IMG/VR virus record: IMGVR_UViG_3300021425_002553
Location: 1-60,661 of that record
Length of the DNA stretch: 60,661 nucleotides
Reading direction: 5' to 3' (one strand)
Source: a virus
Lineage: Duplodnaviria; Caudoviricetes
Part shown: positions 1 to 60,661 of the stretch, piece by piece
Numbering within the stretch: position 1 is the first letter of the stretch
Layout of the letters: each line of letters starts with the position of its first letter
The notes under the pieces: generated by a model
What the model saw: the letters and a program-made list of their open reading frames with translations, nothing else
Databases searched by the model: none
What the model was told of the DNA's origin: nothing
Position numbers and translations under genes: made by a program

Positions 1-108
1 ACTGGCTCTCACTCACAACAAACTGAAAGAGTTGGTAGAATGGTACCTCCCCTCATGATGAAGGCAATCGCCGAAAACATTTACAAAGAAGTTCTATCTA
101 AATTATGA
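1..108 (+). CDS. C-terminal end of a C5 cytosine DNA methyltransferase (partial)
   Basis: Frame 1 reads TGSHSQQTERVGRMVPPLMMKAIAENIYKEVLSKL*, resembling motif X (G-x-x-VPP) at the end of C5-MTases. Confidence 0.65.
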   Translation, partial: TGSHSQQTERVGRMVPPLMMKAIAENIYKEVLSKL

Positions 109-326
109 AACTACTTACTCTCGAAGATTATCAAAAAGCTGGTGAATCATTCTGGCCCAAGTACTGGTATGTTGCCAAAGAACTTGGTGAAGATGCCAAG
201 GCGGAAGACATCCTTAGGGTCATGGAAACTCTTGGTGGTGTGGCTCTCAAGGTTGCTCTTGATGAAAAACTGACAGGACCCTTCGGTTTTAATAAGAAAG
301 ACGAATCAGATACATCAGAAGAATAA
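105..326 (+). CDS. hypothetical protein
   Basis: ATGA overlap with upstream stop; 73 aa. Confidence 0.75.
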   Translation: MKLLTLEDYQKAGESFWPKYWYVAKELGEDAKAEDILRVMETLGGVALKVALDEKLTGPFGFNKKDESDTSEE

Positions 327-348
327 ATATTCAAAAGAGAAAAATCAT

Positions 349-663
349 ATGCTCTCGACTCAATATCGGCTTCGGCTTGAGTTCATTTGTAAATGTATCG
401 CAAATGGTGAAGAGGTTAAATTGGATGACATGATCTGGGCAGAGAAGTTATCAAAGGCTAATACAACTGCCCGTGAAATGTTAAAGAAAGCAAGAAGACA
501 GAACTCTCAAGGTATTCAAGAGGGTACTATCGATGATTTTATGAATAGGATGGGTTTAGGTGACCCCGATCCATCCAACTACAAAACGGGGTTCGATGGT
601 GCCGATGAAATTATCGATTGGTTCCGACAAGATAAACCAGATGATTGGAGGCAACGTGACTAA
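349..663 (+). CDS. hypothetical protein
   Basis: 104-aa ORF following a TAAATA late-promoter core. Confidence 0.8.
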   Translation: MLSTQYRLRLEFICKCIANGEEVKLDDMIWAEKLSKANTTAREMLKKARRQNSQGIQEGTIDDFMNRMGLGDPDPSNYKTGFDGADEIIDWFRQDKPDDWRQRD

Positions 664-949
664 ATTTTTAATGTTTACAAAAGAATCTTGCGGACCATGT
701 GGTCTGGTCAAGAGATATATTAATGCTCTTAAGGATCCCCGTGAGAGTTCTATTCAAGAGATTTATCTTGAGGATGTAAGTGATGAACCCATTCCTGAAG
801 AGAATATTGAACTCGCAAGGAAGTATGGTGTAACTGCTACACCTGTTCTTGTCATTGCTGATGAGGAAGGAGAACTTCTAGAGACTTACATTGGTGGTGT
901 ACCCATTACACAAAACATTCGTAAGTTGTGGACAAAGTACGATGTCTGA
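656..949 (+). CDS. thioredoxin-like protein
   Basis: CGPC active site and cis-Pro motif (YGVTATPVL); likely GTG start at 656. Confidence 0.85.
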   Translation: MTKFLMFTKESCGPCGLVKRYINALKDPRESSIQEIYLEDVSDEPIPEENIELARKYGVTATPVLVIADEEGELLETYIGGVPITQNIRKLWTKYDV

Positions 950-1076
950 AAAGATTACACCTGAGACATACGAAAAGATGAATGAGGAGTTTGAGGAGGA
1001 AGGACTTGCTTTCCGAATCATTGTTCCTACCCAAAAACAAATTGATGAGTGGATTGAAAATGACAGAAACGACTGA
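942..1076 (+). CDS. hypothetical protein
   Basis: MSEKITPETY..., overlaps neighbours in operon fashion. Confidence 0.6.
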   Translation: MSEKITPETYEKMNEEFEEEGLAFRIIVPTQKQIDEWIENDRND

Positions 1077-1332
1077 CGAGAACATCAAGAAACTAAACGC
1101 CGTTCTAGACATGGAATCCGACGCCGAGTTAATTGACGAAACGTTTTACGTTTGGGAGACTCGATTTGGTCTGTGGAGTACAATGACCCAAGAGGGACGG
1201 AAGATGTTGACGGGTCTCACAAAAGAAGCTGTTGTAGATATGACACGATGGCATCTTAAGTGTGAACAAGAAGGTTGGCCACCTGGATCTGTGAGGGTCA
1301 TTAATAATGGTATCGTTGGTGGTAAACTGTGA
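1060..1332 (+). CDS. hypothetical protein
   Basis: MTETTDENIK..., operon-style overlap. Confidence 0.7.
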   Translation: MTETTDENIKKLNAVLDMESDAELIDETFYVWETRFGLWSTMTQEGRKMLTGLTKEAVVDMTRWHLKCEQEGWPPGSVRVINNGIVGGKL

Positions 1333-1496
1333 AGTTTGATTTGAGTATGGAGGATTACACCATCATCCTCAATTCACTTCACTATTATAAAAAGGTAGAG
1401 AAGTATCCCAACTTTGCCCACTTTGATGAGAAACGAATCAATGCATTGAGGGATAAGATGGCATATCAATTGGTCTGGAAACAGGAAGAGACATAA
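1329..1496 (+). CDS. hypothetical protein (55 aa, not in ORF track)
   Basis: GTGA overlap; MKFDLSMEDYTIILNSLHYYKK... Confidence 0.6.
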   Translation: MKFDLSMEDYTIILNSLHYYKKVEKYPNFAHFDEKRINALRDKMAYQLVWKQEET

Positions 1497-1527
1497 ATAA
1501 AAATAAGAAAAAGTAAATTGTAAACAG

Positions 1528-2622
1528 ATGTCTTCATCAATGCGTAACTTTATGGAAGCCTATTCGGCTGTCCATAACACCGAAGCTAAAGAAGCATTGA
1601 CTTCTGGAAGAGATGAGATCACTGAAATGAATCTCTCATCTTTGACTCAATCGGATCTTGACGAGATTGTAGAAAGTGTACTGGAAGGGATGTTCCAGAA
1701 GGGTTACTCTGTTGATTCTGCACATACAATCTTCAGTGAGATGTTTGTTGAGTCAAACATCAAGGGAAGACAAGAAAAGATTGACAGACTTTGTGAGTCT
1801 CTGAACAAAGCATTTGAAGTCATTGACTCTAAAGCATCTACTGTTGCAATGGAAGAGTTTGCAAAGTATAGAAACAATAAGAGACTCCAAGAGTCATGGT
1901 CTGCAAGATTCAATCAAGAGAAGAGAATCGAGAGAACTCATAATCAGTTGGTCGCACAAGAGTCACTGAATGTAAAGACTCTTCTCCTTAAGTTGGTTGA
2001 GAAAGCTGACAAGTCATATCTTGAGACAGATATGAAGAAGAGACAGGCCAACAACGAGAAGGCTCGTAAGGACATGGAGAAGATGGGTACTTCCATGAAG
2101 AACCCTCACTTCGAAGAAGTATCACAAATCCGTAAGGGTTGGGGTGATGCATATGCATCCATCTACGAGAAGAAACTTGATCCCGTTGGTTCGGAAGATG
2201 GTGACGTAGATAACGACGGTGATAAGGATTCTTCAGATGAGTATCTGATGAAGCGTCGTAAGGCCATCGGTAAAGCGATGGGTAAAGATATGAAGAAAGA
2301 GGAAGTCGAACAGGTTGACGAACTCTACAAAGGTAAGCACGGTCAGTCTGAGAAAGAGTATCAAGACGATCGTTCTGATGCAGGCAAGATGATCTCTGGT
2401 GATTCTAAAACCAGTGGTGCTGCATACTCTGCCCGTGGTGTCAAAAACACTGGACCTAATCCTGCAGGTGGATCTAAGAAACCTCAGGCACAAGGTCGCA
2501 TGGGCGCAAAGGACAGAGAATACCTGAAGTATCGTAAGGCAAACCTGAAGAAGGAGGGTGTTCAATTCTCCGAAGCAGAACTTAAGGCATTTGAAGCCAT
2601 TGTAAATAGCTGGGAAGGCTGA
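1528..2622 (+). CDS. putative virion internal protein with repeated (I/L/V)-x-E protease-type sites and a DxDxDG motif
   Basis: Late promoter core upstream; highly charged; FVE/LCE/LQE/LVE/IYE/VDE sites; DGDVDNDGD. Confidence 0.6.
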   Translation: MSSSMRNFMEAYSAVHNTEAKEALTSGRDEITEMNLSSLTQSDLDEIVESVLEGMFQKGYSVDSAHTIFSEMFVESNIKGRQEKIDRLCESLNKAFEVIDSKASTVAMEEFAKYRNNKRLQESWSARFNQEKRIERTHNQLVAQESLNVKTLLLKLVEKADKSYLETDMKKRQANNEKARKDMEKMGTSMKNPHFEEVSQIRKGWGDAYASIYEKKLDPVGSEDGDVDNDGDKDSSDEYLMKRRKAIGKAMGKDMKKEEVEQVDELYKGKHGQSEKEYQDDRSDAGKMISGDSKTSGAAYSARGVKNTGPNPAGGSKKPQAQGRMGAKDREYLKYRKANLKKEGVQFSEAELKAFEAIVNSWEG

Positions 2623-2634
2623 TAACGTGGTCTG

Positions 2635-4689
2635 ATGGACGTTTTTAAATATTTGAAGAAGGCTGATGCTTTCCTTGTCGAGAACGATGAATCTCAGGCA
2701 AGGAAAGATGCTGAACGTGCTGGTGGTGTAACGTCAAAGTTCGGTAAGTATTATAATGATAAAGGTCAGTATGTTGGAAAGGTTGTAGGAGATAAATTTC
2801 AAGCAGCATCTAAGGATGAACTTCTTGATAGGATGGCAAAGTCTCCTGCAGGACAGGCTGAACCAAAAACACTTTCACAATTTAAGAAAGAAGTTCCACA
2901 AGAACCTCAAGCGCCTGTTGGTGATCAGATGGGAAGAGTTGTTCCTGGTGGACCATCATCAACAGCTGTTGCTACTGGTGACGTAAAGGGGATTGAAAAA
3001 GGTTTGATGCGTGGTCGTGGGAACGTCATGAGTCCTGCCAGAAAGGCTCAGGTAAAACAACAAGCACGTGATATTCTTGGTCAACTAGCTGCAGAAAGAG
3101 AGGCTGAGGAACGTGCAGCTGCAGAGGCAGAAGCTCAGGCACAAGCAGAATTTAAGACACAACAAGCAGAGATTCAGGCAATAAATGATGCAGAGGCTGA
3201 ACAGATAGATGTTGATGACTACAAAACTCTTGACGATGTTGTAGCAGAAACACAGGATCAGATTGATTATACAAATGATGATGAGGCATTTGATAGTGAA
3301 TATGAGGAGTTTACTAAAGAAGCTGAGACAATGATGAAGACTCTGGCTGATCGTCAGAGAAAGATGATGGAGAAGAAGTTCGCAAGGTTCCAGGAATCTT
3401 TGTCAACTATTCCAAGTGCAACTGATAAGAGATCATTCCTTCAGTCAATGGCACATGCAAAGACGTTTGAAGGTAGAGTGAATGCTGGTGCAGGTAAGAA
3501 CAATCTTGGATATGCTGATGTTCAAAACCTCATTGCAAACCGTGACCGTTTATTGGAGGGATATGGTGATGGATCTCCAGAGCAGATCAAAAAGTTTGTT
3601 GACTCAGTAAGATCTAACAAAGTATCTGATGAGTTTATTGATGCATCCTTTGATATTCTTCCAGATACATTCAAGAAATCCTTGAGTGGTAAGGGTCAGG
3701 TTACTAATGATAAGTATGTGTCAGATGATAAGGCACATAAGGACATGCACTATCTCGGTAGAAACGAAGATGGAACAATAAGACGAGGTGCTGCTAATAA
3801 TAAGGATAGAGCAAAGTTGATGTGGAGAATTTATCTCGAACAGGGTGGTCGTGACGCATACACAGGTCTTCCTCTTGATCTTCAAGCCATGGACTTAGAA
3901 CACGTTCGTGGTTTTAACAATAAAGATGGTGGTGCACCAGGAAAAGAAGAGTGGGAGCAGAGAGAAAATGATGATAATTTCACTCTGATCAACTCTAATA
4001 TCAATCAGAAAAAGGTCGATTTGTCAATGAAGGACTTCTTCGAAAGAGAAGTTGATGTTCATAAAGATAAATCAGAAGAGGATTTTGGTGGTATTGAAAA
4101 ATTATTTGAGAAACAAAACCAAATCGGTGATGTTGGTGATCAACTTGTAAAGACTCTTCTCGGTGAAGGTGGAAAGGGTCTCGGTGACGGAGTAACTAGA
4201 GAGATTCTTCAAATGCACTTTGGTGAGGATGATGGTAGGTATACAAACCTGAGAAATGAATTCCGTAAAGTGGCAACAGACCCTAAGGATAAGAAGAAAG
4301 CAGCTGGCATGAAGTCGAAACTTGGTAAACAATTACTTAAAGCAACAGGATTGAGTAGAGGTATTACTGATAAATCAGGTAGAAGAACAGTTGCACTTCA
4401 AGAAAATGTCTATCGTGGGTTCTTACAGTCCATGGCTAATGCAGAACCAGGTGATAGGCAGAGATACATGGATGGTTGGGCAGAAGCAATTGCTGCAGGA
4501 AACGAAGCAAGAGAACCAAAGGCTGTCAATAAAAAATTAATTGAACTTGGTCTTATCGATCAGGATATTCTTGATGATAAGAAGGCTGGTAAGGTCTTTA
4601 AGGAGGAGTATGAGACAGTCAAAAGAGTGTCCACTTCTTATGGAAAGTCCTTCCTTTCCAAGTATAATAAGAACAACAAGTTCTTCTAA
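2635..4689 (+). CDS. 684-aa protein with internal HNH endonuclease motif, putative virion internal protein
   Basis: IYLEQGGRDAYTGLPLD..MDLEHV...DDNFTLINSNINQKK matches HNH (Cas9/HNH_4-type) spacing. Confidence 0.65.
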   Translation: MDVFKYLKKADAFLVENDESQARKDAERAGGVTSKFGKYYNDKGQYVGKVVGDKFQAASKDELLDRMAKSPAGQAEPKTLSQFKKEVPQEPQAPVGDQMGRVVPGGPSSTAVATGDVKGIEKGLMRGRGNVMSPARKAQVKQQARDILGQLAAEREAEERAAAEAEAQAQAEFKTQQAEIQAINDAEAEQIDVDDYKTLDDVVAETQDQIDYTNDDEAFDSEYEEFTKEAETMMKTLADRQRKMMEKKFARFQESLSTIPSATDKRSFLQSMAHAKTFEGRVNAGAGKNNLGYADVQNLIANRDRLLEGYGDGSPEQIKKFVDSVRSNKVSDEFIDASFDILPDTFKKSLSGKGQVTNDKYVSDDKAHKDMHYLGRNEDGTIRRGAANNKDRAKLMWRIYLEQGGRDAYTGLPLDLQAMDLEHVRGFNNKDGGAPGKEEWEQRENDDNFTLINSNINQKKVDLSMKDFFEREVDVHKDKSEEDFGGIEKLFEKQNQIGDVGDQLVKTLLGEGGKGLGDGVTREILQMHFGEDDGRYTNLRNEFRKVATDPKDKKKAAGMKSKLGKQLLKATGLSRGITDKSGRRTVALQENVYRGFLQSMANAEPGDRQRYMDGWAEAIAAGNEAREPKAVNKKLIELGLIDQDILDDKKAGKVFKEEYETVKRVSTSYGKSFLSKYNKNNKFF

Positions 4690-4716
4690 TAAATACAATA
4701 TAAGGTATTGATAGAA

Positions 4717-6012
4717 ATGAAGAGTTTCTTAAATTTCTTTTCTGAGGCAAGACAGACCAAGGCTTCCACTAAGGCGAAGCAACTTGGTCTGAAAGGTGAT
4801 GGCCAAGGAAACTGGGTAGACAAAGCTGGTAATATTGTAGCAAGAACTGAAGCTGGTGAACTCAAGTTCACGAGTAGAAAAGGTGGTGCGGAAAGAGAAG
4901 AACCAGGTAAGACACCACAATACAAAACTCCAGAAAGAGAAACATCAAAGAAAGCTTCACAACCTGAGGTAGAAGCTGGTAAGAGAGAAGGTGGAGAGGA
5001 AGAAGATAACGAAACAAAAGGTGGTGATAAGGAAGGTCAAACATTAACTCTGGTGTTCGGTAGATTCAATCCACCAACTGTAGGACACAAGAAACTACTT
5101 GATGCTTCTGCACAAGTTGCTGGTGACGGTGATCTAAGAATCTATCCTTCAAGATCATTTGATCCGAAGAAGAACCCTCTTGATCCAGGTCAGAAGACTG
5201 ATCTGATGAAGAAGATGTTCCCCGATCATGAAGAAGCCATTGTTAATGATGAATCTGTAAAAACAATCTTCGATGCTCTGAAGATTGCAAATGGTGAGGG
5301 TTATTCAAACATCAAGATCGTTGTAGGTTCTGATAGAGTTGCTGAGTTCGATAGTCTTGCACAGAAATATAATGGTGATTTGTATGAATTCGATGAGATT
5401 GAAACAGTCTCTGCTGGTCAGAGAGAAGATGATGCAGAAGGTGTAGAGGGTATGTCTGCATCGAAGTTAAGGAAGGCTGCAGCTGAAGGTGACTTCGAAA
5501 CATTCAGGTCTGGTATTCCAGATAATATTGATGATAAGACTGTCAAGACAATCATGACCACTGTCCGTAAAGGAATGAAGGTCGAGGAGGGTTGGTCACT
5601 CTGGCAAATTGCTCCTAAGTTTGATTGGAAGAGTCTCCGTGAGAACTATATCACTGGTAAGATTTTTAAGATCAATGAGATGGTTGAAAACCTTAACACT
5701 GGATTGGTAGGTAAGATTGTTCGTAGAGGAACAAACTACCTGATCTGTGTGACAGAAGAAGACATCATGTTCAAGTCTTGGATTCGTGATCTCCGTGAGT
5801 ACAATGAAGTTAAGATGGATAGAAAGGTCAGAGTCAAAGGTAAACCCAACACTCTTGCTGGTACCACAGGTTACTTCAAAAATGTAGTTGACATGACACC
5901 AGGATTTGATAAGGGTGAGAAGACTAATCTTCAAGACGGTGGTAAACCATATAAGGGACCTAAGTCAAATTTTAGAGAATTTCTAAATAACTACAGGAAA
6001 AAGAGTATCTGA
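4717..6012 (+). CDS. cytidylyltransferase-like (HxGH-superfamily) nucleotidyltransferase
   Basis: FGRFNPPTVGH, VVGSDR and GMSASKLR motifs; N-terminus MKSFLNFFSEA resembles a T4 capsid-targeting sequence. Confidence 0.85.
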   Translation: MKSFLNFFSEARQTKASTKAKQLGLKGDGQGNWVDKAGNIVARTEAGELKFTSRKGGAEREEPGKTPQYKTPERETSKKASQPEVEAGKREGGEEEDNETKGGDKEGQTLTLVFGRFNPPTVGHKKLLDASAQVAGDGDLRIYPSRSFDPKKNPLDPGQKTDLMKKMFPDHEEAIVNDESVKTIFDALKIANGEGYSNIKIVVGSDRVAEFDSLAQKYNGDLYEFDEIETVSAGQREDDAEGVEGMSASKLRKAAAEGDFETFRSGIPDNIDDKTVKTIMTTVRKGMKVEEGWSLWQIAPKFDWKSLRENYITGKIFKINEMVENLNTGLVGKIVRRGTNYLICVTEEDIMFKSWIRDLREYNEVKMDRKVRVKGKPNTLAGTTGYFKNVVDMTPGFDKGEKTNLQDGGKPYKGPKSNFREFLNNYRKKSI

Positions 6013-6021
6013 TCTAGTAAA

Positions 6022-6780
6022 ATGAAAAGAAATAAACTTTCTGATTGGAGAGAGGACCTCAGAGAAATTGTTGATGTCGAACCAAAGACTGATAAAAAGT
6101 CTGAGAGAAAGATCGACACGAAAGAAGTAAAGAATAAAATCGTCATCAACCCACAGATGACAGAAGCATTTGAAGCGATGGGTGGTACCATTCTTGAGAT
6201 GGAAGAAGTTGATGAGGAAACTCTTGAAGAGAAACTCAGCAAAGAAGAAATTGAGAAGATGCAGGATGAGAAAGATAAGAAAGAAGGTAGAGTACCAGGC
6301 AGGATCAAAGAGGATCTGTCTGCAACTCAAATGAAGAGAGCAAGAAAAGAAGGGGAGATTGCTCGTATTGATATGAAGATTGCTAAAGAGAAAAAGAAAC
6401 TGAGTAAAGATACGCAGTTAGAACCAGTTCAAGAGAAAATTGATTTGAAGAAGGCTGATATGGGTGAGGTCATTACAGACTTCCGTAAATCAGATGCACC
6501 TCAATTTAAAGGTAAGTCCGATAAGAAGATTCAGAAGATGGCCATCGCTGCTAAGTTAGAAGCAGAACGTGGTCCACAGAATGAGGGATTATCTATTGAT
6601 GATCAGATGAGAATCTCTAGAGAATATAATAGAAAGTCTCCTGAAGAAAAGAAGGCAATGAATAAGAAAGCCTTGGGTACTATCAAAAAGGTAAAACGTG
6701 AGAAGGACACCAGGACTGATGCTCAGAAGATGACTGATGCAACTGGTCCTCGTCCTGGTTCTCGTTATAGAGGTGATTGA
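6022..6780 (+). CDS. hypothetical charged protein, putative virion internal protein
   Basis: K/E-rich with several x-x-E sites; CTAAATA upstream. Confidence 0.6.
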   Translation: MKRNKLSDWREDLREIVDVEPKTDKKSERKIDTKEVKNKIVINPQMTEAFEAMGGTILEMEEVDEETLEEKLSKEEIEKMQDEKDKKEGRVPGRIKEDLSATQMKRARKEGEIARIDMKIAKEKKKLSKDTQLEPVQEKIDLKKADMGEVITDFRKSDAPQFKGKSDKKIQKMAIAAKLEAERGPQNEGLSIDDQMRISREYNRKSPEEKKAMNKKALGTIKKVKREKDTRTDAQKMTDATGPRPGSRYRGD

Positions 6781-6810
6781 TACTATATAAGATAGTATTA
6801 GGTATTCACC

Positions 6811-7014
6811 ATGTTTGCATTTTTACTACCACTGGCATCAAAAATCATCACAGATGCAGTTGCAAAAATTCCTGACAACGAGGAACTGGGTGAGAAACTG
6901 ATTGACATTTGCATTGTCATTCTTGAGAAAGCAGTCAAGTTGACCAAGACTGATATGGACGATAAACTTCTGCTCACGGTCGTTCAGGCCATTAGAGCAA
7001 GAGAAGAAGCTTGA
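6811..7014 (+). CDS. hypothetical protein
   Basis: 67-aa ORF followed by a terminator. Confidence 0.7.
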   Translation: MFAFLLPLASKIITDAVAKIPDNEELGEKLIDICIVILEKAVKLTKTDMDDKLLLTVVQAIRAREEA

Positions 7015-7018
7015 TGTA

Positions 7019-7046
7019 TAGGAGACAACTGTCTCCTATTTTTTTA
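7019..7046 (+). terminator. rho-independent terminator
   Basis: TAGGAGACA-AC-TGTCTCCTA followed by a T-run; TATAAATA late promoter follows. Confidence 0.75.
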
Positions 7047-7087
7047 TAAATATTTGAAAGAAAGTAACTTTACAAGGGCACAAAGAC

Positions 7088-7615
7088 ATGGCACTTTGGG
7101 GAAACAACGACAATGTGGGATCTGCAGGTACAGTTTCCCTTAATTACGCAACCGCCACGGTAACTGGTACTGGTACCTCATTTGGTATTGATGGTGGTTG
7201 TTCGGAAGGTGATGTAATCCGTTTTGGTACTAGAGGCAGTGGTAACACATATTATGGTGATGCTGTTATCGTCAGTATTGCTAACTCTGAATCACTGACT
7301 ATTGGTTCAACCATGGGTCTGAGTGGTGCAGCTATTGCTGGTGTAGACTTCACTGTATCTCAACTTCCTAAGTCATCTGTACTCAATTCTGTTTACAGTG
7401 AAGCATCATATGGTACCGATGACTCACTGGTATATGGTGTAAACACACAAGGTGAAGGTATCACTTCAAACACTGAGTACGCATTAACTCACGAAGGTTG
7501 GGTTGGTGTTACAACATATCTTGATAACGAAAATAACTTGAGAGTTAAGACAGAAACTCTGGTTGCAATGTCTGGTATTACAACTGGTGGTATTGACTAC
7601 CCTACTGCTGAATGA
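7088..7615 (+). CDS. putative virion structural protein
   Basis: TATAAATA upstream; G/T/S-rich, MALWG start, HEGWV and RVKTETLVAM motifs seen in T4-like structural proteins. Confidence 0.65.
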   Translation: MALWGNNDNVGSAGTVSLNYATATVTGTGTSFGIDGGCSEGDVIRFGTRGSGNTYYGDAVIVSIANSESLTIGSTMGLSGAAIAGVDFTVSQLPKSSVLNSVYSEASYGTDDSLVYGVNTQGEGITSNTEYALTHEGWVGVTTYLDNENNLRVKTETLVAMSGITTGGIDYPTAE

Positions 7616-7618
7616 TAA

Positions 7619-7999
7619 ATGTTAATTAATGAATTGAATGAGGAGAACTTCCTCATCTTTGCAATTAAAAATTATGAAAATCCACAGGCTGTAACACGGG
7701 AGGATTTTGATAAAGATCTAAGTCGTTTTAGATATATCAAAAGACTCCTGAAAAGATACAAGACAACTGGTGATTTAAAGGTTCATCTTCTGGTGAACCA
7801 TTTTATTATTCTTTACAATATCTTTGGTGACGCAACAACTCCAATGTTGTTCTATAAGATTGATAAAAATTTATGGTCAGCCATAAAATCATTTGTGATT
7901 TTCCTTAATAAGTTACCTGACTACCCTCACACATATATCCATGAGATCGAAGTCGATCAAACTTGTTTAGATGCACTTAATGGTATAACAAATGGATAA
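7619..7999 (+). CDS. hypothetical protein
   Basis: 126-aa ORF in operon upstream of primase. Confidence 0.75.
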   Translation: MLINELNEENFLIFAIKNYENPQAVTREDFDKDLSRFRYIKRLLKRYKTTGDLKVHLLVNHFIILYNIFGDATTPMLFYKIDKNLWSAIKSFVIFLNKLPDYPHTYIHEIEVDQTCLDALNGITNG

Positions 8000-8303
8000 A
8001 GACAAAATTGATAGGTTTGTAGATGCATTTCGTTCGGCAATGTATAATGAGTTCAGTGTCAATGAGGAAGGCATGGTGGCAAATCCTCCTGGGGGAAGTG
8101 GTGGATTTAGTGGGTCCTCCCCTGCTGCTGGTCCTACTGCTGGTTATGATTCCACCCTTAAATTAGACGGTCGTAATAAGTTTGTTAGACGTGCCATCAA
8201 AGACCTGATGGATAGACAACAGAAGAGAAAGGAAAGAAAGGCTAAGAAGAAAGCGTTGGACTACAATCCATACTTTAAACCTCAGAATGGACAATCAAGT
8301 TAA
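7992..8303 (+). CDS. hypothetical protein
   Basis: Overlapping operon ORF. Confidence 0.7.
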   Translation: MDKDKIDRFVDAFRSAMYNEFSVNEEGMVANPPGGSGGFSGSSPAAGPTAGYDSTLKLDGRNKFVRRAIKDLMDRQQKRKERKAKKKALDYNPYFKPQNGQSS

Positions 8304-8670
8304 GATTGCGGTACTAGAACAGAAGATAGAAGACCTGAAACCGATTGTTCTCAGGATCGATACCGCAATCCAAAAATTATCTGAAGTAAATACTACTGTG
8401 AGTAGAATGCTTGCAGTCCATGAAGAGCGAATCTCAAAACAAGAAGAAACTGACACTGTATTGTTTGCAAAGATTGACAAACTCCGTGATAAAATGGACG
8501 GGGATCATGACATCGTATTGCAAAGAATACGTGGACTAGAGAGAAGGGTCTGGATGGCAGTCGGTGGTCTTGCTGTTCTGTCTATAGGAATGAGAGTTAT
8601 GACGACTTTCCCACAACTATTGACAGGTCCCACAGAAGTCTCTACAATAGAAACGAGTTATACTAGGTGA
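8287..8670 (+). CDS. coiled-coil protein with C-terminal transmembrane helix
   Basis: Heptad pattern followed by VWMAVGGLAVLSIGM. Confidence 0.7.
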   Translation: MDNQVKIAVLEQKIEDLKPIVLRIDTAIQKLSEVNTTVSRMLAVHEERISKQEETDTVLFAKIDKLRDKMDGDHDIVLQRIRGLERRVWMAVGGLAVLSIGMRVMTTFPQLLTGPTEVSTIETSYTR

Positions 8671-8671
8671 T

Positions 8672-9664
8672 ATGGATTTTATTGATGTTAAGTACATCAA
8701 TCTGATTTCCTCCCGACTACCAAAGTTCAAAAAGGTAAAACCGCATTTGTACAATTTTCGCTGTCCGATTTGCGGTGACAGTCAGAAGCAAAAGAATAAG
8801 GCACGAGGGTATCTGTATCGCGTAAAGAACAATACCAACTACAAGTGTCACAATTGTGGTATCAGTATATCCTTCAATAGTTTCTTGAAGGATCTTGATC
8901 CAGAGACACACAAAGAGTATGTGTTCGAAAAGTTTAAGGATGGGAAGAGTGGTAAGAATTTCCAGACGGAAAATCCTGAGGACATATTCAAGAAACTAGA
9001 TACATCGAAACCGACTTTCAAGAAGAAGATCGTGATCGATTTACCAGACGCATTTAGTGTTGAAGTCTCAAAAAGATATCTCATGGACAGAGCTATCTTT
9101 ACTGGGACATATTTCTATGCAGAAAACTTTCAGGAGTTTGTCAATAGTATCAAACCAGGGTCGTTCGATAATCCAAAGTTTGGAGAGAAACGTATTGTCA
9201 TTCCTCTTGTCAGGAATAACAAACTGATTGGTGTTCAGGGGAGAGCACTCTCTTCGAACCCTATTAAATACTTAACCATCATGTTGGACGACGATGCTCC
9301 CAAAGTTTTCGGACTTGACACAATCGATAAGAAACTACCAGTCTATGTGGTCGAAGGACCCTTCGACAGCACTTTCATCAACAATAGTGTGGCTCTGTGT
9401 GGTAGTGATGGTGAAGTTAGTGATCTTGAAGGAAGCGACAAAGTTTTTGTATATGATAATGAACCCCGTAATAAAGAAATTGTTACTCGAATTGAACGAT
9501 GTATTGAACGGGGAGAACGAGTCGTCATCTGGCCCTCCAACATCAGGGACAAAGACATAAATGACATGGTTCTATCTGGACATAAAGTCCAAGAGATAGT
9601 AGAATCAAACACCTATAGTGGTTTACAAGCAAAACTCAAATTTACAACCTGGAAAAAGATATGA
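8672..9664 (+). CDS. gp61: DNA primase (T4 gp61-like)
   Basis: Zn ribbon FRCPICGDS...CHNCG; TOPRIM motifs VVEGPFDS, YDNEPRN, KDINDM. Confidence 0.95.
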   Translation: MDFIDVKYINLISSRLPKFKKVKPHLYNFRCPICGDSQKQKNKARGYLYRVKNNTNYKCHNCGISISFNSFLKDLDPETHKEYVFEKFKDGKSGKNFQTENPEDIFKKLDTSKPTFKKKIVIDLPDAFSVEVSKRYLMDRAIFTGTYFYAENFQEFVNSIKPGSFDNPKFGEKRIVIPLVRNNKLIGVQGRALSSNPIKYLTIMLDDDAPKVFGLDTIDKKLPVYVVEGPFDSTFINNSVALCGSDGEVSDLEGSDKVFVYDNEPRNKEIVTRIERCIERGERVVIWPSNIRDKDINDMVLSGHKVQEIVESNTYSGLQAKLKFTTWKKI

Positions 9665-11961
9665 GCAACGGATTGAAAGTTACTAAGAGAAACGGGTCGA
9701 TCGAAAAGCTGGACCTGGATAAGATGCACAAGATGGTTGATGAAGCAACCAAGGGTCTTGCTGGTGTGTCTGCAAGTCAGGTTGAGATGACTTCTGGTAT
9801 TCAGTTCTATGATGGTATTACTACTGAAGAGATCCAAGAAATCTTGATCAAGAGTGCCTCTGACCTGATTGATCTTGACCATCCGAACTACCAGTTCGTT
9901 GCTGCACGTCTTCTCCTGTTCTCGGTCCGTAAGCAACTGTTTGGTAAGATGCATGAACTACCATCCCTGGTAGAACACATTCAGAAACTTGCTTATGAGG
10001 GTGTGTATGACAAGGGAATCTTCACCAAGTATTCTCTGGAGGAGATTCAACAGGTTGAGAAGTACGTTGATCACCACCGTGATTACCTGTTTACCTATGC
10101 AGGATTACGGCAGGTTGTGGATAAATACCTAGTACAGGATAGAAGCAGTGGTACGGTCTACGAGACCCCGCAGTTCATGTACATCATGATTGCGTTGACT
10201 ATCTTCCAGGAGTACCCTAAAGAAACAAGACTGTCCTATGTCAAAAGATACTACGACGCAATCTCCAGACACCGAATCAACATTCCCACACCTATCATGG
10301 CGGGAGTGCGAACTCCACTTCGACAGTTTGCTAGCTGTGTTCTTGTTGATGTTGATGACTCCCTCGATAGTATCTTTTCTAGTGACATGGCGATTGGTCG
10401 GTATGTTGCTCAACGTGCAGGAATCGGTATCAACGCGGGTCGAATCCGTGGCATCAACAGCAAAATCCGAGGCGGTGAAGTTCAGCACACTGGCGTTGTT
10501 CCGTTTCTCAAAAAATTTGAATCGACTGTCAGATGTTGTACTCAAAACGGCATCCGCGGTGGATCAGCTACGGTTCACTTTCCAATCTGGCACAAAGAAA
10601 TAGAAGACATTATTGTTCTCAAGAACAACAAAGGAACAGAAGATAACAGGGTACGTAAACTTGACTATTCGATCCAGCTTTCAAAGATTTTCTACGAACG
10701 TTTCATTACGGATGGAGAGATTAGCCTGTTCTCACCGCATGACGTACCAGGTCTCTATGACGCTTTTGGTACTGATAGGTTCGATGATTTATATGTGGGG
10801 TTTGAACGAGATGAGTCTGTTCCAAGAAAAACTGTCGGGGCTCAAGAACTCATTCTGGACCTCCTGAAGGAGAGAGCAGAGACTGGTCGTATCTACATCA
10901 TGAACATCGACCATTGTAATAGTCACTCCTCCTTCAAGGACAAGGTGAATATGAGTAACCTGTGTCAGGAGATCACTCTTCCCACAGAACCCCTGAACCA
11001 CATCGACGAGGAGATGCCTGGTGAAATTGCGTTGTGTATTTTGTCTGCCGTTAACGTGGGTAAAATTAAGTCGGACGAAGAACTGGAGGATCTTTGTGAC
11101 CTTTCGGTTAGAGGTTTGGAAGAGTTGATTGACTACCAGGAGTATCCGATCAAGGTTGCTGAGGTGACTACAAAGGCCCGTAGATCCCTTGGAGTAGGGT
11201 TCATTGGTCTTGCACACTACCTTGCTAAGTTGGGTTATAATTACGATTCCCAGGAGGCCTGGGATGCAGTTCATGGTCTGTCAGAGTCCTTCCAGTATTA
11301 CCTTCTCAAGTCATCCAATGAAATTGCCAAAGAGAAGGGACACTGTGAATACTTTGGTAGAACTAAGTACGCTGATGGAATCCTTCCCATCGATACGTAT
11401 AAGACGGATGTTGATGAGATTACTACTCAGGAGCTTACACATGATTGGGAAGGTCTTAGAGCATCTATCACCACCCACGGACTACGGCACTCAACACTGT
11501 CTGCTCAGATGCCATCAGAGAGCAGTTCCGTTGTGTCAAACGCAACAAATGGAATTGAACCACCTAGAGACTATCTGTCCATTAAGAAGAGCAAGAAGGG
11601 CCCCCTTAAGCAGATTGTCCCGTCTTATCAAACGCTTAAGAATAACTATACTCTCCTCTGGGAGATGACAAGTAACCAGGGATATATTAATGTGGTGTCT
11701 GTCATGCAGAAGTTCTTTGACCAGGCCATTTCTGGTAACTGGAGTTACAATCCAGAGAACTATCCTGACAATGAGGTCCCAGTCTCACAAATGGCAAATG
11801 ACCTTTTGACTACATATAAGTATGGTTGGAAGACTTCTTATTACCAGAACACCTACGACATCAAGACGGATGAAGTAGTAGAAGAGAAGTCGGAACTTAA
11901 TAATCTGTTAGCAGAACTAGAACAATTAGAGGAGGGAGAGTGTGAATCCTGTGCAGTTTAA
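9661..11961 (+). CDS. nrdA: ribonucleotide reductase class Ia alpha subunit
   Basis: ATP cone, FASCVL, SNLCQEI, C-terminal CESC. Confidence 0.98.
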   Translation: MSNGLKVTKRNGSIEKLDLDKMHKMVDEATKGLAGVSASQVEMTSGIQFYDGITTEEIQEILIKSASDLIDLDHPNYQFVAARLLLFSVRKQLFGKMHELPSLVEHIQKLAYEGVYDKGIFTKYSLEEIQQVEKYVDHHRDYLFTYAGLRQVVDKYLVQDRSSGTVYETPQFMYIMIALTIFQEYPKETRLSYVKRYYDAISRHRINIPTPIMAGVRTPLRQFASCVLVDVDDSLDSIFSSDMAIGRYVAQRAGIGINAGRIRGINSKIRGGEVQHTGVVPFLKKFESTVRCCTQNGIRGGSATVHFPIWHKEIEDIIVLKNNKGTEDNRVRKLDYSIQLSKIFYERFITDGEISLFSPHDVPGLYDAFGTDRFDDLYVGFERDESVPRKTVGAQELILDLLKERAETGRIYIMNIDHCNSHSSFKDKVNMSNLCQEITLPTEPLNHIDEEMPGEIALCILSAVNVGKIKSDEELEDLCDLSVRGLEELIDYQEYPIKVAEVTTKARRSLGVGFIGLAHYLAKLGYNYDSQEAWDAVHGLSESFQYYLLKSSNEIAKEKGHCEYFGRTKYADGILPIDTYKTDVDEITTQELTHDWEGLRASITTHGLRHSTLSAQMPSESSSVVSNATNGIEPPRDYLSIKKSKKGPLKQIVPSYQTLKNNYTLLWEMTSNQGYINVVSVMQKFFDQAISGNWSYNPENYPDNEVPVSQMANDLLTTYKYGWKTSYYQNTYDIKTDEVVEEKSELNNLLAELEQLEEGECESCAV

Positions 11962-13135
11962 GGTTTCATCGGTGGACAATATTACGATGAATGATGTGAA
12001 AGGGATGACGGTATTCAATACCGAAGTCCATGATTCTAAAAAACAACCAATGTTTTTTGGTAAACCATTGGGAGTTCAAAGATACGATTCTTACAAGTAT
12101 CCAGTCTTTGAAAAATTAACAACACAACAACTAGGATATTTCTGGAGACCTGAGGAGGTCTCCCTTCAAAAAGATAGAGCAGATTATCAGTTACTCAGAC
12201 CAGAACAGAAACACATCTATACTTCTAACTTGAAGTATCAGATCATGTTGGATTCGATTCAGGGTAGAGGACCAGGGATGGCATTCATTCCTTACTGTTC
12301 CCTTCCTGAACTTGAAGCATGTATGGAAGTCTGGGGATTTATGGAGATGATCCATAGTCGTTCTTACACATACATCATCAAGAATATCTACCCTGACCCA
12401 TCAGATATTTTTGATCACATCATCACTGACGAGAGAATTCTTGAACGTGCCAAGAGTGTCACTGAGTCATACGACGACTTCATCAACAGTGCCCAGACAT
12501 GGGGTAATGGTAATATGTGGAAGGAAGACTTCCGTAATTCACCTTCATCCAAATGGGAAATCAAAGATGTCAAACGCAAACTGTTCAGAGCAGTCGCCAA
12601 CGTTAACATTCTTGAGGGTATTAGGTTCTACGTTAGTTTTGCTTGTAGTTTCGCCTTCGGTGAACTTAAGCTTATGGAAGGATCAGCTAAGATCATCTCT
12701 CTTATCGCAAGAGACGAGAACCAACACCTAGCAATCACTCAGAACATCCTGAACAAGTGGAGATCAGGTGATGATCCTGAGATGCAACAGATCATGAAAG
12801 AAGAGGAGGAGTGGTTGTATGCGATGTTTGATAAGGCTGTAAATGAAGAGAAGAGATGGGCAGACTATTTGTTCCAGAATGGTAGTATGATCGGTCTGAA
12901 TGACACACTTCTGAAGAAGTATGTTGAGTGGGTTGCCAATCGTAGAATGAAAGCAATTGGTCTCAAGCCTGTATACGATGTTGCTGCAAAGAACAACCCC
13001 CTTCCTTGGACACAACACTGGATCTCTTCTAAGGGTCTCCAGGTTGCTCCACAAGAGACAGAGGTTGAGTCTTATGTCGTCGGTGGTATCAAACAAGATG
13101 TCAAGAAGGACACATTCTCAGGATTCAAACTCTAA
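11942..13135 (+). CDS. nrdB: ribonucleotide reductase class Ia beta subunit
   Basis: FWRPEEV, EMIHSRSY, LEGIRFY, RDENQH, VAPQETE. Confidence 0.98.
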   Translation: MNPVQFKVSSVDNITMNDVKGMTVFNTEVHDSKKQPMFFGKPLGVQRYDSYKYPVFEKLTTQQLGYFWRPEEVSLQKDRADYQLLRPEQKHIYTSNLKYQIMLDSIQGRGPGMAFIPYCSLPELEACMEVWGFMEMIHSRSYTYIIKNIYPDPSDIFDHIITDERILERAKSVTESYDDFINSAQTWGNGNMWKEDFRNSPSSKWEIKDVKRKLFRAVANVNILEGIRFYVSFACSFAFGELKLMEGSAKIISLIARDENQHLAITQNILNKWRSGDDPEMQQIMKEEEEWLYAMFDKAVNEEKRWADYLFQNGSMIGLNDTLLKKYVEWVANRRMKAIGLKPVYDVAAKNNPLPWTQHWISSKGLQVAPQETEVESYVVGGIKQDVKKDTFSGFKL

Positions 13136-13251
13136 ACTAGAAAAAAAGATCCTCGCAAAAAAGTGTGACGATTTCATATTTGAAAATCGTAACTTTGACG
13201 GCACGGTCGAAGAAAGTCCGCTTAAATAGTAAGTAGTGACTTTCTTTAGTT

Positions 13252-13413
13252 ATGCCAAAAAATCAATTGGAAAAAGAAGAACTTAAAGTTTGTGTGATGA
13301 AATTAAAGCACCAGGTGGACATAGAGGGTGCTGATGTATGGCAGGGAGAGAGGGATCTAGCACATAAATATCTAAACAAGGTATTAGATATTATTGATGA
13401 GTACAGGTATTGA
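13252..13413 (+). CDS. hypothetical protein (53 aa), paralogue of 45085..45246
   Basis: MPKNQLEKEELKVCVMKLK...EYRY; not in ORF track. Confidence 0.75.
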   Translation: MPKNQLEKEELKVCVMKLKHQVDIEGADVWQGERDLAHKYLNKVLDIIDEYRY

Positions 13414-13510
13414 TTATGAAAATCCTTGGACTTACATGGAACGAACTTTTGATAGCAGTGATGTTCGGGACTACTTTGGCTTTGTTTATCTCATTACCAA
13501 TAAGTCATAA
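13397..13510 (+). pseudogene. 5' fragment of resident GIY-YIG endonuclease
   Basis: MSTGIDYENPWTY...YFGFVYLITNKS*, truncated immediately after the first GIY-YIG strand. Confidence 0.8.
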
Positions 13511-13532
13511 TAATCCAAAAACTATAATAGAA

Positions 13533-14237
13533 CTAATTAACAATAAAGATTAGTCCTTCCTTTAATTGTTTCTTATATTTTTGGTATCCTATTTTCTTTT
13601 CTTTTAAGTAAGATACAACACTTTCCCAAATATTTTCCCCATCACTCACTCTTACATTTTTTGATGTTGTGAGTGCTTTTTTATGCTCTTCAGTAAGTTT
13701 TTTTCCATACATAGGATTTCCTTCACCTTTATACAGTTTACTAAATTTCTCACGAACTTCTGGTTTATACATTGGATTGTATGATTTGTCTTTCATCTTC
13801 TCACTTCTCATATCACAGAACTTATCGTTTCTCATAACGACTTCATAAATTCCTGCTCTCTCACTCACAAAAAATCTTCCTTCAATATTCGTGTTATAAT
13901 AATCATCAGTCATTAGAACATCTCTTTTAAATTGTTCCATAGTTTCATAATAAGACATTGATTTTTTATGAGGACATATGTAGAGTATTTCTCTCAAAAA
14001 CTTATCTTCACCAAGAAGTTTTACATCTTCATTTAATTCATCGCAAGATCCAAAATATTTTTTCCAATCACTTTCTTTTGTTTTTCTTCTACCAGTCTTT
14101 TTATCTTTTCTCCTTGTCCAAAAAGATTTTTTGCCAATATATTTTCTACCATTTGTTAGGTTTGTTATGAGATAAACAAATCCCTCAATTCCTTTAGGAG
14201 TCTCTATGAATTCGTTTTCGTTATATCTCCAAGACAT
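13533..14237 (-). mobile_element. inserted GIY-YIG (Seg-like) homing endonuclease with NUMOD3-type C-terminus
   Basis: GFVYLITN...KYIGKK; GEGNPMYGKKLTEEHKK; AT-rich, opposite strand; ATG at 14237. Confidence 0.85.
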
Positions 14238-14282
14238 AAAAATACTTTCTACCATAAAAATATTTATAGTGAAAGTATTTTT
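14238..14282 (-). promoter_or_regulatory. start-sequestering hairpin with T4 late promoter in its loop
   Basis: 12-bp perfect inverted repeat AAAAATACTTTC (14238-14249)/GAAAGTATTTTT (14271-14282); minus-strand TATAAATA at 14261-14268. Confidence 0.75.
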
Positions 14283-14300
14283 GAGTATATAAATACTAAT

Positions 14301-14546
14301 GATTGGAAAAAGTACTATGGGTCTTGTCCAGAATTAAAGGAAGACTTTAAGACTGTCAACAATCCCGTATTTTTCAGGAGAGAAATATTATCTCTACATA
14401 GTACAAAGGGAAAGGTTAACTTTGAGGAGACTAGACAGTTGTTCCTCAACGAAGTACTGTCTCAGAAGTTGACAGATGAGACCCCTTTGTACTACAATTC
14501 CAACATCCTTGGACGGTACTACCGTAATGATTATTTTAACGTTTGA
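14301..14546 (+). pseudogene. 3' fragment of resident GIY-YIG endonuclease
   Basis: Open frame DWKKYYGSCPELKEDF...FRREIL...YYNSNILGRYY...*, no canonical start. Confidence 0.8.
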
Positions 14547-14551
14547 TTATT

Positions 14552-15145
14552 ATGAACAAGATTTTTAATACTATAGCTGCAACAATACTTGTCTCTGGAA
14601 CTGCATGTGTTGCATCTGTCTCAGGTGATTACATCAATGACACAAGTGTAAATGAAGAGATTGCAGTTCCTGTTGAAGAACCAATCGTCTGGGAGTGTCC
14701 TGATTGTACTCCTAATGAACAGTATGTTCTGAAACAACTTCAAGAACACACCCGTATCTCTGATAGAAATGCTCTCGCAACTATCATGGGTAATATCAAA
14801 TCCGAAAGTAATTTCGTTCCTAATATTTGTGAGGGTGGAGCACGAGTTAAATATAACGAGTGCCGTGTTGGTGGTTATGGTTTGATTCAATGGACTTCTA
14901 TAAATCGTTATAGGAATCTTGGTAAGTTCTGTGATAAGTTTGGTTGTGATCCTTCCTCCTTGGAGGGACAGACTCGTTACATGATTAATGAGAGTACCTT
15001 CCAACGTTATCTTCCTATGTTCGAAGGTTCTGGACAGACCGTATCTCAATACATGATCCCAGCATACAAGTGGTTGGGATGGGGTATAAAAGGATACCGT
15101 GAACAATATGCGTACGATTACACCAAGAAACTAGTTTTAACATGA
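14552..15145 (+). CDS. phage tail lysozyme-like cell wall hydrolase with signal peptide
   Basis: ALATIMGNIKSES and GYGLIQWT motifs. Confidence 0.75.
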   Translation: MNKIFNTIAATILVSGTACVASVSGDYINDTSVNEEIAVPVEEPIVWECPDCTPNEQYVLKQLQEHTRISDRNALATIMGNIKSESNFVPNICEGGARVKYNECRVGGYGLIQWTSINRYRNLGKFCDKFGCDPSSLEGQTRYMINESTFQRYLPMFEGSGQTVSQYMIPAYKWLGWGIKGYREQYAYDYTKKLVLT

Positions 15146-15582
15146 TCCCTAAAGTAGTCAAGGCAATCAAGAGTATCTTCGTTCCTCCTATCGAGTACAG
15201 GAACTTTGAGGACGATATTGAATGTGCGATCGATGAGACTATCGTCGAATGTGAAGAGATGGATAATGATTCATCTTATGTTGGAGTTCCTGCACCTGAA
15301 GTTCTTTCAAACGATCCCTGGTTTGGTGATCCAGTTCTCTCCGATGAGAGTCAGGATTATATGGAGAGAGAAGCACAGATCAAGCAACAAGAAGAAGAGT
15401 TTCGTCAGTATTGGACAAACGAACCTGAAGATATTCATCAAGTAATGTATAATATCGCAACTAAGAACGGAAAGACCACCGTTCAACTGGACCCCGTAGG
15501 TGGTTCAGAAACCTTCCAGGAGGGTCCAGGTGGTTGGATGTCTGGCACAGGGTATCAGGGTCAAGGGTTGACGGATCGTTGA
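15142..15582 (+). CDS. hypothetical acidic protein
   Basis: ATGA overlap, 146 aa. Confidence 0.7.
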   Translation: MIPKVVKAIKSIFVPPIEYRNFEDDIECAIDETIVECEEMDNDSSYVGVPAPEVLSNDPWFGDPVLSDESQDYMEREAQIKQQEEEFRQYWTNEPEDIHQVMYNIATKNGKTTVQLDPVGGSETFQEGPGGWMSGTGYQGQGLTDR

Positions 15583-15596
15583 TTACCTAGTATATT
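15568..15596 (+). promoter_or_regulatory. sigma70-type promoter for the tRNA operon
   Basis: TTGACG-N17-TATATT. Confidence 0.7.
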
Positions 15597-15600
15597 AAAG

Positions 15601-15668
15601 AGGTGGTTGAGAGACCACTGCTGTAACCCCCTTGGTAGTTCAGGGTTAGAGGCGATAGGAACTACCAC
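15601..15668 (+). ncRNA. candidate pseudoknotted RNA at the 5' end of the tRNA operon
   Basis: GTGGT/ACCAC hairpin; TGGTAGTTC/GAACTACCA stem whose loop GGGTTA complements upstream TAACCC. Confidence 0.45.
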
Positions 15669-15670
15669 AA

Positions 15671-15744
15671 GGGCAAGTAGTTCAGTGGATCAGAACAGCG
15701 CACTTCTAATGCGTTGGTCGGGGGTTCGAATCCCTCCTTGCCTG
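15671..15744 (+). tRNA. tRNA-Arg(TCT)
   Basis: Cloverleaf; anticodon arm GCGCA-CT TCT AA-TGCGT; GGTTCGAATCC. Confidence 0.93.
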
Positions 15745-15769
15745 TTGGTTCAATAGAACCATAAAACGA

Positions 15770-15841
15770 GCCAGTGTAGCTCAGGGGTAGAGCAGGATAC
15801 TTGTAATATTCAGGTCGGGCGTTCAAATCGTCTCACTGGCT
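15770..15841 (+). tRNA. tRNA-Thr(TGT)
   Basis: Acceptor GCCAGTG/CACTGGC; loop CT TGT AA. Confidence 0.9.
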
Positions 15842-15845
15842 CTAA

Positions 15846-15984
15846 GACGGGGAATGAGTTCGCCCGCGACGGTGCTAACCACACTGTGATCTAGAGAGTT
15901 GGTTACTTTCTTCTTGCTCCATTACAAACTGTCAGAATGTTGGGTTTGAATGCCCCATAGCAAGCATTCGGATAAGTGTAATGT
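15846..15984 (+). ncRNA. candidate structured RNA (kissing loop plus pseudoknot)
   Basis: Several stems; loops CTAACCA and TGGTTA are complementary; CATTACA/TGTAATG closing stem. Confidence 0.55.
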
Positions 15985-15986
15985 TC

Positions 15987-16059
15987 GGGGAATTAGCTCA
16001 GTTGGTAGAGCACCTGCTTTGCAAGCAGGCTGTCAGGAGTTCGAGTCTCCTATTCTCCA
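15987..16059 (+). tRNA. tRNA-Ala(TGC)
   Basis: GGGGAAT/ATTCTCC acceptor; CCTGC-TT TGC AA-GCAGG. Confidence 0.95.
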
Positions 16060-16090
16060 TTCCCGAAAGGGAAATTTAGTGTGTAGGTAA

Positions 16091-16672
16091 ATGATTGATT
16101 CTTTTTCTGATTTTATATACGTTGCTGACGGTGCTCTGGAACCAGAGTTCTGTAAGAATGTTATTGAAAAATTTGAGAAAGATGATAACAGACACCAAGG
16201 TATCATTGCAGGGGGAAGAGTTAACACTTCTATCAAAGATTCTCTTGATATAAACATATCAAGGTATCCTGATTGGAAGGAAGAAGATGAAGTCTTTTTC
16301 AAGTCCCTTAATACTCATCACCGATTGTATATGGATGGTAAGTGGTCTTCCACTCACAACCCAGGCTTAGGTGATTTTACTGATTCTGGATATCAGATAC
16401 AGAGAACTCGTCCTGGCGCTGGATATATTTGGCACCATGATGCAATGTTTGGTGAAACTATTGGTGACCGAGGTGTGAGGTGTACCACTTACATATGGTA
16501 TCTTAATGATATCGATGAAGATGGATATACTGAGTTTATCGATGGTACTAAAGTTCAACCAAAGACTGGAAGGATTTGTATCTTCCCAGCAACTTGGACT
16601 TACATGCACCGTGGATATCCACCAAAGAATCAAACTAAGTATCTTGTAACTGGTTGGATGCACTCTAAATAA
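16091..16672 (+). CDS. 2OG-Fe(II) oxygenase (prolyl-4-hydroxylase-like)
   Basis: WHHD...YLND...YMHRG...KY motif set. Confidence 0.9.
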   Translation: MIDSFSDFIYVADGALEPEFCKNVIEKFEKDDNRHQGIIAGGRVNTSIKDSLDINISRYPDWKEEDEVFFKSLNTHHRLYMDGKWSSTHNPGLGDFTDSGYQIQRTRPGAGYIWHHDAMFGETIGDRGVRCTTYIWYLNDIDEDGYTEFIDGTKVQPKTGRICIFPATWTYMHRGYPPKNQTKYLVTGWMHSK

Positions 16673-16681
16673 AAAACTCGA

Positions 16682-16753
16682 TGGCGTGTAGCTCAACGGC
16701 AGAGCAGGGAGCTGTTAACTCTCTGGTTGCTGGTTCGAATCCAGCCACGCCAG
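16682..16753 (+). tRNA. tRNA-Asn(GTT)
   Basis: TGGCGTG/CACGCCA; GGGAG-CT GTT AA-CTCTC. Confidence 0.93.
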
Positions 16754-16756
16754 CTC

Positions 16757-16828
16757 GCAAGAATAGCTCAGCGGTAGAGCATCTCGTTTACACCGAGGCG
16801 GTCGGGGGTTCGATCCCCTCTTCTTGCA
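16757..16828 (+). tRNA. tRNA-Val(TAC)
   Basis: GCAAGAA/TTCTTGC; loop TT TAC AC. Confidence 0.93.
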
Positions 16829-16851
16829 TGTCTCAATTGCGCACATGAACC

Positions 16852-17100
16852 ATGATTACCGTAAGATGCAAACAGTGTAACAAGGAAATCAGAAGTGACC
16901 ACCACACTCATTGTTGTGGTTGTCCAAACATGATGACAGTAATTGAAGACAAAGTGACAGCCGTTGACCTTTCTAAGGTCGTTATGGTACAATCACAGAA
17001 GGAAACTAAACCAAAAAGTTACCTATCACAATCTGATCTCTCCTTTCAAGAAGAGAGGAGAAAACGTAAGGTCAGAAAATTGGACTTTGATGTTCGTTAA
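16852..17100 (+). CDS. small Cys-rich (Zn-ribbon-like) hypothetical protein
   Basis: CKQC...CCGCPN. Confidence 0.75.
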   Translation: MITVRCKQCNKEIRSDHHTHCCGCPNMMTVIEDKVTAVDLSKVVMVQSQKETKPKSYLSQSDLSFQEERRKRKVRKLDFDVR

Positions 17101-17286
17101 ATGTCACATCGATTCGATGAAATCAAACCTGATCACTACATCACCGAACGTCAGTGTCAGGAGATGATTGATAAGGCAATCGATAAACACAACAAAACTG
17201 CAACCATCATTAGTGCTTGTATAGGAACAGTTCTTCTGTTCTTCTATGCTCAAGGTCTGTTGATTGTGTTGGGGGTTTGGAAATAA
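17101..17286 (+). CDS. small membrane protein
   Basis: C-terminal hydrophobic helix. Confidence 0.7.
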   Translation: MSHRFDEIKPDHYITERQCQEMIDKAIDKHNKTATIISACIGTVLLFFYAQGLLIVLGVWK

Positions 17287-17374
17287 GGAAGATTGGCAGA
17301 GTGGTTGATCGCGTTGGTCTTGAAAACCAATAAGGGTAACACCTTCCAGGGTTCGAATCCCTGATCTTCCGCCA
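17287..17374 (+). tRNA. tRNA-Ser(TGA), CCA encoded
   Basis: Long variable arm; TTGGT-CT TGA AA-ACCAA; ends GCCA. Confidence 0.95.
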
Positions 17375-17448
17375 CGAGAAGTAGCTCAGTTTGGTAGAGC
17401 TCTCGCTTTGGGAGCGAGTGGCCGCAGGTTCGAATCCTGTCTTCTCGA
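17375..17448 (+). tRNA. tRNA-Pro(TGG)
   Basis: CGAGAAG/CTTCTCG; CTCGC-TT TGG GA-GCGAG. Confidence 0.95.
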
Positions 17449-17488
17449 TCGGGTCATCCCCAATAAATAAATCAACCACAAGAAACTG

Positions 17489-17659
17489 ATGGAAGTATTC
17501 TCGGTAGAAGAGTTTCAAGAGAACTGGGACGAGCTTATACAAAGGGTAGAGAACGGGGAAATATTTGGTATAGTAAACGAAAACGGTAACGCGGCAGTGA
17601 TGATGTCCACTGACGATGACCTTTATAAAATGTATACCGACCACAACGAAGCCTCCTAA
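17489..17659 (+). CDS. small protein, Phd/YefM antitoxin-like N-terminus (56 aa)
   Basis: MEVFSVEEFQENWDELIQRVENGEIFGIVNENGNAAVMMS resembles the Phd/YefM pattern; not in ORF track. Confidence 0.5.
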   Translation: MEVFSVEEFQENWDELIQRVENGEIFGIVNENGNAAVMMSTDDDLYKMYTDHNEAS

Positions 17660-17731
17660 GAGACTGTCGCATATTGGTTAATGCTCGCTCCTTATAAGGG
17701 CGCAAACTGGGTTCAATTCCCGACAGTCCCA
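17660..17731 (+). tRNA. tRNA-Ile(TAT)
   Basis: CGCTC-CT TAT AA-GGGCG; single mismatches in acceptor and T stems. Confidence 0.8.
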
Positions 17732-17735
17732 CTAA

Positions 17736-17808
17736 GCTGGTTTAGCAATCTGGTGAATGCTCCGAACTCATAATTCGGCTGAGACGTGTTCGATCCACGT
17801 AACCAGCA
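17736..17808 (+). tRNA. tRNA-Met(CAT)
   Basis: GCTGGTT/AACCAGC; CCGAA-CT CAT AA-TTCGG; could alternatively be a lysidine Ile2. Confidence 0.85.
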
Positions 17809-17832
17809 TTGGACAGTTTAATTACTGTCCTC

Positions 17833-17861
17833 TTGACTCAAACAGTCAAAACCCTTATACT
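17833..17861 (+). promoter_or_regulatory. sigma70-type promoter preceded by palindrome GGACAGT-N6-ACTGTCC
   Basis: TTGACT-N17-TATACT. Confidence 0.7.
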
Positions 17862-17883
17862 ACTAAGGTCAACACGCAAGACA

Positions 17884-18099
17884 ATGACAATCACTTCTAA
17901 GTTCAAAAAAGACATCACGACTCTTCGTTCCGCAGTGAATGGAGACTTCTACCTTGACGTAAAGAATCCGAAACTTTTCAAAAAGGTCCGCAAGTTTTAT
18001 GAGAACGACGGTGTAACTTTTTCTGGTGACCCTCTGGACGACTACGATATCCTCATCGATTGTCTGGCAGAAGATCTGGAACTCCAAGAGGTGGAGTGA
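17884..18099 (+). CDS. hypothetical protein
   Basis: MTITSKFKKDI... Confidence 0.75.
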   Translation: MTITSKFKKDITTLRSAVNGDFYLDVKNPKLFKKVRKFYENDGVTFSGDPLDDYDILIDCLAEDLELQEVE

Positions 18100-18335
18100 T
18101 GAAGATTCTCCTTGAGAGATTCCCCTATCGTTATGTTGAATGTGGAACCCTAGAAAATGGGTTCCCTGACTTTCGTATTCAAAAAGCGCATGAGTATACT
18201 AAACGATACTCAGACATGTATCTTCTTGATAATCGGATGCAACTTCTGACTGCTATGGAAGACTTTGATTATACTCTCTGGCTAGACCCTGCTGGAGTAC
18301 CTTGTTATATTAAAGACAGGGTGTCAAATAAATAG
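18099..18335 (+). CDS. hypothetical protein
   Basis: MKILLERFPYRYVE..., TGATG overlap. Confidence 0.75.
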   Translation: MKILLERFPYRYVECGTLENGFPDFRIQKAHEYTKRYSDMYLLDNRMQLLTAMEDFDYTLWLDPAGVPCYIKDRVSNK

Positions 18336-18358
18336 GTTAGAATATTTTTTAATCTATC

Positions 18359-18598
18359 ATGGCAATGAGAAAAACATCTTCTTCTGGTGCATTCATGAGT
18401 CAGTATGATCAGGAAGTTGAGAAGAGACTAAAGGCTCTTGAGGCTGAAGTTCTGTCACTCAAAGCACAACTTCAAGTAAAGGCTGAGGCACCTGCAGCAG
18501 CACCTACTGGTCTTGAGGGTAAGTTTGATGAACTCGTCAGAGTTTTGAAGATGAACGAAGGTCTCAATATCTCCAAGCTTTCAAAGGGTACACTTTGA
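18359..18598 (+). CDS. hypothetical coiled-coil protein
   Basis: 79 aa following TAAATA. Confidence 0.7.
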   Translation: MAMRKTSSSGAFMSQYDQEVEKRLKALEAEVLSLKAQLQVKAEAPAAAPTGLEGKFDELVRVLKMNEGLNISKLSKGTL

Positions 18599-18603
18599 CA
18601 TTA

Positions 18604-18810
18604 GTCACGGATTGACTCTAAAAATGCCCTGGTCGGTAGAAGGTCCCCTTCTTCCCGCGTTTCTTGGTTCGTAAAATCAAGTGGTGGAGTCACTAGACCC
18701 AACTGAGTTTACTAATTCTCCAAAGATTAGTTGGTGCGGATGGAGGAAACTCCCGCCTGAGATTTAGTTATTACTCAGTGATAAAAATAACTTGGCGTGC
18801 ATGGAGCCCA
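18604..18810 (+). ncRNA. manA/wcaG-like structured RNA
   Basis: Non-coding ~205 nt; repeated TGGYG-hairpin-pseudoknot units; lies after tRNAs and upstream of sugar-nucleotide genes, as described for these cyanophage motifs. Confidence 0.6.
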
Positions 18811-18812
18811 TG

Positions 18813-18850
18813 AAGGAGGTCTTGACAAAGGCCTCCTTTTTTCATACAAT
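18813..18850 (+). terminator. terminator overlapping a sigma70 promoter
   Basis: AAGGAGGTCTT-GACA-AAGGCCTCCTT plus T-run; TTGACA(18822)-N17-TACAAT. Confidence 0.75.
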
Positions 18851-18876
18851 ACATACATATGGTATGATCTTTTATA

Positions 18877-19209
18877 ATGAAGATTGGATTTAATTGTAGT
18901 TCCTTTGACCTGTTTCATGCTGGTCATGTGACGATGTTGAAGATGGAGAAAGAGTTATGTGATTGGTTGATCGTAGCCTTCAGGTTGATCCCACTATCGA
19001 CAGACCTGGTATCAAAAATAAACCAACCCAAAGTGTGTATGAGAGGTATGTACAAGTACAGGGTTGTCGAATATGTCAATGATAGACCAGGACATGATGT
19101 GAGATATTCGACATCAAACAAAAAAATAATGACTGAAATTGATTGGTCACCAAAGACTGACATTGCAACTGGACTCCTCAAAACAATTCTCCATTATGAA
19201 AATCATTAA
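18877..19209 (+). pseudogene. chimeric ORF: TagD-like cytidylyltransferase 5' part (frameshifted) fused to dTDP-glucose 4,6-dehydratase C-terminus
   Basis: FDLFHAGH start; shifted frame continues QVDPTIDRPGIKNKPTQSVYERY; end EYVNDRPGHDVRYS is RfbB-like. Confidence 0.8.
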
Positions 19210-19732
19210 TACTCCTCTCGATGGTGCATACATCATCGAACAACCACGACACTATGATGATCGTGGATATTTTCTTGAGTCGTATAATAAGAGAGACTTT
19301 GCTGAGATCGGACTCGATGTAGAATTCGTTCAGGACAATCACTCATCATCCACCGTGAATGTACTTCGTGGTCTTCACTATCAGGTCAATAAACCACAAG
19401 GCAAGTTGGTCAGATGTATGAAGGGATGGATTCACGATGTTATTGTTGACCTGAGACTGTCATCCAACACCTTTGGAGAACATTTCAAGGTTGATCTTCA
19501 TCGACCTGAGTTGATGTTGTGGGTACCAGAAGGATTTGCCCATGGTTTCTACGTCAAGAGTGACAGAGCACATGTCTGTTACAAGACAACTGAGTATTAT
19601 TACAAGGAATATAATCGTGTCCTTCTATGGAATGATCCTGAACTTGATATTGAATGGGAAACATCTACACCGATTCTGTCGGGACAAGATAAGAGAGGTA
19701 AGACTTTAGAGGAGTGTGACAAGTATGAATAA
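19196..19732 (+). CDS. rfbC: dTDP-4-dehydrorhamnose 3,5-epimerase
   Basis: DDRGYFLE, FVQDNHS, VLRGLHYQ, QGKLVRC, GFAHGF. Confidence 0.95.
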   Translation: MKIINTPLDGAYIIEQPRHYDDRGYFLESYNKRDFAEIGLDVEFVQDNHSSSTVNVLRGLHYQVNKPQGKLVRCMKGWIHDVIVDLRLSSNTFGEHFKVDLHRPELMLWVPEGFAHGFYVKSDRAHVCYKTTEYYYKEYNRVLLWNDPELDIEWETSTPILSGQDKRGKTLEECDKYE

Positions 19733-20546
19733 TCTATCCGTATTCGGTGCTTCAGGATATGTCGGTAGTAATTACTGTCGAATGTATCCTGGTAATATTC
19801 CTATCCCTCGTGGTCAGAGACATCCTGAGTCGTCTGACATTCTGTACTTCATCAGTACAACAACGAATCAGAACGTCTTCAAGGATCTGCAGATCGACAT
19901 TGATACTAATCTGAAGATCCTGACTGAAGTATTGTCACATTGTAAAAGAACTGACACTGTATTCAACTTTGTGAGTTCAGGTTTTGTTTATGACAATGAC
20001 ATCATTGATGCAAAGGAAGATGATCCCTGTAATCCAACAGGTTTCTATTCGATCACCAAGAGGTGTGCAGAGTCACTGGTAATCTCATACTGTAAAACCT
20101 TTGGTATTGACTATCGTATCTTCAGGATCGGAAACGTGTTTGGTATCGATCCCACAGTCACTCAAGGGAAGAATGTTCTTGGGTATCTGATTCGATGTCT
20201 GAAGAAGAATGATCCTATCAAGATGTACGGTGGTGGTGATTATCAGAAAGACTACATGTATGTTGATGATGTGTGTAGAGCCATGGATGAACTCATGGTG
20301 AATGGAGATAAAAACGAGATCTATAATATTGGAACAGGTGTATCACGTTCCTTTAAAGAGATCATTGAATATTGTAAGGATAAGGTAGGTAGCACAAGTG
20401 AGATTATTGACGTACCTTTCCCCGACGATCAAGACTATCTACAGATCAAGAACTTCACAATGAACGTGGACAAACTCAATGCGATTGGGTTCGTTCCCAA
20501 ACTTGACATTGACACAGGACTTGATATGATGTGTGAAGTCTACTAG
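19725..20546 (+). CDS. NAD-dependent epimerase/dehydratase
   Basis: GASGYVG; YSITK. Confidence 0.88.
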   Translation: MNNLSVFGASGYVGSNYCRMYPGNIPIPRGQRHPESSDILYFISTTTNQNVFKDLQIDIDTNLKILTEVLSHCKRTDTVFNFVSSGFVYDNDIIDAKEDDPCNPTGFYSITKRCAESLVISYCKTFGIDYRIFRIGNVFGIDPTVTQGKNVLGYLIRCLKKNDPIKMYGGGDYQKDYMYVDDVCRAMDELMVNGDKNEIYNIGTGVSRSFKEIIEYCKDKVGSTSEIIDVPFPDDQDYLQIKNFTMNVDKLNAIGFVPKLDIDTGLDMMCEVY

Positions 20547-20584
20547 ATTTTTTAAGGATACATAGTAAGTAATTCATGGATGTT

Positions 20585-21694
20585 ATGACTGAGTATAAGA
20601 AGACTGCACTGGTTCTCGGTGCAGGTGGTTTCATTGGTAGTCACATGGTGAAACGATTACGGTCAGAAGGGTATTGGGTTCGTGGTGTTGATCTGAAACG
20701 ACCCGAGTATTCTGAGACTGAAGCAAACGAGTTCATTCAGGGTGACCTGCGTGATGTAGAATTTGTTCGCCGTGTCATTCAGTTCAAGGGTGAACAAGGG
20801 AATTTTTACAATTCAGTTCCTTACCAATACATTCGTCCCTTCGACGAGATCTATCAGTTTGCTGCTGATATGGGTGGTGCAGGTTTTGTTTTCACTGGTG
20901 ATAACGATGCAGACATCATGCATAACTCAGTCTCTATCAACCTGAATGTTCTTGAAGAAGTTCGTAAACTGAATGAGACCTTTGATGGTGTGACCAGGGA
21001 GTATACTGAGTGTAATCGACCTGATCTGTGTCAACCCACTAAGATCTTCTATTCTGGATCGGCATGCATGTATCCAGAACATAACCAACTTGATCCTGAT
21101 AACCCTGATTGTCGTGAAGAATCAGCATACCCAGCAGACCCAGACTCCGAGTACGGATGGGAGAAACTCTTCTCTGAACGTCTCTACTTTGCTTACAGTA
21201 GGAACCATGGTATCCCTGTTCGTGTTGCTAGGTATCACAATATTTTTGGACCTGAAGGAACCTGGGACGGAGGAAGAGAGAAGGCACCAGCTGCAATCTG
21301 CCGTAAAGTCGCTTACCTCCCGAACGTGGGTGGAGGTATCGAGGTGTGGGGAGATGGCTTACAAACTCGTTCCTTCCTGTACATTGATGAATGCATTGAA
21401 GCAACTCGACGACTGATGGATAGTGACTTCCAAGGACCAGTCAATATTGGTTCTGAGGAGATGGTCACCATCAATGAGTTGGTTGAAACTGCTGCAAAGG
21501 TATCTGATAAAGTAGTCAGAAAGATCTATAAACTCGACGCTCCTACGGGGGTTCGTGGTCGTAATTCAAACAATGATCTCATCCGTGAGAAACTTGGTTG
21601 GGATTACTCTCAGACTCTTGAAGAGGGTATCCGTAAGACATACGAATGGATTTGTACACAAATTGAGGAGAATACAAATGGGACTAGCAATTAA
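20585..21694 (+). CDS. GDP-mannose 3,5-epimerase-like NAD-dependent epimerase
   Basis: GAGGFIG, AADMGG, YGWEK, GGREKAPAA. Confidence 0.88.
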   Translation: MTEYKKTALVLGAGGFIGSHMVKRLRSEGYWVRGVDLKRPEYSETEANEFIQGDLRDVEFVRRVIQFKGEQGNFYNSVPYQYIRPFDEIYQFAADMGGAGFVFTGDNDADIMHNSVSINLNVLEEVRKLNETFDGVTREYTECNRPDLCQPTKIFYSGSACMYPEHNQLDPDNPDCREESAYPADPDSEYGWEKLFSERLYFAYSRNHGIPVRVARYHNIFGPEGTWDGGREKAPAAICRKVAYLPNVGGGIEVWGDGLQTRSFLYIDECIEATRRLMDSDFQGPVNIGSEEMVTINELVETAAKVSDKVVRKIYKLDAPTGVRGRNSNNDLIREKLGWDYSQTLEEGIRKTYEWICTQIEENTNGTSN

Positions 21695-22391
21695 TAAGAT
21701 TCATGAGATGGTAGGTAACCGTAAACCTGTGGTTATCTTTGAAGTAGGTTGTGCAGATGGTACTGATTCCAAAGAATTCCTTCGTCAGTTCGGTCCTGAT
21801 CTGAAACTGTATACTTTTGACCCAGACCCTACGAACATCAAAGCGATGTCTGCAGAGGGTGGTAAGGATGTCAAAGGTGTATCAAACAATAAACTTCGTT
21901 CTGATGGTCGTCATACTTTCACCCCTTGTGCAATTGCTGCACAGGATGGTGCGACCACCTTCACACGTTCAAGAAACGTTAATGCACCCGATGGTGGTGT
22001 AGACTTTGGTAGATATTCTGGTTCTATCTACGAACCAAAGACCATTATTGATGGTGGTCCAAAGGGTAATCGTTGGCCATTTATTAAGTATGATGAGAAG
22101 ATTACAGTAAACACTCGTAGTCTTGACTCTTTCTGTGAAGAGAATGGTATTGATCACATCGACTTTTTGTGGATGGATGTTCAGGGTGCAGAAAAAGAAG
22201 TGTTCCTTGGTGCAAAGAATATGATCGGTAAGATTGATTATATCTACACTGAGTATCACGAAGAGGAAATGTATGAAGGTGCAACCAATCTCCAAACTGT
22301 ATCTGATCTTCTTCCTGGATACGAATTAGCACAGAACTGGCCATACACTGATGTGATGGGTGGTGATGCATTGTTTAAACTGAGAGACTGA
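21678..22391 (+). CDS. FkbM family methyltransferase
   Basis: IFEVGCADG; IDFLWMDVQGAE. Confidence 0.88.
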   Translation: MGLAINKIHEMVGNRKPVVIFEVGCADGTDSKEFLRQFGPDLKLYTFDPDPTNIKAMSAEGGKDVKGVSNNKLRSDGRHTFTPCAIAAQDGATTFTRSRNVNAPDGGVDFGRYSGSIYEPKTIIDGGPKGNRWPFIKYDEKITVNTRSLDSFCEENGIDHIDFLWMDVQGAEKEVFLGAKNMIGKIDYIYTEYHEEEMYEGATNLQTVSDLLPGYELAQNWPYTDVMGGDALFKLRD

Positions 22392-22392
22392 C

Positions 22393-23277
22393 ATGAAAGT
22401 ATTTGACGTATTTCTTTTTGGTTATGAATTAGATCTGTTGGAGATTCGGATGAATCTCCTTGATCCTTATGTTGATTATTTCGTATTCAGTGAAGGTGGT
22501 AAAACTTTCTCTGGTGAGGACAAAGGGTTTATCTTTAAGAAGACTGACAAGAGATTTAAGAAGTTCAAAGATAAGATCATCTACACGAAGATCAAAGAAC
22601 CAACTCAAGAAGAACTTCAGGCTAAAGGTATCGAATATAATGTGAGGAAAGAGTCTTTCATGAGAGACACATACTATAAGGATAGTATCATGGAAGTTCT
22701 GAAGGAACATTGTACGGATGAAGATGTAATCATTTGGAGTGATTTGGACGAGGTTCCAAATCCCGAGGTGATTGCTCAGTTTCAAGAATTCTACACACCT
22801 GGTACGGTCTATAACTTTGCACAAGACAACTATCAAGCTGCCTTGAATTGGTTCGAGACCAGTGGTACTATTGTCTCTCAGACTCAAGACTTCTCCTATG
22901 AGGAAGAAGGACCACGTTGGATCGGCACAAAGATGTGTGACTTTGCCACACTGAAGAAGTACTCCATGACTAGCATGAGACGTGAACTACCAAAAGAAAA
23001 CAATCTCCGTATCTACCCAGGTGGTTGGCACTGGAGTACAGTTGGTAGTGATGAAGAGACATCGATGTATGATCGAGTGATGAAGAAGATCAAGTCTTCC
23101 GCACACACTGAGTTGAATAATGATAAGCTCATTGGTGAGTTAGAGGAACGTCTGAAGGATGGTCGTTCACCACTTGGACAGGACAATGCATCTTATTGTA
23201 TCTGTCACTTCGATGAAGATCGATTCCCTCAATACCTGATCGATAACCAAGAGAAGTATTCTTATCTAATCAAATGA
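22393..23277 (+). CDS. GT17-like glycosyltransferase
   Basis: FDVFLFGYELDLLEIR, SDLDEVP, GGWHWS. Confidence 0.85.
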   Translation: MKVFDVFLFGYELDLLEIRMNLLDPYVDYFVFSEGGKTFSGEDKGFIFKKTDKRFKKFKDKIIYTKIKEPTQEELQAKGIEYNVRKESFMRDTYYKDSIMEVLKEHCTDEDVIIWSDLDEVPNPEVIAQFQEFYTPGTVYNFAQDNYQAALNWFETSGTIVSQTQDFSYEEEGPRWIGTKMCDFATLKKYSMTSMRRELPKENNLRIYPGGWHWSTVGSDEETSMYDRVMKKIKSSAHTELNNDKLIGELEERLKDGRSPLGQDNASYCICHFDEDRFPQYLIDNQEKYSYLIK

Positions 23278-24248
23278 TTGTTACTGAGATCTATAGGGGT
23301 TCTGGACTGGGAAACCAGATCTGGAACCTTGTCGTATCTAGAATCCTTGCACATCGACATGGATATGAATGGGGAGTCATGAAGACCACTCCTTTCAAGG
23401 CAAGAAAGTTCATGCCTGACTTTGACTTTGGTAAGGAAGTCATCGGTGGTTCTACACCTAGGGAAGGACAACAACCTGTGTCTCTCCCACAAGGTATCAA
23501 ACACTACATTCGTGAACAGTCTATCCCCCTTCCTCAGTGTGGACATGACGGTATCTTCTTTGATCTTGGTCTGTGGAATAACCTTCCTGACAATTCAAAG
23601 ATCGATGGATTGTTTCAGTGTCTGACTTATCTGGAAGGTCAAAAGGATATTATCAGAGAGTGGTTGAAGACTAATATTGATGTCAGAGATTACTCTGATG
23701 ATGATACCTGTGTCATTCACTTCCGTGGTGGTGAGTATTTGATTACTGCATCATGGTTGGAACCTAAGTTCTATGAGGATGCACGTGATCGGATGTTGGA
23801 ACACAATCCAAACATGAAGTTCGTTGTGGTCACTGATGACCCTGAGAATGCAAATAAGTTTATCCCATGGGCAAAGGTTGTAGGTGCGACCACTCTTTCT
23901 GAACAGGAAGACATCGAACAAGGTACAGGATTCTTCAAGTATAAAGGTGGTAATATCGGGGTTGATTGGTCGATCCTATATAATGCTAGGAATGTAATTA
24001 TGTCTGCATCGACATTTTCTTTCTGGCCTGTATGGACAAGTGAAGAAGTAAAGAAAGTAATCGCTCCTAAGTATTGGTTCGACCACAAGACATCAGATGG
24101 ATGGTGGAGAGGTGACGACATGATCGTACCAACATGGGACTACATCGATAGAGATGGTAAAGAGTTCCATGGAACCGAGTGCGAGAAGGAATGGGATATT
24201 TACAGATCCAAGAGTCCGTTGTATACTAGAAACTACACTGTAGAATAA
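23274..24248 (+). CDS. GT11-like (alpha-1,2-fucosyltransferase family) glycosyltransferase
   Basis: GLGNQ, IHFRGGEY, STFSFW. Confidence 0.82.
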   Translation: MIVTEIYRGSGLGNQIWNLVVSRILAHRHGYEWGVMKTTPFKARKFMPDFDFGKEVIGGSTPREGQQPVSLPQGIKHYIREQSIPLPQCGHDGIFFDLGLWNNLPDNSKIDGLFQCLTYLEGQKDIIREWLKTNIDVRDYSDDDTCVIHFRGGEYLITASWLEPKFYEDARDRMLEHNPNMKFVVVTDDPENANKFIPWAKVVGATTLSEQEDIEQGTGFFKYKGGNIGVDWSILYNARNVIMSASTFSFWPVWTSEEVKKVIAPKYWFDHKTSDGWWRGDDMIVPTWDYIDRDGKEFHGTECEKEWDIYRSKSPLYTRNYTVE

Positions 24249-24249
24249 T

Positions 24250-25545
24250 ATGTACCAACTCATTGATAATTTCATCAAGGATGCCAAGGAGATGGACGAT
24301 AACGTCTTCCCCTTCATGGCAAACAAAGATTGGAAACCAGGTAACAATGTGTATTACTCTGGTCCTTACTGGAATGATCTTGAAGCACAAGAACTTATCT
24401 ACGCAGTGATGAAAGGTAAGTGGTTGTCTTCTGGTGAGAAGGTGAACAAGTTTGAGAAGGAGTTCTCAGATCACTTTGGATTTGATCACTCTGTCATGGT
24501 GAACTCTGGTTCATCTGCAAACTTGGTGATGATTGCTGCTCTGAAGAAATACTTCGGGTGGGAAGATGGTGATGAGATCATCGTCTGTTCCTGTGGTTTT
24601 GCTACAACGATTGCTCCTGTTGTTCAGGCTGGTCTGAAACCTGTGTTCGTGGACATCAACTGGGAAGACCTGAACTGGAATATGGATCAGGTGTTCGAGA
24701 AGGTCACACCAAGAACCCGTGCAGTATTCTCTTCTCCAGTTCTGGGTAATACATATGACCTGGATAGACTGGTGAAGTTCTGTAAGGCAAAGGGTATTGA
24801 GATTATTGCTGACAACTGTGACAGTCTTGGTAGTAAGTACAAGGGTGAGTATCTGACCAAACATGCAGTTGCTGCATCTTGTTCTTTCTATCCTGCACAC
24901 CACATCTGTACCATCGAAGGTGGTATGGTCTCGTCTAACATCAAAGGTATTGTAGACCTGGCTCGTAGTTTTGCATGGTGGGGTCGTGGTTGTTACTGTG
25001 TTGGACAACAAAACCTGTTGACTAATGGTGTCTGTGGTCGTCGTTTTGATACCTGGTTGGATGGTTATGAAGACATCGTAGATCACAAGTATGTTTTTGC
25101 ACAGATGGGATACAATCTCAAACCACTCGACATGCAAGGTGCTGTGGGTTCTGTTCAACTCTTGAAGTTTGCTGAGATTCACTCACTTCGTAGAAAGAAT
25201 AAGGAAAGAATCCAAAAGATCATCGAGACCATTCCTGGTTGTCGTGTTGTCAACGAACGTGAAGACAGTGAGACAAGTTGGTTTGGTGTACCTATTGTAT
25301 GTGACGACAAGAAACTGAAACACTCTCTTGTCGCTCACCTTGAGAAGAATAAAGTTCAGACTCGTAATTACTTCGCAGGTAACATTCTTCTTCATCCTGG
25401 TTACTCACACCTTGATGATGCAATGAAGTATCCCGAGGCCAATAAGGTTCTTAACACTGTGTTCTTCTTGGGTTGTTCTCCTGTCATCACTGATGATATG
25501 ATTGATTACATTGGACAAGTAGTAGAGGAATTCAAGAATGCTTGA
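24250..25545 (+). CDS. DegT/DnrJ family, CDP-4-keto-6-deoxyglucose 3-dehydratase (RfbH/DdhC)-like
   Basis: VNSGSSAN; SFYPAHHI (His in place of the PLP Lys); GRGCYC...GVC Fe-S cysteines. Confidence 0.85.
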   Translation: MYQLIDNFIKDAKEMDDNVFPFMANKDWKPGNNVYYSGPYWNDLEAQELIYAVMKGKWLSSGEKVNKFEKEFSDHFGFDHSVMVNSGSSANLVMIAALKKYFGWEDGDEIIVCSCGFATTIAPVVQAGLKPVFVDINWEDLNWNMDQVFEKVTPRTRAVFSSPVLGNTYDLDRLVKFCKAKGIEIIADNCDSLGSKYKGEYLTKHAVAASCSFYPAHHICTIEGGMVSSNIKGIVDLARSFAWWGRGCYCVGQQNLLTNGVCGRRFDTWLDGYEDIVDHKYVFAQMGYNLKPLDMQGAVGSVQLLKFAEIHSLRRKNKERIQKIIETIPGCRVVNEREDSETSWFGVPIVCDDKKLKHSLVAHLEKNKVQTRNYFAGNILLHPGYSHLDDAMKYPEANKVLNTVFFLGCSPVITDDMIDYIGQVVEEFKNA

Positions 25546-26260
25546 TCTATCCAGAGTTACATGCTTTGCGATTGACAATACAAATCGAATAGAAGAAACC
25601 ATCAAGGCACTTCATACTTGTAAAAGTGTTGCAAACTTTGGGGAGGTCAAGTTAGTTACCACCCCTGAGTATGTCACCAAGTACAAAGACGAACTGTCCT
25701 CTGATGGTATTTTAGTAGAGGAACAAGTCAGACCACTGACCAACATCGACGAATATAATTACTATATTCTTTATCATGTTCACAAGCACATTGACACGGA
25801 ATATGTTCTCCTCATCCAAGATCACGCGTTCATACTTAATCCTGATGCCTGGATGGATCAGTTTTATGATTATGATTACATTGGCGCACCCTGGCCATAT
25901 CGAGACAGAGCATACATCACCCCATACGGTGAACATCAAAGAGTAGGTAATGGTGGATTTTCTTTCCGATCAAAGAAACTATTAGAAGTACCAACACATA
26001 CATGGATTCCATTCAACGTTGCAGAGACTGCACCAGACTTCTACAAGATGTTCGGTAGTAAAAACACAAATGAAGACGGTAACATCACTGTACATAACAA
26101 ACACTTATATGAGAAGTGTGGGTGTAAGATTGCTCCTATTGAGATTGCAAAGCACTTCTCATACGAGTCCCCAGTTCCTGAGAATCGTGGTATAATTCCC
26201 TTTGGGTTCCATAATAACCTTCCACCTGGTGTAGAAGTGGAGGGTTACAACCCCCGATAA
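25538..26260 (+). CDS. DUF5672-like putative glycosyltransferase
   Basis: YDYIGAPW, VGNGGFSFRS, FGFH. Confidence 0.8.
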   Translation: MLDLSRVTCFAIDNTNRIEETIKALHTCKSVANFGEVKLVTTPEYVTKYKDELSSDGILVEEQVRPLTNIDEYNYYILYHVHKHIDTEYVLLIQDHAFILNPDAWMDQFYDYDYIGAPWPYRDRAYITPYGEHQRVGNGGFSFRSKKLLEVPTHTWIPFNVAETAPDFYKMFGSKNTNEDGNITVHNKHLYEKCGCKIAPIEIAKHFSYESPVPENRGIIPFGFHNNLPPGVEVEGYNPR

Positions 26261-26282
26261 ATATTTCAAATTCATTATTGCT

Positions 26283-26966
26283 ATGTCATTTGTTTATAAT
26301 GCACCCTCCTTTGTTGAGGAGGATAATGTGTTTCCTGAAGGTCCTAAGAGAACTGATAACAACACAGCAGGTTACACTCTCAATCACGTCACCTTTGCAG
26401 AACGTATTGAAGAGCTTGGAGGAGAAGGAGATATTCTAGAGTTTGGTGTCTGTAGTGGTGGTACAATCCTCCCTATTGGACAGAAGAATCCATCCCGTAA
26501 AGTCTTTGGTTTCGATCACTTCAAAGGTTTGGAGGTCACACAGCAACCCACACCATCCTATGCTGGATGGGCAGAGGGTGCATTCCGTATTGGTGATCCT
26601 TCCTATACCTGGATCCCCAAGACTGTTGAAGATGTAAAGAGAAAGTGTTCTGTCTCACCTAACATCAAGATCTTTGTCGAAGATGTTCATGACATGGTAG
26701 AGAAAGAACCATCTGACTTTGGTATTGGTAAGGTTGGTGCGATTCATATTGACCTGGACATCTACGAACCCACTGTCTCCGCATTTAAGTTCATCGATAA
26801 GTGTGAGTGGGATCAATTGTACTTCCGTTTCGATGACTGGCATGGTCATGAACCTGACTACGATCACCATGAGAGAAAAGCATTCCGAGAGTGGTTGACC
26901 AAACACGGATACAAGTTTGAAATCTATGAAGATGGTATCAGTGCTGGTGTCAAGGTATGGAAATAA
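26283..26966 (+). CDS. TylF/MycF-like SAM-dependent methyltransferase
   Basis: ILEFGV, FGFDHFKGL, IHIDLDIYE, FDDW. Confidence 0.82.
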   Translation: MSFVYNAPSFVEEDNVFPEGPKRTDNNTAGYTLNHVTFAERIEELGGEGDILEFGVCSGGTILPIGQKNPSRKVFGFDHFKGLEVTQQPTPSYAGWAEGAFRIGDPSYTWIPKTVEDVKRKCSVSPNIKIFVEDVHDMVEKEPSDFGIGKVGAIHIDLDIYEPTVSAFKFIDKCEWDQLYFRFDDWHGHEPDYDHHERKAFREWLTKHGYKFEIYEDGISAGVKVWK

Positions 26967-27670
26967 AGGTATCTGTAGTCATCCCTTGTTATGAATATGG
27001 TGGTAAGGGTGTCAGATATCTTTCTGATATGTTTCGAACCATCTCACAGCAGACACTTAAAGAAGTAGAAGTTATTGTCACAGATCAGAGTTTTGATACA
27101 GAGATTGAAGATTTCTGTAATGACAATATCTTTGATCTGAACATCGTGTACTTCAGAGATGAAGAACATAGAGGAGATGTCGCAACCAATATGAACATCG
27201 GAATGGATCTTGCCAAGGGTGAGGTTGTCAAGATGATGTTCATGGATGACTACTTCTATACTAAAGATGCGTTAGAGAAAACTTATAATTCATTAGTGAA
27301 CTCTGGTAAGATGTGGTTAGTTTGTGGAACTAATCATACTAGAGATGATGGTAGAACAGTTGATACATTCCTGATGCCAAGATGGAATGACAATATGTTG
27401 AGAGCAAGAGGTAACAATACCATGAGTGGTGTTGCGGTTATCTCTTACAAGAACAAAGATATGGATGTAAGGTGGGATCCTAAGACATGTATGTTATTGG
27501 ATATTGATTTCTACTATTCATTGAGAACTAAGTACGGAGATTGTTATTATCTGAATGATTGTCTCATGACTCAAAGAGTCAACAAGGATGCACTATCCTC
27601 CACAATTAGTGACGAAGAAGTACAGAAAGAATTTGAATATTGTAGAAAGAAACACGGTATCACATTATGA
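26957..27670 (+). CDS. GT2 glycosyltransferase
   Basis: VSVVIPCY, AKGEVV..MDD. Confidence 0.88.
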   Translation: MEIKVSVVIPCYEYGGKGVRYLSDMFRTISQQTLKEVEVIVTDQSFDTEIEDFCNDNIFDLNIVYFRDEEHRGDVATNMNIGMDLAKGEVVKMMFMDDYFYTKDALEKTYNSLVNSGKMWLVCGTNHTRDDGRTVDTFLMPRWNDNMLRARGNNTMSGVAVISYKNKDMDVRWDPKTCMLLDIDFYYSLRTKYGDCYYLNDCLMTQRVNKDALSSTISDEEVQKEFEYCRKKHGITL

Positions 27671-28494
27671 AACACTACCTATCAGTTGCATCAGTATTCA
27701 AAAATGAAAGTTGGAATCTTAAAGAGTGGATTCTACATTACAAACATCATGGTGTTGACCACATCTATCTGGTCAACGACTTCAGTGATGATGAGTACAT
27801 GCCTATTCTTGAACCTTTCATTCGTGAAGGTTTTGTTACTCTCTTTCAAAACGACATCACGGAGAGATACACTGGTAGGCAGACTGATGTAAACAATAGA
27901 TTCTTTCTACCTATCTGTAACGAAACTCAATGGATTGCTCAGATCGATCTAGATGAATTTCTATATAGTCCAATGACAGTAGATCTAAAGGAAATCTTAC
28001 GAAAGTACGAGGACTATGGAACCGTCGAAACCAACTGGGTATGGTTTAATAGTAACGACCATCTTTACCATCCTACTGGTGGTCTCGTTCAGAATTTTAC
28101 ATCTCGCGCTAAGTTCGGGGACAGGGTATGGATGACCCACCGATCGAGAAGTGCGTCCAGTGGTCAAGAAGAACCTGAGTGGTTCAACCTCTGGGCACCG
28201 AAACAGATTGCAAATACAAAGTTTGGTGTTACTAACTTCAATATTCATAAGATCTTTACGAGTGGTCCTACAATCAACCTCTCATTTGTAGGGAGACCAG
28301 ATGATCCTGAGATCCTAAACAACCACTACCAGATTCAATCTCGTGAGTTCTGGGAGAAGATTAAGATGACCAGAGGTGCTTTAAATAATTGGTACGCAGC
28401 CAATGCAAGAGGTTGGCACACCTTCTATTCACTTGACGTAGGTGATATAACTGACACAACACTCGCAGAACAAAACAAGGAGATTAGATTATGA
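27667..28494 (+). CDS. GT92/GT2-like glycosyltransferase
   Basis: FKNE..LKEWI..GVDHIYL; IDLDEFL. Confidence 0.82.
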   Translation: MKHYLSVASVFKNESWNLKEWILHYKHHGVDHIYLVNDFSDDEYMPILEPFIREGFVTLFQNDITERYTGRQTDVNNRFFLPICNETQWIAQIDLDEFLYSPMTVDLKEILRKYEDYGTVETNWVWFNSNDHLYHPTGGLVQNFTSRAKFGDRVWMTHRSRSASSGQEEPEWFNLWAPKQIANTKFGVTNFNIHKIFTSGPTINLSFVGRPDDPEILNNHYQIQSREFWEKIKMTRGALNNWYAANARGWHTFYSLDVGDITDTTLAEQNKEIRL

Positions 28495-29297
28495 CCATCG
28501 GTATGAACAACCTGGGACGGAATGGAAGGATTGGTAATCAGATGTTCCAGTATGCCGCGATGGTCGGTATTGCAAAGAACCGTGGATATGATTTCGTCAT
28601 CCCTGAGGACACAGAACTGAGTAACTGTTTTGAGATGTTACATTGTGGTGGTAGGTTCGGACTGATCGATGGTGATGAGGTAGAACTTCATGACTCTCAT
28701 GAGTTCTGTCAGGAACTATATGACCATTGTCCCAATCACGTACATCTCAATGGATACTTTCAGAGTGACAAGTATTTTAGAGATGCATGGAGACAATTGA
28801 AGTGGGACTTCCGATTCAAAGATCCTGTAATCAATGCAGTTGATTACAAGTGGGGTGATATCCTGAGTGAGGATCCTGTCTCTATTTGTGTGAGAGAATA
28901 CAATAATCACTTTGACTATCCTGGTGCATCAAACAATCACCGCAATCTTCCTTGGGAATACTGGGGGAAAGCAATTGAGATGATGGGTAAGGATAGACCC
29001 TATATCATTTGTTCTAACAATCTTGAGTTGTGTAAGGAACAGGATGTATTCAAGGGTGATAACTTCTACTTCAATGACATTACTGTCGATGTAGATAAGT
29101 CACACTTTGATATGTGTCTCTTGTCTAAGTGTTCTGACCATATCATTTCGAACTCCACGTTCTCATGGTGGGCTGCATATCTGTCACAGAATAAAGAAAA
29201 ACGTGTCATTGCTCCCGATCCATGGTATGGTAGTGGTCTACAACATATCAGTACACAGGACTTGATCCCTGAGTCATGGGAGGTAATAAAATCATGA
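28491..29297 (+). CDS. GT11-like glycosyltransferase
   Basis: GRIGNQMFQYA, GYFQS, NSTFSWWAA. Confidence 0.88.
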   Translation: MTIGMNNLGRNGRIGNQMFQYAAMVGIAKNRGYDFVIPEDTELSNCFEMLHCGGRFGLIDGDEVELHDSHEFCQELYDHCPNHVHLNGYFQSDKYFRDAWRQLKWDFRFKDPVINAVDYKWGDILSEDPVSICVREYNNHFDYPGASNNHRNLPWEYWGKAIEMMGKDRPYIICSNNLELCKEQDVFKGDNFYFNDITVDVDKSHFDMCLLSKCSDHIISNSTFSWWAAYLSQNKEKRVIAPDPWYGSGLQHISTQDLIPESWEVIKS

Positions 29298-30073
29298 TTG
29301 AAATTGCAGTGAACGTAGGATCACCTGGTCTTGCAAATAGAATTAAAACATATGTGTCGATTTTGACCACATACAAACAGGCTTTGACTGTTAAAGACGC
29401 AGACGCTTATATCTTCGACAGTATTGACCTGGCTACTGACGAACAAGTCAGAACATATCCTGGTTACGATCACTGGAGATTTGATTTCTCAGATTACGAG
29501 AGACAACATTGTGAGGAGTACAAATATATTGATCTTCTTTATGAGAAGACACCAGAGTATTTCATTAACAAATTTAAGAAAGCATTTTCCTATCTGAAGA
29601 TCAACCAAGACATCGTTGATTATGTTGATGACTTCACCAAAGACTGGGGTCCTACTATCGGACTACATATTAGGTCCTGGTATTGTGATCGACACCGTTG
29701 GCATGATAATCAATTGTTCATCGATGCAATTGATAGACTCGATGAAAGTCAGAAGATCTTCCTGTGTGGTGATAACAAAGATGTATTGAAACAGATTGAA
29801 GATGAGTTTGGTGATCGTATCATCACTCACACTCAAGACAGGTTTAATCATCCACACCTTGCAGAGTCTGGTCACAATCATTCAACACAAGCCAACGTCG
29901 ATGCGATGATTGACTTGATGTTGTTGTCACGTTGTGATACTATTGTAGGGACGTATGCATCAACTTTTGCTGAAGTTGCATGGTGGTTGGGTGACTGTAA
30001 ATCGAGAGTCATTATTCCTGAACCACCGAACGTAGAGGAATCTTTTAAGAATAGGATTTTTGAAAAACTATGA
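29294..30073 (+). CDS. O-fucosyltransferase (GT23/NodZ-like) family protein
   Basis: GLANR, IGLHIR, DLMLLS, STFAEVA. Confidence 0.72.
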   Translation: MIEIAVNVGSPGLANRIKTYVSILTTYKQALTVKDADAYIFDSIDLATDEQVRTYPGYDHWRFDFSDYERQHCEEYKYIDLLYEKTPEYFINKFKKAFSYLKINQDIVDYVDDFTKDWGPTIGLHIRSWYCDRHRWHDNQLFIDAIDRLDESQKIFLCGDNKDVLKQIEDEFGDRIITHTQDRFNHPHLAESGHNHSTQANVDAMIDLMLLSRCDTIVGTYASTFAEVAWWLGDCKSRVIIPEPPNVEESFKNRIFEKL

Positions 30074-30966
30074 GAACATCACTTGTAACAGGTGGAGCTG
30101 GATTTATTGGAAGTCACCTGGTTGATAAACTCCTTGACATTGGTCATAGAGTTATTGTACTTGACAATGAATCTTCTGATGGTCATGATGATTATCACTG
30201 GAACAAACATGCTGAGAACTATCCTGTAGACATCAGGAACTTTCATCAGATCGTTGATAAATTCAAGGGTGTTGACTATGTGTACCACCTTGCTGCAAAG
30301 GCAAGTGTTCAAGCATCAGTAGACAATCCTATTCCCACCATGGAAACTCAGGTGATGGGAACTGTGAATGTTCTTGAAGCCGCAAGAGCGAATGGTGTAG
30401 AGAAGTTTGTGTACTCTTCTACGTCTGCAGCATATGGTAATAAGAATCCGATTCCTAACAAGGAAGTGATGAGAGAAGATCCTCTCAATGCATATGCAAT
30501 TGGTAAGTTGTGTGGTGAACAGATGGTCAAGGCATACCATGGTCTCTATGGTATGAAGACTGTTGCATTCCGATACACCAATGTCTATGGTGAGAGAGCA
30601 CGTCACGTAGGACACTATGCTCCTGCCGTGAGTAAGTTCTTGAAGATGAGGAGAGAGGGTCAACCTCTGACAATCTATGGTGATGGTGAACAACGTCGTG
30701 ACTTTATTCACGTATCAGATGTTGTCGATGTCAATGCACTGATTAGTTTTCAAGAACTTGATAACTGGGGTGAGGTATATAATATCGGGTTCGGAGAGAA
30801 CTGGAGTATTAAAGAGATTGCCAATGCGATTGATGACAATCAAGTCTTCCTATCTGGTAGACCTGGTGAGATGAGAGAGACTCTTGCTGACATCCGTAAG
30901 GCAAAGACTGAATTGACTTGGAAACCAAAAGTAAATATCCTGGATTGGATTAGAACTCAACTATGA
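30070..30966 (+). CDS. UDP-glucose 4-epimerase-like NAD-dependent epimerase
   Basis: TGGAGFIG, YAIGK, GDGEQRRDF. Confidence 0.9.
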   Translation: MRTSLVTGGAGFIGSHLVDKLLDIGHRVIVLDNESSDGHDDYHWNKHAENYPVDIRNFHQIVDKFKGVDYVYHLAAKASVQASVDNPIPTMETQVMGTVNVLEAARANGVEKFVYSSTSAAYGNKNPIPNKEVMREDPLNAYAIGKLCGEQMVKAYHGLYGMKTVAFRYTNVYGERARHVGHYAPAVSKFLKMRREGQPLTIYGDGEQRRDFIHVSDVVDVNALISFQELDNWGEVYNIGFGENWSIKEIANAIDDNQVFLSGRPGEMRETLADIRKAKTELTWKPKVNILDWIRTQL

Positions 30967-31778
30967 TCGATCTCAAAGAAGCAACATTCATTATCCCCAT
31001 CAGAATTGAATCGTCTGATAGGTTACGGAATGTGGTGACGACTGTCGCATTCCTTCTCGAAAATTTTGATACCAATATCATCATCAAGGAAGTTGATTCT
31101 GAGTCTGTCTTCCAGAAGGAAGCCGTTCCTATCTTGAAAGAGATACTTGACGTTCCTATTGACATTAAAGGTATCTTTGTTCAAAGTCACGAACCACTGT
31201 TTCATAGACAAAAAGTTCTGAACGAGATGATCATGGAAACAACCACCAAGATCGTAGTCAACTATGACTGTGATGTAATCCTTCCAGTTCAATCATATGT
31301 CAGAGCCTATGAAGGTATCATGAATGGTACTTTTGATGTGGTCTATCCATATGGTCAGGGCAGGTATCAATATCAGGTTAAACCATCTGATGATGTTGTG
31401 TCTGACTTTCTTGAATCAAATGACTATGCAATCCTCAAGTCTAATGCAAGAGTCCATGACTCTGACTTTGGGTGGGTTCAGTTCTTCGATAGAGATACCT
31501 ATATCAAAGGTGGTATGGAAAATGAGAACTTCAAAGCATATGCTCCAGAGGACAAAGAAAGGTATTATAGATATACTACACTTGGTTATAAAGTAGGAAG
31601 GATAACTGATTACATTTATCACCTTGAACATTCTCGTGGAGAGAACTCCTGGTTCACCAATCCCCACATGACATCTAATAATAATGAGTGGGAGAAAATT
31701 CAGAGAATGAATAAAGAACAACTTATCGAATATTATTCGGGACAAAGCTATTTGAGGAAATACAATGAGGGTTCTTAA
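30963..31778 (+). CDS. GT7/GT2-like galactosyltransferase
   Basis: NYDCD, GGMENENFKAYAPED, YHLEH. Confidence 0.8.
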   Translation: MIDLKEATFIIPIRIESSDRLRNVVTTVAFLLENFDTNIIIKEVDSESVFQKEAVPILKEILDVPIDIKGIFVQSHEPLFHRQKVLNEMIMETTTKIVVNYDCDVILPVQSYVRAYEGIMNGTFDVVYPYGQGRYQYQVKPSDDVVSDFLESNDYAILKSNARVHDSDFGWVQFFDRDTYIKGGMENENFKAYAPEDKERYYRYTTLGYKVGRITDYIYHLEHSRGENSWFTNPHMTSNNNEWEKIQRMNKEQLIEYYSGQSYLRKYNEGS

Positions 31779-32616
31779 CCTTGGTTCGAGTGGACAGATC
31801 GGTGCATATCTGACTGAGTATCTGACACGTAAAGGACACGAAGTCGTTGAATTTGATATTGCCAAACATCATGGTCATGACTTGACAAAAATTCCCAACC
31901 ATAATCTTGAACGTGAGGTAAAGAGAGCAGACTTTGTTTTCTTCCTCGCGTTTGATGTTGGTGGATCACGTTACCTGAAGAAGTATCAGCACACATTCAA
32001 GTTCCTTGATAACAATGCAAGGATGATGGTGAATGTCTTTGGTCTCCTGGAGAGATACAATAAGAGATTTGTGTTTGCTTCGTCACAGATGAGTAACATG
32101 TCTCACTCACCTTATGGTGCTGCAAAGAAGATGGGTGAACTTTACACCAAGTCTCTGAAAGGTTTGACTGTCAAGTTCTGGAATGTCTATGGTATCGAGA
32201 AAGACCATGACAAGTCACATGTGATTACGGATTTCATCCGTAAAGGATTTGAAGAAACTGAATTTGATATGATGACTGACGGTACAGAAGAACGTCAGTT
32301 CTTGTATGCTGAGGACTGTTGTGAAGCCCTTGAGACAATCATGGAGAACTACACAGACTTCAAACCTGAAGACCCACTTCACATCACATCATTCCACTCT
32401 AATACTATTAGAGAGATTGCCAATATCGTTCAGGGTTGTTTTGGATTGATTGGTAGACACGATGTAAAGATCAACTCTGGACTTGCTAAAGATAGTGTTC
32501 AGATGGATAAACGGAATACTGCAGACACTTACATTCTTGACTGGTGGGTTCCTAAGACTACAATTGATGTAGGCATCAGAAAAATATTTGATGAAATGAA
32601 AAATGATTGGATTTGA
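31765..32616 (+). CDS. NAD-dependent epimerase/dehydratase
   Basis: GSSGQIG; YGAAK. Confidence 0.85.
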   Translation: MRVLNLGSSGQIGAYLTEYLTRKGHEVVEFDIAKHHGHDLTKIPNHNLEREVKRADFVFFLAFDVGGSRYLKKYQHTFKFLDNNARMMVNVFGLLERYNKRFVFASSQMSNMSHSPYGAAKKMGELYTKSLKGLTVKFWNVYGIEKDHDKSHVITDFIRKGFEETEFDMMTDGTEERQFLYAEDCCEALETIMENYTDFKPEDPLHITSFHSNTIREIANIVQGCFGLIGRHDVKINSGLAKDSVQMDKRNTADTYILDWWVPKTTIDVGIRKIFDEMKNDWI

Positions 32617-33397
32617 TTATCTTGGTAAGGCTGGACAATTAGGAAATCAAATGTTCCAGTATGCTGCGACCAAAGGTATCGCAGCACATCATGGATACGA
32701 GATGTGTATTCCTGACCACGATGAAGTATTTCATGATGGAATCGGTAACTTCCTCAGGATTGAACTGGATAAACCCTTTACAATCCCCTCAAGACGAGGT
32801 ATAGTAGGTAGGTCGGTCGTTCAGGAACAAGGGTTCCACTTCAACGAAGACCTGTTTGAAAACTGTCCAGACAATGTAAGTCTGTATGGTTTCTTTCAGA
32901 CGGAGAAATACTTCAAACACATTGAAGATGAAATCCGTCAGGACTTCAAGTTCAACTCTAAAATTCAAGGAGAGTGTGAACCTATCGTTGAAGAGGTGTT
33001 CGATCAAAGTCCCATTGCTTTACACATTCGTAGGGGAGACTTTTTGATCAACAGTGGTAATCACCACAACCTTTCTCTTGAATGGTACGAGAAAGCCTTG
33101 AGTAAGTTTGACCCAGACAGGGAAGTAATTTTATTCACTGATGACCCATTCTGGGCTTCTGCTCAAGAACTATTCAAACCAGATAGATTCCTTCTGTCTG
33201 ATGGTAACAGTTCCTATCATGATCTGTACCTCATGACACAGTGTAGTGATTTTATCATTGCCAACTCTACATTCTCATGGTGGGGTGCATGGTTGGCAAA
33301 CTATGGTAGAGTCATTGCTCCTTCCAAATGGTTTGGACCAAACAATGCTCACTTAGACACGAAAGATTTGTACCCTGACCATTGGGAAATACTGTAA
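32603..33397 (+). CDS. GT11 alpha-1,2-fucosyltransferase-like
   Basis: GQLGNQMFQYA, LHIRRGDF, NSTFSWWGA. Confidence 0.9.
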   Translation: MIGFDYLGKAGQLGNQMFQYAATKGIAAHHGYEMCIPDHDEVFHDGIGNFLRIELDKPFTIPSRRGIVGRSVVQEQGFHFNEDLFENCPDNVSLYGFFQTEKYFKHIEDEIRQDFKFNSKIQGECEPIVEEVFDQSPIALHIRRGDFLINSGNHHNLSLEWYEKALSKFDPDREVILFTDDPFWASAQELFKPDRFLLSDGNSSYHDLYLMTQCSDFIIANSTFSWWGAWLANYGRVIAPSKWFGPNNAHLDTKDLYPDHWEIL

Positions 33398-34197
33398 TGG
33401 ATAAAAACAAAGCCGTATATAAACTTCAAGGTCTTCCAAAGATCTATTGTATCAATCTCGATGGACAACCAGAGAGATGGGAGTACATGGAGAACCAGTT
33501 CAAGTATTGGGAGATCACAAACTATACCCGTGTGTCCGCTTACGATGGTCGAGACGACGATCTGGGACACATTCTGAAGGGTAGGTACCCTGACATGTGT
33601 TCACCTGGTGAGATCGGTTGTGTGACCTCTCACCTTAAGGCTATCAAAGAGTTCTATGATAGTGGTGAACCATACGCAATCATGATGGAAGATGATTGTG
33701 AACTTGATCTGGTCAGGTTTTGGAACTTTACATGGAAGGATTTCTTTGGTAGAATTCCATATGATTGGGACGTAACTCAGATCTCAATCATCTGTACTGG
33801 TGATATCAACATCAAGATTCATAAACGTTTCGTGAATGAATTCTCTACTGCATGTTATATTATTACCCGTCATCACGCAGAGAAACTTATCCGTCTTCAC
33901 TGTCGTGGTGATCTGTATAAACTTGATAATGACGTGAGACCAAGACCTGTTGCAGATGATCTTATCTACAACTCTGGTAATACTTACGCCATTCCCCTTT
34001 TGTTATACAAGACCGATCTAGGCTCCAGTATTCATCAAGACCATGTGGAGGTATTCCACAAGAGCAACTATCAGGCTCAGTTTAACTTCTGGTCACAGGC
34101 TGGAGCTCAGATGGATATCACTGAGTTAATGGACTTTAATCCATACCTGGGACGGGTATCCGATCCATCCCAGGGACAACCCGAACAAGAGGGTTGA
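33397..34197 (+). CDS. GT25 glycosyltransferase
   Basis: YCINL...ER, GEIGC..SH, MEDD. Confidence 0.88.
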   Translation: MDKNKAVYKLQGLPKIYCINLDGQPERWEYMENQFKYWEITNYTRVSAYDGRDDDLGHILKGRYPDMCSPGEIGCVTSHLKAIKEFYDSGEPYAIMMEDDCELDLVRFWNFTWKDFFGRIPYDWDVTQISIICTGDINIKIHKRFVNEFSTACYIITRHHAEKLIRLHCRGDLYKLDNDVRPRPVADDLIYNSGNTYAIPLLLYKTDLGSSIHQDHVEVFHKSNYQAQFNFWSQAGAQMDITELMDFNPYLGRVSDPSQGQPEQEG

Positions 34198-34227
34198 CAA
34201 AGTTCATAGGTATTATTACTATAAATA
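34194..34227 (+). promoter_or_regulatory. overlapping sigma70 and T4 late promoters
   Basis: TTGACA-N17-TACTAT overlapping TATAAATA. Confidence 0.7.
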
Positions 34228-34343
34228 CTTCACCTTTTGTCTTTCAGTAATTAAAGTAACACTTGGTAACACAAAACAGGGAATTGTCGATTCCCTTTAC
34301 ATCCGTGGGTCAAACTCCACGAGAAAAAACGAGGTAAAAACTA

Positions 34344-34715
34344 ATGTTCAAATCTGTATTCGCAGCAACTGCTGCTCTGTCCATGTCCGCAGGAGCTGCT
34401 ATTGCAGGGCCTTACGTTAATGTCGAGACCAACGCTGGTTGGACTGGCACTGACTACAATGGTGCAACCACCGACTTCCACGCAGGCTGGGAAGGTCCTA
34501 TCGGTGAGTCCGCTTCCTACTACATCCAGGGTGGTGCTTCCTATATCGCTCCTGACAGTGGTGACAGCGATGTTGTTCCTTCAGGTAAGGCTGGTATCGG
34601 TCTGGCTGTGACCGAAGACCTGGGTGTCTACGGCGAGGTCTCCTTCATCGGCTCTGGCGATGACGATCTGGATCGTGGCTACGGTGCTAAGGTTGGCGTC
34701 AAGTACAGCTTCTGA
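34344..34715 (+). CDS. small outer-membrane beta-barrel-like protein
   Basis: Signal peptide, amphipathic beta strands, terminal VKYSF (BamA-type signal); GAGG RBS. Confidence 0.7.
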   Translation: MFKSVFAATAALSMSAGAAIAGPYVNVETNAGWTGTDYNGATTDFHAGWEGPIGESASYYIQGGASYIAPDSGDSDVVPSGKAGIGLAVTEDLGVYGEVSFIGSGDDDLDRGYGAKVGVKYSF

Positions 34716-34755
34716 GCTGTAGGTCGTAAAAGTAAATATTAAACATCACGATGTT

Positions 34756-34783
34756 GGGTCCCTGACGAGGGACCCCTTTTTTT
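34756..34783 (+). terminator. rho-independent terminator
   Basis: GGGTCCCT-GACG-AGGGACCC plus T-run. Confidence 0.85.
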
Positions 34784-34981
34784 ATGAAAGAATATTTTAA
34801 AACAATCTTACTGAGTCCTGTGACTCACTTCAATGTGATGATCTTAGGATTCTTCCTCTTGGTGGGGTTACTCCATAATCATGCTCATCATTCCTTAGAG
34901 GTTGACCCCGATGGGTTCGTAAGAAGATGGTGCAAGGAGAACCCAGAGTTGTGTGTCAGTTATGGATCCGACACTTACTAG
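34784..34981 (+). CDS. small membrane protein
   Basis: 65 aa with one TM helix. Confidence 0.6.
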   Translation: MKEYFKTILLSPVTHFNVMILGFFLLVGLLHNHAHHSLEVDPDGFVRRWCKENPELCVSYGSDTY

Positions 34982-35038
34982 TTGACAAATGTGAAGAAAA
35001 CATATATAATGTAACAATACTTCACACAGGAGAGATCC

Positions 35039-35257
35039 GTGACTGTTACTACAAATGAGTATGGCCAGCAAAATATGTTTGCTAAAGAGCCACAAATGTA
35101 TGTTGACAAAACCGAAGCAGAACGTTATGGTTACGAGACCTACGCAGAACGTGCCGAAAAAATGAACGGTCGTTTTGCAATGATGGGTTTCGTTGCAGCA
35201 GTTGTATCCTATGCAGCTTCTGGTAGTGTGTTCTTCTTCGGAGCCTTTGGATTCTGA
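35039..35257 (+). CDS. hli: high-light inducible protein
   Basis: AEKMNGRFAMMGF chlorophyll-binding motif; TTGACA-N17-TATAAT upstream (34982-35010). Confidence 0.93.
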   Translation: MTVTTNEYGQQNMFAKEPQMYVDKTEAERYGYETYAERAEKMNGRFAMMGFVAAVVSYAASGSVFFFGAFGF

Positions 35258-35466
35258 TGGCTGAACTTATTACTTATTATGTGATTTCAGGTGCTCTTAT
35301 CATTGGAGCTCCTGCAATTTTCTTTCTCATCGCCTTTATGCCTGCACTGCAGAACACTAAAGGTCGTATGGTAGGATACAAAGACCACAAAACCTATGGT
35401 GACTCATCCATCTACGAGAATACTCCAGGTGATGAAACCAAGTTTTATCTCACACTAAACAGTTGA
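35257..35466 (+). CDS. small membrane protein
   Basis: TGATG overlap; N-terminal TM. Confidence 0.65.
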   Translation: MAELITYYVISGALIIGAPAIFFLIAFMPALQNTKGRMVGYKDHKTYGDSSIYENTPGDETKFYLTLNS

Positions 35467-35558
35467 CAATGACCGCATCTATCTTTACAATATCGAGTAT
35501 CGCCTTCTTTGTTTTGTTGGCGTACTCTGTAGAACAATTATCCGAAACTTATTAATCA

Positions 35559-35849
35559 ATGGACTATAATATCACAATCCAAACTCCTGATGGTACAGAG
35601 ACCACCTTCGAGTGTGCTGATGACCAGTACATCCTTGAGGCGGCTGAGGAGGCAGGTGTAGACCTTCCTTACTCCTGTAAGGCTGGTGCATGTTCTGCAT
35701 GTGCTGGTAAGATCGTCAGTGGAACTGTGGACAATGAGGAACAATCCTTCCTGGATGATGATCAACTTGAAGAGGGATACATTCTGACCTGTGTTGCATA
35801 TCCAACCAGTGATTGTGTGATTCTTTCCGAACAGGAAGAAAACCTTTGA
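35559..35849 (+). CDS. petF: plant-type [2Fe-2S] ferredoxin
   Basis: [13 protein letters not shown]...ILTCVAYP. Confidence 0.97.
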
Positions 35850-35866
35850 AGTAAGTAAAGATTATT

Positions 35867-36016
35867 ATGCCAGATCCAGATGCATTGTGGAAGGATATCC
35901 AGAGACTCGATGATTTATATGAAGAGTTACTCTGGGATCCTGACGATGAGTTACAATTCACCCATGATGGTGAAAAAATTATCATTACAAACAAAACACA
36001 AGAGGAAAAACAATGA
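35867..36016 (+). CDS. hypothetical protein (49 aa)
   Basis: MPDPDALWKDIQRLDDLYEELLW...; not in ORF track. Confidence 0.6.
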   Translation: MPDPDALWKDIQRLDDLYEELLWDPDDELQFTHDGEKIIITNKTQEEKQ

Positions 36017-36120
36017 ACGAAAAAGCAGAAAGAATTAATGGTTGGGCAGCAATGATCGGAGTGATCGCTGCAATGGGTAGTTACGCAACTACAGGTCAAA
36101 TCATCCCAGGCATCTGGTGA
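36013..36120 (+). CDS. hli: high-light inducible protein (35 aa)
   Basis: MNEKAERINGWAAMIGVIAAMGSYATTGQIIPGIW; AExxNG and TGQIIPG motifs; not in ORF track. Confidence 0.93.
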   Translation: MNEKAERINGWAAMIGVIAAMGSYATTGQIIPGIW

Positions 36121-36125
36121 ACGAT

Positions 36126-36257
36126 ATGTTACTCATAGCAACATCTCTCATAGGAGGGTTTATCTTTGCAGCCCTATTGAGTGAGGATGTTTCTGATGAT
36201 GATGACAACGGACCAGACTCAGGTTTAATGCAACCAGTTTATCAAGGGGTCCAATAG
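36126..36257 (+). CDS. small membrane protein (43 aa)
   Basis: TM helix plus DDDDNGPDSGLMQPV; followed by terminator GGGGTCC-AATA-GGACCCT plus T-run. Confidence 0.55.
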   Translation: MLLIATSLIGGFIFAALLSEDVSDDDDNGPDSGLMQPVYQGVQ

Positions 36258-36297
36258 GACCCTTTTTTTTCTAAATAAATTTACTTGCTTGTGACCA

Positions 36298-36747
36298 ATG
36301 CCCGAAGAAGTAAAGACCGAAGTTAAAAAGGAGGAAACAAAGAAGAAAGGTCCTCTTGAAAAACTGAAGGAAAAGGCAGAAGACTCTGAAGAACAACTTG
36401 CTATTGTTTCTACCTTCGTAAGACTTGGTATCCTTATCTGGTCTGGTGGTATTTTGACTTTGAACTATGTGACGATTCCTGGTTTCCCACAAGGTAAGAT
36501 CGATCCAACTTTTATCGCATCTGTCTTTACAGGCGTTTTGGCAACCTTCGGCGTTCAGACTGCTAAGAATAAGAACGGTGGTACTAACGGTAATGGTGCA
36601 TCGGGTGGTATCAGTAAATCCGACTTGGAGAAACTGATCGAAAAAGCAAGTCAAACTGCTCCTGCTCAAACGATTAGGATTGAACAAGCACCACTCCAAA
36701 TCGGAAACCAAGGACCTGCCAAGTCTGATGATTCTTACAAGATGTGA
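36298..36747 (+). CDS. hypothetical membrane protein
   Basis: Two TM segments; late promoter core upstream. Confidence 0.75.
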   Translation: MPEEVKTEVKKEETKKKGPLEKLKEKAEDSEEQLAIVSTFVRLGILIWSGGILTLNYVTIPGFPQGKIDPTFIASVFTGVLATFGVQTAKNKNGGTNGNGASGGISKSDLEKLIEKASQTAPAQTIRIEQAPLQIGNQGPAKSDDSYKM

Positions 36748-36751
36748 TGTC

Positions 36752-37309
36752 ATGAATATTAAGTGGGCGACATTGACTGTAGGAGCAATATTTGGATTTG
36801 CTCATATTGGTATTCTTGGGCATCTTCTTAATAGACCTCAATATCCTATTGTCAATTTTCCAGATGGTGATTACTCTTCGTTTAATATAAAATCTGGTAG
36901 AAATGGTTACAGTTTTGAATATAAAGCAAACGATCCTAAAGTATTGGAGTCTAATAGATCTTTAGATCTTGATAAGACAAAGAAGGGATTGTTTGGTGGT
37001 ACAGATGAAAGGAGAGTTGAGTATCGTTCTGACCAATATACCATGGACGGAACTCGTAATATAGGAGGTAGTGTCTCAGACACCGAGGGAAAGTCCTTTG
37101 TACAAAGCGCAGAGTGTATCGCGGCGGACGCTGGAGCACGAAGTCAAGGTGCAATGGCAGGTAGTGCTATAGCTGCTGGTGTTGGTGTTCCTGCAGCAAT
37201 GAGTATCCCTTATATTGGATGGTTAGCAAGTGGTTGGGTACTTCTCCTTGGTCAGAATATTGGATCGGAAATGGGTTCTCAAGTTGGATCAGTATTTAAT
37301 GACTGTTAA
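36752..37309 (+). CDS. hypothetical protein with glycine-zipper-like C-terminus
   Basis: GAMAGSAIAAG...GQNIGSEMGSQVG. Confidence 0.75.
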   Translation: MNIKWATLTVGAIFGFAHIGILGHLLNRPQYPIVNFPDGDYSSFNIKSGRNGYSFEYKANDPKVLESNRSLDLDKTKKGLFGGTDERRVEYRSDQYTMDGTRNIGGSVSDTEGKSFVQSAECIAADAGARSQGAMAGSAIAAGVGVPAAMSIPYIGWLASGWVLLLGQNIGSEMGSQVGSVFNDC

Positions 37310-37341
37310 TAAATAGTAACGTAGTAGAGATATAGTTTCCG

Positions 37342-37541
37342 ATGTATCGGGAACCACATTTACAAAAGAAGTCAGATGAGTGTGCTGTTCTGTGGAGGGA
37401 GTGGCACACTTTGTGGCGAAAAAAGCAATAAATGCCCCAGATGCAAGAGCGGAATGGGGTCAATGTGTGACGGAATTTGGTGAAATGGTAAGTCAGGAAG
37501 TCAAAACAAATCCTCGTTACACTTCAATCAGGAAGGTATAG
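37342..37541 (+). CDS. small gene with candidate -1 programmed frameshift (29 aa / 66 aa products)
   Basis: In-frame A_AAA_AAG at 37419-37425, stop at 37431, downstream hairpin, -1 frame open to 37541. Confidence 0.6.
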
Positions 37542-37564
37542 ATAGTGTAGTTACATAAACTAGT

Positions 37565-37888
37565 ATGAAGTTCTTATTCGCACTTCTTGCTACATTATTC
37601 TTCAGTGCTCCTGCGTGGGCAGTAGATGTACAGATGGGATATGAAGGAAACCTTGTATTCGAACCTTCAGAAGTCACCATCTCCGCTGGAGAATCAGTCC
37701 ACTTTATCAACAACATGCTTCCTCCTCATAACGTGATCGTGGAGGATCATCCAGAGTTAGGTCATGAAGCCCTGGCAATGTTACCAGGTGAAGACTTTAC
37801 TGTTGAATTCTCAGAGTCAGGTGACTATACTTACTGGTGTGGACCCCACAAGGGTGCAGGCATGATCGCAACAGTTCACGTCGAATGA
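37565..37888 (+). CDS. petE: plastocyanin
   Basis: Signal peptide; PHNV, YWCGPHKGAGM copper ligands. Confidence 0.96.
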   Translation: MKFLFALLATLFFSAPAWAVDVQMGYEGNLVFEPSEVTISAGESVHFINNMLPPHNVIVEDHPELGHEALAMLPGEDFTVEFSESGDYTYWCGPHKGAGMIATVHVE

Positions 37889-38058
37889 ACAAAGACCAAA
37901 AAAGAGAATTCTACAAGTCTTTGAGAGAACGCATCAAACAACTTAGAATGGAGCATCTCTTCGAAGAACCTTGTCCTCTTTATGAGCCAGAATGGGAAGA
38001 AGACTACTGTTGGGATTGTCGATTAACCTACGATCACGACGAAGATGACGAAACTTAA
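37885..38058 (+). CDS. hypothetical protein
   Basis: ATGA overlap; MNKDQKREFYKSL... Confidence 0.65.
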   Translation: MNKDQKREFYKSLRERIKQLRMEHLFEEPCPLYEPEWEEDYCWDCRLTYDHDEDDET

Positions 38059-38085
38059 GTTACAGGAAGCAATGGAGATGATCAA

Positions 38086-39105
38086 ATGAGAGTAGGTCTA
38101 ATTGGTCTCGGACGTATGGGTGAGGGTATGTCTCGCCGTATGATGAAGAGTGGTATTGAAGTCTGGGGTTATCGTCGTAACCACGATAAAGCTCAAGAGG
38201 CTTTCGAAAAAGGTTATGTCGATGGAGTAACCGTTGACATTGCATCCCTGTGTACCACCGTGAAGGAAAGGGGACCTGGAATTTTTATGATGGTAGTACC
38301 AGCAGAAACAGTGGAGGACACTCTCAATGAGCTTTTACGCTATTGTGGCGAGGGCGATATTATTATTGATCACGGCAATTCTAATTTTAAGGATTCCCGC
38401 AGGAGAGCACTCCGTCTTGAGAAACTTGGCATCCAATATATTGACTGTGGCACTAGTGGTGGTGTGTACGGTTTGGAGCGTGGATATTGTCTTATGGTTG
38501 GGGGTTCAAATACTGCAGTATCCATCTGCTCTCCTATCTTCAGGGCACTCGCACCAGGTATTGGATCTGCCCATCGCACTGATCCTCTGAGTCGTGAAAC
38601 ATCTGCAGAGCACGGATGGTTACATTGTGGTGGACCTGGTGCAGGACACTTCGTAAAAATGGTCCACAACGGAGTTGAGTATGGAATCATGCAAGCGTAC
38701 GCCGAAGGCTTTAATATCCTGCATGAAGCTGATCTTGGGTCGTTTTACGTTAAGGAGGGCGATGCTGAGGTGGCTCCGATGGAGAATCCAGAAGATTATC
38801 AGTACGATATTGACGTTGCTGAAGTCGCTGAGTTATGGCGTCGTGGTTCTGTTGTTGGTAGTTGGTTACTTGATCTTACCGCTGATGTACTACGGAGCGA
38901 TCGAGAGCTTAGCAAGTTCGATGGTGGAGTATCAGACAGTGGTGAGGGTCGTTGGACTGTCCACGCTGCTGTGGATCTTGGCGTACCCGCTCCTGTTATC
39001 ACTACGGCACTGTACGAACGATTCGGTTCAAGAAAGCTTGGACGATTCGCAAACAGAGTCTTGAACGGAATGAGAGCAATGTTCGGAGGACACGATGTTC
39101 GGTAA
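38086..39105 (+). CDS. gnd: 6-phosphogluconate dehydrogenase (short form)
   Basis: GLIGLGRMG, IIDHGNS, DCGTSGG, GHFVKMVHNGVEY, SGEGRW. Confidence 0.97.
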   Translation: MRVGLIGLGRMGEGMSRRMMKSGIEVWGYRRNHDKAQEAFEKGYVDGVTVDIASLCTTVKERGPGIFMMVVPAETVEDTLNELLRYCGEGDIIIDHGNSNFKDSRRRALRLEKLGIQYIDCGTSGGVYGLERGYCLMVGGSNTAVSICSPIFRALAPGIGSAHRTDPLSRETSAEHGWLHCGGPGAGHFVKMVHNGVEYGIMQAYAEGFNILHEADLGSFYVKEGDAEVAPMENPEDYQYDIDVAEVAELWRRGSVVGSWLLDLTADVLRSDRELSKFDGGVSDSGEGRWTVHAAVDLGVPAPVITTALYERFGSRKLGRFANRVLNGMRAMFGGHDVR

Positions 39106-39223
39106 TGCAATTGCGATCTTATGCATACCCTTTGTACTATCCACAATTTATTTCGGGATACGAAAGGGTGAGAATAACTACTACGAAACGGACAAGTACA
39201 ATGGAAACGGAACCGCTCACTAG
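39095..39223 (+). CDS. ndhP: NdhP-like NDH-1L small subunit (42 aa)
   Basis: TM helix then FGIRKGENNYYETDKYNGNGTAH, similar to the cyanobacterial NdhP C-terminus (FG..NGFYDTD.YHGNGSAH); not in ORF track. Confidence 0.8.
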   Translation: MFGNAIAILCIPFVLSTIYFGIRKGENNYYETDKYNGNGTAH

Positions 39224-40541
39224 ACGCATCGTCATCTTCGGTGCAACTGGTGACCTTTGTAAAAGAAAACTTATTCCCGCACTCTTTGAGTTGTGGAAGA
39301 AACAACTTCTTCCAGAGAATATACTAATTGTTGGTGCATCCCGTAGAGATTACTCTAAAGAATCTTGGTTAGAACATCTTGGTAGTTATCCAGAAGCATT
39401 TTGTCATTGGTTAGATTTCAGATGTTGTGATTTAGATAATCAAGATAGTTTACAAATTCTCCACGATGAGAGTGTAGACACAACGTATTTCTTATCTGTA
39501 CCACCAGAACGCTATGAGAATGCTATCATCAATCTCAAAGAAGCAGGATTCCTTGACGACCCCGATCACTCTAGGGTGGTTATCGAGAAACCCTTTGGGT
39601 ACGATCTTAAATCTGCTGATCATCTACAGTCTGTGGTTCAGCGACATCTACGCGAAAAACAAGTATATCGCATTGACCATTATCTTGGTAAAGATACTGT
39701 CAACAATATTCTTGCTACAAGGTTTGGCAATATACTTCTTGAACCACTTTGGAACAGGGAGTATATAGATGAAGTTCAAATATTTGCAACTGAAACTATT
39801 GGTTGTGAGGGTCGGTCTCAATACTATGAAGGTGCTGGTGTAGTACGTGACATGTTACAGAACCATATGTTACAGGTTCTGGCATTGATTACGATGGAAG
39901 CACCATGTCGTATGAATGCAACTGAGATTCGTAGAGAAAAGACAAAGGTGTTGTCTGCAACAAGACTTGGTGACAAGTATGTTGCAGGTCAGTATGAAGG
40001 ATATAAAGATGAGGAAGGTGTAAATCCAAAGAGTGTGACTCCAACCTTTGTTGCAGGTGACATCTATATCGACAACTGGAGATGGAAGGGAGTTCCTTTC
40101 TACTTCATGAGTGGTAAGAAGATGCCTTATCAGTGTGTTGAGGTTGTTGTCAAACTGAAGGCACCTCCTGTTGGATTGTTTGAAGGTGAGACACCAGGTC
40201 GTATTGTGATGAGACTTCAACCTCATGCACACCTTGATATTCAGATTGATGTGAAGTCTCCTGGTCTTGGTGAACAGGTTGAACTTGCAACTCTGTCTCA
40301 CAGGTATCCAGACTGGTTGGGTGTCGATGGTTACGAAAAACTTTTATATGATGCTCTAAATGGTGATCAATCACACTTCATTCATTCTGAAGAAGTGTTA
40401 GAATCCTGGAGAATTGTGGATGATCTACTTTGTACTGGTGACAAATGTAGAGTCAGAACTAACCCTTACATCTATCGCGAGGGTATCTGGGGACCATCCC
40501 ACAAAGTAAACTTTATTACTAACTGGGATTATCCAGCATGA
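39201..40541 (+). CDS. zwf: glucose-6-phosphate dehydrogenase
   Basis: GATGDL, EKPFG, RIDHYLGK, RDMLQNH; start re-assigned to METEP. Confidence 0.97.
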   Translation: METEPLTRRIVIFGATGDLCKRKLIPALFELWKKQLLPENILIVGASRRDYSKESWLEHLGSYPEAFCHWLDFRCCDLDNQDSLQILHDESVDTTYFLSVPPERYENAIINLKEAGFLDDPDHSRVVIEKPFGYDLKSADHLQSVVQRHLREKQVYRIDHYLGKDTVNNILATRFGNILLEPLWNREYIDEVQIFATETIGCEGRSQYYEGAGVVRDMLQNHMLQVLALITMEAPCRMNATEIRREKTKVLSATRLGDKYVAGQYEGYKDEEGVNPKSVTPTFVAGDIYIDNWRWKGVPFYFMSGKKMPYQCVEVVVKLKAPPVGLFEGETPGRIVMRLQPHAHLDIQIDVKSPGLGEQVELATLSHRYPDWLGVDGYEKLLYDALNGDQSHFIHSEEVLESWRIVDDLLCTGDKCRVRTNPYIYREGIWGPSHKVNFITNWDYPA

Positions 40542-41594
40542 AGATGCGATTTCCACATGACGACGAACCAGAAGATCCGTCAGCAAACGATTGCAATTAC
40601 AACTTTCCACAGGTGTTGTTTGCTTTTTGTTTAGGGTTTACCTGTATGTTCATCTTGTCTGTGGATGAGATTCAAAAATTTAAAGGTTGTCCTTTCCCCG
40701 AGTACTTCGATGAACCACGTTCAACTGTTCGTTAGACACTGGATGGAATCAGGTCCCGCCCTTGCATTCCTAGCATATCTTTTAGTGGTCGTACCTATCG
40801 TTGGTATGGACCTAGTTCATAAATATGGGTGGGAACATTGGGAGCCCTTTGACAAATGAAACCCATGATATTAGTAGCTTGTTTCTTACCGCTAGTAATA
40901 ATCTGGGTGGTCATGAAATTAAGTCTGTGGATCTTTGCAGTCAACGACGAGAAGAATTATGTCAAAGCAGAATCCAGAAAACCCCATGGACCCTACGTGG
41001 CAAATCCATATGAGGACGTTGACGAAGAGGATGAAGAGTATGGAGATCTCACAGACTATCGATGACGCCCTCTACCAATACTATACGGTAGAAAGAAATC
41101 AAAAGGTACCTAACTGGAGGTACATCAAAGATCAAGATTGGTGGATTGAGTATCTTATCCACTTAGGTATTGACCCAAGAAATCCATGAACCTTGTTCTG
41201 AGACCACTGAGTGATGTTAATGATGTCACTTGGAGTATTGTTATCTCCTTACTCATACTTCTTGTTGGAGTAAGTTACTACATATATACAATTATGATAT
41301 ATGCTTTCAAGGAGTTGGAGGATGCCAGATCAAATCAATCAGAAAGACGCAGATCAGGATCAACTGATAGCACTCTTGACACACAGGATTGATGATGCTG
41401 AAAAGATGACGGAAGAACTCCGTGATCGTGTTCGTAAACTTGAAAGATGGGTATGGGGTGCAGGTGCTATCATCACTGCCCTTATAACTATTGTTGGACT
41501 AATAGAAGCAGTAGATTCAAAGGAGATGAATTATGGGAGCAATGACACCACCCAGCAGGAAATCGTGTTACACATTCCGAGTGACAGAAATTAA
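40538..41594 (+). CDS. cluster of overlapping small, mostly membrane ORFs (40538-40735, 40710-40859, 40856-41065, 41040-41189, 41186-41392, 41322-41594)
   Basis: Consecutive overlapping + strand ORFs with single TM helices. Confidence 0.6.
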
Positions 41595-41991
41595 TCGTGT
41601 CCTTGATGGAGATACGATAGATGTAACAATAGATCTCGGCTTTGATTTATACAAGAAAGAAAGAGTTAGAGTTGCAGGCGTTGATACGCCAGAGAAAAGG
41701 ACTAGAGACCTCGAAGAAAAGGAGTTAGGTTATGACGCAACCAACTGGCTCAAAGAAAAACTCGAAGGTGCTATTTCTGGTGACGATGACCTTGTTATCC
41801 GTACTGAACTTGTTGGCGGCGTTGGGAAATATGGGCGTCTTCTTGGCTGGTTATACATTGGGGATGCAGAGTTGTCCCTTAACGAGCAAATGATTGAAGA
41901 AGGATATGCATGGGCATATGATGGTGGCACTAAGCAAAAAGATTTTGAAGAGTTGAGAGAAATTCGTAGAGCTAAGGGAACTTTAATATGA
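41533..41991 (+). CDS. thermonuclease (SNase-like) family nuclease
   Basis: RVLDGDTIDV, RVAGVDTPE, KYGRLLG. Confidence 0.9.
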   Translation: MGAMTPPSRKSCYTFRVTEINRVLDGDTIDVTIDLGFDLYKKERVRVAGVDTPEKRTRDLEEKELGYDATNWLKEKLEGAISGDDDLVIRTELVGGVGKYGRLLGWLYIGDAELSLNEQMIEEGYAWAYDGGTKQKDFEELREIRRAKGTLI

Positions 41992-42111
41992 CTCCTATCT
42001 TTGTATTTGGTTTTACAATATTACTCACTATTGTGATGGAAATGACATGGCCTGTACGTATTAGAAAGTAATTCTTATAGATAGAGAAGAACTTTTTAAG
42101 GGTGCAAGAAA

Positions 42112-42366
42112 ATGCAGAAGGTCATTAACGGGATCGCACTATTTTCAGGACTTGTTTCAGTCTCTATTGTCGTAGGTGGAACCTGGGTTTACCTTGAGAA
42201 AGATAACATCATCAACAATGCAAAGTCTCAACTCGTTAAAGGTGTAACTGCTGCAGTTTCAGAAGCTCTTCCTGGTATGTTGGATGCTGCAATGCCTGAA
42301 CTCCCTGGAGCAACTGGTGGTGCAATTCCTGGTGGTGGTTCTGCTACTCCTTCGCTACCGTTCTAA
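42112..42366 (+). CDS. hypothetical membrane-anchored protein
   Basis: N-terminal TM. Confidence 0.7.
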   Translation: MQKVINGIALFSGLVSVSIVVGGTWVYLEKDNIINNAKSQLVKGVTAAVSEALPGMLDAAMPELPGATGGAIPGGGSATPSLPF

Positions 42367-42483
42367 TGTTGTTACTTTTACTATTCTTTGTTGCAACACC
42401 AACCTTTGCATTGACTGAAGATCCTTTAGTTGATCAACCATGTCCCACTACGTTAAGTGGTATTACTGTTACAGGTGAGTTAG

Positions 42484-43143
42484 ATGGAAATCAAACCGAT
42501 ACGGATCGATCCGATCAGGATACAAATAAACTCATCGTACAGTGTACCACCTGTAGTATCGGGTATTAGAGCTCCTGTCACTGTAGATATTGGTGTTCCG
42601 ATTGTACAGGTTCCTGGTTGTGTTGAGGCTCGTAACTCAACATCATCGACTTTACCTGGTGATGACCCGAAAGGTAATTTTACAATTTGTGATTCTAACG
42701 TTCCTAGTTACAATCCTCTTCAGTTTGAACCTAACCAGATGATCTTTACGGAACCTGCAGATGTTCCTAAGGTTCCGAATCAACCAACACCACCTGTACC
42801 AGAGACACCAGAGATACCACCAACTCCCCCTGTAACTGCTGTTGTAGAGGAGGAGAAAGAAGTTGAAACTCAACCAGAGACACCATGGGTAGAAGAATAT
42901 CTTCCACCTATTAGTGCAGTCACAACCACTGCATCAATTGCTGTGGTTGCAACTACCTCTGCACTGTTGGCAAAACCATTTGCTGATCTGTTATTGAGGT
43001 TGATCAAACCTACGATTAAAAAAATAATTACCAAGCTCAATAAGATGCTTGGTAAGAAAGTTAAGGTTGAGTCCTTAAGGGAGCGCCGAGGTCAGCAGAG
43101 TTCGAGGAATAAGGCTGTTCGGGTTGTGAAGGGGAGGGAATAG
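42484..43143 (+). CDS. hypothetical Pro-rich membrane protein
   Basis: Pro-rich linker, TM, basic tail. Confidence 0.75.
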   Translation: MEIKPIRIDPIRIQINSSYSVPPVVSGIRAPVTVDIGVPIVQVPGCVEARNSTSSTLPGDDPKGNFTICDSNVPSYNPLQFEPNQMIFTEPADVPKVPNQPTPPVPETPEIPPTPPVTAVVEEEKEVETQPETPWVEEYLPPISAVTTTASIAVVATTSALLAKPFADLLLRLIKPTIKKIITKLNKMLGKKVKVESLRERRGQQSSRNKAVRVVKGRE

Positions 43144-43768
43144 TATGTCTGTGTGGAGGGATGACACCGCCAGGGTTAGTAACAATCACATCCGCGCACA
43201 CTTTATGATATGGAGATTGGGGGTGGAAATAGATACCCTGTTTCTTCAACTCGCCACAATTCTTGAGTCTGGCGATCTCAAAGTCTAATCTTTTATTAGC
43301 AGTCAGCTGTTGTTGTAACGCAATCTGAGTTGCTGCTGCTTCTTTACACTGGTCTTGGAGTTTCTTATCTAATGGATGAGAGAAGGTGGCTGAGAAACCG
43401 ACAGACAGGTTTGTATTATTCTTTTGACCTGTCCTAGTAGGCATGTAGTATAAAATGCTTCCAGGGTTTCTTAAGTTACCATCATCATCCGTACTCATAT
43501 CATATACAGGTTCATCATAGAACGACTCAAACGGATGTTGTTGAGATAATGAACCCGTTACGAATGGTGTTATGTTAACAGTAGGTCCCTGACATTGAAT
43601 TCCTCCTCCATACGTGTTAGTGATGTATGGTCCTTGGAGGACTTGGATAGCCTGATTAGTAACACTGCCTGAAGAATTAGCAACAGGAGCAGCTGTGGCG
43701 CTAACACCACCCACAGTTTCAGCCAATGACGAAGTTGGGAATAATACACTTAATAAAACTGCTCCTAT
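43061..43768 (-). CDS. hypothetical exported protein (start uncertain)
   Basis: Signal-like IGAVLLSVLFPTSSLA; third gene of a minus-strand operon. Confidence 0.7.
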   Translation of the reverse strand: MGAVLLSVLFPTSSLAETVGGVSATAAPVANSSGSVTNQAIQVLQGPYITNTYGGGIQCQGPTVNITPFVTGSLSQQHPFESFYDEPVYDMSTDDDGNLRNPGSILYYMPTRTGQKNNTNLSVGFSATFSHPLDKKLQDQCKEAAATQIALQQQLTANKRLDFEIARLKNCGELKKQGIYFHPQSPYHKVCADVIVTNPGGVIPPHRHTIPSPSQPEQPYSSNSADLGAPLRTQP

Positions 43769-44214
43769 TACTGGCTGAAAATGGAAGTTGTGTCGGTTAC
43801 GCTTCTCACTTCCGTGGTGCGCTGGATGATCGTGTGATTGCTGAGCCCTGGTCCGTTGTAAGTCTCCGCGAACTGGAATGTTTCTCCAGGATTTGTTTGA
43901 TAAAACTGTGGTGTGGAAGTTGCTCCAGTCCATGATGAGGTCACCCCGTCTATAGTAACATTTATAGAACCTGTCGTTGGAGATAAGGTTCCATTTGTAG
44001 AAACACCAGTTCCTGATGCAGAGTATTGATACCCTGTGTTATAGTCCATCGAATTGATGGTCTCGGTAATGGTACTTGTAGTTTCAGTGTGGCTCGTCAT
44101 TGAGCCCTGAGTAAAATTAGGAACCACGGGTACACTATATGCTGGTTGTAGTAACCCGTGGACTATACCAAGAATCAATCCAAGACCGATTGCTTCTTGA
44201 AGTCTAGTCATCAA
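43768..44214 (-). CDS. hypothetical exported Thr-rich protein
   Basis: Signal peptide, VPVVPNF. Confidence 0.8.
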   Translation of the reverse strand: MMTRLQEAIGLGLILGIVHGLLQPAYSVPVVPNFTQGSMTSHTETTSTITETINSMDYNTGYQYSASGTGVSTNGTLSPTTGSINVTIDGVTSSWTGATSTPQFYQTNPGETFQFAETYNGPGLSNHTIIQRTTEVRSVTDTTSIFSQ

Positions 44215-44714
44215 TCGATGACCGTGATTTCACTTACGAATTGACCGACTGCAGTAGACCCAGCTCCGCCAGCTGTAATCGAAATAGCACCATCAGTACC
44301 AATTGTACCAGCAAGATTACCTGCAGTACCTGCAGTATAAGAAATCTGACTAGAGAAATTACTAACTTCACCAACAGTAGGAGCACTCGTGCTCAGAGCA
44401 TCACCCTGTAAGAATGATGTACTGTAAGAGAATACATCTCCACTCGTAGCATCTAATTGGTTTGCTGTGATGGTACCAGGGGAATAAACTCCACTAGTAA
44501 TACTTCCACTAGTCAACATCCCTGCAGTTGTACCATCAGAGGTGCCAACATTACTTCCTGACACGGAGTACTGATTACCCAGTCTAGTTGCAGTAGTTCT
44601 TGCAGAATCAACGGTCAGTTGAACTGAAGAGGACATACTATGAACAAGTCCACCAGCATTGGCTGCACTTGCGGTCATCAATACCATACCTAAAGTCAGA
44701 AAGACTTTTTTCAT
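44211..44714 (-). CDS. hypothetical exported S/T/G-rich protein
   Basis: Signal peptide ending ANA; minus-strand CTAAATA upstream. Confidence 0.8.
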   Translation of the reverse strand: MKKVFLTLGMVLMTASAANAGGLVHSMSSSVQLTVDSARTTATRLGNQYSVSGSNVGTSDGTTAGMLTSGSITSGVYSPGTITANQLDATSGDVFSYSTSFLQGDALSTSAPTVGEVSNFSSQISYTAGTAGNLAGTIGTDGAISITAGGAGSTAVGQFVSEITVID

Positions 44715-44834
44715 TGATCTAAACGTACACTACCAATATTTAGAATTCTATGAGTGTGTTACAATTCAAACATTTTATCTGTAGAGATTATAAAATTTGT
44801 AAATAGTTGAAATTGTATCACTCTGTAACAATCA

Positions 44835-45092
44835 ATGACCGAAAAAGAAACATCTAACCTATCTATTGATAGGAAAGAGTGTTCTAAGTGTGGAGCAGTT
44901 TGGTTAAATGGACAACATATGTGGAGCACTGGTCGTATTGGAGATAACAAAGCCCTATCTAACCTCGTGTGTGGTTTGGCTAACTCTCCTGAATGTATAA
45001 ATCCAGAACATAAGACAGGTCACATTTACGGAGAGAGTGACTCCTGGGAGAAGAGATCCAAGTTTATTGACAATTGGAATCCAAATGCCTAA
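44835..45092 (+). CDS. hypothetical Cys-containing protein
   Basis: CSKC...VC...CIN. Confidence 0.7.
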   Translation: MTEKETSNLSIDRKECSKCGAVWLNGQHMWSTGRIGDNKALSNLVCGLANSPECINPEHKTGHIYGESDSWEKRSKFIDNWNPNA

Positions 45093-45246
45093 GAATCAAG
45101 TGAACAAAGAAGAACTCAAAGTCAGAGTTCTTAAATTAAAGAATGATGTTTACAATGAATCATCAGATGTATGGCAAGGAGAGAAAGATCTTGCCAACAA
45201 GTATCTTAATAAGGTTTTAGATATCTTAGAAGAATATAGAATGTAA
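45085..45246 (+). CDS. hypothetical protein, paralogue of 13252..13413
   Basis: MPKNQVNKEELKVRVLKLK...EYRM. Confidence 0.75.
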   Translation: MPKNQVNKEELKVRVLKLKNDVYNESSDVWQGEKDLANKYLNKVLDILEEYRM

Positions 45247-45362
45247 GTCAATAGTTGACAGATATCAAAATCATGAGTAGGATAGGCTTGTCGAGATTGA
45301 TGAGAAGTGTTTAAGTACTTTAAGACTTCTAAAATAAATAATAAAAAGGTGTCTCTCATATT

Positions 45363-47678
45363 TTGAAAAAGAAATTATTATCTCCAGTAGAACTTAAAGA
45401 GTTACGTCTGCGACAGGAGGAGCAGAGGAGACTTCGTGCTGAGAGGGAGCAGGAGCAATTAAAGAAAAATAAAAAACTTATATCGCCAAAAGAATTAATT
45501 GATCCTAAACCTGTAGTTGAGGTAAAGGAAGAACCTATTGTTGAGGAACCAAAAGATCCTATTGAAGTTCTACGTGATAGGTTAGAAGAAATTGCTTCTA
45601 CTATTAAAGAACCAAAGTATTATGATGAAGAACTTGAACAATTAGAAATCCTGATAGGAACTAAAGTTAATTCTGAGGATTATAATTTAGAACCAGTAAA
45701 TCAAAAGATACGAGATCTTCGTGAATATATTTCAGAACTTCCAGAAGTTAAGTATTATGATACTGACTTAGAGAAACTTACTGAAAGAATAGATGAATTA
45801 CAAGCATCTGGTTCTGAAATATTTCAGCAACATGGTGAGAGTCTTAAAGAGATTAAAAAAGTTACTCATCAAATAGTAAAAGACTTAGATACATTATCTA
45901 AAGTTAAGATACCAGAGGCATTTGACCCCACTGATATTCAGAATGATATTGCGGCAACTAAAGAAACATTTTATGAGAGAGTTGCCGAAATTAAAAAAGA
46001 AATTTCTCAGTTACCAGAAGTAAAGTATTACGATTCTGAACTCACAGAACTTCAAGAAAGAATTGAAGAAGTTAGAAATTTTATTCCAGAAATTCCTGAA
46101 GTCAGATATTATGAAAATGAATTAGAACTTCTTTCAAATAATATAGAAGAAATTCGTAGTGAAATACCGAAGGATAAAGAAACTTTTTATGAAAGAGTTG
46201 CCGAACTCAAGAAAGAACTTTCTGAACTACCAGAAGTCAAGTATTATGATGATGAACTGACCCAACTTCAAGAAAGAATAGAAACAGTTAGAGACTCTAT
46301 TCCTGAGATACCAGAAATCAAATACTATGATGATGACCTAGAAAGTCTTCTTGGTCTGGTTGAAGAAGTACGTGTGAATGTATCTCAACTTCCAGAGGTC
46401 AAGTATTATGAGAATGAGATTTCTCAGTTAGAAGAATCAATCAAGAATGTAGAGGATAGAATACCAACTGTTCCTGAGGTCAGATATTATGAAGATGATA
46501 TCAAAGAACTCAAAGAAGATATTGAGAATGTAAAAGGACAGATACCAGAGATACCTGAAATCAAATCTTATGATGAGGAAGTTGAGATTCTTTCCGAAGA
46601 TATTGATAAGGTAAGAGATAGTCTTATTGATATCAAACTAGCAATCAAAGCAGTAGAAAAATCTGTTGAGGTTGTAGAAGATCGTGAGATACCTGAGGTA
46701 TTTGATCCAACTGGTTTAGAAATTGAGATTGAGAAAGCTTTTAAGGAGATTGAGAAACTAAAAGAACAACCAGTATCTCTCAAGGAAGATGCTGATCCAT
46801 TACTTCCTTTAGACCAGAAATTTGTAACCTTCGATGAGTTATCAAAACATTATCGAATATTCATCAATCGTATTCAACAACAACTTGCATCTCTTGGTGG
46901 CGGTGGTGAAGTCAACCTCCGTTATCTGGATGATATTGATAGGTCTTCCATTTCTGATGGTAAGGTCTTATCTTATGATGCTGCGACAAATAAGTTTAAG
47001 TTCATCAGTCCTGGTGCCGCATCATCTCTGTGGAATGAAGATGGTGCCGACATTTATAGAAACTCTAATGTTGGTATCAATAGTGCAGACCCACAGGTAG
47101 CACTTGATGTTGTTGGTGATGCTCGTATCACAGGCATTCTAACAGTCGGAACAGAAACCATTACGATTGACTCAACACAAAATCAAATTCAGATTGATGC
47201 TCCTGGTGGTAAGCAAATCATTATTGATGGTAATGATGAGAAGATTATCGTTGGGCATGGGTCTTCTACTATTACATTGGATGCTATTAATCAGCAGGCA
47301 ATCGTAGGAACTGGTGATAGTGCTATAATCTTAAATGCGGCACAGAATACCATTAGTGTTGGTATTGGCATTACCCTCAATGCTAATACAAATCAAATTC
47401 TCATTGGTAATGATGTTATTGATGGTGACAGTGGAGACGCAAATTTTTCTGGTATTGTTACTGCACCTGCATTCACTGGTGAGTTTGTTTCTACTATTGA
47501 TAAGACCTTAGAATATCAGTCAGGCACTCTATCCACCATCACAACATCAGAAGGCACCAAGACATTCTATTATGATGGAGCAGGTATTCTTACGAGCATC
47601 GTAGGCACTGGTGTTTATGTAAGTAAGGAATTTACTTATGATGGTGGTGGAAACTTGATTTCTGTAAATGTTTTATAG
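45363..47678 (+). CDS. fibre-like virion protein with PEVKYY coiled-coil repeats
   Basis: About 10 (L/I)PE(V/I)(K/R)YY repeats; GGGGEV linker; NVGINS..P...LDVVG tail-fibre motif. Confidence 0.75.
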   Translation: MKKKLLSPVELKELRLRQEEQRRLRAEREQEQLKKNKKLISPKELIDPKPVVEVKEEPIVEEPKDPIEVLRDRLEEIASTIKEPKYYDEELEQLEILIGTKVNSEDYNLEPVNQKIRDLREYISELPEVKYYDTDLEKLTERIDELQASGSEIFQQHGESLKEIKKVTHQIVKDLDTLSKVKIPEAFDPTDIQNDIAATKETFYERVAEIKKEISQLPEVKYYDSELTELQERIEEVRNFIPEIPEVRYYENELELLSNNIEEIRSEIPKDKETFYERVAELKKELSELPEVKYYDDELTQLQERIETVRDSIPEIPEIKYYDDDLESLLGLVEEVRVNVSQLPEVKYYENEISQLEESIKNVEDRIPTVPEVRYYEDDIKELKEDIENVKGQIPEIPEIKSYDEEVEILSEDIDKVRDSLIDIKLAIKAVEKSVEVVEDREIPEVFDPTGLEIEIEKAFKEIEKLKEQPVSLKEDADPLLPLDQKFVTFDELSKHYRIFINRIQQQLASLGGGGEVNLRYLDDIDRSSISDGKVLSYDAATNKFKFISPGAASSLWNEDGADIYRNSNVGINSADPQVALDVVGDARITGILTVGTETITIDSTQNQIQIDAPGGKQIIIDGNDEKIIVGHGSSTITLDAINQQAIVGTGDSAIILNAAQNTISVGIGITLNANTNQILIGNDVIDGDSGDANFSGIVTAPAFTGEFVSTIDKTLEYQSGTLSTITTSEGTKTFYYDGAGILTSIVGTGVYVSKEFTYDGGGNLISVNVL

Positions 47679-47712
47679 TATAATAAATAGTTGAAATTTT
47701 GTTTATATTGAG

Positions 47713-47973
47713 ATGACTTTTGATCCCGTGATTCAAAGATACATGTCACATTTTTATGATGTGCATGGAAACCTTCATATTACGATTCGTCCAGACTTGA
47801 CAAAGGCACTTGGTTGGGCAAATCCAAAAGAGAAAAATGATGAACCATACTTAGAAAGTTCTCAAGAAGTTTGTCTAGATATTAATTATTCTGGTGAGAT
47901 TGGAGACTTTAATGCTGATTGTGACATTGTAATTACCACAAAAGCAAAAGCACAAAAAGTAGAAGATGAGTGA
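47713..47973 (+). CDS. hypothetical protein
   Basis: 86 aa following TAAATA. Confidence 0.6.
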   Translation: MTFDPVIQRYMSHFYDVHGNLHITIRPDLTKALGWANPKEKNDEPYLESSQEVCLDINYSGEIGDFNADCDIVITTKAKAQKVEDE

Positions 47974-48319
47974 TCCAACTTCTGAAATTTATATACAAAC
48001 AGTAGTAACAGATAACACTAACAGTGATTATCCAAATTCTATTGTTTCAATTTACTGGAGATTGAATAGTGCATTGGGTTCAGTCAAAACTGAAAGAGAA
48101 TATGTAACTAATTTTTCTCCAGTCTTTGATGAAAATTTTGTTTCATTTTCTTCTGTTACGGATGAAACTATGAAGACCTGGATTAAATCTGAACTTGGTA
48201 CAAAGTACACAGATTTAGTATCTTTAACTGAACAGTGGGTTTCTGAATTCCAAGATAATGATACTGATAAAAATTATTACTTTTACAATACAACGGAAAA
48301 CCAATGGCAGTTGCAGTAG
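47966..48319 (+). CDS. hypothetical protein, possible fibre-associated
   Basis: FVSFSSVTDETMKTW...LG pattern. Confidence 0.6.
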   Translation: MSDPTSEIYIQTVVTDNTNSDYPNSIVSIYWRLNSALGSVKTEREYVTNFSPVFDENFVSFSSVTDETMKTWIKSELGTKYTDLVSLTEQWVSEFQDNDTDKNYYFYNTTENQWQLQ

Positions 48320-50010
48320 TCGTAGCAGATAATATAAGATTAAACGATGCCGACGATGTTACAGTAGGTACTTGGGTTAGTCCTGGTGGTGGTGCTGGTG
48401 CAGTTACTGAACCTGACGTGTTCCTGCAAGGTGCTGCTGCTATTTCAAGAAAGATTTCTGCTGCTGGTAGAGGAATATATTATACGAATGGAACCACAAT
48501 TGATATGACTGCAATTAATCGCAGGCATATGATGTTTAAAGTTATTATTACTAACCCAAATGCTATGCCAACAGTTGCTGCTGGTGGTCTTTATATTTGG
48601 ATTGGTGATAATCAAACAAATAATTATAGAAATGTATATTTTGGAAGTGATGCCTATCCGATTAAAGGTGGTTGGGTAATCGTTCCATTTGCTCCTGGAT
48701 CTTCTTGGGCTACAACAGCTGGATCACCTTCTGCTTTAACTGCTGTTGATAGTTTTGGTATCCAATCTGATGCTGCATTTTCAGCAACAGCAAAAGCAGA
48801 AAACGTTATTATTGATGCTATTGACGTTGGACTTGGACTTGATATTACTGGTGGAACTGGTGCAGATCCCGCTGCAAATTTTCAAGACCTGATTGATTTT
48901 GACCAAGGAACAACTGCAAACAGGTTTGGGTTTGTTACAGAAGACCAAAGTATTATTAGTGTATTTGGAAGAATTGGTATTGGTTTATCTGTAGCACCTA
49001 CTTTAGACTCTTTATATCCAACAAGATTTGAAGATGATGGTAAAATTATTCTTTTCCCTGATGGATTATTTGAAGAGAGTTTTTCTGGTTTAGATATTCA
49101 CACTGGAACAGGAAGTACTAGTACCAGTTCTAACATTAGAAACTGTACTTTTATTGGAGTTAGTACTGGTGGTGGATCAGTTGATACAAGACCCGATTTT
49201 ATTTTAGAAGGTACGGTTGGTGTTGCCACGTTTTTCAATTGTGTGTTTGAAAGAGTTCATGATTTCAATGAAAAAGATTCTGGAAATTATGAAATTGAAT
49301 CTTGCACATTTGAAGATATTGAAATTTATGAACATAGAGGTGGAACAATTACAAATACGAAGTTTGTTATTTCATCAAATAATTCTTCAAATATTGGAAT
49401 GATGACCTCTTTTAGTGGAACAGGAAATATTTCTAATACTACTTTTGAGACACCTGGATCTAGTGGACATGCGATTGATATTAAAACTTCGGGAACTTAT
49501 AGTTTTGTAGGAAATCAATTTACAAACTTTGGTGGAACAGGTGGTAGTAATACTGTAGAAAATAGTGGTGATTCTAATGCTGCTATTTTAAATAGTTCTG
49601 GTGGTCTTGTGACGATTAATGTTTCTGGTGGTGGAAATCAACCATCAGTAAGAAACACTGGAACGGGATCTACTACAATTGTAAATGCTAATGTGACCGT
49701 TAATATTCAGGGACTTCCAAATACTGTGGGAGCAGCAAACAGTACAGAGATTAGAGTTTTTGATAGGTCTCAAATAGATCCAGTATTGGGAATTACTACA
49801 ACAGAGATTGCTGGTACTGAAAATCATGTAAGTGGAGACTTTACTTTTAGTGTTGGTGCTGGAACAACATTTGATATAAGAGTTTTAAATCTTGACTATA
49901 TTCCGGCATTCCTTTCAAATCAGACAGCATCCACAGATCCAACCAATATTCCAGTTGACTTAAAATTGGATAGAGTTTATGATGATGATACTCCACCAAC
50001 TGGAGAGTGA
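48304..50010 (+). CDS. putative structural protein with beta-helix-like region
   Basis: Repeated N-C-x-F/NTxF/GNQF turns; G/T/S-rich. Confidence 0.7.
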   Translation: MAVAVVVADNIRLNDADDVTVGTWVSPGGGAGAVTEPDVFLQGAAAISRKISAAGRGIYYTNGTTIDMTAINRRHMMFKVIITNPNAMPTVAAGGLYIWIGDNQTNNYRNVYFGSDAYPIKGGWVIVPFAPGSSWATTAGSPSALTAVDSFGIQSDAAFSATAKAENVIIDAIDVGLGLDITGGTGADPAANFQDLIDFDQGTTANRFGFVTEDQSIISVFGRIGIGLSVAPTLDSLYPTRFEDDGKIILFPDGLFEESFSGLDIHTGTGSTSTSSNIRNCTFIGVSTGGGSVDTRPDFILEGTVGVATFFNCVFERVHDFNEKDSGNYEIESCTFEDIEIYEHRGGTITNTKFVISSNNSSNIGMMTSFSGTGNISNTTFETPGSSGHAIDIKTSGTYSFVGNQFTNFGGTGGSNTVENSGDSNAAILNSSGGLVTINVSGGGNQPSVRNTGTGSTTIVNANVTVNIQGLPNTVGAANSTEIRVFDRSQIDPVLGITTTEIAGTENHVSGDFTFSVGAGTTFDIRVLNLDYIPAFLSNQTASTDPTNIPVDLKLDRVYDDDTPPTGE

Positions 50011-50059
50011 CGTTTATAAATATAGATAAAGAAAAAAATCCTTAAGGTTTTTATAGAAG

Positions 50060-52603
50060 ATGGCAAAAATTACAGATCCAGATAATCTAGCCTACGCGGA
50101 TTATACATACGAAACTGCAATTGATCCTGATACTGCCGATGGTGGAAGTGCTGCACACCTTTTAGTTGACTTTGCACAAAGAAAGTTTGCACTAACGGCA
50201 CCTCTTTATGGACAGACTGCAAGAGGTGGTGTTGGAACACTGGTAGGTTTTGCTAATACTGGTGGTGTTTCTGGTCAGGCATTGTATTCTAAGTTTAAAA
50301 ATATTTGGAAGGAAGATCCTGAGGCAATTAGATTCCCCTTCCCAATGGAAGCTATCACGCCTGAGTCCTTCGAATTTATTAATAACTGGACTCCTGATGA
50401 AGAGACTTTAGATAGTAGGTCATCAACACCATTCATCACAAGAAAACTCATAAGAGATGCTGGTTGGGCAGAAAAGAATGCTGTAGGTAATATTAAGAGA
50501 AAGTATTTCGGTATTATTACTCTGGGTGGTATTTCCGTTAGTGGTCTTAATGTAAATGCAACTTTTCCAGGAGGTATCGCTACTGTATATTGTTCACAAT
50601 TTGATCCTGGTATTACAACAAGTATTGATCTGTCATCAGTAAATGCTGATACAACACTGAATAGAATTATTTTTGATGATAATGCAGTTGACATGTATAC
50701 GGGCAACCGTGTTATTGTTCAAGGATCCTCTGCATCTGTTGGACTTGGTGCAAATGTAACTCATAATGATGCATTCTTTATCTCATATGCAGATGGCGAT
50801 GCTGCAGGACAACCACAACCAACTGGTGTGGCACACTCATTCTCACTTCATACCACAAGAGCTGATGCACTTGCTGGTATTAATAGTGTTTCACTGTCTG
50901 GTGGTACTAGTGGTGTCGTAACATTCAGAAACCAGTCTGATGGACCTAACTTTGTTATTGGTATTACTGAAGAGGGTGGTCAGGCAAACGAACCATTTAT
51001 CTTCTATGCAACAAAGAATGATGATGGGACTAACGTTCTTTATGATTATACCGATTACTTTAAGATTTACTATAGAGAAGAAGGAAAGACTTATGCCGAA
51101 CAGTCAATCGATCAGATTGGTGTTACCGTTCTGAACAACCAGGCATACAGAATTCCTCTACAAAGTATTCCTGATCCCAACATCGATACTTCTTTATATA
51201 CTGACTCCCAAATTGTTGCAAGTTCTGATATTGCGGGTATTGGAGTTTCATTCTATCAAAGCCCTCAGACAATTAATGTTGGTACTGGATCATCAACATA
51301 TAATGTTTATGTCAATGCAAATGGACAACCACTGAAAGCAGTTTATGCTAAGATTCAGTATCTGTTGAGAAATGGAGGTGCAGGAGATACATCACCTAAA
51401 GTTAATGCAACTCCTGCAAGTGGTATTAACACCTCAATCAACTCTCTGAGTTCGATTGGATTTGGTACTGATACTGGTGCTACGGATCAGTTCCTCAATG
51501 ACTTCCGTTATGGTAAGATTGAAGAGCCACTTATTGAGTTCGTTGGTGTCGAACTTCTTGCCAAGAAGAGAGCAGATATCTTTGGTGAAACTGGTGGAGG
51601 AACAAATCATGGTGTTTACATTGCTAATGTAAATGCTTCTGACCTGAACTCTATTGCATACTTTGATAACTTTGGAAATAAAGTTATTGAACCATTCGTT
51701 GCCGATGCTACGATTACCTTCAATGCATTCTTGTCTGGTGATGGAGATGCTAGATTCTGGGTCTTCTATGATGAAGCAGACGATGGATCTGAAGTTCCAA
51801 TTCCAGGACTATCCACATCAATTTCTAAGAGCACTGCTGCAACTGTTGGTGGTGGAAGTAATGGTATCAATGCCACATTAGATAGATTTGTGACTGGAGA
51901 GGGTGCAAGTGATAATCACCCATTTGTACAAGGACAAAAAGTTGTTGCCATTGGTACTGCTGTTGATGTTGGTGCTGGTTTTGCTTGTACGACATCATTC
52001 GATCCAACAGTTTTAGGTGCTGGTGGACAAGGAATTGCGACTGGAGTTTACTACCTTAATGTACAGAAGACCGCAGGTGTTGCACAAACCTATCGGGACA
52101 TTACAGAATCTGGAACAAACAATCCTTCAAGTAGTGAAAATGTGATTGGTGTCGGTATTACTCAAACCTTTGCACTGCATAGTTCATATGCGGATGCAGT
52201 TTATGCTAATGTTGGTATTAGAACAGTTCAACTTACTGTGGATACAGAAACAGTTGGTGTCGTAACATTCAGACAATTGGATGTTAATTACTCTGAATCA
52301 AATGCAACTGTCATCCAATCATCCGATAAGCAAAGTGGTGGACAGATCTATTTTGACGGTGTAGATATCCCTGATAGTGGAACTTTCCAGATTACATATG
52401 ACTATGACTCAAACTCTCAGAGAAATAGAATTCCTGGAAATGCCGATAATACTGGTGGAAACTTTGATCCTAGATTAAAAGTTGTTGCAGTTGGTTTACA
52501 GACAGGTCAGTTTGCACAAGCAACAGCAACGTTGACAAGAACCAAGTCACAGTCAATCACGGTTACAGGACCTCTTGAAAGGGTTTACTCTGATCCTGCT
52601 TGA
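50060..52603 (+). CDS. large putative virion structural protein
   Basis: TATAAATA upstream; MAKITDPD, QALYS..K..W, FPFPM, IRDAGWAE. Confidence 0.72.
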   Translation: MAKITDPDNLAYADYTYETAIDPDTADGGSAAHLLVDFAQRKFALTAPLYGQTARGGVGTLVGFANTGGVSGQALYSKFKNIWKEDPEAIRFPFPMEAITPESFEFINNWTPDEETLDSRSSTPFITRKLIRDAGWAEKNAVGNIKRKYFGIITLGGISVSGLNVNATFPGGIATVYCSQFDPGITTSIDLSSVNADTTLNRIIFDDNAVDMYTGNRVIVQGSSASVGLGANVTHNDAFFISYADGDAAGQPQPTGVAHSFSLHTTRADALAGINSVSLSGGTSGVVTFRNQSDGPNFVIGITEEGGQANEPFIFYATKNDDGTNVLYDYTDYFKIYYREEGKTYAEQSIDQIGVTVLNNQAYRIPLQSIPDPNIDTSLYTDSQIVASSDIAGIGVSFYQSPQTINVGTGSSTYNVYVNANGQPLKAVYAKIQYLLRNGGAGDTSPKVNATPASGINTSINSLSSIGFGTDTGATDQFLNDFRYGKIEEPLIEFVGVELLAKKRADIFGETGGGTNHGVYIANVNASDLNSIAYFDNFGNKVIEPFVADATITFNAFLSGDGDARFWVFYDEADDGSEVPIPGLSTSISKSTAATVGGGSNGINATLDRFVTGEGASDNHPFVQGQKVVAIGTAVDVGAGFACTTSFDPTVLGAGGQGIATGVYYLNVQKTAGVAQTYRDITESGTNNPSSSENVIGVGITQTFALHSSYADAVYANVGIRTVQLTVDTETVGVVTFRQLDVNYSESNATVIQSSDKQSGGQIYFDGVDIPDSGTFQITYDYDSNSQRNRIPGNADNTGGNFDPRLKVVAVGLQTGQFAQATATLTRTKSQSITVTGPLERVYSDPA

Positions 52604-52634
52604 TGATAAAATAATTACTTCAAGATAATGTATA

Positions 52635-53282
52635 ATGCCTAATCCATTTCAGGTTGCTGGTACTAATGATACATTTACTTTCAACGGTGCTATAAAAGAA
52701 ATTGAAGTGGGAGCAGCAACTTCCACTTTCAATTGCCAGTATGTTTATTCGTTCTGGAAACAATGGACCTCAGAAGGTAATGCACAATATCTCCCTGCTT
52801 GGCGTCCTGTAGGTGGCGATCAATTGGGTGGTGGTAATAAAGTTGCTTTCTATGCATTCCTTGCAAATGGATGGAGAGTTCGTATCCCTACAGGATTATC
52901 GGACTTATTTGTTACTGGTGGTATTCTTGCTACAAATGAGTTAGATAACCCTTTTAGATTTGATGGGGTGTTGATTACACTTCAGCAACCTGTTTCTGTT
53001 CAGTTTGTTGATAACCCTAATGTTATTGAACTTGAAAAAGAAGTAGAGAGACTTGCAAATCAGCAAAACAATACAATTATTCCAAATCAGGTTTCGATTG
53101 CTGCAACAGCAGATAAGACTTATGAAAAACTTGTATCTGTTGGTAATACGGTAGATTCTATCTTAAGCAACACTGTTGGTATTAATAACGTTGTTGTAGA
53201 TACTAATAACCGTGTAGTTTCTATTGCAGCCACTGCGAATGATATTAAGAAGAATACGAATCTTATTCCAGCACTTCTCTAA
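52635..53282 (+). CDS. putative structural protein
   Basis: YSFWKQW, PVGGD, FLANGWR plus C-terminal coiled coil. Confidence 0.68.
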   Translation: MPNPFQVAGTNDTFTFNGAIKEIEVGAATSTFNCQYVYSFWKQWTSEGNAQYLPAWRPVGGDQLGGGNKVAFYAFLANGWRVRIPTGLSDLFVTGGILATNELDNPFRFDGVLITLQQPVSVQFVDNPNVIELEKEVERLANQQNNTIIPNQVSIAATADKTYEKLVSVGNTVDSILSNTVGINNVVVDTNNRVVSIAATANDIKKNTNLIPALL

Positions 53283-53284
53283 GA

Positions 53285-53340
53285 GACACTTGAAGAATTG
53301 TCTACTGACCCTTGACGGGTCTTTTTTTATGCGTTATATT
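53285..53340 (+). terminator. terminator with embedded sigma70 promoter and upstream palindrome
   Basis: GACCC-TTGAC-GGGTC plus T-run; TTGACG(53312)-N17-TATATT. Confidence 0.65.
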
Positions 53341-53444
53341 AATCAGGTTCTCGATTCATCCCTTCTCAAATGGGGACTTGACGGGACCCCTAAAATAGGG
53401 TAACATAAATACATGGACAGGTCAGGACTTCCTGACCGACCGAC

Positions 53445-53546
53445 TCCCCGTAAACCAAGACCTATAGGGAGTATAAACACGTCTTTCATATCCTCGCTAA
53501 GGGTGCGAGGAAATAGTAACTCCACCATTTCCCTGATGGTCTTACT
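53445..53546 (+). ncRNA. PhotoRC-II-like leader RNA of psbA
   Basis: Structured 5' UTR (CCTCGC/GCGAGG and ACCAT/ATGGT hairpins) directly upstream of phage psbA; TTGACG-N17-TAACAT promoter at 53378. Confidence 0.65.
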
Positions 53547-53560
53547 TTTTGTTCATAACA

Positions 53561-54640
53561 ATGGCACAAACTCTATCAAGACAACAATCACAATCCTCGT
53601 GGGACAATTTCTGCGAGTGGGTAACTTCTACCAATAACCGCCTCTATGTCGGTTGGTTCGGTGTACTGATGATTCCAACTCTGTTGGCAGCAACCATCTG
53701 TTTCGTCGTAGCTTTCGTCGCTGCTCCACCTGTGGACATCGATGGCATCCGTGAACCCGTCGCTGGTTCACTCATGTACGGTAACAACATCATCTCTGGT
53801 GCAGTTGTTCCCTCTTCCAACGCAATTGGACTCCACTTCTATCCCATCTGGGAAGCCGCATCGCTCGACGAGTGGCTGTATAACGGTGGTCCTTTCCAAC
53901 TCGTAGTCTTCCACTTCCTCATTGGCATCTATGCATACATGGGTCGTGAGTGGGAACTCTCTTATCGTCTGGGTATGCGTCCTTGGATCTGTGTTGCTTA
54001 TTCTGCACCTGTTGCAGCAGCATCCGCAGTCTTCCTGGTCTATCCTTTCGGTCAAGGTTCTTTCTCTGACGCAATGCCCCTGGGTATCTCTGGTACGTTT
54101 AACTACATGCTCGTGTTCCAGGCAGAACACAACATCCTGATGCACCCATTCCACATGTTGGGAGTCGCTGGTGTCTTCGGTGGTTCACTGTTCTCCGCAA
54201 TGCACGGCTCACTGGTTACGTCCTCACTGGTTCGTGAAACCACTGAAACCGAGTCCCAGAACTATGGTTACAAGTTCGGTCAAGAAGAAGAGACCTACAA
54301 CATCGTTGCAGCTCATGGCTACTTCGGTCGTCTGATCTTCCAATATGCATCCTTTAACAACAGCAGAAGTCTTCACTTCTTCCTGGCAGCATGGCCTGTT
54401 GTTGGCATCTGGTTCACTGCACTTGGTGTCTCCACCATGGCCTTTAATCTCAATGGATTCAACTTTAACCAGTCGATCATTGACGGTCAGGGTCGTGTCC
54501 TGAACACCTGGGCAGACGTACTCAACCGCGCTGGTCTCGGAATGGAAGTAATGCACGAGCGTAACGCTCACAACTTCCCACTCGACCTGGCAGCTGCTGA
54601 GTCAACTCCTGTTGCACTCACCGCACCTTCGGTTGGTTGA
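53561..54640 (+). CDS. psbA: photosystem II D1 protein
   Basis: Full D1 ([23 protein letters not shown]); E130 form; no intron. Confidence 0.99.
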
Positions 54641-54744
54641 TAACAACTGAGACTCCGTATAAAGAGGCTGAGATCATTCGTGATACTTGGCCTCAACTAT
54701 ACAGACCTTCTAAAAAAAGAATAATCAAGAAGGGGTCCAAGTGA
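54637..54744 (+). CDS. possible microprotein (35 aa)
   Basis: TTG overlapping psbA stop; [24 protein letters not shown]... Confidence 0.4.
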
Positions 54745-54833
54745 CCCCTTTTTTTATTGAGTACAAATACTCTTGACCCCTTCTGTAAAGAAGTGTAAAC
54801 TAAATATTGAAAGAATTCTAAGAGGTTTTACTT

Positions 54834-55895
54834 TTGGCTTCATCTACACTTTCTATTCCTAAACAGGGAGGAGGTTGGTTCGATGTTCTCGATGACTGGC
54901 TTAAGCGTGATCGGTTTGTGTTTGTCGGTTGGTCTGGCATACTTCTATTTCCGACAGCTTATCTCGCTATTGGCGGGTGGCTTACAGGAACCACCTTCGT
55001 TACCAGTTGGTACACCCATGGCCTTGCGTCTTCATATCTGGAGGGGGCTAACTTTCTTACTGCAGCTGTATCTACTCCAGCTGATGCTATGGGACATTCT
55101 CTTCTACTGTTATGGGGTCCTGAAGCTCAGGGAGATTTCGTCCGCTGGGTCCAACTTGGGGGACTCTGGGCTTTTGTGGCTCTCCACGGTGCATTTGCCC
55201 TTATAGGGTTCATGCTTCGACAGTTTGAACTTGCACGTCTAATCGGTATCCGTCCGTACAATGCGATTGCTTTTTCAGGTCCTATTGCCGTATTCGTTAG
55301 TGTTTTTCTCATCTACCCACTTGGACAATCCAGTTGGTTCTTTGCGCCATCGTTTGGCGTTGCGGCGATCTTTAGATTCCTACTTTTCCTACAAGGTTTC
55401 CACAACTGGACACTCAACCCCTTTCACATGATGGGTGTTGCAGGTATCCTGGGTGGTGCATTGTTAAGTGCTATCCATGGTGTTACAGTGGAGAACACAT
55501 TGTATCAAGATGGTGAACAAGCTAACACGTTTAAAGCGTTCGATTCAACACAAGAAGAAGAAACTTATTCCATGGTTACGGCAAACCGTTTCTGGTCTCA
55601 GATCTTTGGTATTGCTTTCAGCAATAAGCGTTGGCTTCACTTCTTTATGCTTTTCGTTCCTGTCATGGGACTTTGGACAAGTTCTATTGGTATCATCGGT
55701 CTCGCACTCAATCTTCGTGCTTATGATTTTGTGTCTCAGGAGATTAGAGCAGCAGAGGATCCAGAGTTTGAAACGTTCTATACGAAAAACATCCTCCTCA
55801 ATGAAGGACTCCGTGCCTGGTTGGCTCCTGTAGACCAACCACACGAATCATTTGTATTCCCAGAAGAAGTGTTGCCAAGAGGCAACGCACTGTGA
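54834..55895 (+). CDS. psbD: photosystem II D2 protein
   Basis: [16 protein letters not shown] ... [10 protein letters not shown]. Confidence 0.99.
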
Positions 55896-55903
55896 TATAA
55901 TAT

Positions 55904-55928
55904 GGGGGTCTTCGGATCCCCTTTTTTT
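55904..55928 (+). terminator. rho-independent terminator
   Basis: GGGGGTC-TTCG-GATCCCC plus T-run. Confidence 0.85.
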
Positions 55929-55933
55929 ATACC

Positions 55934-56824
55934 ATGAAACTCTGGATGCTTGGTAATCGTCTCACTACTGAGATGTATGAACGTGAAAGATTTATCGAAG
56001 AATCTGATAAATATGGTATAGATTTTTCGGTAGTTTTTGCTGATGAAATCGACTTGATCGTTTCCCGAGATGACCGCAAATCCATTCGATATCGTAATGA
56101 TATTGTCAGTCTCCCTGACTGTTTACTTGCTCGTACTGGCTCTGGTACTGGCTATTTCAATCTCAGTGTTCTTAGACAATTTGAACGACTGAATGTAATG
56201 ACAATGCCAAACTCTGCTTCTATTGAAGCATCGAAGGATAAGATGTATGCTAACCAGATTATGGCACAAGCAGGACTTCCTATCCCAAAGACGATGCTGA
56301 CAAGATTTCCTTGTAAATCGGAAACTGTTGAGAAGCAAGTAGGATTCCCTTGTGTCCTAAAAGTGGTCACAGGATCTCATGGTGCTGGTGTTTTTCTTTG
56401 TGAAGATGCTAAACAGTTTGAGGATTTGTCAGAACTTATTTCTTCCCTTGAATCAAAATCTTCTATGATTGTTCAGGAGTATGTAAAAGAATCGGAAGGA
56501 AGAGACCTTCGGGTTATTGTTATTGGTGGTAGAGTTGTTGGGGCAATGCAACGCAAGTCTACTGATGGTTCATTTAAAGCCAATATTTCCCGTGGAGGTA
56601 AAGGGGAAACATACGATGTTGATGACGAATTGGAAATGCTTAGCATTCAAGTTGCAAAAGTTCTTGATCTTGATATTGCTGGCGTTGATTTACTATTTCA
56701 CAGTGATGGATACCGAATCTGTGAAGCAAACTCATCCCCAGGATTCCAAGGATTTGAAGAAGCATTAGATATTAATGTTCCTCAAAAAGTTTTTGACTAT
56801 GTTAAACTCAGATGTGGAGGGTGA
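55934..56824 (+). CDS. RimK family ATP-grasp alpha-L-glutamate ligase
   Basis: DKMYANQ, GSHGAGV, VQEYV, DLRVIVIGG, FKANISRGG, AGVDLL, EANSSPG. Confidence 0.9.
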   Translation: MKLWMLGNRLTTEMYERERFIEESDKYGIDFSVVFADEIDLIVSRDDRKSIRYRNDIVSLPDCLLARTGSGTGYFNLSVLRQFERLNVMTMPNSASIEASKDKMYANQIMAQAGLPIPKTMLTRFPCKSETVEKQVGFPCVLKVVTGSHGAGVFLCEDAKQFEDLSELISSLESKSSMIVQEYVKESEGRDLRVIVIGGRVVGAMQRKSTDGSFKANISRGGKGETYDVDDELEMLSIQVAKVLDLDIAGVDLLFHSDGYRICEANSSPGFQGFEEALDINVPQKVFDYVKLRCGG

Positions 56825-56906
56825 ATAAAACCACTTCCACAACTGTCACAGCACTCCTTCACAGGGGTGCTTTTTTATTGTATAATACTCTTAGTGTGGA
56901 TTTATT

Positions 56907-57116
56907 ATGAATAACTTTGAAGTATTCTTTTACTTCGTTTGCTTTGCTATTATTGCAGGAGGTGCCTTTGCATTGATGTGGTCTAATATCCGTGATATCA
57001 ATAGAGTCATGGATCAACCTAAACCACGTCACCCCGAGGCACCAGTTCCTGGTGATGAGGTAATGTATGTTGATCTCTCTAAAGAAAGATTAGAGAACCT
57101 TTATAATCAAGACTGA
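56907..57116 (+). CDS. DUF2973-like small membrane protein
   Basis: TM helix plus RHPE motif. Confidence 0.65.
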   Translation: MNNFEVFFYFVCFAIIAGGAFALMWSNIRDINRVMDQPKPRHPEAPVPGDEVMYVDLSKERLENLYNQD

Positions 57117-57346
57117 TGGAACTTATTCAACCTGATGATCCACAATACTTCTCACAGACTTCTGATGGTTTGTATGATCGACATCACTACAAAGTTGTAG
57201 GAAAGAATGGTGATAGTATTGTGGTTGACAATTGGCAAACTACTCATGAGATATGGTGGAATCGAAAGGTATTCCTTTCACATATCGAAGTCCTGGATAT
57301 CAACAATCCACCACACAAGGCTCGTTCACAAAAAGGTTTTGGTTGA
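57116..57346 (+). CDS. hypothetical protein
   Basis: TGATG overlap; ends KGFG. Confidence 0.7.
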   Translation: MELIQPDDPQYFSQTSDGLYDRHHYKVVGKNGDSIVVDNWQTTHEIWWNRKVFLSHIEVLDINNPPHKARSQKGFG

Positions 57347-57410
57347 CACCACCTCATGAAGAGTATATACTGGAGGGGATGACCCTCCTTTTTTAATATT
57401 AATATATAAT

Positions 57411-57635
57411 ATGACAAAAGATGAATCAAAGTCTTGGAGAGAGGACTACAAAAAGTATACTAATGACCCAAGAGATCTTAAAAGATTAGAGGAGGGTGCC
57501 GTTTCTTTGGCATCTTCTTGGCATCTTCAAGCCATGTATAATAAGTGGAAAAAGATCAAGGGTATTGAAGATCCTGAACCTCCAAACTGTCAGTCATCAT
57601 TCAAAGAGTGGAACAAATCCACCAAGGATCAATGA
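57411..57635 (+). CDS. hypothetical protein
   Basis: 74 aa; TTGACA-N17-TATACT upstream. Confidence 0.65.
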   Translation: MTKDESKSWREDYKKYTNDPRDLKRLEEGAVSLASSWHLQAMYNKWKKIKGIEDPEPPNCQSSFKEWNKSTKDQ

Positions 57636-57726
57636 AAGATCACAGTATATTCCCCCCGCTTATGAATCAAGTGGGGGGATTCCTAATCTCACTAATTACA
57701 ATCTCGATTCCATTCCTGATACTATT

Positions 57727-57966
57727 ATGAACAACTTCGCAGTTTATTCAAAGATTGGTTGTCCTTACTGTACTAAGGTTATTGGTGCATTACAACTTGC
57801 TGAGTTGAGATTTGTCGAGTATAAACTCGGTAGAGATTTCAACAAAGAAGGATTTTATGAGGAGTTTGGTAAGGGTGCAACCTTCCCACAAGTTCTTGTA
57901 GATGGTAAAAAACTTGGCGGATGCATGGAAACTGTTAAATATCTCAGAGAAAATAAACTTGTCTGA
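57727..57966 (+). CDS. glutaredoxin
   Basis: CPYC, TFPQV, LGG. Confidence 0.93.
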   Translation: MNNFAVYSKIGCPYCTKVIGALQLAELRFVEYKLGRDFNKEGFYEEFGKGATFPQVLVDGKKLGGCMETVKYLRENKLV

Positions 57967-59664
57967 TGAAGGACGAACTCTACGACGTTGTAGAAAAAAC
58001 TATAGATTACGTATTCGAAGGTAGATACATGTTGAACATGTATGAATACCTGAAGAGTAGTAAGGTCTCTAGAACGGTCGTAGATGAGTTCCTGATGAGT
58101 TGTACTGCCACTGAGGTAAAGAACCTTGTACTGGACCTTGAGGGGTATCTAGAGGGTGGTAATGACGACATTCACAAACAATTACGTGAGGGTTATGGTC
58201 ATCTTGGTAAACCAGAGGCAAGGAAAATAAAAAATTATCTCATGAAAATTATTGAGGATGCAGAAAGATACCGACATGACAAGAGACCAGGAAGAAAACC
58301 AAGACTCTCTAAATAATGACAATGAATCTCCGAAAATGAATCGGGGGTTTGAATTATTACTCAGAAATAAAAAGAGGAGGACACCACCAAAGACTTTTCA
58401 GATAAGGTTTGGAAAGATGGTCTCCTTCTTTCGAAGAGAGTTCCATTTTTTCTTAGACATTCAGTTTGACATAAGAAAAAAGGAGGGCTAAGATGTTAGC
58501 AGTCACACTTACACTATCTTCGATCATTTCAATCATGTTTCTTTTGGTTGGAGGGGTCATCGGATATCTTTTAAAGGAGTATGTAATCGAGAGGAACTCA
58601 ACACTTATCCCAACACATCCAGAGATGTTTGATGAGAATGGAATGGTCATTCCAGACGACATCCTGGCAGTTAGATTCGAAAACAACCTTGAGGACTTTG
58701 ATTCTGAGGATTGACACCCACAACTAAGTATATTACACTGATACCATGGCAACAAAATCTTTCACCGTGAAAACAAAATTACCACCCAACCCTTTCGTAC
58801 ATGAGATCTTTGAGTTGGTTTCTAAACAGAGATCCAAAGCAAAAAAGGTTGAGGTTCTGAAGGAACAACGGTGTGATGCAATCACCGCTCTTCTCATCTG
58901 GAATTTTGATGACTCTGTAGTTTCTCTCCTTCCGACAGGAGTAGTTCCATACGAGAAAAATGAAGTTCCTGTTGGTACCGACCATACATCCCTTCGTAAA
59001 GAGTGGAAGAATCTTTATCACTTCGTAAAAGGTGGTAATGATAGTCTGTCGAAGACCCGTAGAGAATCCATGTTTATTCAGATTCTTGAGGGTCTTCATC
59101 CCCATGAGGCTGACATCCTGTGTCTTGTAAAAGATAAAGCACTCACATCAAGATTTAAAATTTCAAAAGAAGTTGTTTCAGAAGCATTCCCCGACATTCA
59201 GTGGGGTGGTCGGTCTTGAGTAAAGATATTAAATTCATTCACCAGGATTGTGATCCCTCTCTAGCGGACGACAAGACTCTTCCTTATTCTGCATATCTGG
59301 TTGAGTATCTTCAGGATGGTATGACCAAGTTTGATATTGTATCTGCTGCAAAACAAGTTGATATCTTTGATCATTATTGGGATAATTATCGTCATGATTT
59401 CAAAAACATGACACAGACAGAGGGTAGAATCAATCCAAAACTTTGGGGTAATTCAGAAAAGAAAAAGAAATGAGTAAAGGATTTGATGTGAATTTTGAAG
59501 GGATTGATATGGACCCAGATATGGTTCAGTCAATTCTCAAAAAATATAAAAAAATTAAGAAGTATCAAAGGTCAAACATCTTCGAGGTCAAGACGATGGA
59601 TGGTAAAGAGGACATCGTTTCTGAGATGATAAAGGAAGGTGAAGAATACGGTCCACTTGACTAA
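57966..59664 (+). CDS. operon of hypothetical proteins (57966-58316, 58336-58491, 58493-58714, 58746-59219, 59216-59473, 59470-59664)
   Basis: Tightly packed + strand ORFs; 58746 ORF carries RESMFIQILEGLHPHEA, a pattern seen in T4-like phages. Confidence 0.7.
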
Positions 59665-59685
59665 ATACTTGTAATGGTCTATACT
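59657..59685 (+). promoter_or_regulatory. sigma70-type promoter of the riboswitch locus
   Basis: TTGACT-N17-TATACT. Confidence 0.75.
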
Positions 59686-59691
59686 AGACCT

Positions 59692-59735
59692 ACGTTCAAC
59701 CCACTTCGGTGGGTCGCAAGTAAGTCGCGGAACGG
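59692..59735 (+). ncRNA. glnA RNA motif (glutamine riboswitch), aptamer 1
   Basis: CGTTC...GAACG P1; ACCCAC-TTCG-GTGGGT P2; CGCAAGTAAG junction. Confidence 0.8.
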
Positions 59736-59751
59736 AGCGTTAGCAATTAGA

Positions 59752-60324
59752 ATGATTTATTACACTTACTACTCTTACGAACCCTTTGGGCGAGGCTACA
59801 TTGGTAGCAGAAGATGTGAGTGTAATCCAGTGGAGGATGATTATTTTGGTTCCTATGGAGACAAAACATTTAATCCTTCTTGTAAAATCATTCTTACCGA
59901 ACATGCTACGAGAGAAGATGCAGTTGAAGCAGAAGTAAAACTCCATGAGTTTTATAAAGTTGATACTAATTCTCACTTTGCTAATAGGGCAAAGCAAACA
60001 TCTTCTTCATTTTCTTTCTGTTCACAGGGAGAACGAATTGGTGGAGGCAATCCCTGTTTTGGTAAAGTTCGTGTTACTGACGGTAAAAATGAACGAGTAG
60101 TTTATGAAGATGACATTCCTTCTGGGTGGTGGAAAGGTAGAAGTCGTAATCCAAAAGAATACGCTACTACTAAATCCATAACATGTACCAGAGGTAAAAT
60201 GTATGATGACTTTCTAAAAGATGTAAGTAAAGATGAATCTATTTTATCTTTACCTATTAGAAAACTTGCAGAAATTTATCAAACATCTCATACTTCTATT
60301 CGTCGCTGGAAAAAATCAATCTAA
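59752..60324 (+). mobile_element. GIY-YIG (Seg-like) homing endonuclease
   Basis: YYTYYSYE..GRGYIGSR..YFGS...EAE...FANRAK; HTH-like C-terminus; AT-rich. Confidence 0.82.
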
Positions 60325-60511
60325 TCGTTCATCCCATGGTAGAATTATTACTCTACACAACGCTGGCATGTCAGGACGCTGATGCTATAATCTTTCGGAT
60401 TAAAAAGCATGAGGGTCTGAAGCCAGAGTACAAGTTAGAGTTGGTAGAGACTATTAAAGATTCTGTACCACATTGTAATCACTACTGGGACGCAAACGAC
60501 TAAAGGAACGG
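60325..60511 (+). ncRNA. glnA-like aptamer 2 with expanded P2 loop
   Basis: CGTTCATCCC...GGGACGCAAACGACTAAAGGAACG. Confidence 0.6.
60336..60503 (+). CDS. 55-aa hypothetical protein inside aptamer 2
   Basis: MVELLLYTTLACQDADAIIFRIKK...HCNHYWDAND*; not in ORF track. Confidence 0.65.
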   Translation: MVELLLYTTLACQDADAIIFRIKKHEGLKPEYKLELVETIKDSVPHCNHYWDAND

Positions 60512-60545
60512 GCCTAAAAATCCAACTACTTTAGGAGTAAGACAA

Positions 60546-60661
60546 ATGAACACCTTAAATCTCATCAAGAAGCAAATCGAGAAGGCATCTGCTCTTCACG
60601 ATGCGCAAATTGCTAACACTGCATATCGTGGTGTTGAGTATACCTGCAAGCAGGATGGTGA
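60546..60661 (+). CDS. DUF4278-like protein (partial)
   Basis: AGGAG RBS; TAYRGVEY motif; this family is typically found downstream of glutamine riboswitches. Confidence 0.7.
   Translation, partial: MNTLNLIKKQIEKASALHDAQIANTAYRGVEYTCKQDG

Follow-up and report, generated by a model that had tools for sequence, protein, structure and literature searches.

Directly upstream of the petE counterpart in a T4-like cyanomyovirus lies a small ORF of 29 aa (37342-37431) that closes with CGA AAA AAG CAA TAA, and a second reading frame, displaced by -1, is open across its end and continues almost to petE. The question raised by this locus is whether the A_AAA_AAG heptamer at the junction is a programmed -1 ribosomal frameshift site that joins both frames into one protein, or whether the arrangement has another origin such as a sequencing error, a decaying gene, slippage of the RNA polymerase or two separately translated peptides. 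An earlier note on this DNA had proposed the first of these. All the elements which it described, i.e. the position and phase of the heptamer, the spacer, the stem, the -1 frame running to TAG and petE as the next gene, were located where the note had placed them in the window (here, the whole 60,661-nt stretch of viral DNA that was analysed). The features of the locus are listed below, with the term broken form used for sequences in which the two halves of the gene lie in different frames and the term continuous form for those with both halves in a single ORF.

37342..37541, + strand: putatively recoded gene as a whole, in frame 0 from ATG 37342 to the heptamer and in frame -1 from 37425 to TAG 37539-37541; conceptual product 66 aa
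37342..37431, + strand: frame 0 ORF of 29 aa (MYREPHLQKKSDECAVLWREWHTLWRKKQ*), supported by translation and frame 0 conservation; would be the non-shifted product, with helix 1 only
37394..37401, + strand: Shine-Dalgarno-like GGAGGGAG, 17 nt 5' of the heptamer; GGAGG is commoner in broken forms; candidate 5' stimulator or internal ribosome-binding site
37419..37425, + strand: slippery heptamer A_AAA_AAG in X_XXY_YYZ phase, from sequence and conservation
37426..37433, + strand: spacer of 8 nt between heptamer and hairpin, from sequence
37429..37431, + strand: frame 0 stop TAA one codon past the heptamer; a stop stands here in 103 of 113 distinct broken sequences
37434..37460, + strand: 3' hairpin with outer stem 37434-37439/37455-37460 and inner stem 37442-37444/37449-37451
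37425..37541, + strand: frame -1 continuation (AINAPDARAEWGQCVTEFGEMVSQEVKTNPRYTSIRKV*), supported by frame -1 conservation; loop and helix 2; the enclosing ORF 37380-37538 matches phrog_8483
37565..37888, + strand: petE counterpart, an ORF of 107 codons corresponding to the annotated petE of S-SM2

The gene family and its two forms

Within the window by itself, the combination of heptamer and hairpin is not beyond chance. The word AAAAAAG occurs 20 times against 17.2 expected, a count reached by 30 of 100 shuffles, and the hairpin, formed by the stem GCCCCA (37434-37439)/TGGGGT (37455-37460) with an additional 3-bp inner stem, has a minimum free energy of -13.4 kcal/mol (z -1.78), with 12 of 200 shuffles folding as well. 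Significance can therefore come only through conservation in relatives. Another AAAAAAG (37898-37904) is present in the ORF at 37885-38058, a small, acidic and Cys-containing ORF directly 3' of petE; as it is out of X_XXY_YYZ phase, it does not constitute a comparable slip site.

The 271 nt around the site matched 37 phage records by blastn, all of them from Synechococcus phages or cyanophages, with S-SM2 as the closest (92.8% identity). The DNA similarity to these relatives extends from the small ORF's ATG across the frame break. A tblastn search of the phage collection returned 56 records with the gene family, again all from Synechococcus phages, and on these collections the small family appears confined to T4-like phages of Synechococcus. 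The heptamer, the frame break and the 3' hairpin were found to be conserved in the relatives.

The window and ten isolates were aligned and translated in three frames. The break is shared by nine of the 11 aligned sequences (the window, S-SM2, S-CAM3, S-H9-1, S-RSM4, S-H9-2, S-CAM22, S-CAM1 and Syn19), and the layout is common to this type: a start codon, the segment YRE(P/K)HLQKKSDECA.LWREW..., the in-phase A_AAA_AAG and a frame 0 stop one codon on, with the -1 frame reading A(L/I)GAPDAR..W(C/G).C..EFGEM.SQEVKTNPRY. S-SCSM1 and S-B05 carry both halves in a single ORF of 71 and 69 aa, respectively, and have a different linker, 10-13 nt longer and without the A run. The existence of such single-ORF homologues shows that the two halves belong to one protein. 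Six more isolates that were picked as suggested broken forms (S-BM3, S-IOM18, S-M1, S-H25, S-8S29 and Sf-CH1b) all have the break and the heptamer, so that both are present in 14 of 14 frame-broken phage isolates, with the heptamer run being A6 or A7 followed by G. Ten of the broken isolates have an assigned genus and span nine genera of the Kyanoviridae; the S-BM3 record has no genus and the Sf-CH1b record no family.

Metagenomic sequences from IMG/VR were used to extend the sample. A search with the two continuous proteins gave 192 relatives, and the best 80 of the 192 each match the query in one segment, hence continuous ORFs are common. At least 119 contigs match the DNA pattern TGGNGGGAGTGG with a correctly spaced AAAAAAG, and when these matches were read, all except one chance match (L169) showed the same two-frame gene. 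Because this pattern presupposes the heptamer, a second sample was selected by the C-terminal motif alone, using EVKTNPRY as IUPAC DNA; 80 of its at least 119 matches were classified by an N-terminal pattern, with the leftovers assigned by eye. The -1 break was seen in 42 of the 80 loci, in every case with an in-phase AAAAAAG at the same codon (42/42), and a continuous ORF of 64-78 aa in 33. The others comprise one locus cut by the contig end just past the site (L243), one C-terminal remnant without the N-terminal part (L210) and three unrelated proteins. No family member among these 80 loci has a frame break without the heptamer. Judged from this sample, frameshifted and continuous members are about equally frequent in the family. 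The remnant in L210 (at about 463 of the contig) ends in …CADELGEMVNEEVKTNPRYK and has no recognisable N-terminal part upstream, as would be seen in a decayed copy or in a different fusion.

The correspondence between the two forms is close. The conceptual product of the window is as long as continuous relatives such as L024, a homologue from IMG/VR, and aligns with them without gaps, and in S-SM2 100% of the L024 query is covered in two pieces at 75% identity (tblastn).

A break within a homopolymer is in the classic place for a sequencing error, and several genome records leave the locus unannotated, as might be expected for an artefact or for a recent frameshift mutation in a dispensable, decaying gene. 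Against this, the same break recurs in 14 independently sequenced isolates and in at least 119 IMG/VR contigs that match the broken-form pattern (one, L169, by chance), and the downstream frame is still conserved at the protein level. An assembly error is argued against by contigs of two DNA runs, a possible source run and an independent one, which show neither an insertion nor a deletion at the site, and by a contig from an independent study that spans 37335-37544 without gaps. The additional A which would turn the two frames into one ORF was seen neither in the 14 isolates and the at least 119 contigs nor in the contigs of the two DNA runs; the single-ORF relatives (S-SCSM1, S-B05 and many IMG/VR contigs) differ by their A-run-free linker and not by one extra A. 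We regard an artefact or pseudogene as having practically no chance of being the explanation.

The annotation of the gene follows its two forms. Among the 14 frame-broken GenBank records the gene is absent in five (S-BM3, S-IOM18, S-M1, S-H25 and Sf-CH1b; loci L290-L293 and L295, at about 301-491 of the locus) and is otherwise represented by a truncated -1-frame ORF called from an arbitrary internal NTG. No joined CDS for the gene is annotated in the ten isolate records, and the continuous genes of S-SCSM1 and S-B05 are annotated as a whole ORF. The upstream boundary also differs between records. In S-CAM3, S-CAM22 and Syn19 (L002, L007 and L010; locus positions 453-635) an upstream annotated ORF (T4-like GC 850/922, 'gp123') runs, in a different frame, over some 35 nt at the start of the gene. 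The upstream annotated ORF of S-RSM4, S-H9-1, S-H9-2 and S-CAM1 ends at locus position 600, directly before the gene, which starts with GTG, and in the alignment S-RSM4 and S-H9-1 have a TAGTG stop/start overlap.

Frame usage around the heptamer

Amino-acid identity was averaged over all pairs of 107 distinct broken sequences in each of the three frames. The part upstream of the heptamer gives values of 0.80 (frame 0), 0.45 (frame -1) and 0.50 (frame +1), and the downstream part 0.44, 0.70 and 0.41, respectively. In these related sequences the heptamer marks the exact point at which conservation leaves frame 0 and continues in frame -1. Translation of frame 0 in the upstream part is further indicated by an N-terminal serine codon which alternates between TCN and AGY among the phages. 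The heptamer is invariant, yet the Lys-Lys pair ten codons upstream is spelled AAGAAG, AAAAAG, AAAAAA or AAGAAA.

The place of the frame change can be narrowed down from sequences in which one frame is closed. In 12 of the 113 distinct broken sequences, the stretch of frame -1 that is open before the heptamer contains no ATG, GTG or TTG; in seven of these 12 a -1-frame TGA abuts the heptamer, with the frame 0 stop one codon later. A TGA at this position together with the nearby frame 0 stop confines the frame change to about ten nucleotides. The features expected of an X_XXY_YYZ site were thus found, namely a heptamer in phase and a conserved -1 polypeptide with a shift window confined to the heptamer. 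The frame 0 stop one codon past the heptamer is absent in 10/113 sequences, which read on for 5-19 more codons and keep the -1 part; this stop is hence usual and not required. Four isolates, S-IOM18, S-M1, S-H25 and S-8S29 (L291-L294), all belong to Tefnutvirus. They have TTG instead of TTA after the heptamer, which takes frame 0 on for 16 codons and gives a 45-aa unshifted product; they are also without GGAGG (LWHRW/LWHHW). Both the heptamer and a strong hairpin (-15 to -19 kcal/mol) are nonetheless retained in these four.

The same protein would result if the RNA polymerase added one A within the run, and the homopolymeric A run does lie exactly at the frame junction, with six A in 73 and seven in the other 40 of the 113 distinct broken sequences. 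RNA-library contigs cover the region in pieces, none of which bridges the heptamer, and are silent on transcription and on polymerase slippage. Efficient transcriptional slippage in bacteria needs roughly nine or more A/T. The run here, in contrast, is never longer than seven, which is short of the long homopolymer by which transcriptional slippage is recognised, and it always ends in G in the X_XXY_YYZ phase. The sequences on either side of the heptamer bear on this alternative as well as on that of two separate peptides.

Sequences flanking the heptamer

All six pairs of the outer stem can form in 84 of the 113 distinct broken sequences, and five of them in a further 21. Overall, 93.8% of the alignment cells in the stem are paired compared to 87.6% in shuffles, none of 500 of which reaches the observed value, and pairing falls to 29-40% when one arm is slid. 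Covariation is seen at one pair, 18:40 (GU 46, AU 30, CG 21, UG 4, UA 2, unpaired 4), which combines the third base of an Ala codon with the first base of a Cys/Gly/Ser codon. The arms are doubly constrained, since they also encode Ala-Pro and Trp-Cys/Gly. In a scan with the first 4 nt past the heptamer forced to be unpaired, the first hairpin begins 7-8 nt past the heptamer in 92/113 sequences and 6-9 nt past it in 105/113, with a mean of -11.9 kcal/mol. The RNAalifold consensus keeps 4 bp only (-2.37 kcal/mol), thus the shared structural core is weak and individual lineages extend it differently. Lineages without GCNCCA have other, stronger hairpins with other arm sequences at the same place, such as L239 (-21.4 kcal/mol, z -5.5) and S-CAM1 (-16.5 kcal/mol, z -4.1).

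The continuous forms offer a comparison. A 6-bp helix onto the Trp codon can be formed in 100/107 broken but only 6/80 continuous sequences, and the 50 nt past the heptamer in the broken forms (n=107) have a mean of -13.2 kcal/mol (z -1.88, GC 0.50) whereas the equivalent region of the continuous forms (n=80) has -4.75 kcal/mol (z -0.35, GC 0.35), contrasts which, together with that in GGAGG, may amount to a single evolutionary event because on a tree built from 180 protein sequences the broken/continuous trait requires two changes, or possibly one. Part of the separation of the two groups on this tree comes from the linker columns themselves, and the P value for the energy contrast is nominal. 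As computed on the related sequences, the hairpin starts within the distance of about 5-9 nt expected of a stimulatory structure, for which it is a candidate. Rfam has no frameshift element that fits the site, and its only match, with an E-value of 9.4, is one expected by chance.

A conserved and covarying structure at a spacing of 7-8 nt is something that polymerase slippage does not need. Taken with the short run and its phase, this makes transcriptional slippage unlikely as the source of the longer product, and favours a slip of the ribosome.

Upstream of the heptamer, 27 of the 34 distinct broken forms in the C-anchored sample carry the Shine-Dalgarno-like GGAGG, compared to 5 of 32 continuous forms, a difference that again may go back to one event. 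The Arg codon within the element is AGG in 26/26 broken and 5/12 continuous forms, and its fixation in the broken forms points to selection on the nucleotides. The distance from GGAGG to the heptamer is 17-20 nt, farther than the ~10-14 nt that are optimal for dnaX-type stimulation. In 81 of the 113 broken sequences, an ATG (13), GTG (67) or TTG (1) stands six nucleotides before the heptamer in frame -1. From these comparisons the GGAGG element may be a 5' stimulator or a ribosome-binding site for the NTG at -6, and the NTG with the GGAGG upstream may allow the C-terminal part to be initiated separately to some degree.

Such initiation leads to the alternative of a split gene, in which each half is translated as a peptide of its own and the two then associate. 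The C-terminal peptide would start at GTG 37413 in frame -1 with the help of GGAGGGAG (37394-37401) or arise by re-initiation after the stop at 37429. The NTG at -6 in 81/113 broken sequences, the enrichment of GGAGG with its Arg codon fixed as AGG, and the GenBank annotators' calling of the -1 ORF as a separate gene would all fit. However, 32/113 are without a start at -6, and 12/113 have no start anywhere in the open frame -1, seven of them with the stop that abuts the heptamer. Frame -1 upstream of the heptamer is moreover unconserved as protein, with the identity of 0.45 given above, and the single-ORF homologues show the halves as one chain. Separate initiation also leaves both the invariance of the heptamer (42/42) and the hairpin unexplained. 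We consider it quite improbable that the gene is a split one, and ribosomal frameshifting remains the reading under which the product is discussed below.

Product, proposed mechanism and meaning

The ORF at 37380-37538, which contains the -1 part, matches phrog_8483 (E 1e-21, profile positions 1-47 of 58), a family of unknown function in PHROGs, and the continuous homologues match it at 1e-15 to 1e-16. The profile of 58 positions covers the C-terminal half only, in line with the GenBank practice of calling only the -1-frame ORF. The N-terminal 29 aa match no PHROG and no Pfam family, and Pfam gave only a sub-threshold VapE-like match (13.6 bits against a cutoff of 25). The earlier note had envisaged a helical hairpin with two Cys for the long product. 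Such a fold is predicted by AlphaFold2 for the continuous homologue L024, modelled with 76 continuous relatives (pLDDT 87.3, helices 5-26 and 32-56), and Cys14 and Cys42 are invariant in the alignment of these relatives. Helix 1 of the model ends where the shift site lies, and the unshifted product would therefore consist of this helix only. Foldseek found no match in the PDB at E ≤ 0.001, only generic helical hairpins with Mdm35 and CsoR as weak ones; a BFVD structure search found other cyanophage family members only, and a search of the ESM Atlas gave no usable match.

In the window and in all the isolates, the gene is surrounded by auxiliary genes, largely of redox and pentose-phosphate metabolism, with petE, PTOX, zwf, gnd, ferredoxin or an endonuclease as neighbours. 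Upstream in the window are two ORFs that by eye we take to be a plant-type ferredoxin (35559-35849) and a high-light-inducible protein (36013-36120), and these probable identities would place the gene in a photosynthesis/redox auxiliary block. The phage 6-phosphogluconate dehydrogenase of the window (38086-39105, 339 aa) has non-cyanobacterial proteins as its best 80 matches in the genome collection, at 49-54% identity and including Chthoniobacterales, Solirubrobacterales and Actinomycetota, with no Synechococcus among these 80. The window further carries nine tRNA genes at 15671-17808 (Arg-TCT, Thr-TGT, Ala-TGC, Asn-GTT, Val-TAC, Ser-TGA, Pro-TGG, Ile-TAT and Met-CAT), none of which is a tRNA-Lys.

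Heptamer, phase, frame switch and 3' hairpin are all conserved in the relatives and uphold the -1 signal that had been claimed for the window. The conserved product of about 66 aa is, in our view, probably made by programmed -1 ribosomal frameshifting at A_AAA_AAG in the style of dnaX and IS911. Ribosomes would initiate at ATG 37342 and read helix 1 in frame 0 until AAA occupies the P site and AAG the A site, where both lysyl-tRNAs would re-pair one base back on 37419-37425. The slip would be promoted by the hairpin at 37434-37460, 8 nt downstream, and possibly also by the upstream GGAGGGAG. Ribosomes that slip would continue in frame -1 to 37541 and produce the full two-helix protein, and those that do not would stop one codon on and release the 29-aa helix 1 peptide. 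That the slip takes place at the ribosome rather than at the RNA polymerase is inferred, as are its efficiency and the importance of both products.

It is conceivable, although we hold it to be doubtful, that the frameshift is a regulatory device and not a tolerated scar, which would set the ratio of the 29-aa peptide to the 66-aa protein or tune it to the translational state of the host. That state could consist in the supply or modification of lysyl-tRNA or in ribosome pausing at GGAGG, and the short form might then work by itself, or assist or oppose the long form in the redox/pentose-phosphate module. The frame 0 stop that is kept in 103/113 sequences through the choice of TTA/ATA codons is compatible with selection on the short product, as is the persistence of the broken form beside continuous forms across nine named genera.

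In the E. coli dnaX gene (tau/gamma), A_AAA_AAG stands in phase with a 3' stem-loop a few nt downstream and a Shine-Dalgarno-like element upstream. The cyanophage gene likewise has the identical in-phase heptamer, a 3' stem-loop and an upstream SD-like element. The two differ in outcome, since the shifted ribosome ends almost at once in dnaX and gives the shorter product, whereas in the cyanophage gene the shift would give the longer, conserved one. The SD-like element is also 17-20 nt off instead of about 10 as in dnaX, and both gene and organism are unrelated. In IS911 and IS150 of the IS3 family, a short upstream ORF has A_AAA_AAG near its end, and by the shift the overlapping orfA and orfB are joined into a functional long protein; the frame 0 stop is just past the site, followed by a 3' structure, and the downstream ORF may be separately initiated. 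The cyanophage gene has the same arrangement of short ORF, heptamer, stop and 3' structure, but unlike the transposases of these elements its product is a 66-aa predicted helical hairpin within the auxiliary-gene block of a lytic phage.

Apart from this case, frameshifts in phages are to our knowledge described chiefly for genes of tail chaperones and capsid proteins. The tail assembly chaperones G/GT resemble the present case in being a phage gene with a conserved -1 frameshift and two products that share their N-terminus. They differ in that the cyanophage gene lies beside petE, zwf and gnd and not between tail tube and tape measure, and in that its product is far smaller. Passages of the frameshift literature name dnaX as a standard -1 site, and an excerpt of the PRFect paper cites Vladimirov et al. 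in the context of tail-chaperone frameshifting. No published report of the present site was found in the full-text literature, frameshift papers included, the search having covered main texts outside the supplements and subscription journals. The conserved signal is of the dnaX/IS3 type and is probably a programmed ribosomal frameshift in a new gene family.

The annotation of a gene that in GenBank is missing or called only by its -1 half, and of which the PHROG profile covers that same half, can now be corrected. With it, a lytic T4-like cyanophage gains a recoding site that is well supported and lies within the auxiliary metabolic block of globally abundant marine viruses. As the family mixes broken and continuous members, it contains its own natural controls for asking what maintains a frameshift and how much the stimulators add to it, and the phages themselves provide a natural test of a dnaX-type signal on cyanobacterial ribosomes.

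What the first reader, a model, noticed from the sequence alone, without database searches (positions are those of the whole stretch)
59657..60335. Homing endonuclease inserted between tandem glutamine riboswitch aptamers
Seen: promoter, aptamer 1 (59692-59735), GAGCGTT, then an AT-rich GIY-YIG gene whose ATG is 17 nt after the aptamer, and directly after its stop TCGTTCATCCC (aptamer 2). CGTT is repeated at both ends (59738-59741, 60326-60329). Removing the insert yields ...GGAACGGAGCGTTCATCCC..., a seamless tandem aptamer. Known: glnA motifs bind glutamine, often occur in tandem and precede DUF4278 genes. Inference: a free-standing endonuclease targeted a conserved riboswitch as its homing site, rebuilt P1 of aptamer 2, and may now be controlled by host nitrogen status. 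The extra CGTT could also compete for the 3' strand of P1.
Basis: partly seen in the sequence, partly recalled or inferred. Interest (0 to 1): 0.82.

Follow-up and report, generated by a model that had tools for sequence, protein, structure and literature searches.

The report
Mobile nuclease gene splitting glutamine riboswitch
In this marine cyanophage a selfish DNA-cutting-enzyme gene sits in the few-base joint between the two sensor cores of a glutamine-sensing RNA; related phages show both the empty and the filled site, and I found this home for such a gene in no paper I could search.

Summary
The window is a T4-like cyanophage fragment. A sigma-70-type promoter (59657-59685) is followed by glutamine aptamer core 1 (59693-59735), which scores below Rfam's cut-off here but above it in 3 HEG-bearing relatives. 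A 190-codon gene follows (59752-60324), then the 5' half of aptamer core 2 (60326-60335).

The predicted empty site GGAACGGAGCGTTCATCCC is the commonest natural allele. It occurs in 30 of 80 sampled loci and in at least 120 IMG/VR contigs.

All full-length relatives of the gene that could be checked (38 of 38, 51-95% identical) sit at this same joint. None of 40 relatives that share only the N-terminal domain does.

The gene is 96-97% identical in DNA between phages whose flanks are 65-86% identical. Phages RB11-B and S-B05 are 99-100% identical outside the swapped segment.

The catalytic domain has a Seg-like GIY-YIG fold by predicted structure only; no Pfam or PDB sequence hit.

- Core 2 is split by a nested 55-codon ORF.
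- The left "CGTT" is not conserved.
- A paired G/C swap suggests the joint is the loop of an inner helix.

Cleavage and glutamine control are untested. This scan reported the same arrangement earlier on other DNA (e1-5342466, e1-5342456).

The parts
59657..59685 (+). Sigma-70-type promoter: TTGACT, 17-nt spacer, TATACT. The -35 hexamer overlaps the stop codon of the upstream 64-codon gene.
   Evidence: 10 of 12 consensus positions. The same TTGAC(T/A)...TATAAT arrangement precedes the aptamer in relatives L002-L005, L009 and L016.
59693..59735 (+). Glutamine aptamer core 1. P1 5' strand CGTTC at 59693-59697; hairpin ACCCAC-TTCG-GTGGGT at 59699-59714; core CGCAAGTAAGTCGCG; P1 3' strand GAACG at 59730-59734.
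   Evidence: RF01704 26.1 bits, RF01739 25.1 bits, both below cut-off. (minimum-energy fold forms P1 and the hairpin; z-score only -0.49). (orthologues in L113, L115 and L123 pass the RF01739 cut-off).
59738..60325 (+). The insert relative to the empty allele GGAACGGAG|CGTTCATCCC: 588 nt. The position is ambiguous by 4 nt, so 59742-60329 is equivalent. It comprises a 14-nt leader, the nuclease gene and one base.
   Evidence: the joint is 3-5 nt in empty alleles and 587-591 nt in WIN, L002, L003 and L026. (RB11-B against S-B05).
59752..60324 (+). Free-standing homing-endonuclease-like gene of 190 codons. The N-terminal domain (about residues 1-82) is Seg-like/GIY-YIG-like. The C-terminal part (about 150-190) is helical and looks like a helix-turn-helix.
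   Evidence: phrog_314 'homing endonuclease', 2.4e-8. (models with pLDDT 83.1 and 88.7). (BFVD fold matches to Seg-like and GIY-YIG phage proteins). (Atlas features). (relatives at the same site).
60326..60335 (+). 5' half of aptamer core 2: P1 strand CGTTC, then A, then hairpin strand TCCC, which runs into the ATG of the nested ORF.
   Evidence: In one search, closing-stem positions 1-3 are paired in 63 of 63 distinct expanded aptamers. That set includes several expanded aptamers mis-parsed by my regular expressions.
60336..60503 (+). 55-codon ORF nested in the hairpin loop of aptamer core 2. Its last codons (WDAND, then stop) are the 3' core of the aptamer.
   Evidence: phrog_504, 2.9e-25. 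(most loop lengths differ by multiples of 3: 151, 154, 157, 160). (alignment with relatives).
60487..60511 (+). 3' half of aptamer core 2: GGGA closes the hairpin, then core CGCAAACGACTAAAG, then P1 3' strand GAACG at 60506-60510.
   Evidence: The same 3' half follows a compact 12-nt hairpin in L009, L012 and L016.
60532..60661 (+). Shine-Dalgarno sequence TAGGAG (60532-60537) and the start of the regulated gene (ATG at 60546, MNTLN...AYRGVEY). The gene is cut by the end of the record.
   Evidence: Full-length 55-residue orthologues hit DUF4278 (PF14105) at 20.6 and 22.0 bits, below the cut-off of 25.3. Alignment A1.

Best explanation
The 190-codon gene at 59752-60324 is a free-standing homing endonuclease gene with a Seg-like (GIY-YIG-type) catalytic fold. 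It belongs to a lineage whose home is one precise spot: the 3-5-base joint between the two sensor cores of the cyanophage glutamine riboswitch. That riboswitch precedes a DUF4278-like gene, which resembles the glutamine synthetase inactivating factor IF17.

Shown here:
- The site is polymorphic, with exact empty and filled alleles.
- Every full-length relative that could be checked occupies this same joint.
- The gene is far more conserved between phages than its flanks are.
- One near-identical pair of phage isolates differs only by the cassette plus a short stretch of upstream sequence that appears to have been converted along with it.

Inferred:
- The enzyme recognises the nearly invariant riboswitch DNA (...GTCGCGGAACGGAG|CGTTCATCCCATG) in phages that lack it, cuts at or near it during co-infection, and is copied in by repair. 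The insertion splits the site and protects the carrier.
- The RNA tolerates the insert because the joint is a linker or, more likely, the loop of a helix formed by the P1 3' strand of core 1 and the P1 5' strand of core 2. That helix can still close around 590 nt, as the other hairpins of this RNA close around nested ORFs.
- The gene has no promoter-like site of its own in the short leader before it. It starts 7-16 nt after core 1, so it is probably transcribed from the riboswitch promoter, and its translation may be gated by glutamine. This last step is untested.
For: Empty site:
- Of 68 empty junctions parsed (66 of the 80 IMG/VR loci L006-L085, plus L004 and L005), 31 read exactly ...GGAACGGAGCGTTCATCC. 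The joint is always short.

Site fidelity:
- In the 40 best IMG/VR relatives (51-95% amino-acid identity over the full length), 38 of 38 with upstream sequence have the 3' end of aptamer 1 lying 7-16 nt before the start codon.
- 38 of 38 with a complete ORF have CGTT[CG]A of core 2 either 1 nt after the stop codon (27 loci) or inside the last 20-56 nt of the ORF (11 loci).
- The next 40 relatives share only the N-terminal domain. None of the 40 has aptamer halves nearby.

Mobility:
- The gene's DNA is 96.2-97.0% identical between the window and L002, L003, L026, L087, L088 and L091. Between the same loci the aptamer-1 leader is 71-86% identical, the nested ORF 65-73% or not alignable, and the downstream stretch 71-82%.
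- RB11-B (filled) and S-B05 (empty) are 99.2% identical upstream and 99-100% identical downstream. They differ only in a replaced segment that also swaps the hairpin of aptamer 1.

Fold:
- The N-terminal domain model has pLDDT 88.7.
- BFVD matches to proteins named GIY-YIG, Seg-like or homing endonuclease have TM-scores (normalised by query length) of 0.65-0.80 at E 1e-3 to 3e-2.
- The best Atlas clusters that carry a Pfam family are GIY-YIG, SegE_GIY-YIG or LEM-3_GIY-YIG, at scores of 0.93-0.95; the top-ranked cluster (0.96) carries no family.
- Invariant residues include Y4, Y6, Y16-I17-G18, E61 and N78.

Free-standing: cmscan finds no intron there. Only 16 nt lie between aptamer 1 and the ATG, and 1 nt after the stop codon.

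Inner helix: of 106 loci, 92 have GAACG with CGTTC, 14 have CAACG with CGTTG, and none is mixed.

Transcription (weak evidence): contigs from RNA libraries run from aptamer 1 into the gene (X15 record 1, 59715-942) or across the whole cassette into the nested ORF (X19 record 21, 59715-60361 with aptamer-1 letters before it).
Against: - No cleavage assay exists, and Seg-type enzymes can cut at some distance from their genes. The recognition site is therefore inferred.
- No Pfam GIY-YIG hit in the protein or in any of 37 family members. No PDB sequence hit. Foldseek against PDB gives nothing at E <= 0.001. hhalign against the window's own SegE-type gene is not significant (probability 2.9%).
- All sampled copies with complete sequence are intact, and the lineage has diverged to 51% identity at one site. 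In 11 loci the ORF even reads through aptamer core 2. This also fits a long-resident, partly domesticated gene.
- The paired G/C swap may be a single evolutionary event.
- The RNA-library contigs may derive from contaminating DNA. They show neither strand nor expression level.
Confidence: 0.8

Rival explanations
1. Resident, domesticated gene. The nuclease-like protein is now an ordinary, glutamine-regulated member of the riboswitch operon, for example used against competing phages or host DNA. It no longer homes, and its patchy distribution reflects ordinary recombination between phages.
For: The lineage is old at this site: 51-95% identity, always in the same joint. All copies with complete sequence are intact. 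In 11 loci the ORF is fused into aptamer core 2 and ends at the aptamer's own stop codon. The start codon lies 7-16 nt after core 1, and in several alleles GGAG lies 7 nt before the ATG.
Against: The gene's DNA is 96-97% identical across backgrounds whose flanks are 65-86% identical. The RB11-B/S-B05 pair shows a recent gain or loss limited to the cassette plus a short tract apparently converted along with it. The gene occupies only a minority of loci: 1 of the 80 DUF4278-anchored IMG/VR loci, and 5 phage isolate records hold a full-length copy at over 90% identity.
Confidence: 0.12
2. It is a homing endonuclease, but the riboswitch is not its recognition site. The enzyme cuts elsewhere nearby, for example in the DUF4278-like gene or the upstream gene, and the joint is merely a harmless place where the gene can sit.
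For: T4 Seg and Mob enzymes are known to cut at a distance from their own genes (recalled, not tested here). Upstream neighbours differ between carriers: Sf-CH5 has quite different upstream genes.
Against: The only sequence common to all 38 checked carriers is the riboswitch itself. Upstream genes, nested ORFs and even the type of core 2 differ. The joint's flanks are almost invariant over about 40 nt, which is what a recognition site needs.
Confidence: 0.15
3. The filled state is ancestral, and the empty alleles arose by deletion.
For: None specific. Left-junction variants with a 7-nt deletion (L026, L093-L097, L106-L111) show that small deletions do occur here.
Against: This would need the same base-precise deletion many times, each leaving a 3-5-nt joint and two intact cores in 68 of 68 empty loci. 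The gene's near identity across diverged backgrounds contradicts vertical descent.
Confidence: 0.03
4. The ORF is not a nuclease but a small DNA-binding or regulatory protein.
For: No curated family model matches. The C-terminal part resembles helix-turn-helix domains only weakly (E > 1).
Against: phrog_314 'homing endonuclease' at 2.4e-8. Fold matches to Seg-like and GIY-YIG phage proteins. Atlas clusters are GIY-YIG. The same N-terminal domain is joined to NUMOD3 nuclease-associated DNA-binding modules in relatives.
Confidence: 0.05

Closest known systems
Free-standing GIY-YIG homing endonucleases of T4-type phages (SegA-G) and the intron-encoded I-TevI
   Same: A small two-domain protein with an N-terminal catalytic domain of Seg-like fold, a linker, and a C-terminal DNA-binding part. 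The gene stands free, with no intron or intein. It is present or absent between related phages, and flanking sequence appears to have been converted along with it.
   Different: No Pfam GIY-YIG or SegE model matches it. The home site is the DNA of a riboswitch rather than a gap between protein genes or a site inside one. A whole lineage keeps to that one site. Details of the Seg enzymes are recalled, not tested here.
F-CphI of cyanophage S-PM2, a free-standing endonuclease that targets the psbA intron insertion site (PMC6083498; abstract and outline read)
   Same: A free-standing homing endonuclease of a T4-like cyanophage that targets a highly conserved sequence.
   Different: F-CphI uses the Endo VII motif. 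The relative of this window's gene in S-PM2 is not F-CphI but the neighbouring ORF S-PM2p181, at 49.6% identity over residues 1-114.
Glutamine riboswitches: glnA RNA (RF01739) and Downstream-peptide/Glutamine-II (RF01704), sometimes in tandem, upstream of DUF4278/IF17-like genes (PMC2864571 and PMC6212724; passages read)
   Same: The CGUUC/GAACG P1, the hairpin and the CGCAAGUA-type core. Two cores lie in a row, followed by a DUF4278-like gene. glnA RNAs are already listed for cyanophages (PMC9964418; passages read).
   Different: Here the cores are separated by a 588-nt gene and core 2 encloses an ORF. The window's core 1 scores below both Rfam cut-offs. A paired G/C swap points to pairing between the cores. 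The passages I read mention neither an inserted gene nor phages (PMC6212724 has no occurrence of 'phage').
Homing endonuclease genes carried by group I introns in rRNA and tRNA genes
   Same: A mobile nuclease exploits DNA that is conserved because its RNA product must fold. The insertion is placed so that the RNA can still function.
   Different: No ribozyme removes the insert here. The RNA presumably copes by closing a helix, or leaving a linker, around it.

Membership tests
GIY-YIG nuclease superfamily (Seg-like) | Match to a curated family model (Pfam PF01541 GIY-YIG or PF19835 SegE_GIY-YIG) | tested here: not met
   The protein hits no Pfam family at E <= 1. None of 37 family members hits a GIY-YIG model. 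Six-frame searches of the window with PF19835 and PF01541 find only the other gene at 13533-14255.
GIY-YIG nuclease superfamily (Seg-like) | Two short motifs (GIY-like, then YIG) about 10-11 residues apart on a beta hairpin, followed by conserved Arg, Glu and Asn. This definition is recalled. | tested here: inconclusive
   The sequence reads IYYTYYSYEPFGRGYIGSR. Invariant in 45 relatives: Y4, Y6, Y7, Y9, Y16, G18, E61, H65, N73 and N78; I17 and R20 are nearly invariant. The equivalence to the catalytic residues of I-TevI rests on recall, not on an alignment.
GIY-YIG nuclease superfamily (Seg-like) | Catalytic-domain fold: a three-stranded sheet with flanking helices | tested here: met
   The model has strands at 2-9, 15-22 and 44-51 and a helix at 54-67, with pLDDT 88.7. 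Foldseek against BFVD matches proteins named GIY-YIG, Seg-like or homing endonuclease at TM-scores (normalised by query length) of 0.65-0.80 and E 1e-3 to 3e-2. These targets are predicted structures. Against solved structures nothing reaches E <= 0.001; the best relevant row is 1zg2 at E 1.4.
Free-standing homing endonuclease gene | Presence/absence polymorphism with a base-precise empty site | tested here: met
Free-standing homing endonuclease gene | The gene is more conserved than its flanks between genomes, and flanking markers are converted along with it | tested here: met
   96-97% identity against 65-86%. RB11-B and S-B05 differ by the cassette plus the hairpin of aptamer 1.
Free-standing homing endonuclease gene | Site-specific cleavage of the allele that lacks the gene, and over-transmission in crosses | not testable with these tools
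   Needs a cleavage assay and a mixed infection.
Glutamine riboswitch (RF01739 / RF01704) | Score at or above Rfam's gathering cut-off | tested here: inconclusive
   The window's core 1 scores 25.1 against 35 and 26.1 against 33, so the criterion is not met here. Orthologous core 1 upstream of the same gene scores 38.1 (L113), 35.8 (L115) and 36.1 (L123), which meets it. L119 and L125 score 30.1 and 31.1, which does not.
Glutamine riboswitch (RF01739 / RF01704) | P1 CGUUC/GAACG, an adjoining hairpin and the conserved junction core | tested here: met
   Alignment to both models. The predicted fold forms P1 and the hairpin. The first hairpin pair is A-U here against U-A in relatives.
Glutamine riboswitch (RF01739 / RF01704) | Binds L-glutamine and controls the downstream gene | not testable with these tools
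   Needs in-line probing or calorimetry, and reporter assays.

The most novel reading that the evidence does not exclude
The cyanophage glutamine riboswitch may act as a platform whose helix loops serve as landing pads for genes. Small ORFs sit in the two hairpins, and a specialised homing endonuclease lineage sits in the loop of the helix that joins the two cores. On this reading the endonuclease has tied its own production to the sensor. It would be transcribed only from the riboswitch promoter and translated from a start codon 7-16 nt after core 1, and so made only when the host's glutamine level switches the RNA. Homing would then be timed to the nitrogen state of the infected cell.
Probability: 0.25. 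Interest if true: 0.85.

Novelty: new variant of a known kind. Interest (0 to 1): 0.72.

Why it matters
Homing endonucleases persist by targeting DNA that cannot change. Known targets are active-site codons and rRNA or tRNA genes. A lineage faithful to a riboswitch would add a class of target that is conserved for ligand sensing.

The arrangement also shows which positions of this RNA tolerate hundreds of extra bases, and so serves as a natural map of the RNA's architecture. If the joint is the loop of an inter-core helix, the insertion together with the paired G/C swap gives a direct handle on how the two cores interact.

The phage isolates RB11-B (filled) and S-B05 (empty) infect the same Synechococcus strain and are 99-100% identical around the site. 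They offer a ready experimental system for homing, and for testing whether a selfish gene is placed under metabolite control.

Tried and rejected
Sequence routes to the nuclease class found nothing:
- Pfam and NCBIfam on the protein.
- Pfam on 37 family members.
- phmmer and a profile search against PDB sequences.
- hhalign of the family profile against the window's own SegE-type gene (probability 2.9%).

Foldseek against solved structures gave nothing significant, either for the full model or for the N-terminal domain.

The VIA-align libraries pdb_via_wide and pdb_via were not on the machine. I went on with Foldseek against BFVD and the protein Atlas.

I first suspected that the gene was a relative of F-CphI. 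The S-PM2 match turned out to lie in the neighbouring ORF.

I considered a Downstream-peptide-type second hairpin (CGC...GCG around GGAACGGA). I rejected it because the GAGC-, GAT- and GTTC-linker alleles break it.

I rejected the left CGTT as a functional repeat or target-site duplication. It varies (CGTA, CGTC, CTTT, CGAA) or is deleted in relatives.

Several apparent 'expanded single aptamers' were artefacts of my regular expressions. L010, L018, L044, L056 and L065 were inspected; L008, L013, L041 and L057 show the same variant strands. They carry CAACG/CGTTG variant strands or, in L010, a deletion. One row with CGTTG as the 5' strand of core 1 is probably a similar parsing artefact.

In the laid RNA runs, parts of the stretch without cover (59600-59707 and 60392-60463) are not evidence of anything. 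The very high depth over 59708-59743 comes from many phages' conserved core and says nothing about this gene.

Literature searches. I read passages of PMC9964418, PMC10690425, PMC2864571, PMC6212724, PMC12379486 and PMC9004378, and the abstract and outline of PMC6083498. None describes an endonuclease gene inside a glutamine riboswitch.

Supplements were closed. Table S7 of PMC9964418 (glnA RNAs in cyanophages) and Table S1 of PMC6212724 could list such loci without my seeing them.
Full report
WHAT THE WINDOW IS. The window is the whole of an IMG/VR virus record. It carries a tRNA array and the PhotoRC-II and wcaG RNAs. Its closest DNA relatives are T4-like Synechococcus phages (423 records with a match, 349 of them named Synechococcus phage).

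THE OBSERVATION.
- Promoter TTGACT, 17-nt spacer, TATACT at 59657-59685.
- Aptamer core 1 at 59693-59735.
- GAGCGTT after the aptamer.
- A 190-codon ORF from the ATG at 59752 to 60324.
- TCGTTCATCCC at 60325-60335.

A local cmscan puts Glutamine-II (26.1 bits, E 4.4e-4) and Glutamine (25.1 bits, E 7.1e-3) on 59690-59741. Both scores are below Rfam's cut-offs, and the whole-window gathering scan shows nothing there. The orthologous core directly upstream of the same gene passes the RF01739 cut-off in three relatives: L113 at 38.1, L115 at 35.8 and L123 at 36.1 bits. It falls short in L119 (30.1) and L125 (31.1). ViennaRNA folds 59688-59775 into P1 plus the hairpin. The energy is unremarkable (z-score -0.49), so the case rests on comparison with relatives, not on folding energy.

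WHAT FOLLOWS THE GENE. Only the 5' half of core 2 follows the stop codon. CGTTCATCCC runs straight into the ATG (60336) of a 55-codon ORF that matches phrog_504 at 2.9e-25. The last codons and stop of that ORF form the aptamer's 3' core, GGGACGCAAACGACTAAAGGAACGG (60487-60511). A Shine-Dalgarno sequence and a gene beginning MNTLN...AYRGVEY follow; the gene is cut by the end of the record. Full-length orthologues of this gene hit DUF4278 below the cut-off (20.6 and 22.0 bits against 25.3).

In 80 IMG/VR loci anchored on that gene, the usual layout is a compact core 1, a 3-5-nt joint, and core 2 with a loop of 150-160 nt. Most loop lengths differ by multiples of three. Three loci (L009, L012, L016) have both cores compact, with the same 3' half of core 2. 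The nested ORF is thus a loop insertion into a recognisable aptamer. This nested-ORF feature is the subject of another note on this window (e1-6328247) and of many earlier reports of this scan. I did not pursue it further.

THE EMPTY SITE. Removing the insert predicts GGAACGGAGCGTTCATCCC. I parsed 68 empty junctions: 66 of the 80 IMG/VR loci, plus isolates S-B05 and S-CAM4. There are 12 distinct junction sequences, and 31 loci read exactly ...GGAACGGAGCGTTCATCC. Filled junctions of 587-591 nt occur in the window, RB11-B (L002), Sf-CH5 (L003) and L026.

THE LINEAGE KEEPS TO THIS SITE. I fetched the 80 best IMG/VR relatives of the protein.
- The first 40 (L087-L126) match over the full length at 51-95% identity. 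All 38 with upstream sequence have the 3' end of core 1 lying 7-16 nt before the start codon.
- All 38 with a complete ORF have CGTT[CG]A of core 2 either one base after the stop codon (27 loci) or inside the last 20-56 nt of the ORF (11 loci). The remaining two in each count lie at contig ends. L093 is the same contig as L026.
- In the 11 distant members the ORF has no stop codon of its own. It reads on into or through a compact core 2 and ends at or near the aptamer's 3' core.
- The other 40 relatives share only residues 3 to about 90-130. None of them has aptamer halves nearby, and many are preceded by a TATAAATA motif.
- In isolate genomes, five records hold the full-length gene at 93.7% identity: S-H68, RN05-S, RB11-B, S-B43 and Sf-CH5. 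S-PM2 has an N-terminal-domain relative (49.6% identity), which is the ORF next to F-CphI and not F-CphI itself.

MOBILITY. The gene's DNA is 96.2-97.0% identical between the window and L002, L003, L026, L087, L088 and L091. Between the same loci the aptamer-1 leader is 71-86% identical, the nested ORF is 65-73% identical or not alignable, and the downstream stretch is 71-82% identical. The carriers also differ in layout:
- Sf-CH5 has different upstream genes and an ORF nested in core 1.
- RB11-B has a different, 65-codon nested ORF in core 2.

RB11-B and S-B05, both isolated on Synechococcus sp. MW02, are 99.2% identical over the 1095 nt upstream and 99-100% identical over the 950 nt downstream. 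They differ only in a replaced segment. It comprises the cassette plus the hairpin of core 1, whose loop is 12 nt in RB11-B and 45 nt in S-B05. That is the pattern expected from gene conversion with a short upstream tract converted along with the cassette.

THE LEFT CGTT. The window and Sf-CH5 have GAGCGTT before the leader. RB11-B has CGTA, L091 CGTC, L098 CTTT and L115 CGAA. L026 and L093-L097, as well as L106-L111, lack the seven bases altogether, which brings GGAG to 7 nt before the ATG. The right-hand TCGTTCA is invariant apart from the paired C-to-G variant described below. The repeat is most simply a decaying remnant or an ambiguity of alignment. It is not a feature under selection.

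THE PROTEIN. PHROGs calls it a homing endonuclease (phrog_314, 2.4e-8). No Pfam, NCBIfam or PDB sequence match was found. Relatives join the same N-terminal domain to NUMOD3 modules.

AlphaFold models have pLDDT 83.1 for the whole protein and 88.7 for residues 1-86. The topology is strand, strand, short helix, strand, long helix. Foldseek against solved structures gives nothing at E <= 0.001. The best relevant row is 1zg2 (E 1.4-2.2), which I recall to be a GIY-YIG-type domain.

Against predicted viral structures, the hits after the protein's own family are proteins named homing endonuclease, GIY-YIG domain-containing, Seg-like or group I intron endonuclease. Their TM-scores (normalised by query length) are 0.65-0.80 at E 1e-3 to 3e-2. 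The best Atlas clusters that carry a Pfam family are GIY-YIG, SegE_GIY-YIG or LEM-3_GIY-YIG at 0.93-0.95; the top-ranked cluster (0.96) carries no common family. I conclude that the domain has a Seg-like GIY-YIG fold. This holds at the level of predicted structure only.

HOW THE TWO CORES RELATE. Of 106 loci parsed, 92 have GAACG as the 3' P1 strand of core 1 together with CGTTC as the 5' P1 strand of core 2. Fourteen have CAACG together with CGTTG, and none is mixed. In the eight empty variant loci, the outer strands (CGTTC of core 1 and GAACG of core 2) are unchanged.

The swap would put a mismatch into both P1 helices of a simple tandem pair. It keeps a perfect helix between the two inner strands. 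Six of the 14 variant loci carry the nuclease gene between the swapped strands (L100-L105). In L009 and L016 the RF01739 match that passes the cut-off spans both cores (92-101 nt).

I therefore think it more likely than not that the joint is the 3-5-nt loop of an inter-core helix, as earlier reports of this scan proposed (e1-6106370, e1-5342456). The 14 loci may descend from a single event: the eight empty ones among them show only four distinct junction sequences.

EXPRESSION. No promoter-like site lies in the short leader between core 1 and the gene's start, and no terminator-like site lies between the riboswitch promoter and the end of the window. The scan does list one promoter-like site inside the gene body (60178-60207) and one inside the nested ORF (60363-60391). 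Contigs from RNA libraries run from core 1 into the gene: X15 record 1 covers 59715-59942, and X16 records 10 and 12 overlap the same stretch. X19 record 21 is an 877-nt contig of a relative with the 7-nt shorter leader. It runs from core 1 across the cassette into a nested ORF. Such contigs may derive from contaminating DNA and show no strand, so this is only a weak hint of co-transcription. Control by glutamine is untested. In cyanobacteria, glutamine binding switches translation of the DUF4278/IF17 gene on (PMC6212724; passages read).

LITERATURE. glnA RNAs are known to occur in tandem (PMC2864571) and in cyanophages (PMC9964418). Six searches and the passages read found no description of an endonuclease gene within a glutamine riboswitch. 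Supplements were closed.

VERDICT. It is a new variant of a known kind: a free-standing, Seg-like homing endonuclease lineage whose home site is a riboswitch. This scan reported the same arrangement before on other DNA (e1-5342466, e1-5342456, e1-6033527).

Noticed in passing
window 13427-14507: A second, unrelated homing-endonuclease locus. A 240-codon SegE-type GIY-YIG gene lies on the minus strand (13533-14255; PF19835 at 133.5 bits). It is flanked by SegE-like fragments on the plus strand at 14283-14507 (84.3 bits) and at 13427-13510 (25.4 bits, with one TAA inside). The locus lies just upstream of the tRNA array.
   Followed up: partly
L116-L126 (for example L119:1201-1800): In the distant members of the lineage, the nuclease ORF has no stop codon of its own. 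It reads on into or through a compact aptamer core 2 and ends at or near the aptamer's 3' core; in several (for example L116, L119, L123, L124) this is the same GAC TGA that ends the nested small ORFs in several relatives, so its last residues are encoded by the aptamer (for example SRSFIRYSQI...).
   Followed up: partly
L008, L013, L018, L041, L044, L056, L057, L065, L100-L105: A paired swap: G to C in the 3' P1 strand of core 1 and C to G in the 5' P1 strand of core 2. It occurs in 14 of 106 loci, and never as one change alone. This points to pairing between the two cores.
   Followed up: partly
L086 (S-PM2 NC_006820.1 137109-137738): S-PM2 carries a relative of this nuclease's N-terminal domain (49.6% identity over 114 residues). 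It is the ORF directly downstream of F-CphI, so two nuclease-type genes lie between psbA and psbD.
   Followed up: no
L002 against L004 (RB11-B against S-B05): A natural near-isogenic pair of isolates on one host strain. They are 99-100% identical around the locus, one with the cassette and one without. The hairpin of aptamer 1 is also exchanged.
   Followed up: yes
L003:988-1222 (Sf-CH5) and L006, L014, L047, L048, L053, L062, L079, L084: In these phages core 1 also encloses an ORF of about 66 codons. The closing stem UCUCAUG/CAUGAGA contains the start codon.
   Followed up: partly
window 59708-59743 in RNA runs X15 and X16: Contigs from metatranscriptome libraries pile up on the conserved 3' half of core 1 (summed word depth about 44,000 in X15 and 1,200 in X16). 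Several join it directly to a compact core 2, so empty, compact riboswitch leaders of related phages or hosts appear abundant in those libraries.
   Followed up: no
window 53433-53524, 18703-18806 and 15671-17731: PhotoRC-II RNA (73.5 bits), wcaG RNA (62.1 bits) and eight tRNA genes, all above their Rfam cut-offs.
   Followed up: no
window 59674-60324: An in-frame ATG at 59674 gives a 216-codon ORF that would read through aptamer core 1. At least one relative is called that way in databases (P0003, 213 residues). Alignment with relatives favours the start at 59752.
   Followed up: partly

Follow-up and report, generated by a model that had tools for sequence, protein, structure and literature searches.

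The window analysed here, a stretch of 60,661 nucleotides, is a fragment of a T4-like cyanomyophage whose nearest relatives, by blastn against phage genomes, are Synechococcus phages; it also carries a PhotoRC-II RNA, a wcaG RNA and a tRNA cluster. Close to its 3' end the two halves of an aptamer motif, CGTTCATCCC at 60326-60335 and GGGACGCAAACGACTAAAGGAACG at 60487-60510, stand 151 nt apart. An ATG at 60336 opens an ORF of 55 aa whose product ends in ...WDAND and whose stop is TAA 60501-60503; the sequence GGGACGCAAACGACTAAAGGAACGG at 60487-60511 overlaps the 3' end of this ORF. The locus raises the question of whether a whole protein gene can reside within the hairpin of a metabolite-sensing RNA and, if so, how its translation would bear on the sensor. 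Each half-motif occurs only twice in the window, once in each of two riboswitch units; shuffled controls yield on average 0.27 matches to the 5' half and 0.00 to the 3' half.

The explanation favoured here, at a probability of about 0.65, is that the locus is a composite glutamine-I riboswitch, built as a nested doublet with a gene in its P2b hairpin and placed ahead of a DUF4278/IF17-like gene. Glutamine riboswitches, their doublets and their occurrence in cyanophages are already known (PMC2864571, PMC9481103, PMC9964418). The glutamine-I class (glnA RNA, RF01739) shares with the present element the core CGUUC/GAACG P1, A, P2, CG(G/C)AAGUA, P3 and GAAG, as well as the E-loop, the DUF4278/IF17-like downstream gene and the arrangement as doublets in cyanophages (PMC2864571, PMC6212724, PMC5066625, PMC9481103). 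The crystallised aptamer runs P1, A, P2, CGGAAGUA, P3, GAAG, P1, with an E-loop formed by AGUA and GAA (PMC5393176, PMC6698751); the E-loop assignment for the J strand in Table 1 is taken from the same papers. What sets the present element apart from glutamine-I is that protein genes occupy P2 loops, that the doublet is nested around one shared P3 and E-loop, and that an SD-masking partner of the switch sequence has been identified.

The predicted transcript start from the promoter-like site in Table 1 falls at about the first base of the riboswitch, and in relatives TTGACT...TATAAT likewise lies upstream of the element. The first pair of P2a is A-U in the window and U-A in most relatives, a compensatory difference.

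Table 1. Features of the riboswitch locus in the window (positions counted from the first base of the window)
Feature	Position	Strand	Basis or remark
Sigma-70-type promoter-like site TTGACT-17-TATACT	59657..59685	+	consensus match only, 10/12 positions
Compact glnA-like upstream unit	59693-59735	+	sequence
Strand a, CGTTC, 5' strand of outer P1	59693..59697	+	partner 60506-60510; covariation, CM alignment
P2a hairpin ACCCAC-TTCG-GTGGGT	59699..59714	+	pairing kept across relatives
Junction strand J CGCAAGTA, includes AGUA side of E-loop	59715..59722	+	aligned to Rfam Glutamine consensus CGGAAGUA
Strand b, AGTCG, 5' strand of P3	59723..59727	+	partner 60497-60501; covariation
Strand a' (GAACG and the G after it), 5' strand of inner P1-like helix	59730..59735	+	partner 60326-60330
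Homing-endonuclease cassette, loop of a':c helix	59738..60325	+	190 aa encoded at 59752-60324
Strand c, CGTTC, 3' strand of inner P1-like helix	60326..60330	+	covariation
P2b 5' strand, TCCC + A of start codon	60332..60336	+	conserved pairing
Nested gene, 55 aa	60336..60503	+	phrog_504, dN/dS, predicted three helices
P2b 3' strand TGGGA, within codons Trp-Asp	60486..60490	+	conserved pairing
Inner junction strand J' CGCAAA, codons Asp-Ala-Asn	60491..60496	+	CGCA in 163/164 elements
Strand b', CGACT, 3' strand of P3	60497..60501	+	covariation
Switch sequence CTAAAG, end of P3 + E-loop 3' strand	60500..60505	+	alternative partner 60529-60534
Strand c', GAACG plus G, 3' strand of outer P1	60506..60511	+	covariation, CM alignment
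Pre-SD partner CTTTAG overlapping Shine-Dalgarno AGGAG (60533-60537)	60529..60538	+	local fold, covariation
DUF4278-like small gene (phrog_545)	60546..60661	+	cut by window end, 38 aa visible

The gene inside P2b

A blastn search against phage genomes returned 417 records, most of which align as two pieces that skip the endonuclease gene; in S-RIM44, S-SM2, S-B05 and Sf-CH5 the layout is the same, with an annotated CDS of 55-65 aa between the halves. From IMG/VR, which has roughly 500 or more instances, 80 loci were anchored on the downstream protein and 120 were found with a junction pattern blind to hairpin content. Altogether 206 loci gave 195 that could be parsed, 188 that were complete and 164 distinct elements; the sequences are related, and the counts of elements and cells given below are not counts of independent events. 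P2b holds an ORF-sized insert in 149 of the 164 elements and a compact tetraloop hairpin with the same flanks in 15, the corresponding figures for the pattern-derived loci only being 99 and 14 of 113. When both hairpins are considered, P2a is compact and P2b has an ORF-sized insert in 99 elements, and both have ORF-sized inserts in 39. An ORF-sized P2a insert is combined with a compact P2b in 8 elements, a P2a insert of 33-70 nt with an ORF-sized P2b insert in a further 8, and both hairpins are compact in 7. The endonuclease cassette is present in 3, with P2a in either form and an ORF-sized insert in P2b.

The window protein matches phrog_504 over its full length (E 2.9e-25). The ORFs in P2b encode 51-66 aa, and the lengths of the inserts vary by whole codons. 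The ATG immediately follows UCCC in 142 of the 148 ORFs, and the stop lies 1 nt upstream of the E-loop strand (G/A)AAG in 146 of 148 (UGA 95, UAA 51); a further ORF-sized insert, that of L101, has its ATG a few bases later. Among 120 unique WDAxD-type sequences the median dN/dS is 0.295, compared with 0.61 and 2.10 in the other frames, and the entropy at the three codon positions is 1.02/0.52/1.39. By these measures the 55-aa ORF is a real conserved gene under purifying selection, and the dN/dS proposed as a check in the initial annotation (median 0.30) bears out its view of the ORF as coding.

The nested protein has a Cys-x34-Cys arrangement and three predicted helices (AF2 pLDDT 80.9). Its 143 homologous clusters are unnamed or 'hypothetical', PHROG 504 and PHROG 6471 (the latter considered below) are both annotated as function unknown, Pfam has no family for the protein, and comparison of the model with PDB folds gave no match at E <= 0.001. 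An N-terminal signal or lipobox, looked for by eye, was dropped for the window type because the N-terminus is short and acidic; in the S-B05/RB11-B variant the N-terminus looks, by eye, like a signal peptide.

The last five codons and the stop of the nested gene are read from J', P3 and the E-loop, as the initial annotation had it when it placed the end of the ORF on the 3' strand of the aptamer; 146 of 148 stops are fixed there. Since this 3' half is coding, protein constraint could mimic RNA conservation, and the pieces in the window score below the Rfam cut-off. Both points would suit a relic, a sensor dead in ORF-bearing phages whose halves persist as the WDAND codons and the translation start region. 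The compact form of P2b, CGTTCATCCC-tetraloop-GGGACGCA(A/C)ACGACTGAAGGAACGG, however, has an identical 3' half and no ORF. That ORF-free variants keep this half indicates that the RNA dictates the sequence and that the WDAND tail is a by-product; the 15 of 164 elements without an ORF in P2b likewise imply that the riboswitch does not need it. Moreover, the non-coding 5' strands, the P3 partner and the pre-SD partner all covary with the coding part, and although UGA and UAA are synonymous as stops, the choice between them covaries with the pre-SD base (A-C in 0 of 163). A relic is very improbable indeed.

P2b itself is well kept, with UCCC/GGGA present in 159 of 164 elements and the A of the AUG paired with the U of the Trp codon in 142 of 149; beyond UCCC/GGGA there is no other regular pairing. 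The initial annotation had drawn a longer stem, TCCC-AT-GGTAG/CTACT-GGGA, which would bury the ATG at 60336. This extension can indeed be drawn in the window (duplex -6.0 kcal/mol), but over 149 loci the pairing is at chance level: the insert ends form duplexes of -6.1 kcal/mol on average, shuffled partners giving -5.7 and interior windows -5.5 and -7.3. Full pairing of the AUG occurs in 40 of 149 loci, and partner shuffles yield 37.6. An extended P2b burying the AUG was therefore rejected as a conserved feature. Of the P1 and P2 covariation proposed as a check, that of the P1 strands is seen in the nested pairing described below; UCCC/GGGA is conserved, and the extension fails its controls.

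Two units in one nested fold

From 5' to 3' the strands of the element are a, P2a, J (CGCAAGUA), b (AGUCG), a' (GAACG) and a linker, followed by c (CGUUC), P2b, J' (CGCA(A/C)A), b' (CGACU), (G/A)AAG and c' (GAACG). On covariation and motif content, the element is a nested doublet and not two side-by-side aptamers. The outer, canonical aptamer is made up of P1 (59693-97/60506-10), P2a, J CGCAAGUA, P3 (59723-27/60497-501) and the AGUA/(G/A)AA E-loop. Capping this P3 is another three-way junction of aptamer-like form, made up of the helix 59730-34/60326-30, P2b and CGCAAA.

AGUA is found in the upstream unit only and (G/A)AAG in the downstream unit only, and b is complementary to b'. This division of the E-loop strands between the units, taken with the complementarity of b and b', identifies a, P2a, J, b...b', GAAG, c' as one canonical aptamer; the second E-loop strand is AAAG instead of GAAG in 56 of 163 elements, the window included. 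The Rfam Glutamine model gives a single match of 45 bits (cut-off 35) to the compact doublet of one relative, L020, aligning P3 as AGU/ACU around a 39-nt insert, whereas side-by-side parses score 25-28 bits. The minimum free energy structure of this doublet in RNAfold is the nested fold.

The literature speaks of tandem aptamers (PMC5066625, PMC9481103), which would correspond to two independent units, the second with its P1 at 60326-30/60506-10, the ORF in its P2 and glutamine bound separately. As the P1 strands share one sequence, 150 of 164 elements allow either pairing, and the compact class-II doublet L113 obtains two Rfam matches, of 35.0 and 27.8 bits. The cassette puts 591 nt between the units of the window, where the local RNAfold structure of the upstream one is closed by a:a'. 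Over the 164 elements the nested pairs a:c' and a':c are each formed in 819 of 820 cells, the side-by-side pairs a:a' and c:c' in 805 and 807 of 820; the lone a:c' miss, in L192, is a parsing error, the true strand being CGTTC. In 13 elements a' is CAAC(G/C) and c is CGUUG with a and c' unchanged, and L152 additionally has CGUUU for a and AAACG for c', a change compensatory for a:c'. In all, 14 elements break a:a' and c:c' and keep a':c and a:c'. All the changes in a' and c amount to a single type of flip, from G-C to C-G, found with five different linkers and several P2a types, and may stem from few events.

P3, whose strands lie in different units and covary between them, shows four or more compensatory types. 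AGUCG:CGACU occurs in 131 elements, AGUCA:UGACU in 3, AGACU:AGUCU in 2 and AGUUGACU:AGGCAACU in 1, and in a class with an 8-bp P3 one pair is U-A in 13 elements and A-U in 7. In the 15 natural compact sequences 93.2% of P3 cells are paired, against 26-54% when the strands are slid, and one pair is AU in 5 and UA in 5, with 6 of 500 shuffles reaching the observed score. Neither unit alone has both strands of the E-loop. The side-by-side topology was rejected on covariation, and we regard it as improbable.

Several of the claims made for the locus change in consequence. The halves that had been named 'aptamer 2' do form one glutamine-I-type unit, but not a self-contained aptamer, and the P1 assigned to it, CGTTC (60326) with GAACG (60506), gives way to a pairing in which covariation joins each of these strands to one in the upstream unit instead.

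Details of the junctions also support the nested doublet. A G follows a' and c' in 164 of 164 elements, and J' has C as its third base in 163 of 164. For J, the search pattern and the parser imposed CGCAAGUA, and the C within it adds nothing to the count. In the Rfam consensus the third junction base is G and the base after P1 is C, an order reversed in the phage units (C, G), which suggests a swapped long-range pair in both. P2a occurs as 61 distinct compact hairpins, their pairing preserved in relatives.

In the window itself the RNA is stretched. Rfam at curated cut-offs gives no match at the locus; in E-value mode the Glutamine model reaches 25.1 bits for 59691-59738 (cut-off 35), the split unit being without a match, and Glutamine-II reaches 26.1 bits in the upstream unit, below its cut-off of 33. 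The element in the window, although homologous position by position, falls below the Rfam cut-off since its inserts are more than the model can bridge. With a cassette of 591 nt and an ORF of 151 nt in between, the outer P1 and P3 have to close here across about 800 nt, and the local RNAfold structure joins a to a' in the upstream unit; folds of the whole region retain P2b and the masking helix described below, with z-scores of -3.3 and -4.0. These models suggest that the nested fold may form poorly in this particular phage, and the local closure makes function less certain here than in cassette-free relatives. Tandem aptamers in the literature are a few nucleotides apart, as are the units of relatives, 161 of 164 elements having just 3-5 nt between a' and c; the window has 591 nt and yet is homologous.

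Loop genes and the switch helix

P2b is not the sole hairpin with a gene. An ORF of 61-75 aa (phrog_6471) lies in the P2a loop of 48 elements and is intact in 46. Its AUG is in the 5' strand of P2a, and its stop falls within the 3' strand, beside it or in AAGUAAG. Both codons covary with the P2a stem, as in UCUCAU:AUGAGA versus UCUUAU:AUAAGA. The P2a and P2b families are linked over a Cys-to-Cys core (hhalign 95.2%, E 2.5e-8, 39 columns), and on this profile match the two loop genes are paralogous. Non-coding inserts of 47 nt also occur in P2 loops.

The loop of the a':c helix holds the cassette. Its 190-aa product matches phrog_314, 'homing endonuclease' (E 2.4e-8), and the cassette is absent from most relatives. 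The same 591-nt cassette occupies this position in RB11-B (L003) and Sf-CH5 (L004) as well as in the window, although the contents of P2a and P2b differ among the three. The shared site fits homing into an invariant riboswitch sequence, and an invariant riboswitch core would then be able to serve as an insertion site for homing endonucleases. Cassette-free phages have an intact GGAACGGAG-CGTTCATCCC at this position.

Downstream of the nested gene, CU(G/A)AAG, which contains the ORF stop, is complementary to CUU(C/U)AG, a sequence just 5' of AGGAG and overlapping it. The variable pair of this switch helix is G-C in 60, A-U in 56, G-U in 47 and A-C in 0 of 163 elements. The local fold of the window at 60480-60550 contains 60500-05/60529-34 and 60496-97/60537-38 (-9.1 kcal/mol), and a search between the nested ORF and the downstream gene found 0 terminator-like sites. 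Together, a covarying helix that masks the SD and the lack of a terminator there suggest a translational switch. A candidate pairing of GUUCAU in the aptamer with AUGAAC at the start of the downstream gene is absent where that gene starts MAQV or MAKV, and was set aside as not general.

The gene so controlled would be the DUF4278-like one of the initial annotation, which had correctly placed it behind an AGGAG ribosome-binding site (60533-60537, start 60546). Seven of nine diverse orthologous positions score 26-30 bits against DUF4278 (PF14105, cut-off 25.3 bits); the window-type gene scores 19-20 bits, short of that cut-off. DUF4278 marks the IF17-type inactivating factors of glutamine synthetase, and in Synechocystis a glutamine-I riboswitch turns translation of gifB on (PMC6212724). 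The putative label 'nitrogen-regulatory' for the phage gene derives solely from this DUF4278/IF17-like family link (PMC6212724).

Ribosomes and the sensor

By the favoured reading of a composite riboswitch, glutamine would stabilise the aptamer fold and withdraw the switch sequence from the SD, turning the downstream gene on as with gifB. A 30S subunit on the AUG at 60336 would cover strand c and the 5' strand of P2b, and initiation would require the inner P1-like helix and P2b to be open. A ribosome at the TAA at 60501 would cover P3, the E-loop, c' and the 5' strand of the SD-masking helix; on terminating it would dissolve P3, the E-loop, the outer P1 and the masking helix. With ribosomes at start and stop covering these helices, translation of the ORF and folding of the sensor would exclude each other sterically. 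Termination would moreover expose the downstream SD, 30 nt further on, and such coupling would bypass or gate the ligand signal. Protein synthesis and sensor folding thus probably compete on the same RNA. The mutual exclusion of folding and translation put forward in the initial annotation is retained, as a steric effect of the ribosome footprint on the helices.

It is conceivable that none of this overlap has a regulatory purpose. A small gene may have settled in a tolerant terminal loop and use the riboswitch promoter, the riboswitch working only on RNAs, or at moments, free of ribosomes. The compact P2b of 15 of 164 elements makes the ORF dispensable for the switch, the P2 loops are variable (the 61 distinct P2a hairpins, the 47-nt non-coding inserts), a homing endonuclease, plainly a selfish element, sits in a further loop of this RNA, and an extended closing stem is not conserved. 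A mere passenger, however, sits poorly with junctions that are exact to the nucleotide over very divergent ORFs (ATG at offset 0 in 142 of 148, stop in the switch sequence in 146 of 148), or with paralogous genes built alike in both P2 loops. Furthermore, as the stop lies in a segment that toggles between aptamer and SD mask, translation cannot be neutral for the switch. The fixed junctions, the paralogous P2a gene and the stop in the switch sequence favour exploitation over a passenger, an explanation we consider unlikely but by no means negligible.

A more far-reaching proposal is put forward tentatively, as possible: the 'tandem' would be one pseudo-symmetric, nested two-site sensor whose terminal loops serve as gene slots, with ribosomes on the loop genes gating the sensor. 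If so, its three loop slots would hold two paralogous Cys-x36-Cys genes and sometimes a homing endonuclease. Initiating ribosomes would compete with the inner junction, and those terminating on the switch sequence would open the SD of the downstream gene. The glutamine level and the activity of translation would in this way jointly determine the dose of an IF17-like regulator of glutamine synthetase during infection, and the element would represent a protein-coding, ribosome-gated riboswitch.

Parallels can be drawn with other RNAs. The glutamine-II class (Downstream-peptide motif, RF01704) shares the ligand pocket and an association with short ORFs. Its ORF, however, is downstream of the aptamer and it has a defining pseudoknot, whereas here the ORF is inside and the pseudoknot is absent. 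Group I and group II introns carry ORFs for homing endonucleases or maturases in peripheral loops. As in introns, whole genes are here looped out of a structured RNA whose core stays intact, and one of them is a homing endonuclease; by contrast, splicing plays no part, the RNA senses a metabolite, and only one of the three loop genes belongs to a mobile element. The nearest functional analogue is the mgtA leader of Salmonella with mgtL, an ORF in a ligand-sensing leader where translation decides the structure (PMC6460261); classical attenuation peptides are of a similar kind. mgtL is a regulatory peptide of 17 codons acting by transcription attenuation, whereas here a gene for a conserved protein of 53-66 aa under purifying selection lies in an aptamer hairpin loop, no terminator was found and the readout appears translational.

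No description of an ORF in any aptamer loop, or of a nested doublet fold, was found in the literature searched; Ames & Breaker 2011, Ren et al. 2015 and supplements lay outside its scope, and a prior mention is possible. Riboswitch aptamers are usually treated as compact non-coding domains, whereas here whole genes lie inside aptamer hairpins, and in many marine phages conserved genes have nucleotides in common with the core that senses the ligand and with the switch sequence. How a sensor folds around 150-800 nt of translated RNA becomes a testable question. For tandem glutamine riboswitches, PMC5066625 states that neither an expression platform nor a benefit of the doublet was known; the nested fold and the SD-masking helix would provide concrete models for why glutamine riboswitches come as doublets. 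They also bear on the way in which cyanophages adjust an IF17-like factor, and through it probably the nitrogen assimilation of the host, in infection.

Outside the phage genomes, a scan of cellular genomes with the junction pattern gave 120 rows, nearly all of them chance matches; a real element was present in 3, which resemble phage-type loci in MAG contigs. Pieces of the locus are represented in Logan contigs of four metatranscriptomes; being contigs, and with DNA as a possible source, they indicate presence but not strand, transcript ends or true transcription, and gaps in their coverage carry no meaning. Some bridge 59736-41 to 60486-88 and come from relatives that lack both cassette and ORF or have a different ORF; another joins 59738 to 60324, as in a cassette-free relative, and one of 3.5 kb is the cassette-bearing form.

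Genes housed in the two hairpins

The nested doublet of glutamine-I riboswitch units can hold a small gene in the P2 hairpin of either its downstream (P2b) or its upstream (P2a) unit. A second small gene family, phrog_6471, coding for 61-75 aa, lies inside P2a in 48 of the 164 elements, and is homologous to the P2b gene across a Cys-x36-Cys core (hhalign probability 95%). The window is without a phrog_6471 gene and its P2a is compact. Some relatives have a 47-nt P2a insert, apparently non-coding, which may be the leftover of a loop gene that has been lost, or else an additional hairpin.

The P2b gene of S-B05 and RB11-B is a distinct 65-aa variant whose N-terminus (MKYFILLLLLF...) resembles a signal peptide; here the loop gene is swapped or strongly diverged, with the junctions unchanged. 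Only two of the 148 scored P2b ORFs, those of relatives L025 and L112, depart from the rule that the stop codon falls within the switch sequence CU(G/A)AAG. Both stop 29 nt earlier, at TAG, and both have additional sequence 5' of the GGGA strand at the P2b 3' end.

A promoter-like site lies within the nested P2b ORF of the window, such sites in the region being no commoner than in shuffled sequences (4 versus 2.5).

The endonuclease-like gene of the linker

In the window the linker loop joining the two units is occupied by a homing-endonuclease-like cassette, the N-terminus of its product looking, by eye, GIY-YIG-like. RB11-B and Sf-CH5 have an identical 591-nt linker at the same site as in the window, even though the neighbouring loop genes differ among the three. 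The invariant riboswitch core may be the homing site of the endonuclease. A longer ORF starting at 59674 and running through the upstream riboswitch unit is probably spurious.

Downstream gene and other RNA features

In the window the downstream gene opens with AUGAAC, the complement of GUUCAU in the 5' strands of the riboswitch, and predicted whole-region folds form this pairing. The complementarity is probably incidental, since it is missing in relatives whose downstream gene begins MAQV or MAKV. In two metatranscriptome runs contig word depth, a sum over contigs of many relatives and no measure of expression, was very high at two places, peaking at about 44,000 over the conserved riboswitch core and at about 5,400 over the DUF4278-like gene start. 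Elsewhere the window has a PhotoRC-II RNA, a wcaG RNA and a tRNA gene cluster, all typical of T4-like cyanophages.

Features of the window and of related loci (L-numbers)
Feature	Position	Strand	Details
Endonuclease-like cassette	59738-60325; CDS 59752-60324	+	phrog_314
Promoter-like site	60363-60391		CTGGCA-17-TATAAT, TG upstream
GUUCAU strands	59693-59699; 60326-60332
AUGAAC	60546-60551
High word depth, core	59708-59743
High word depth, gene start	60536-60607
PhotoRC-II RNA	53433-53524		73.5 bits
wcaG RNA	18703-18806		62.1 bits
tRNA gene cluster	15671-17731		eight genes
phrog_6471 gene in P2a	L008:1028-1225; L138:1211-1408		examples
65-aa P2b variant	L003:1744-1941; L005:989-1186		RB11-B (L003), S-B05
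47-nt P2a insert	L005:903-975		also L053, L056, L082, L124
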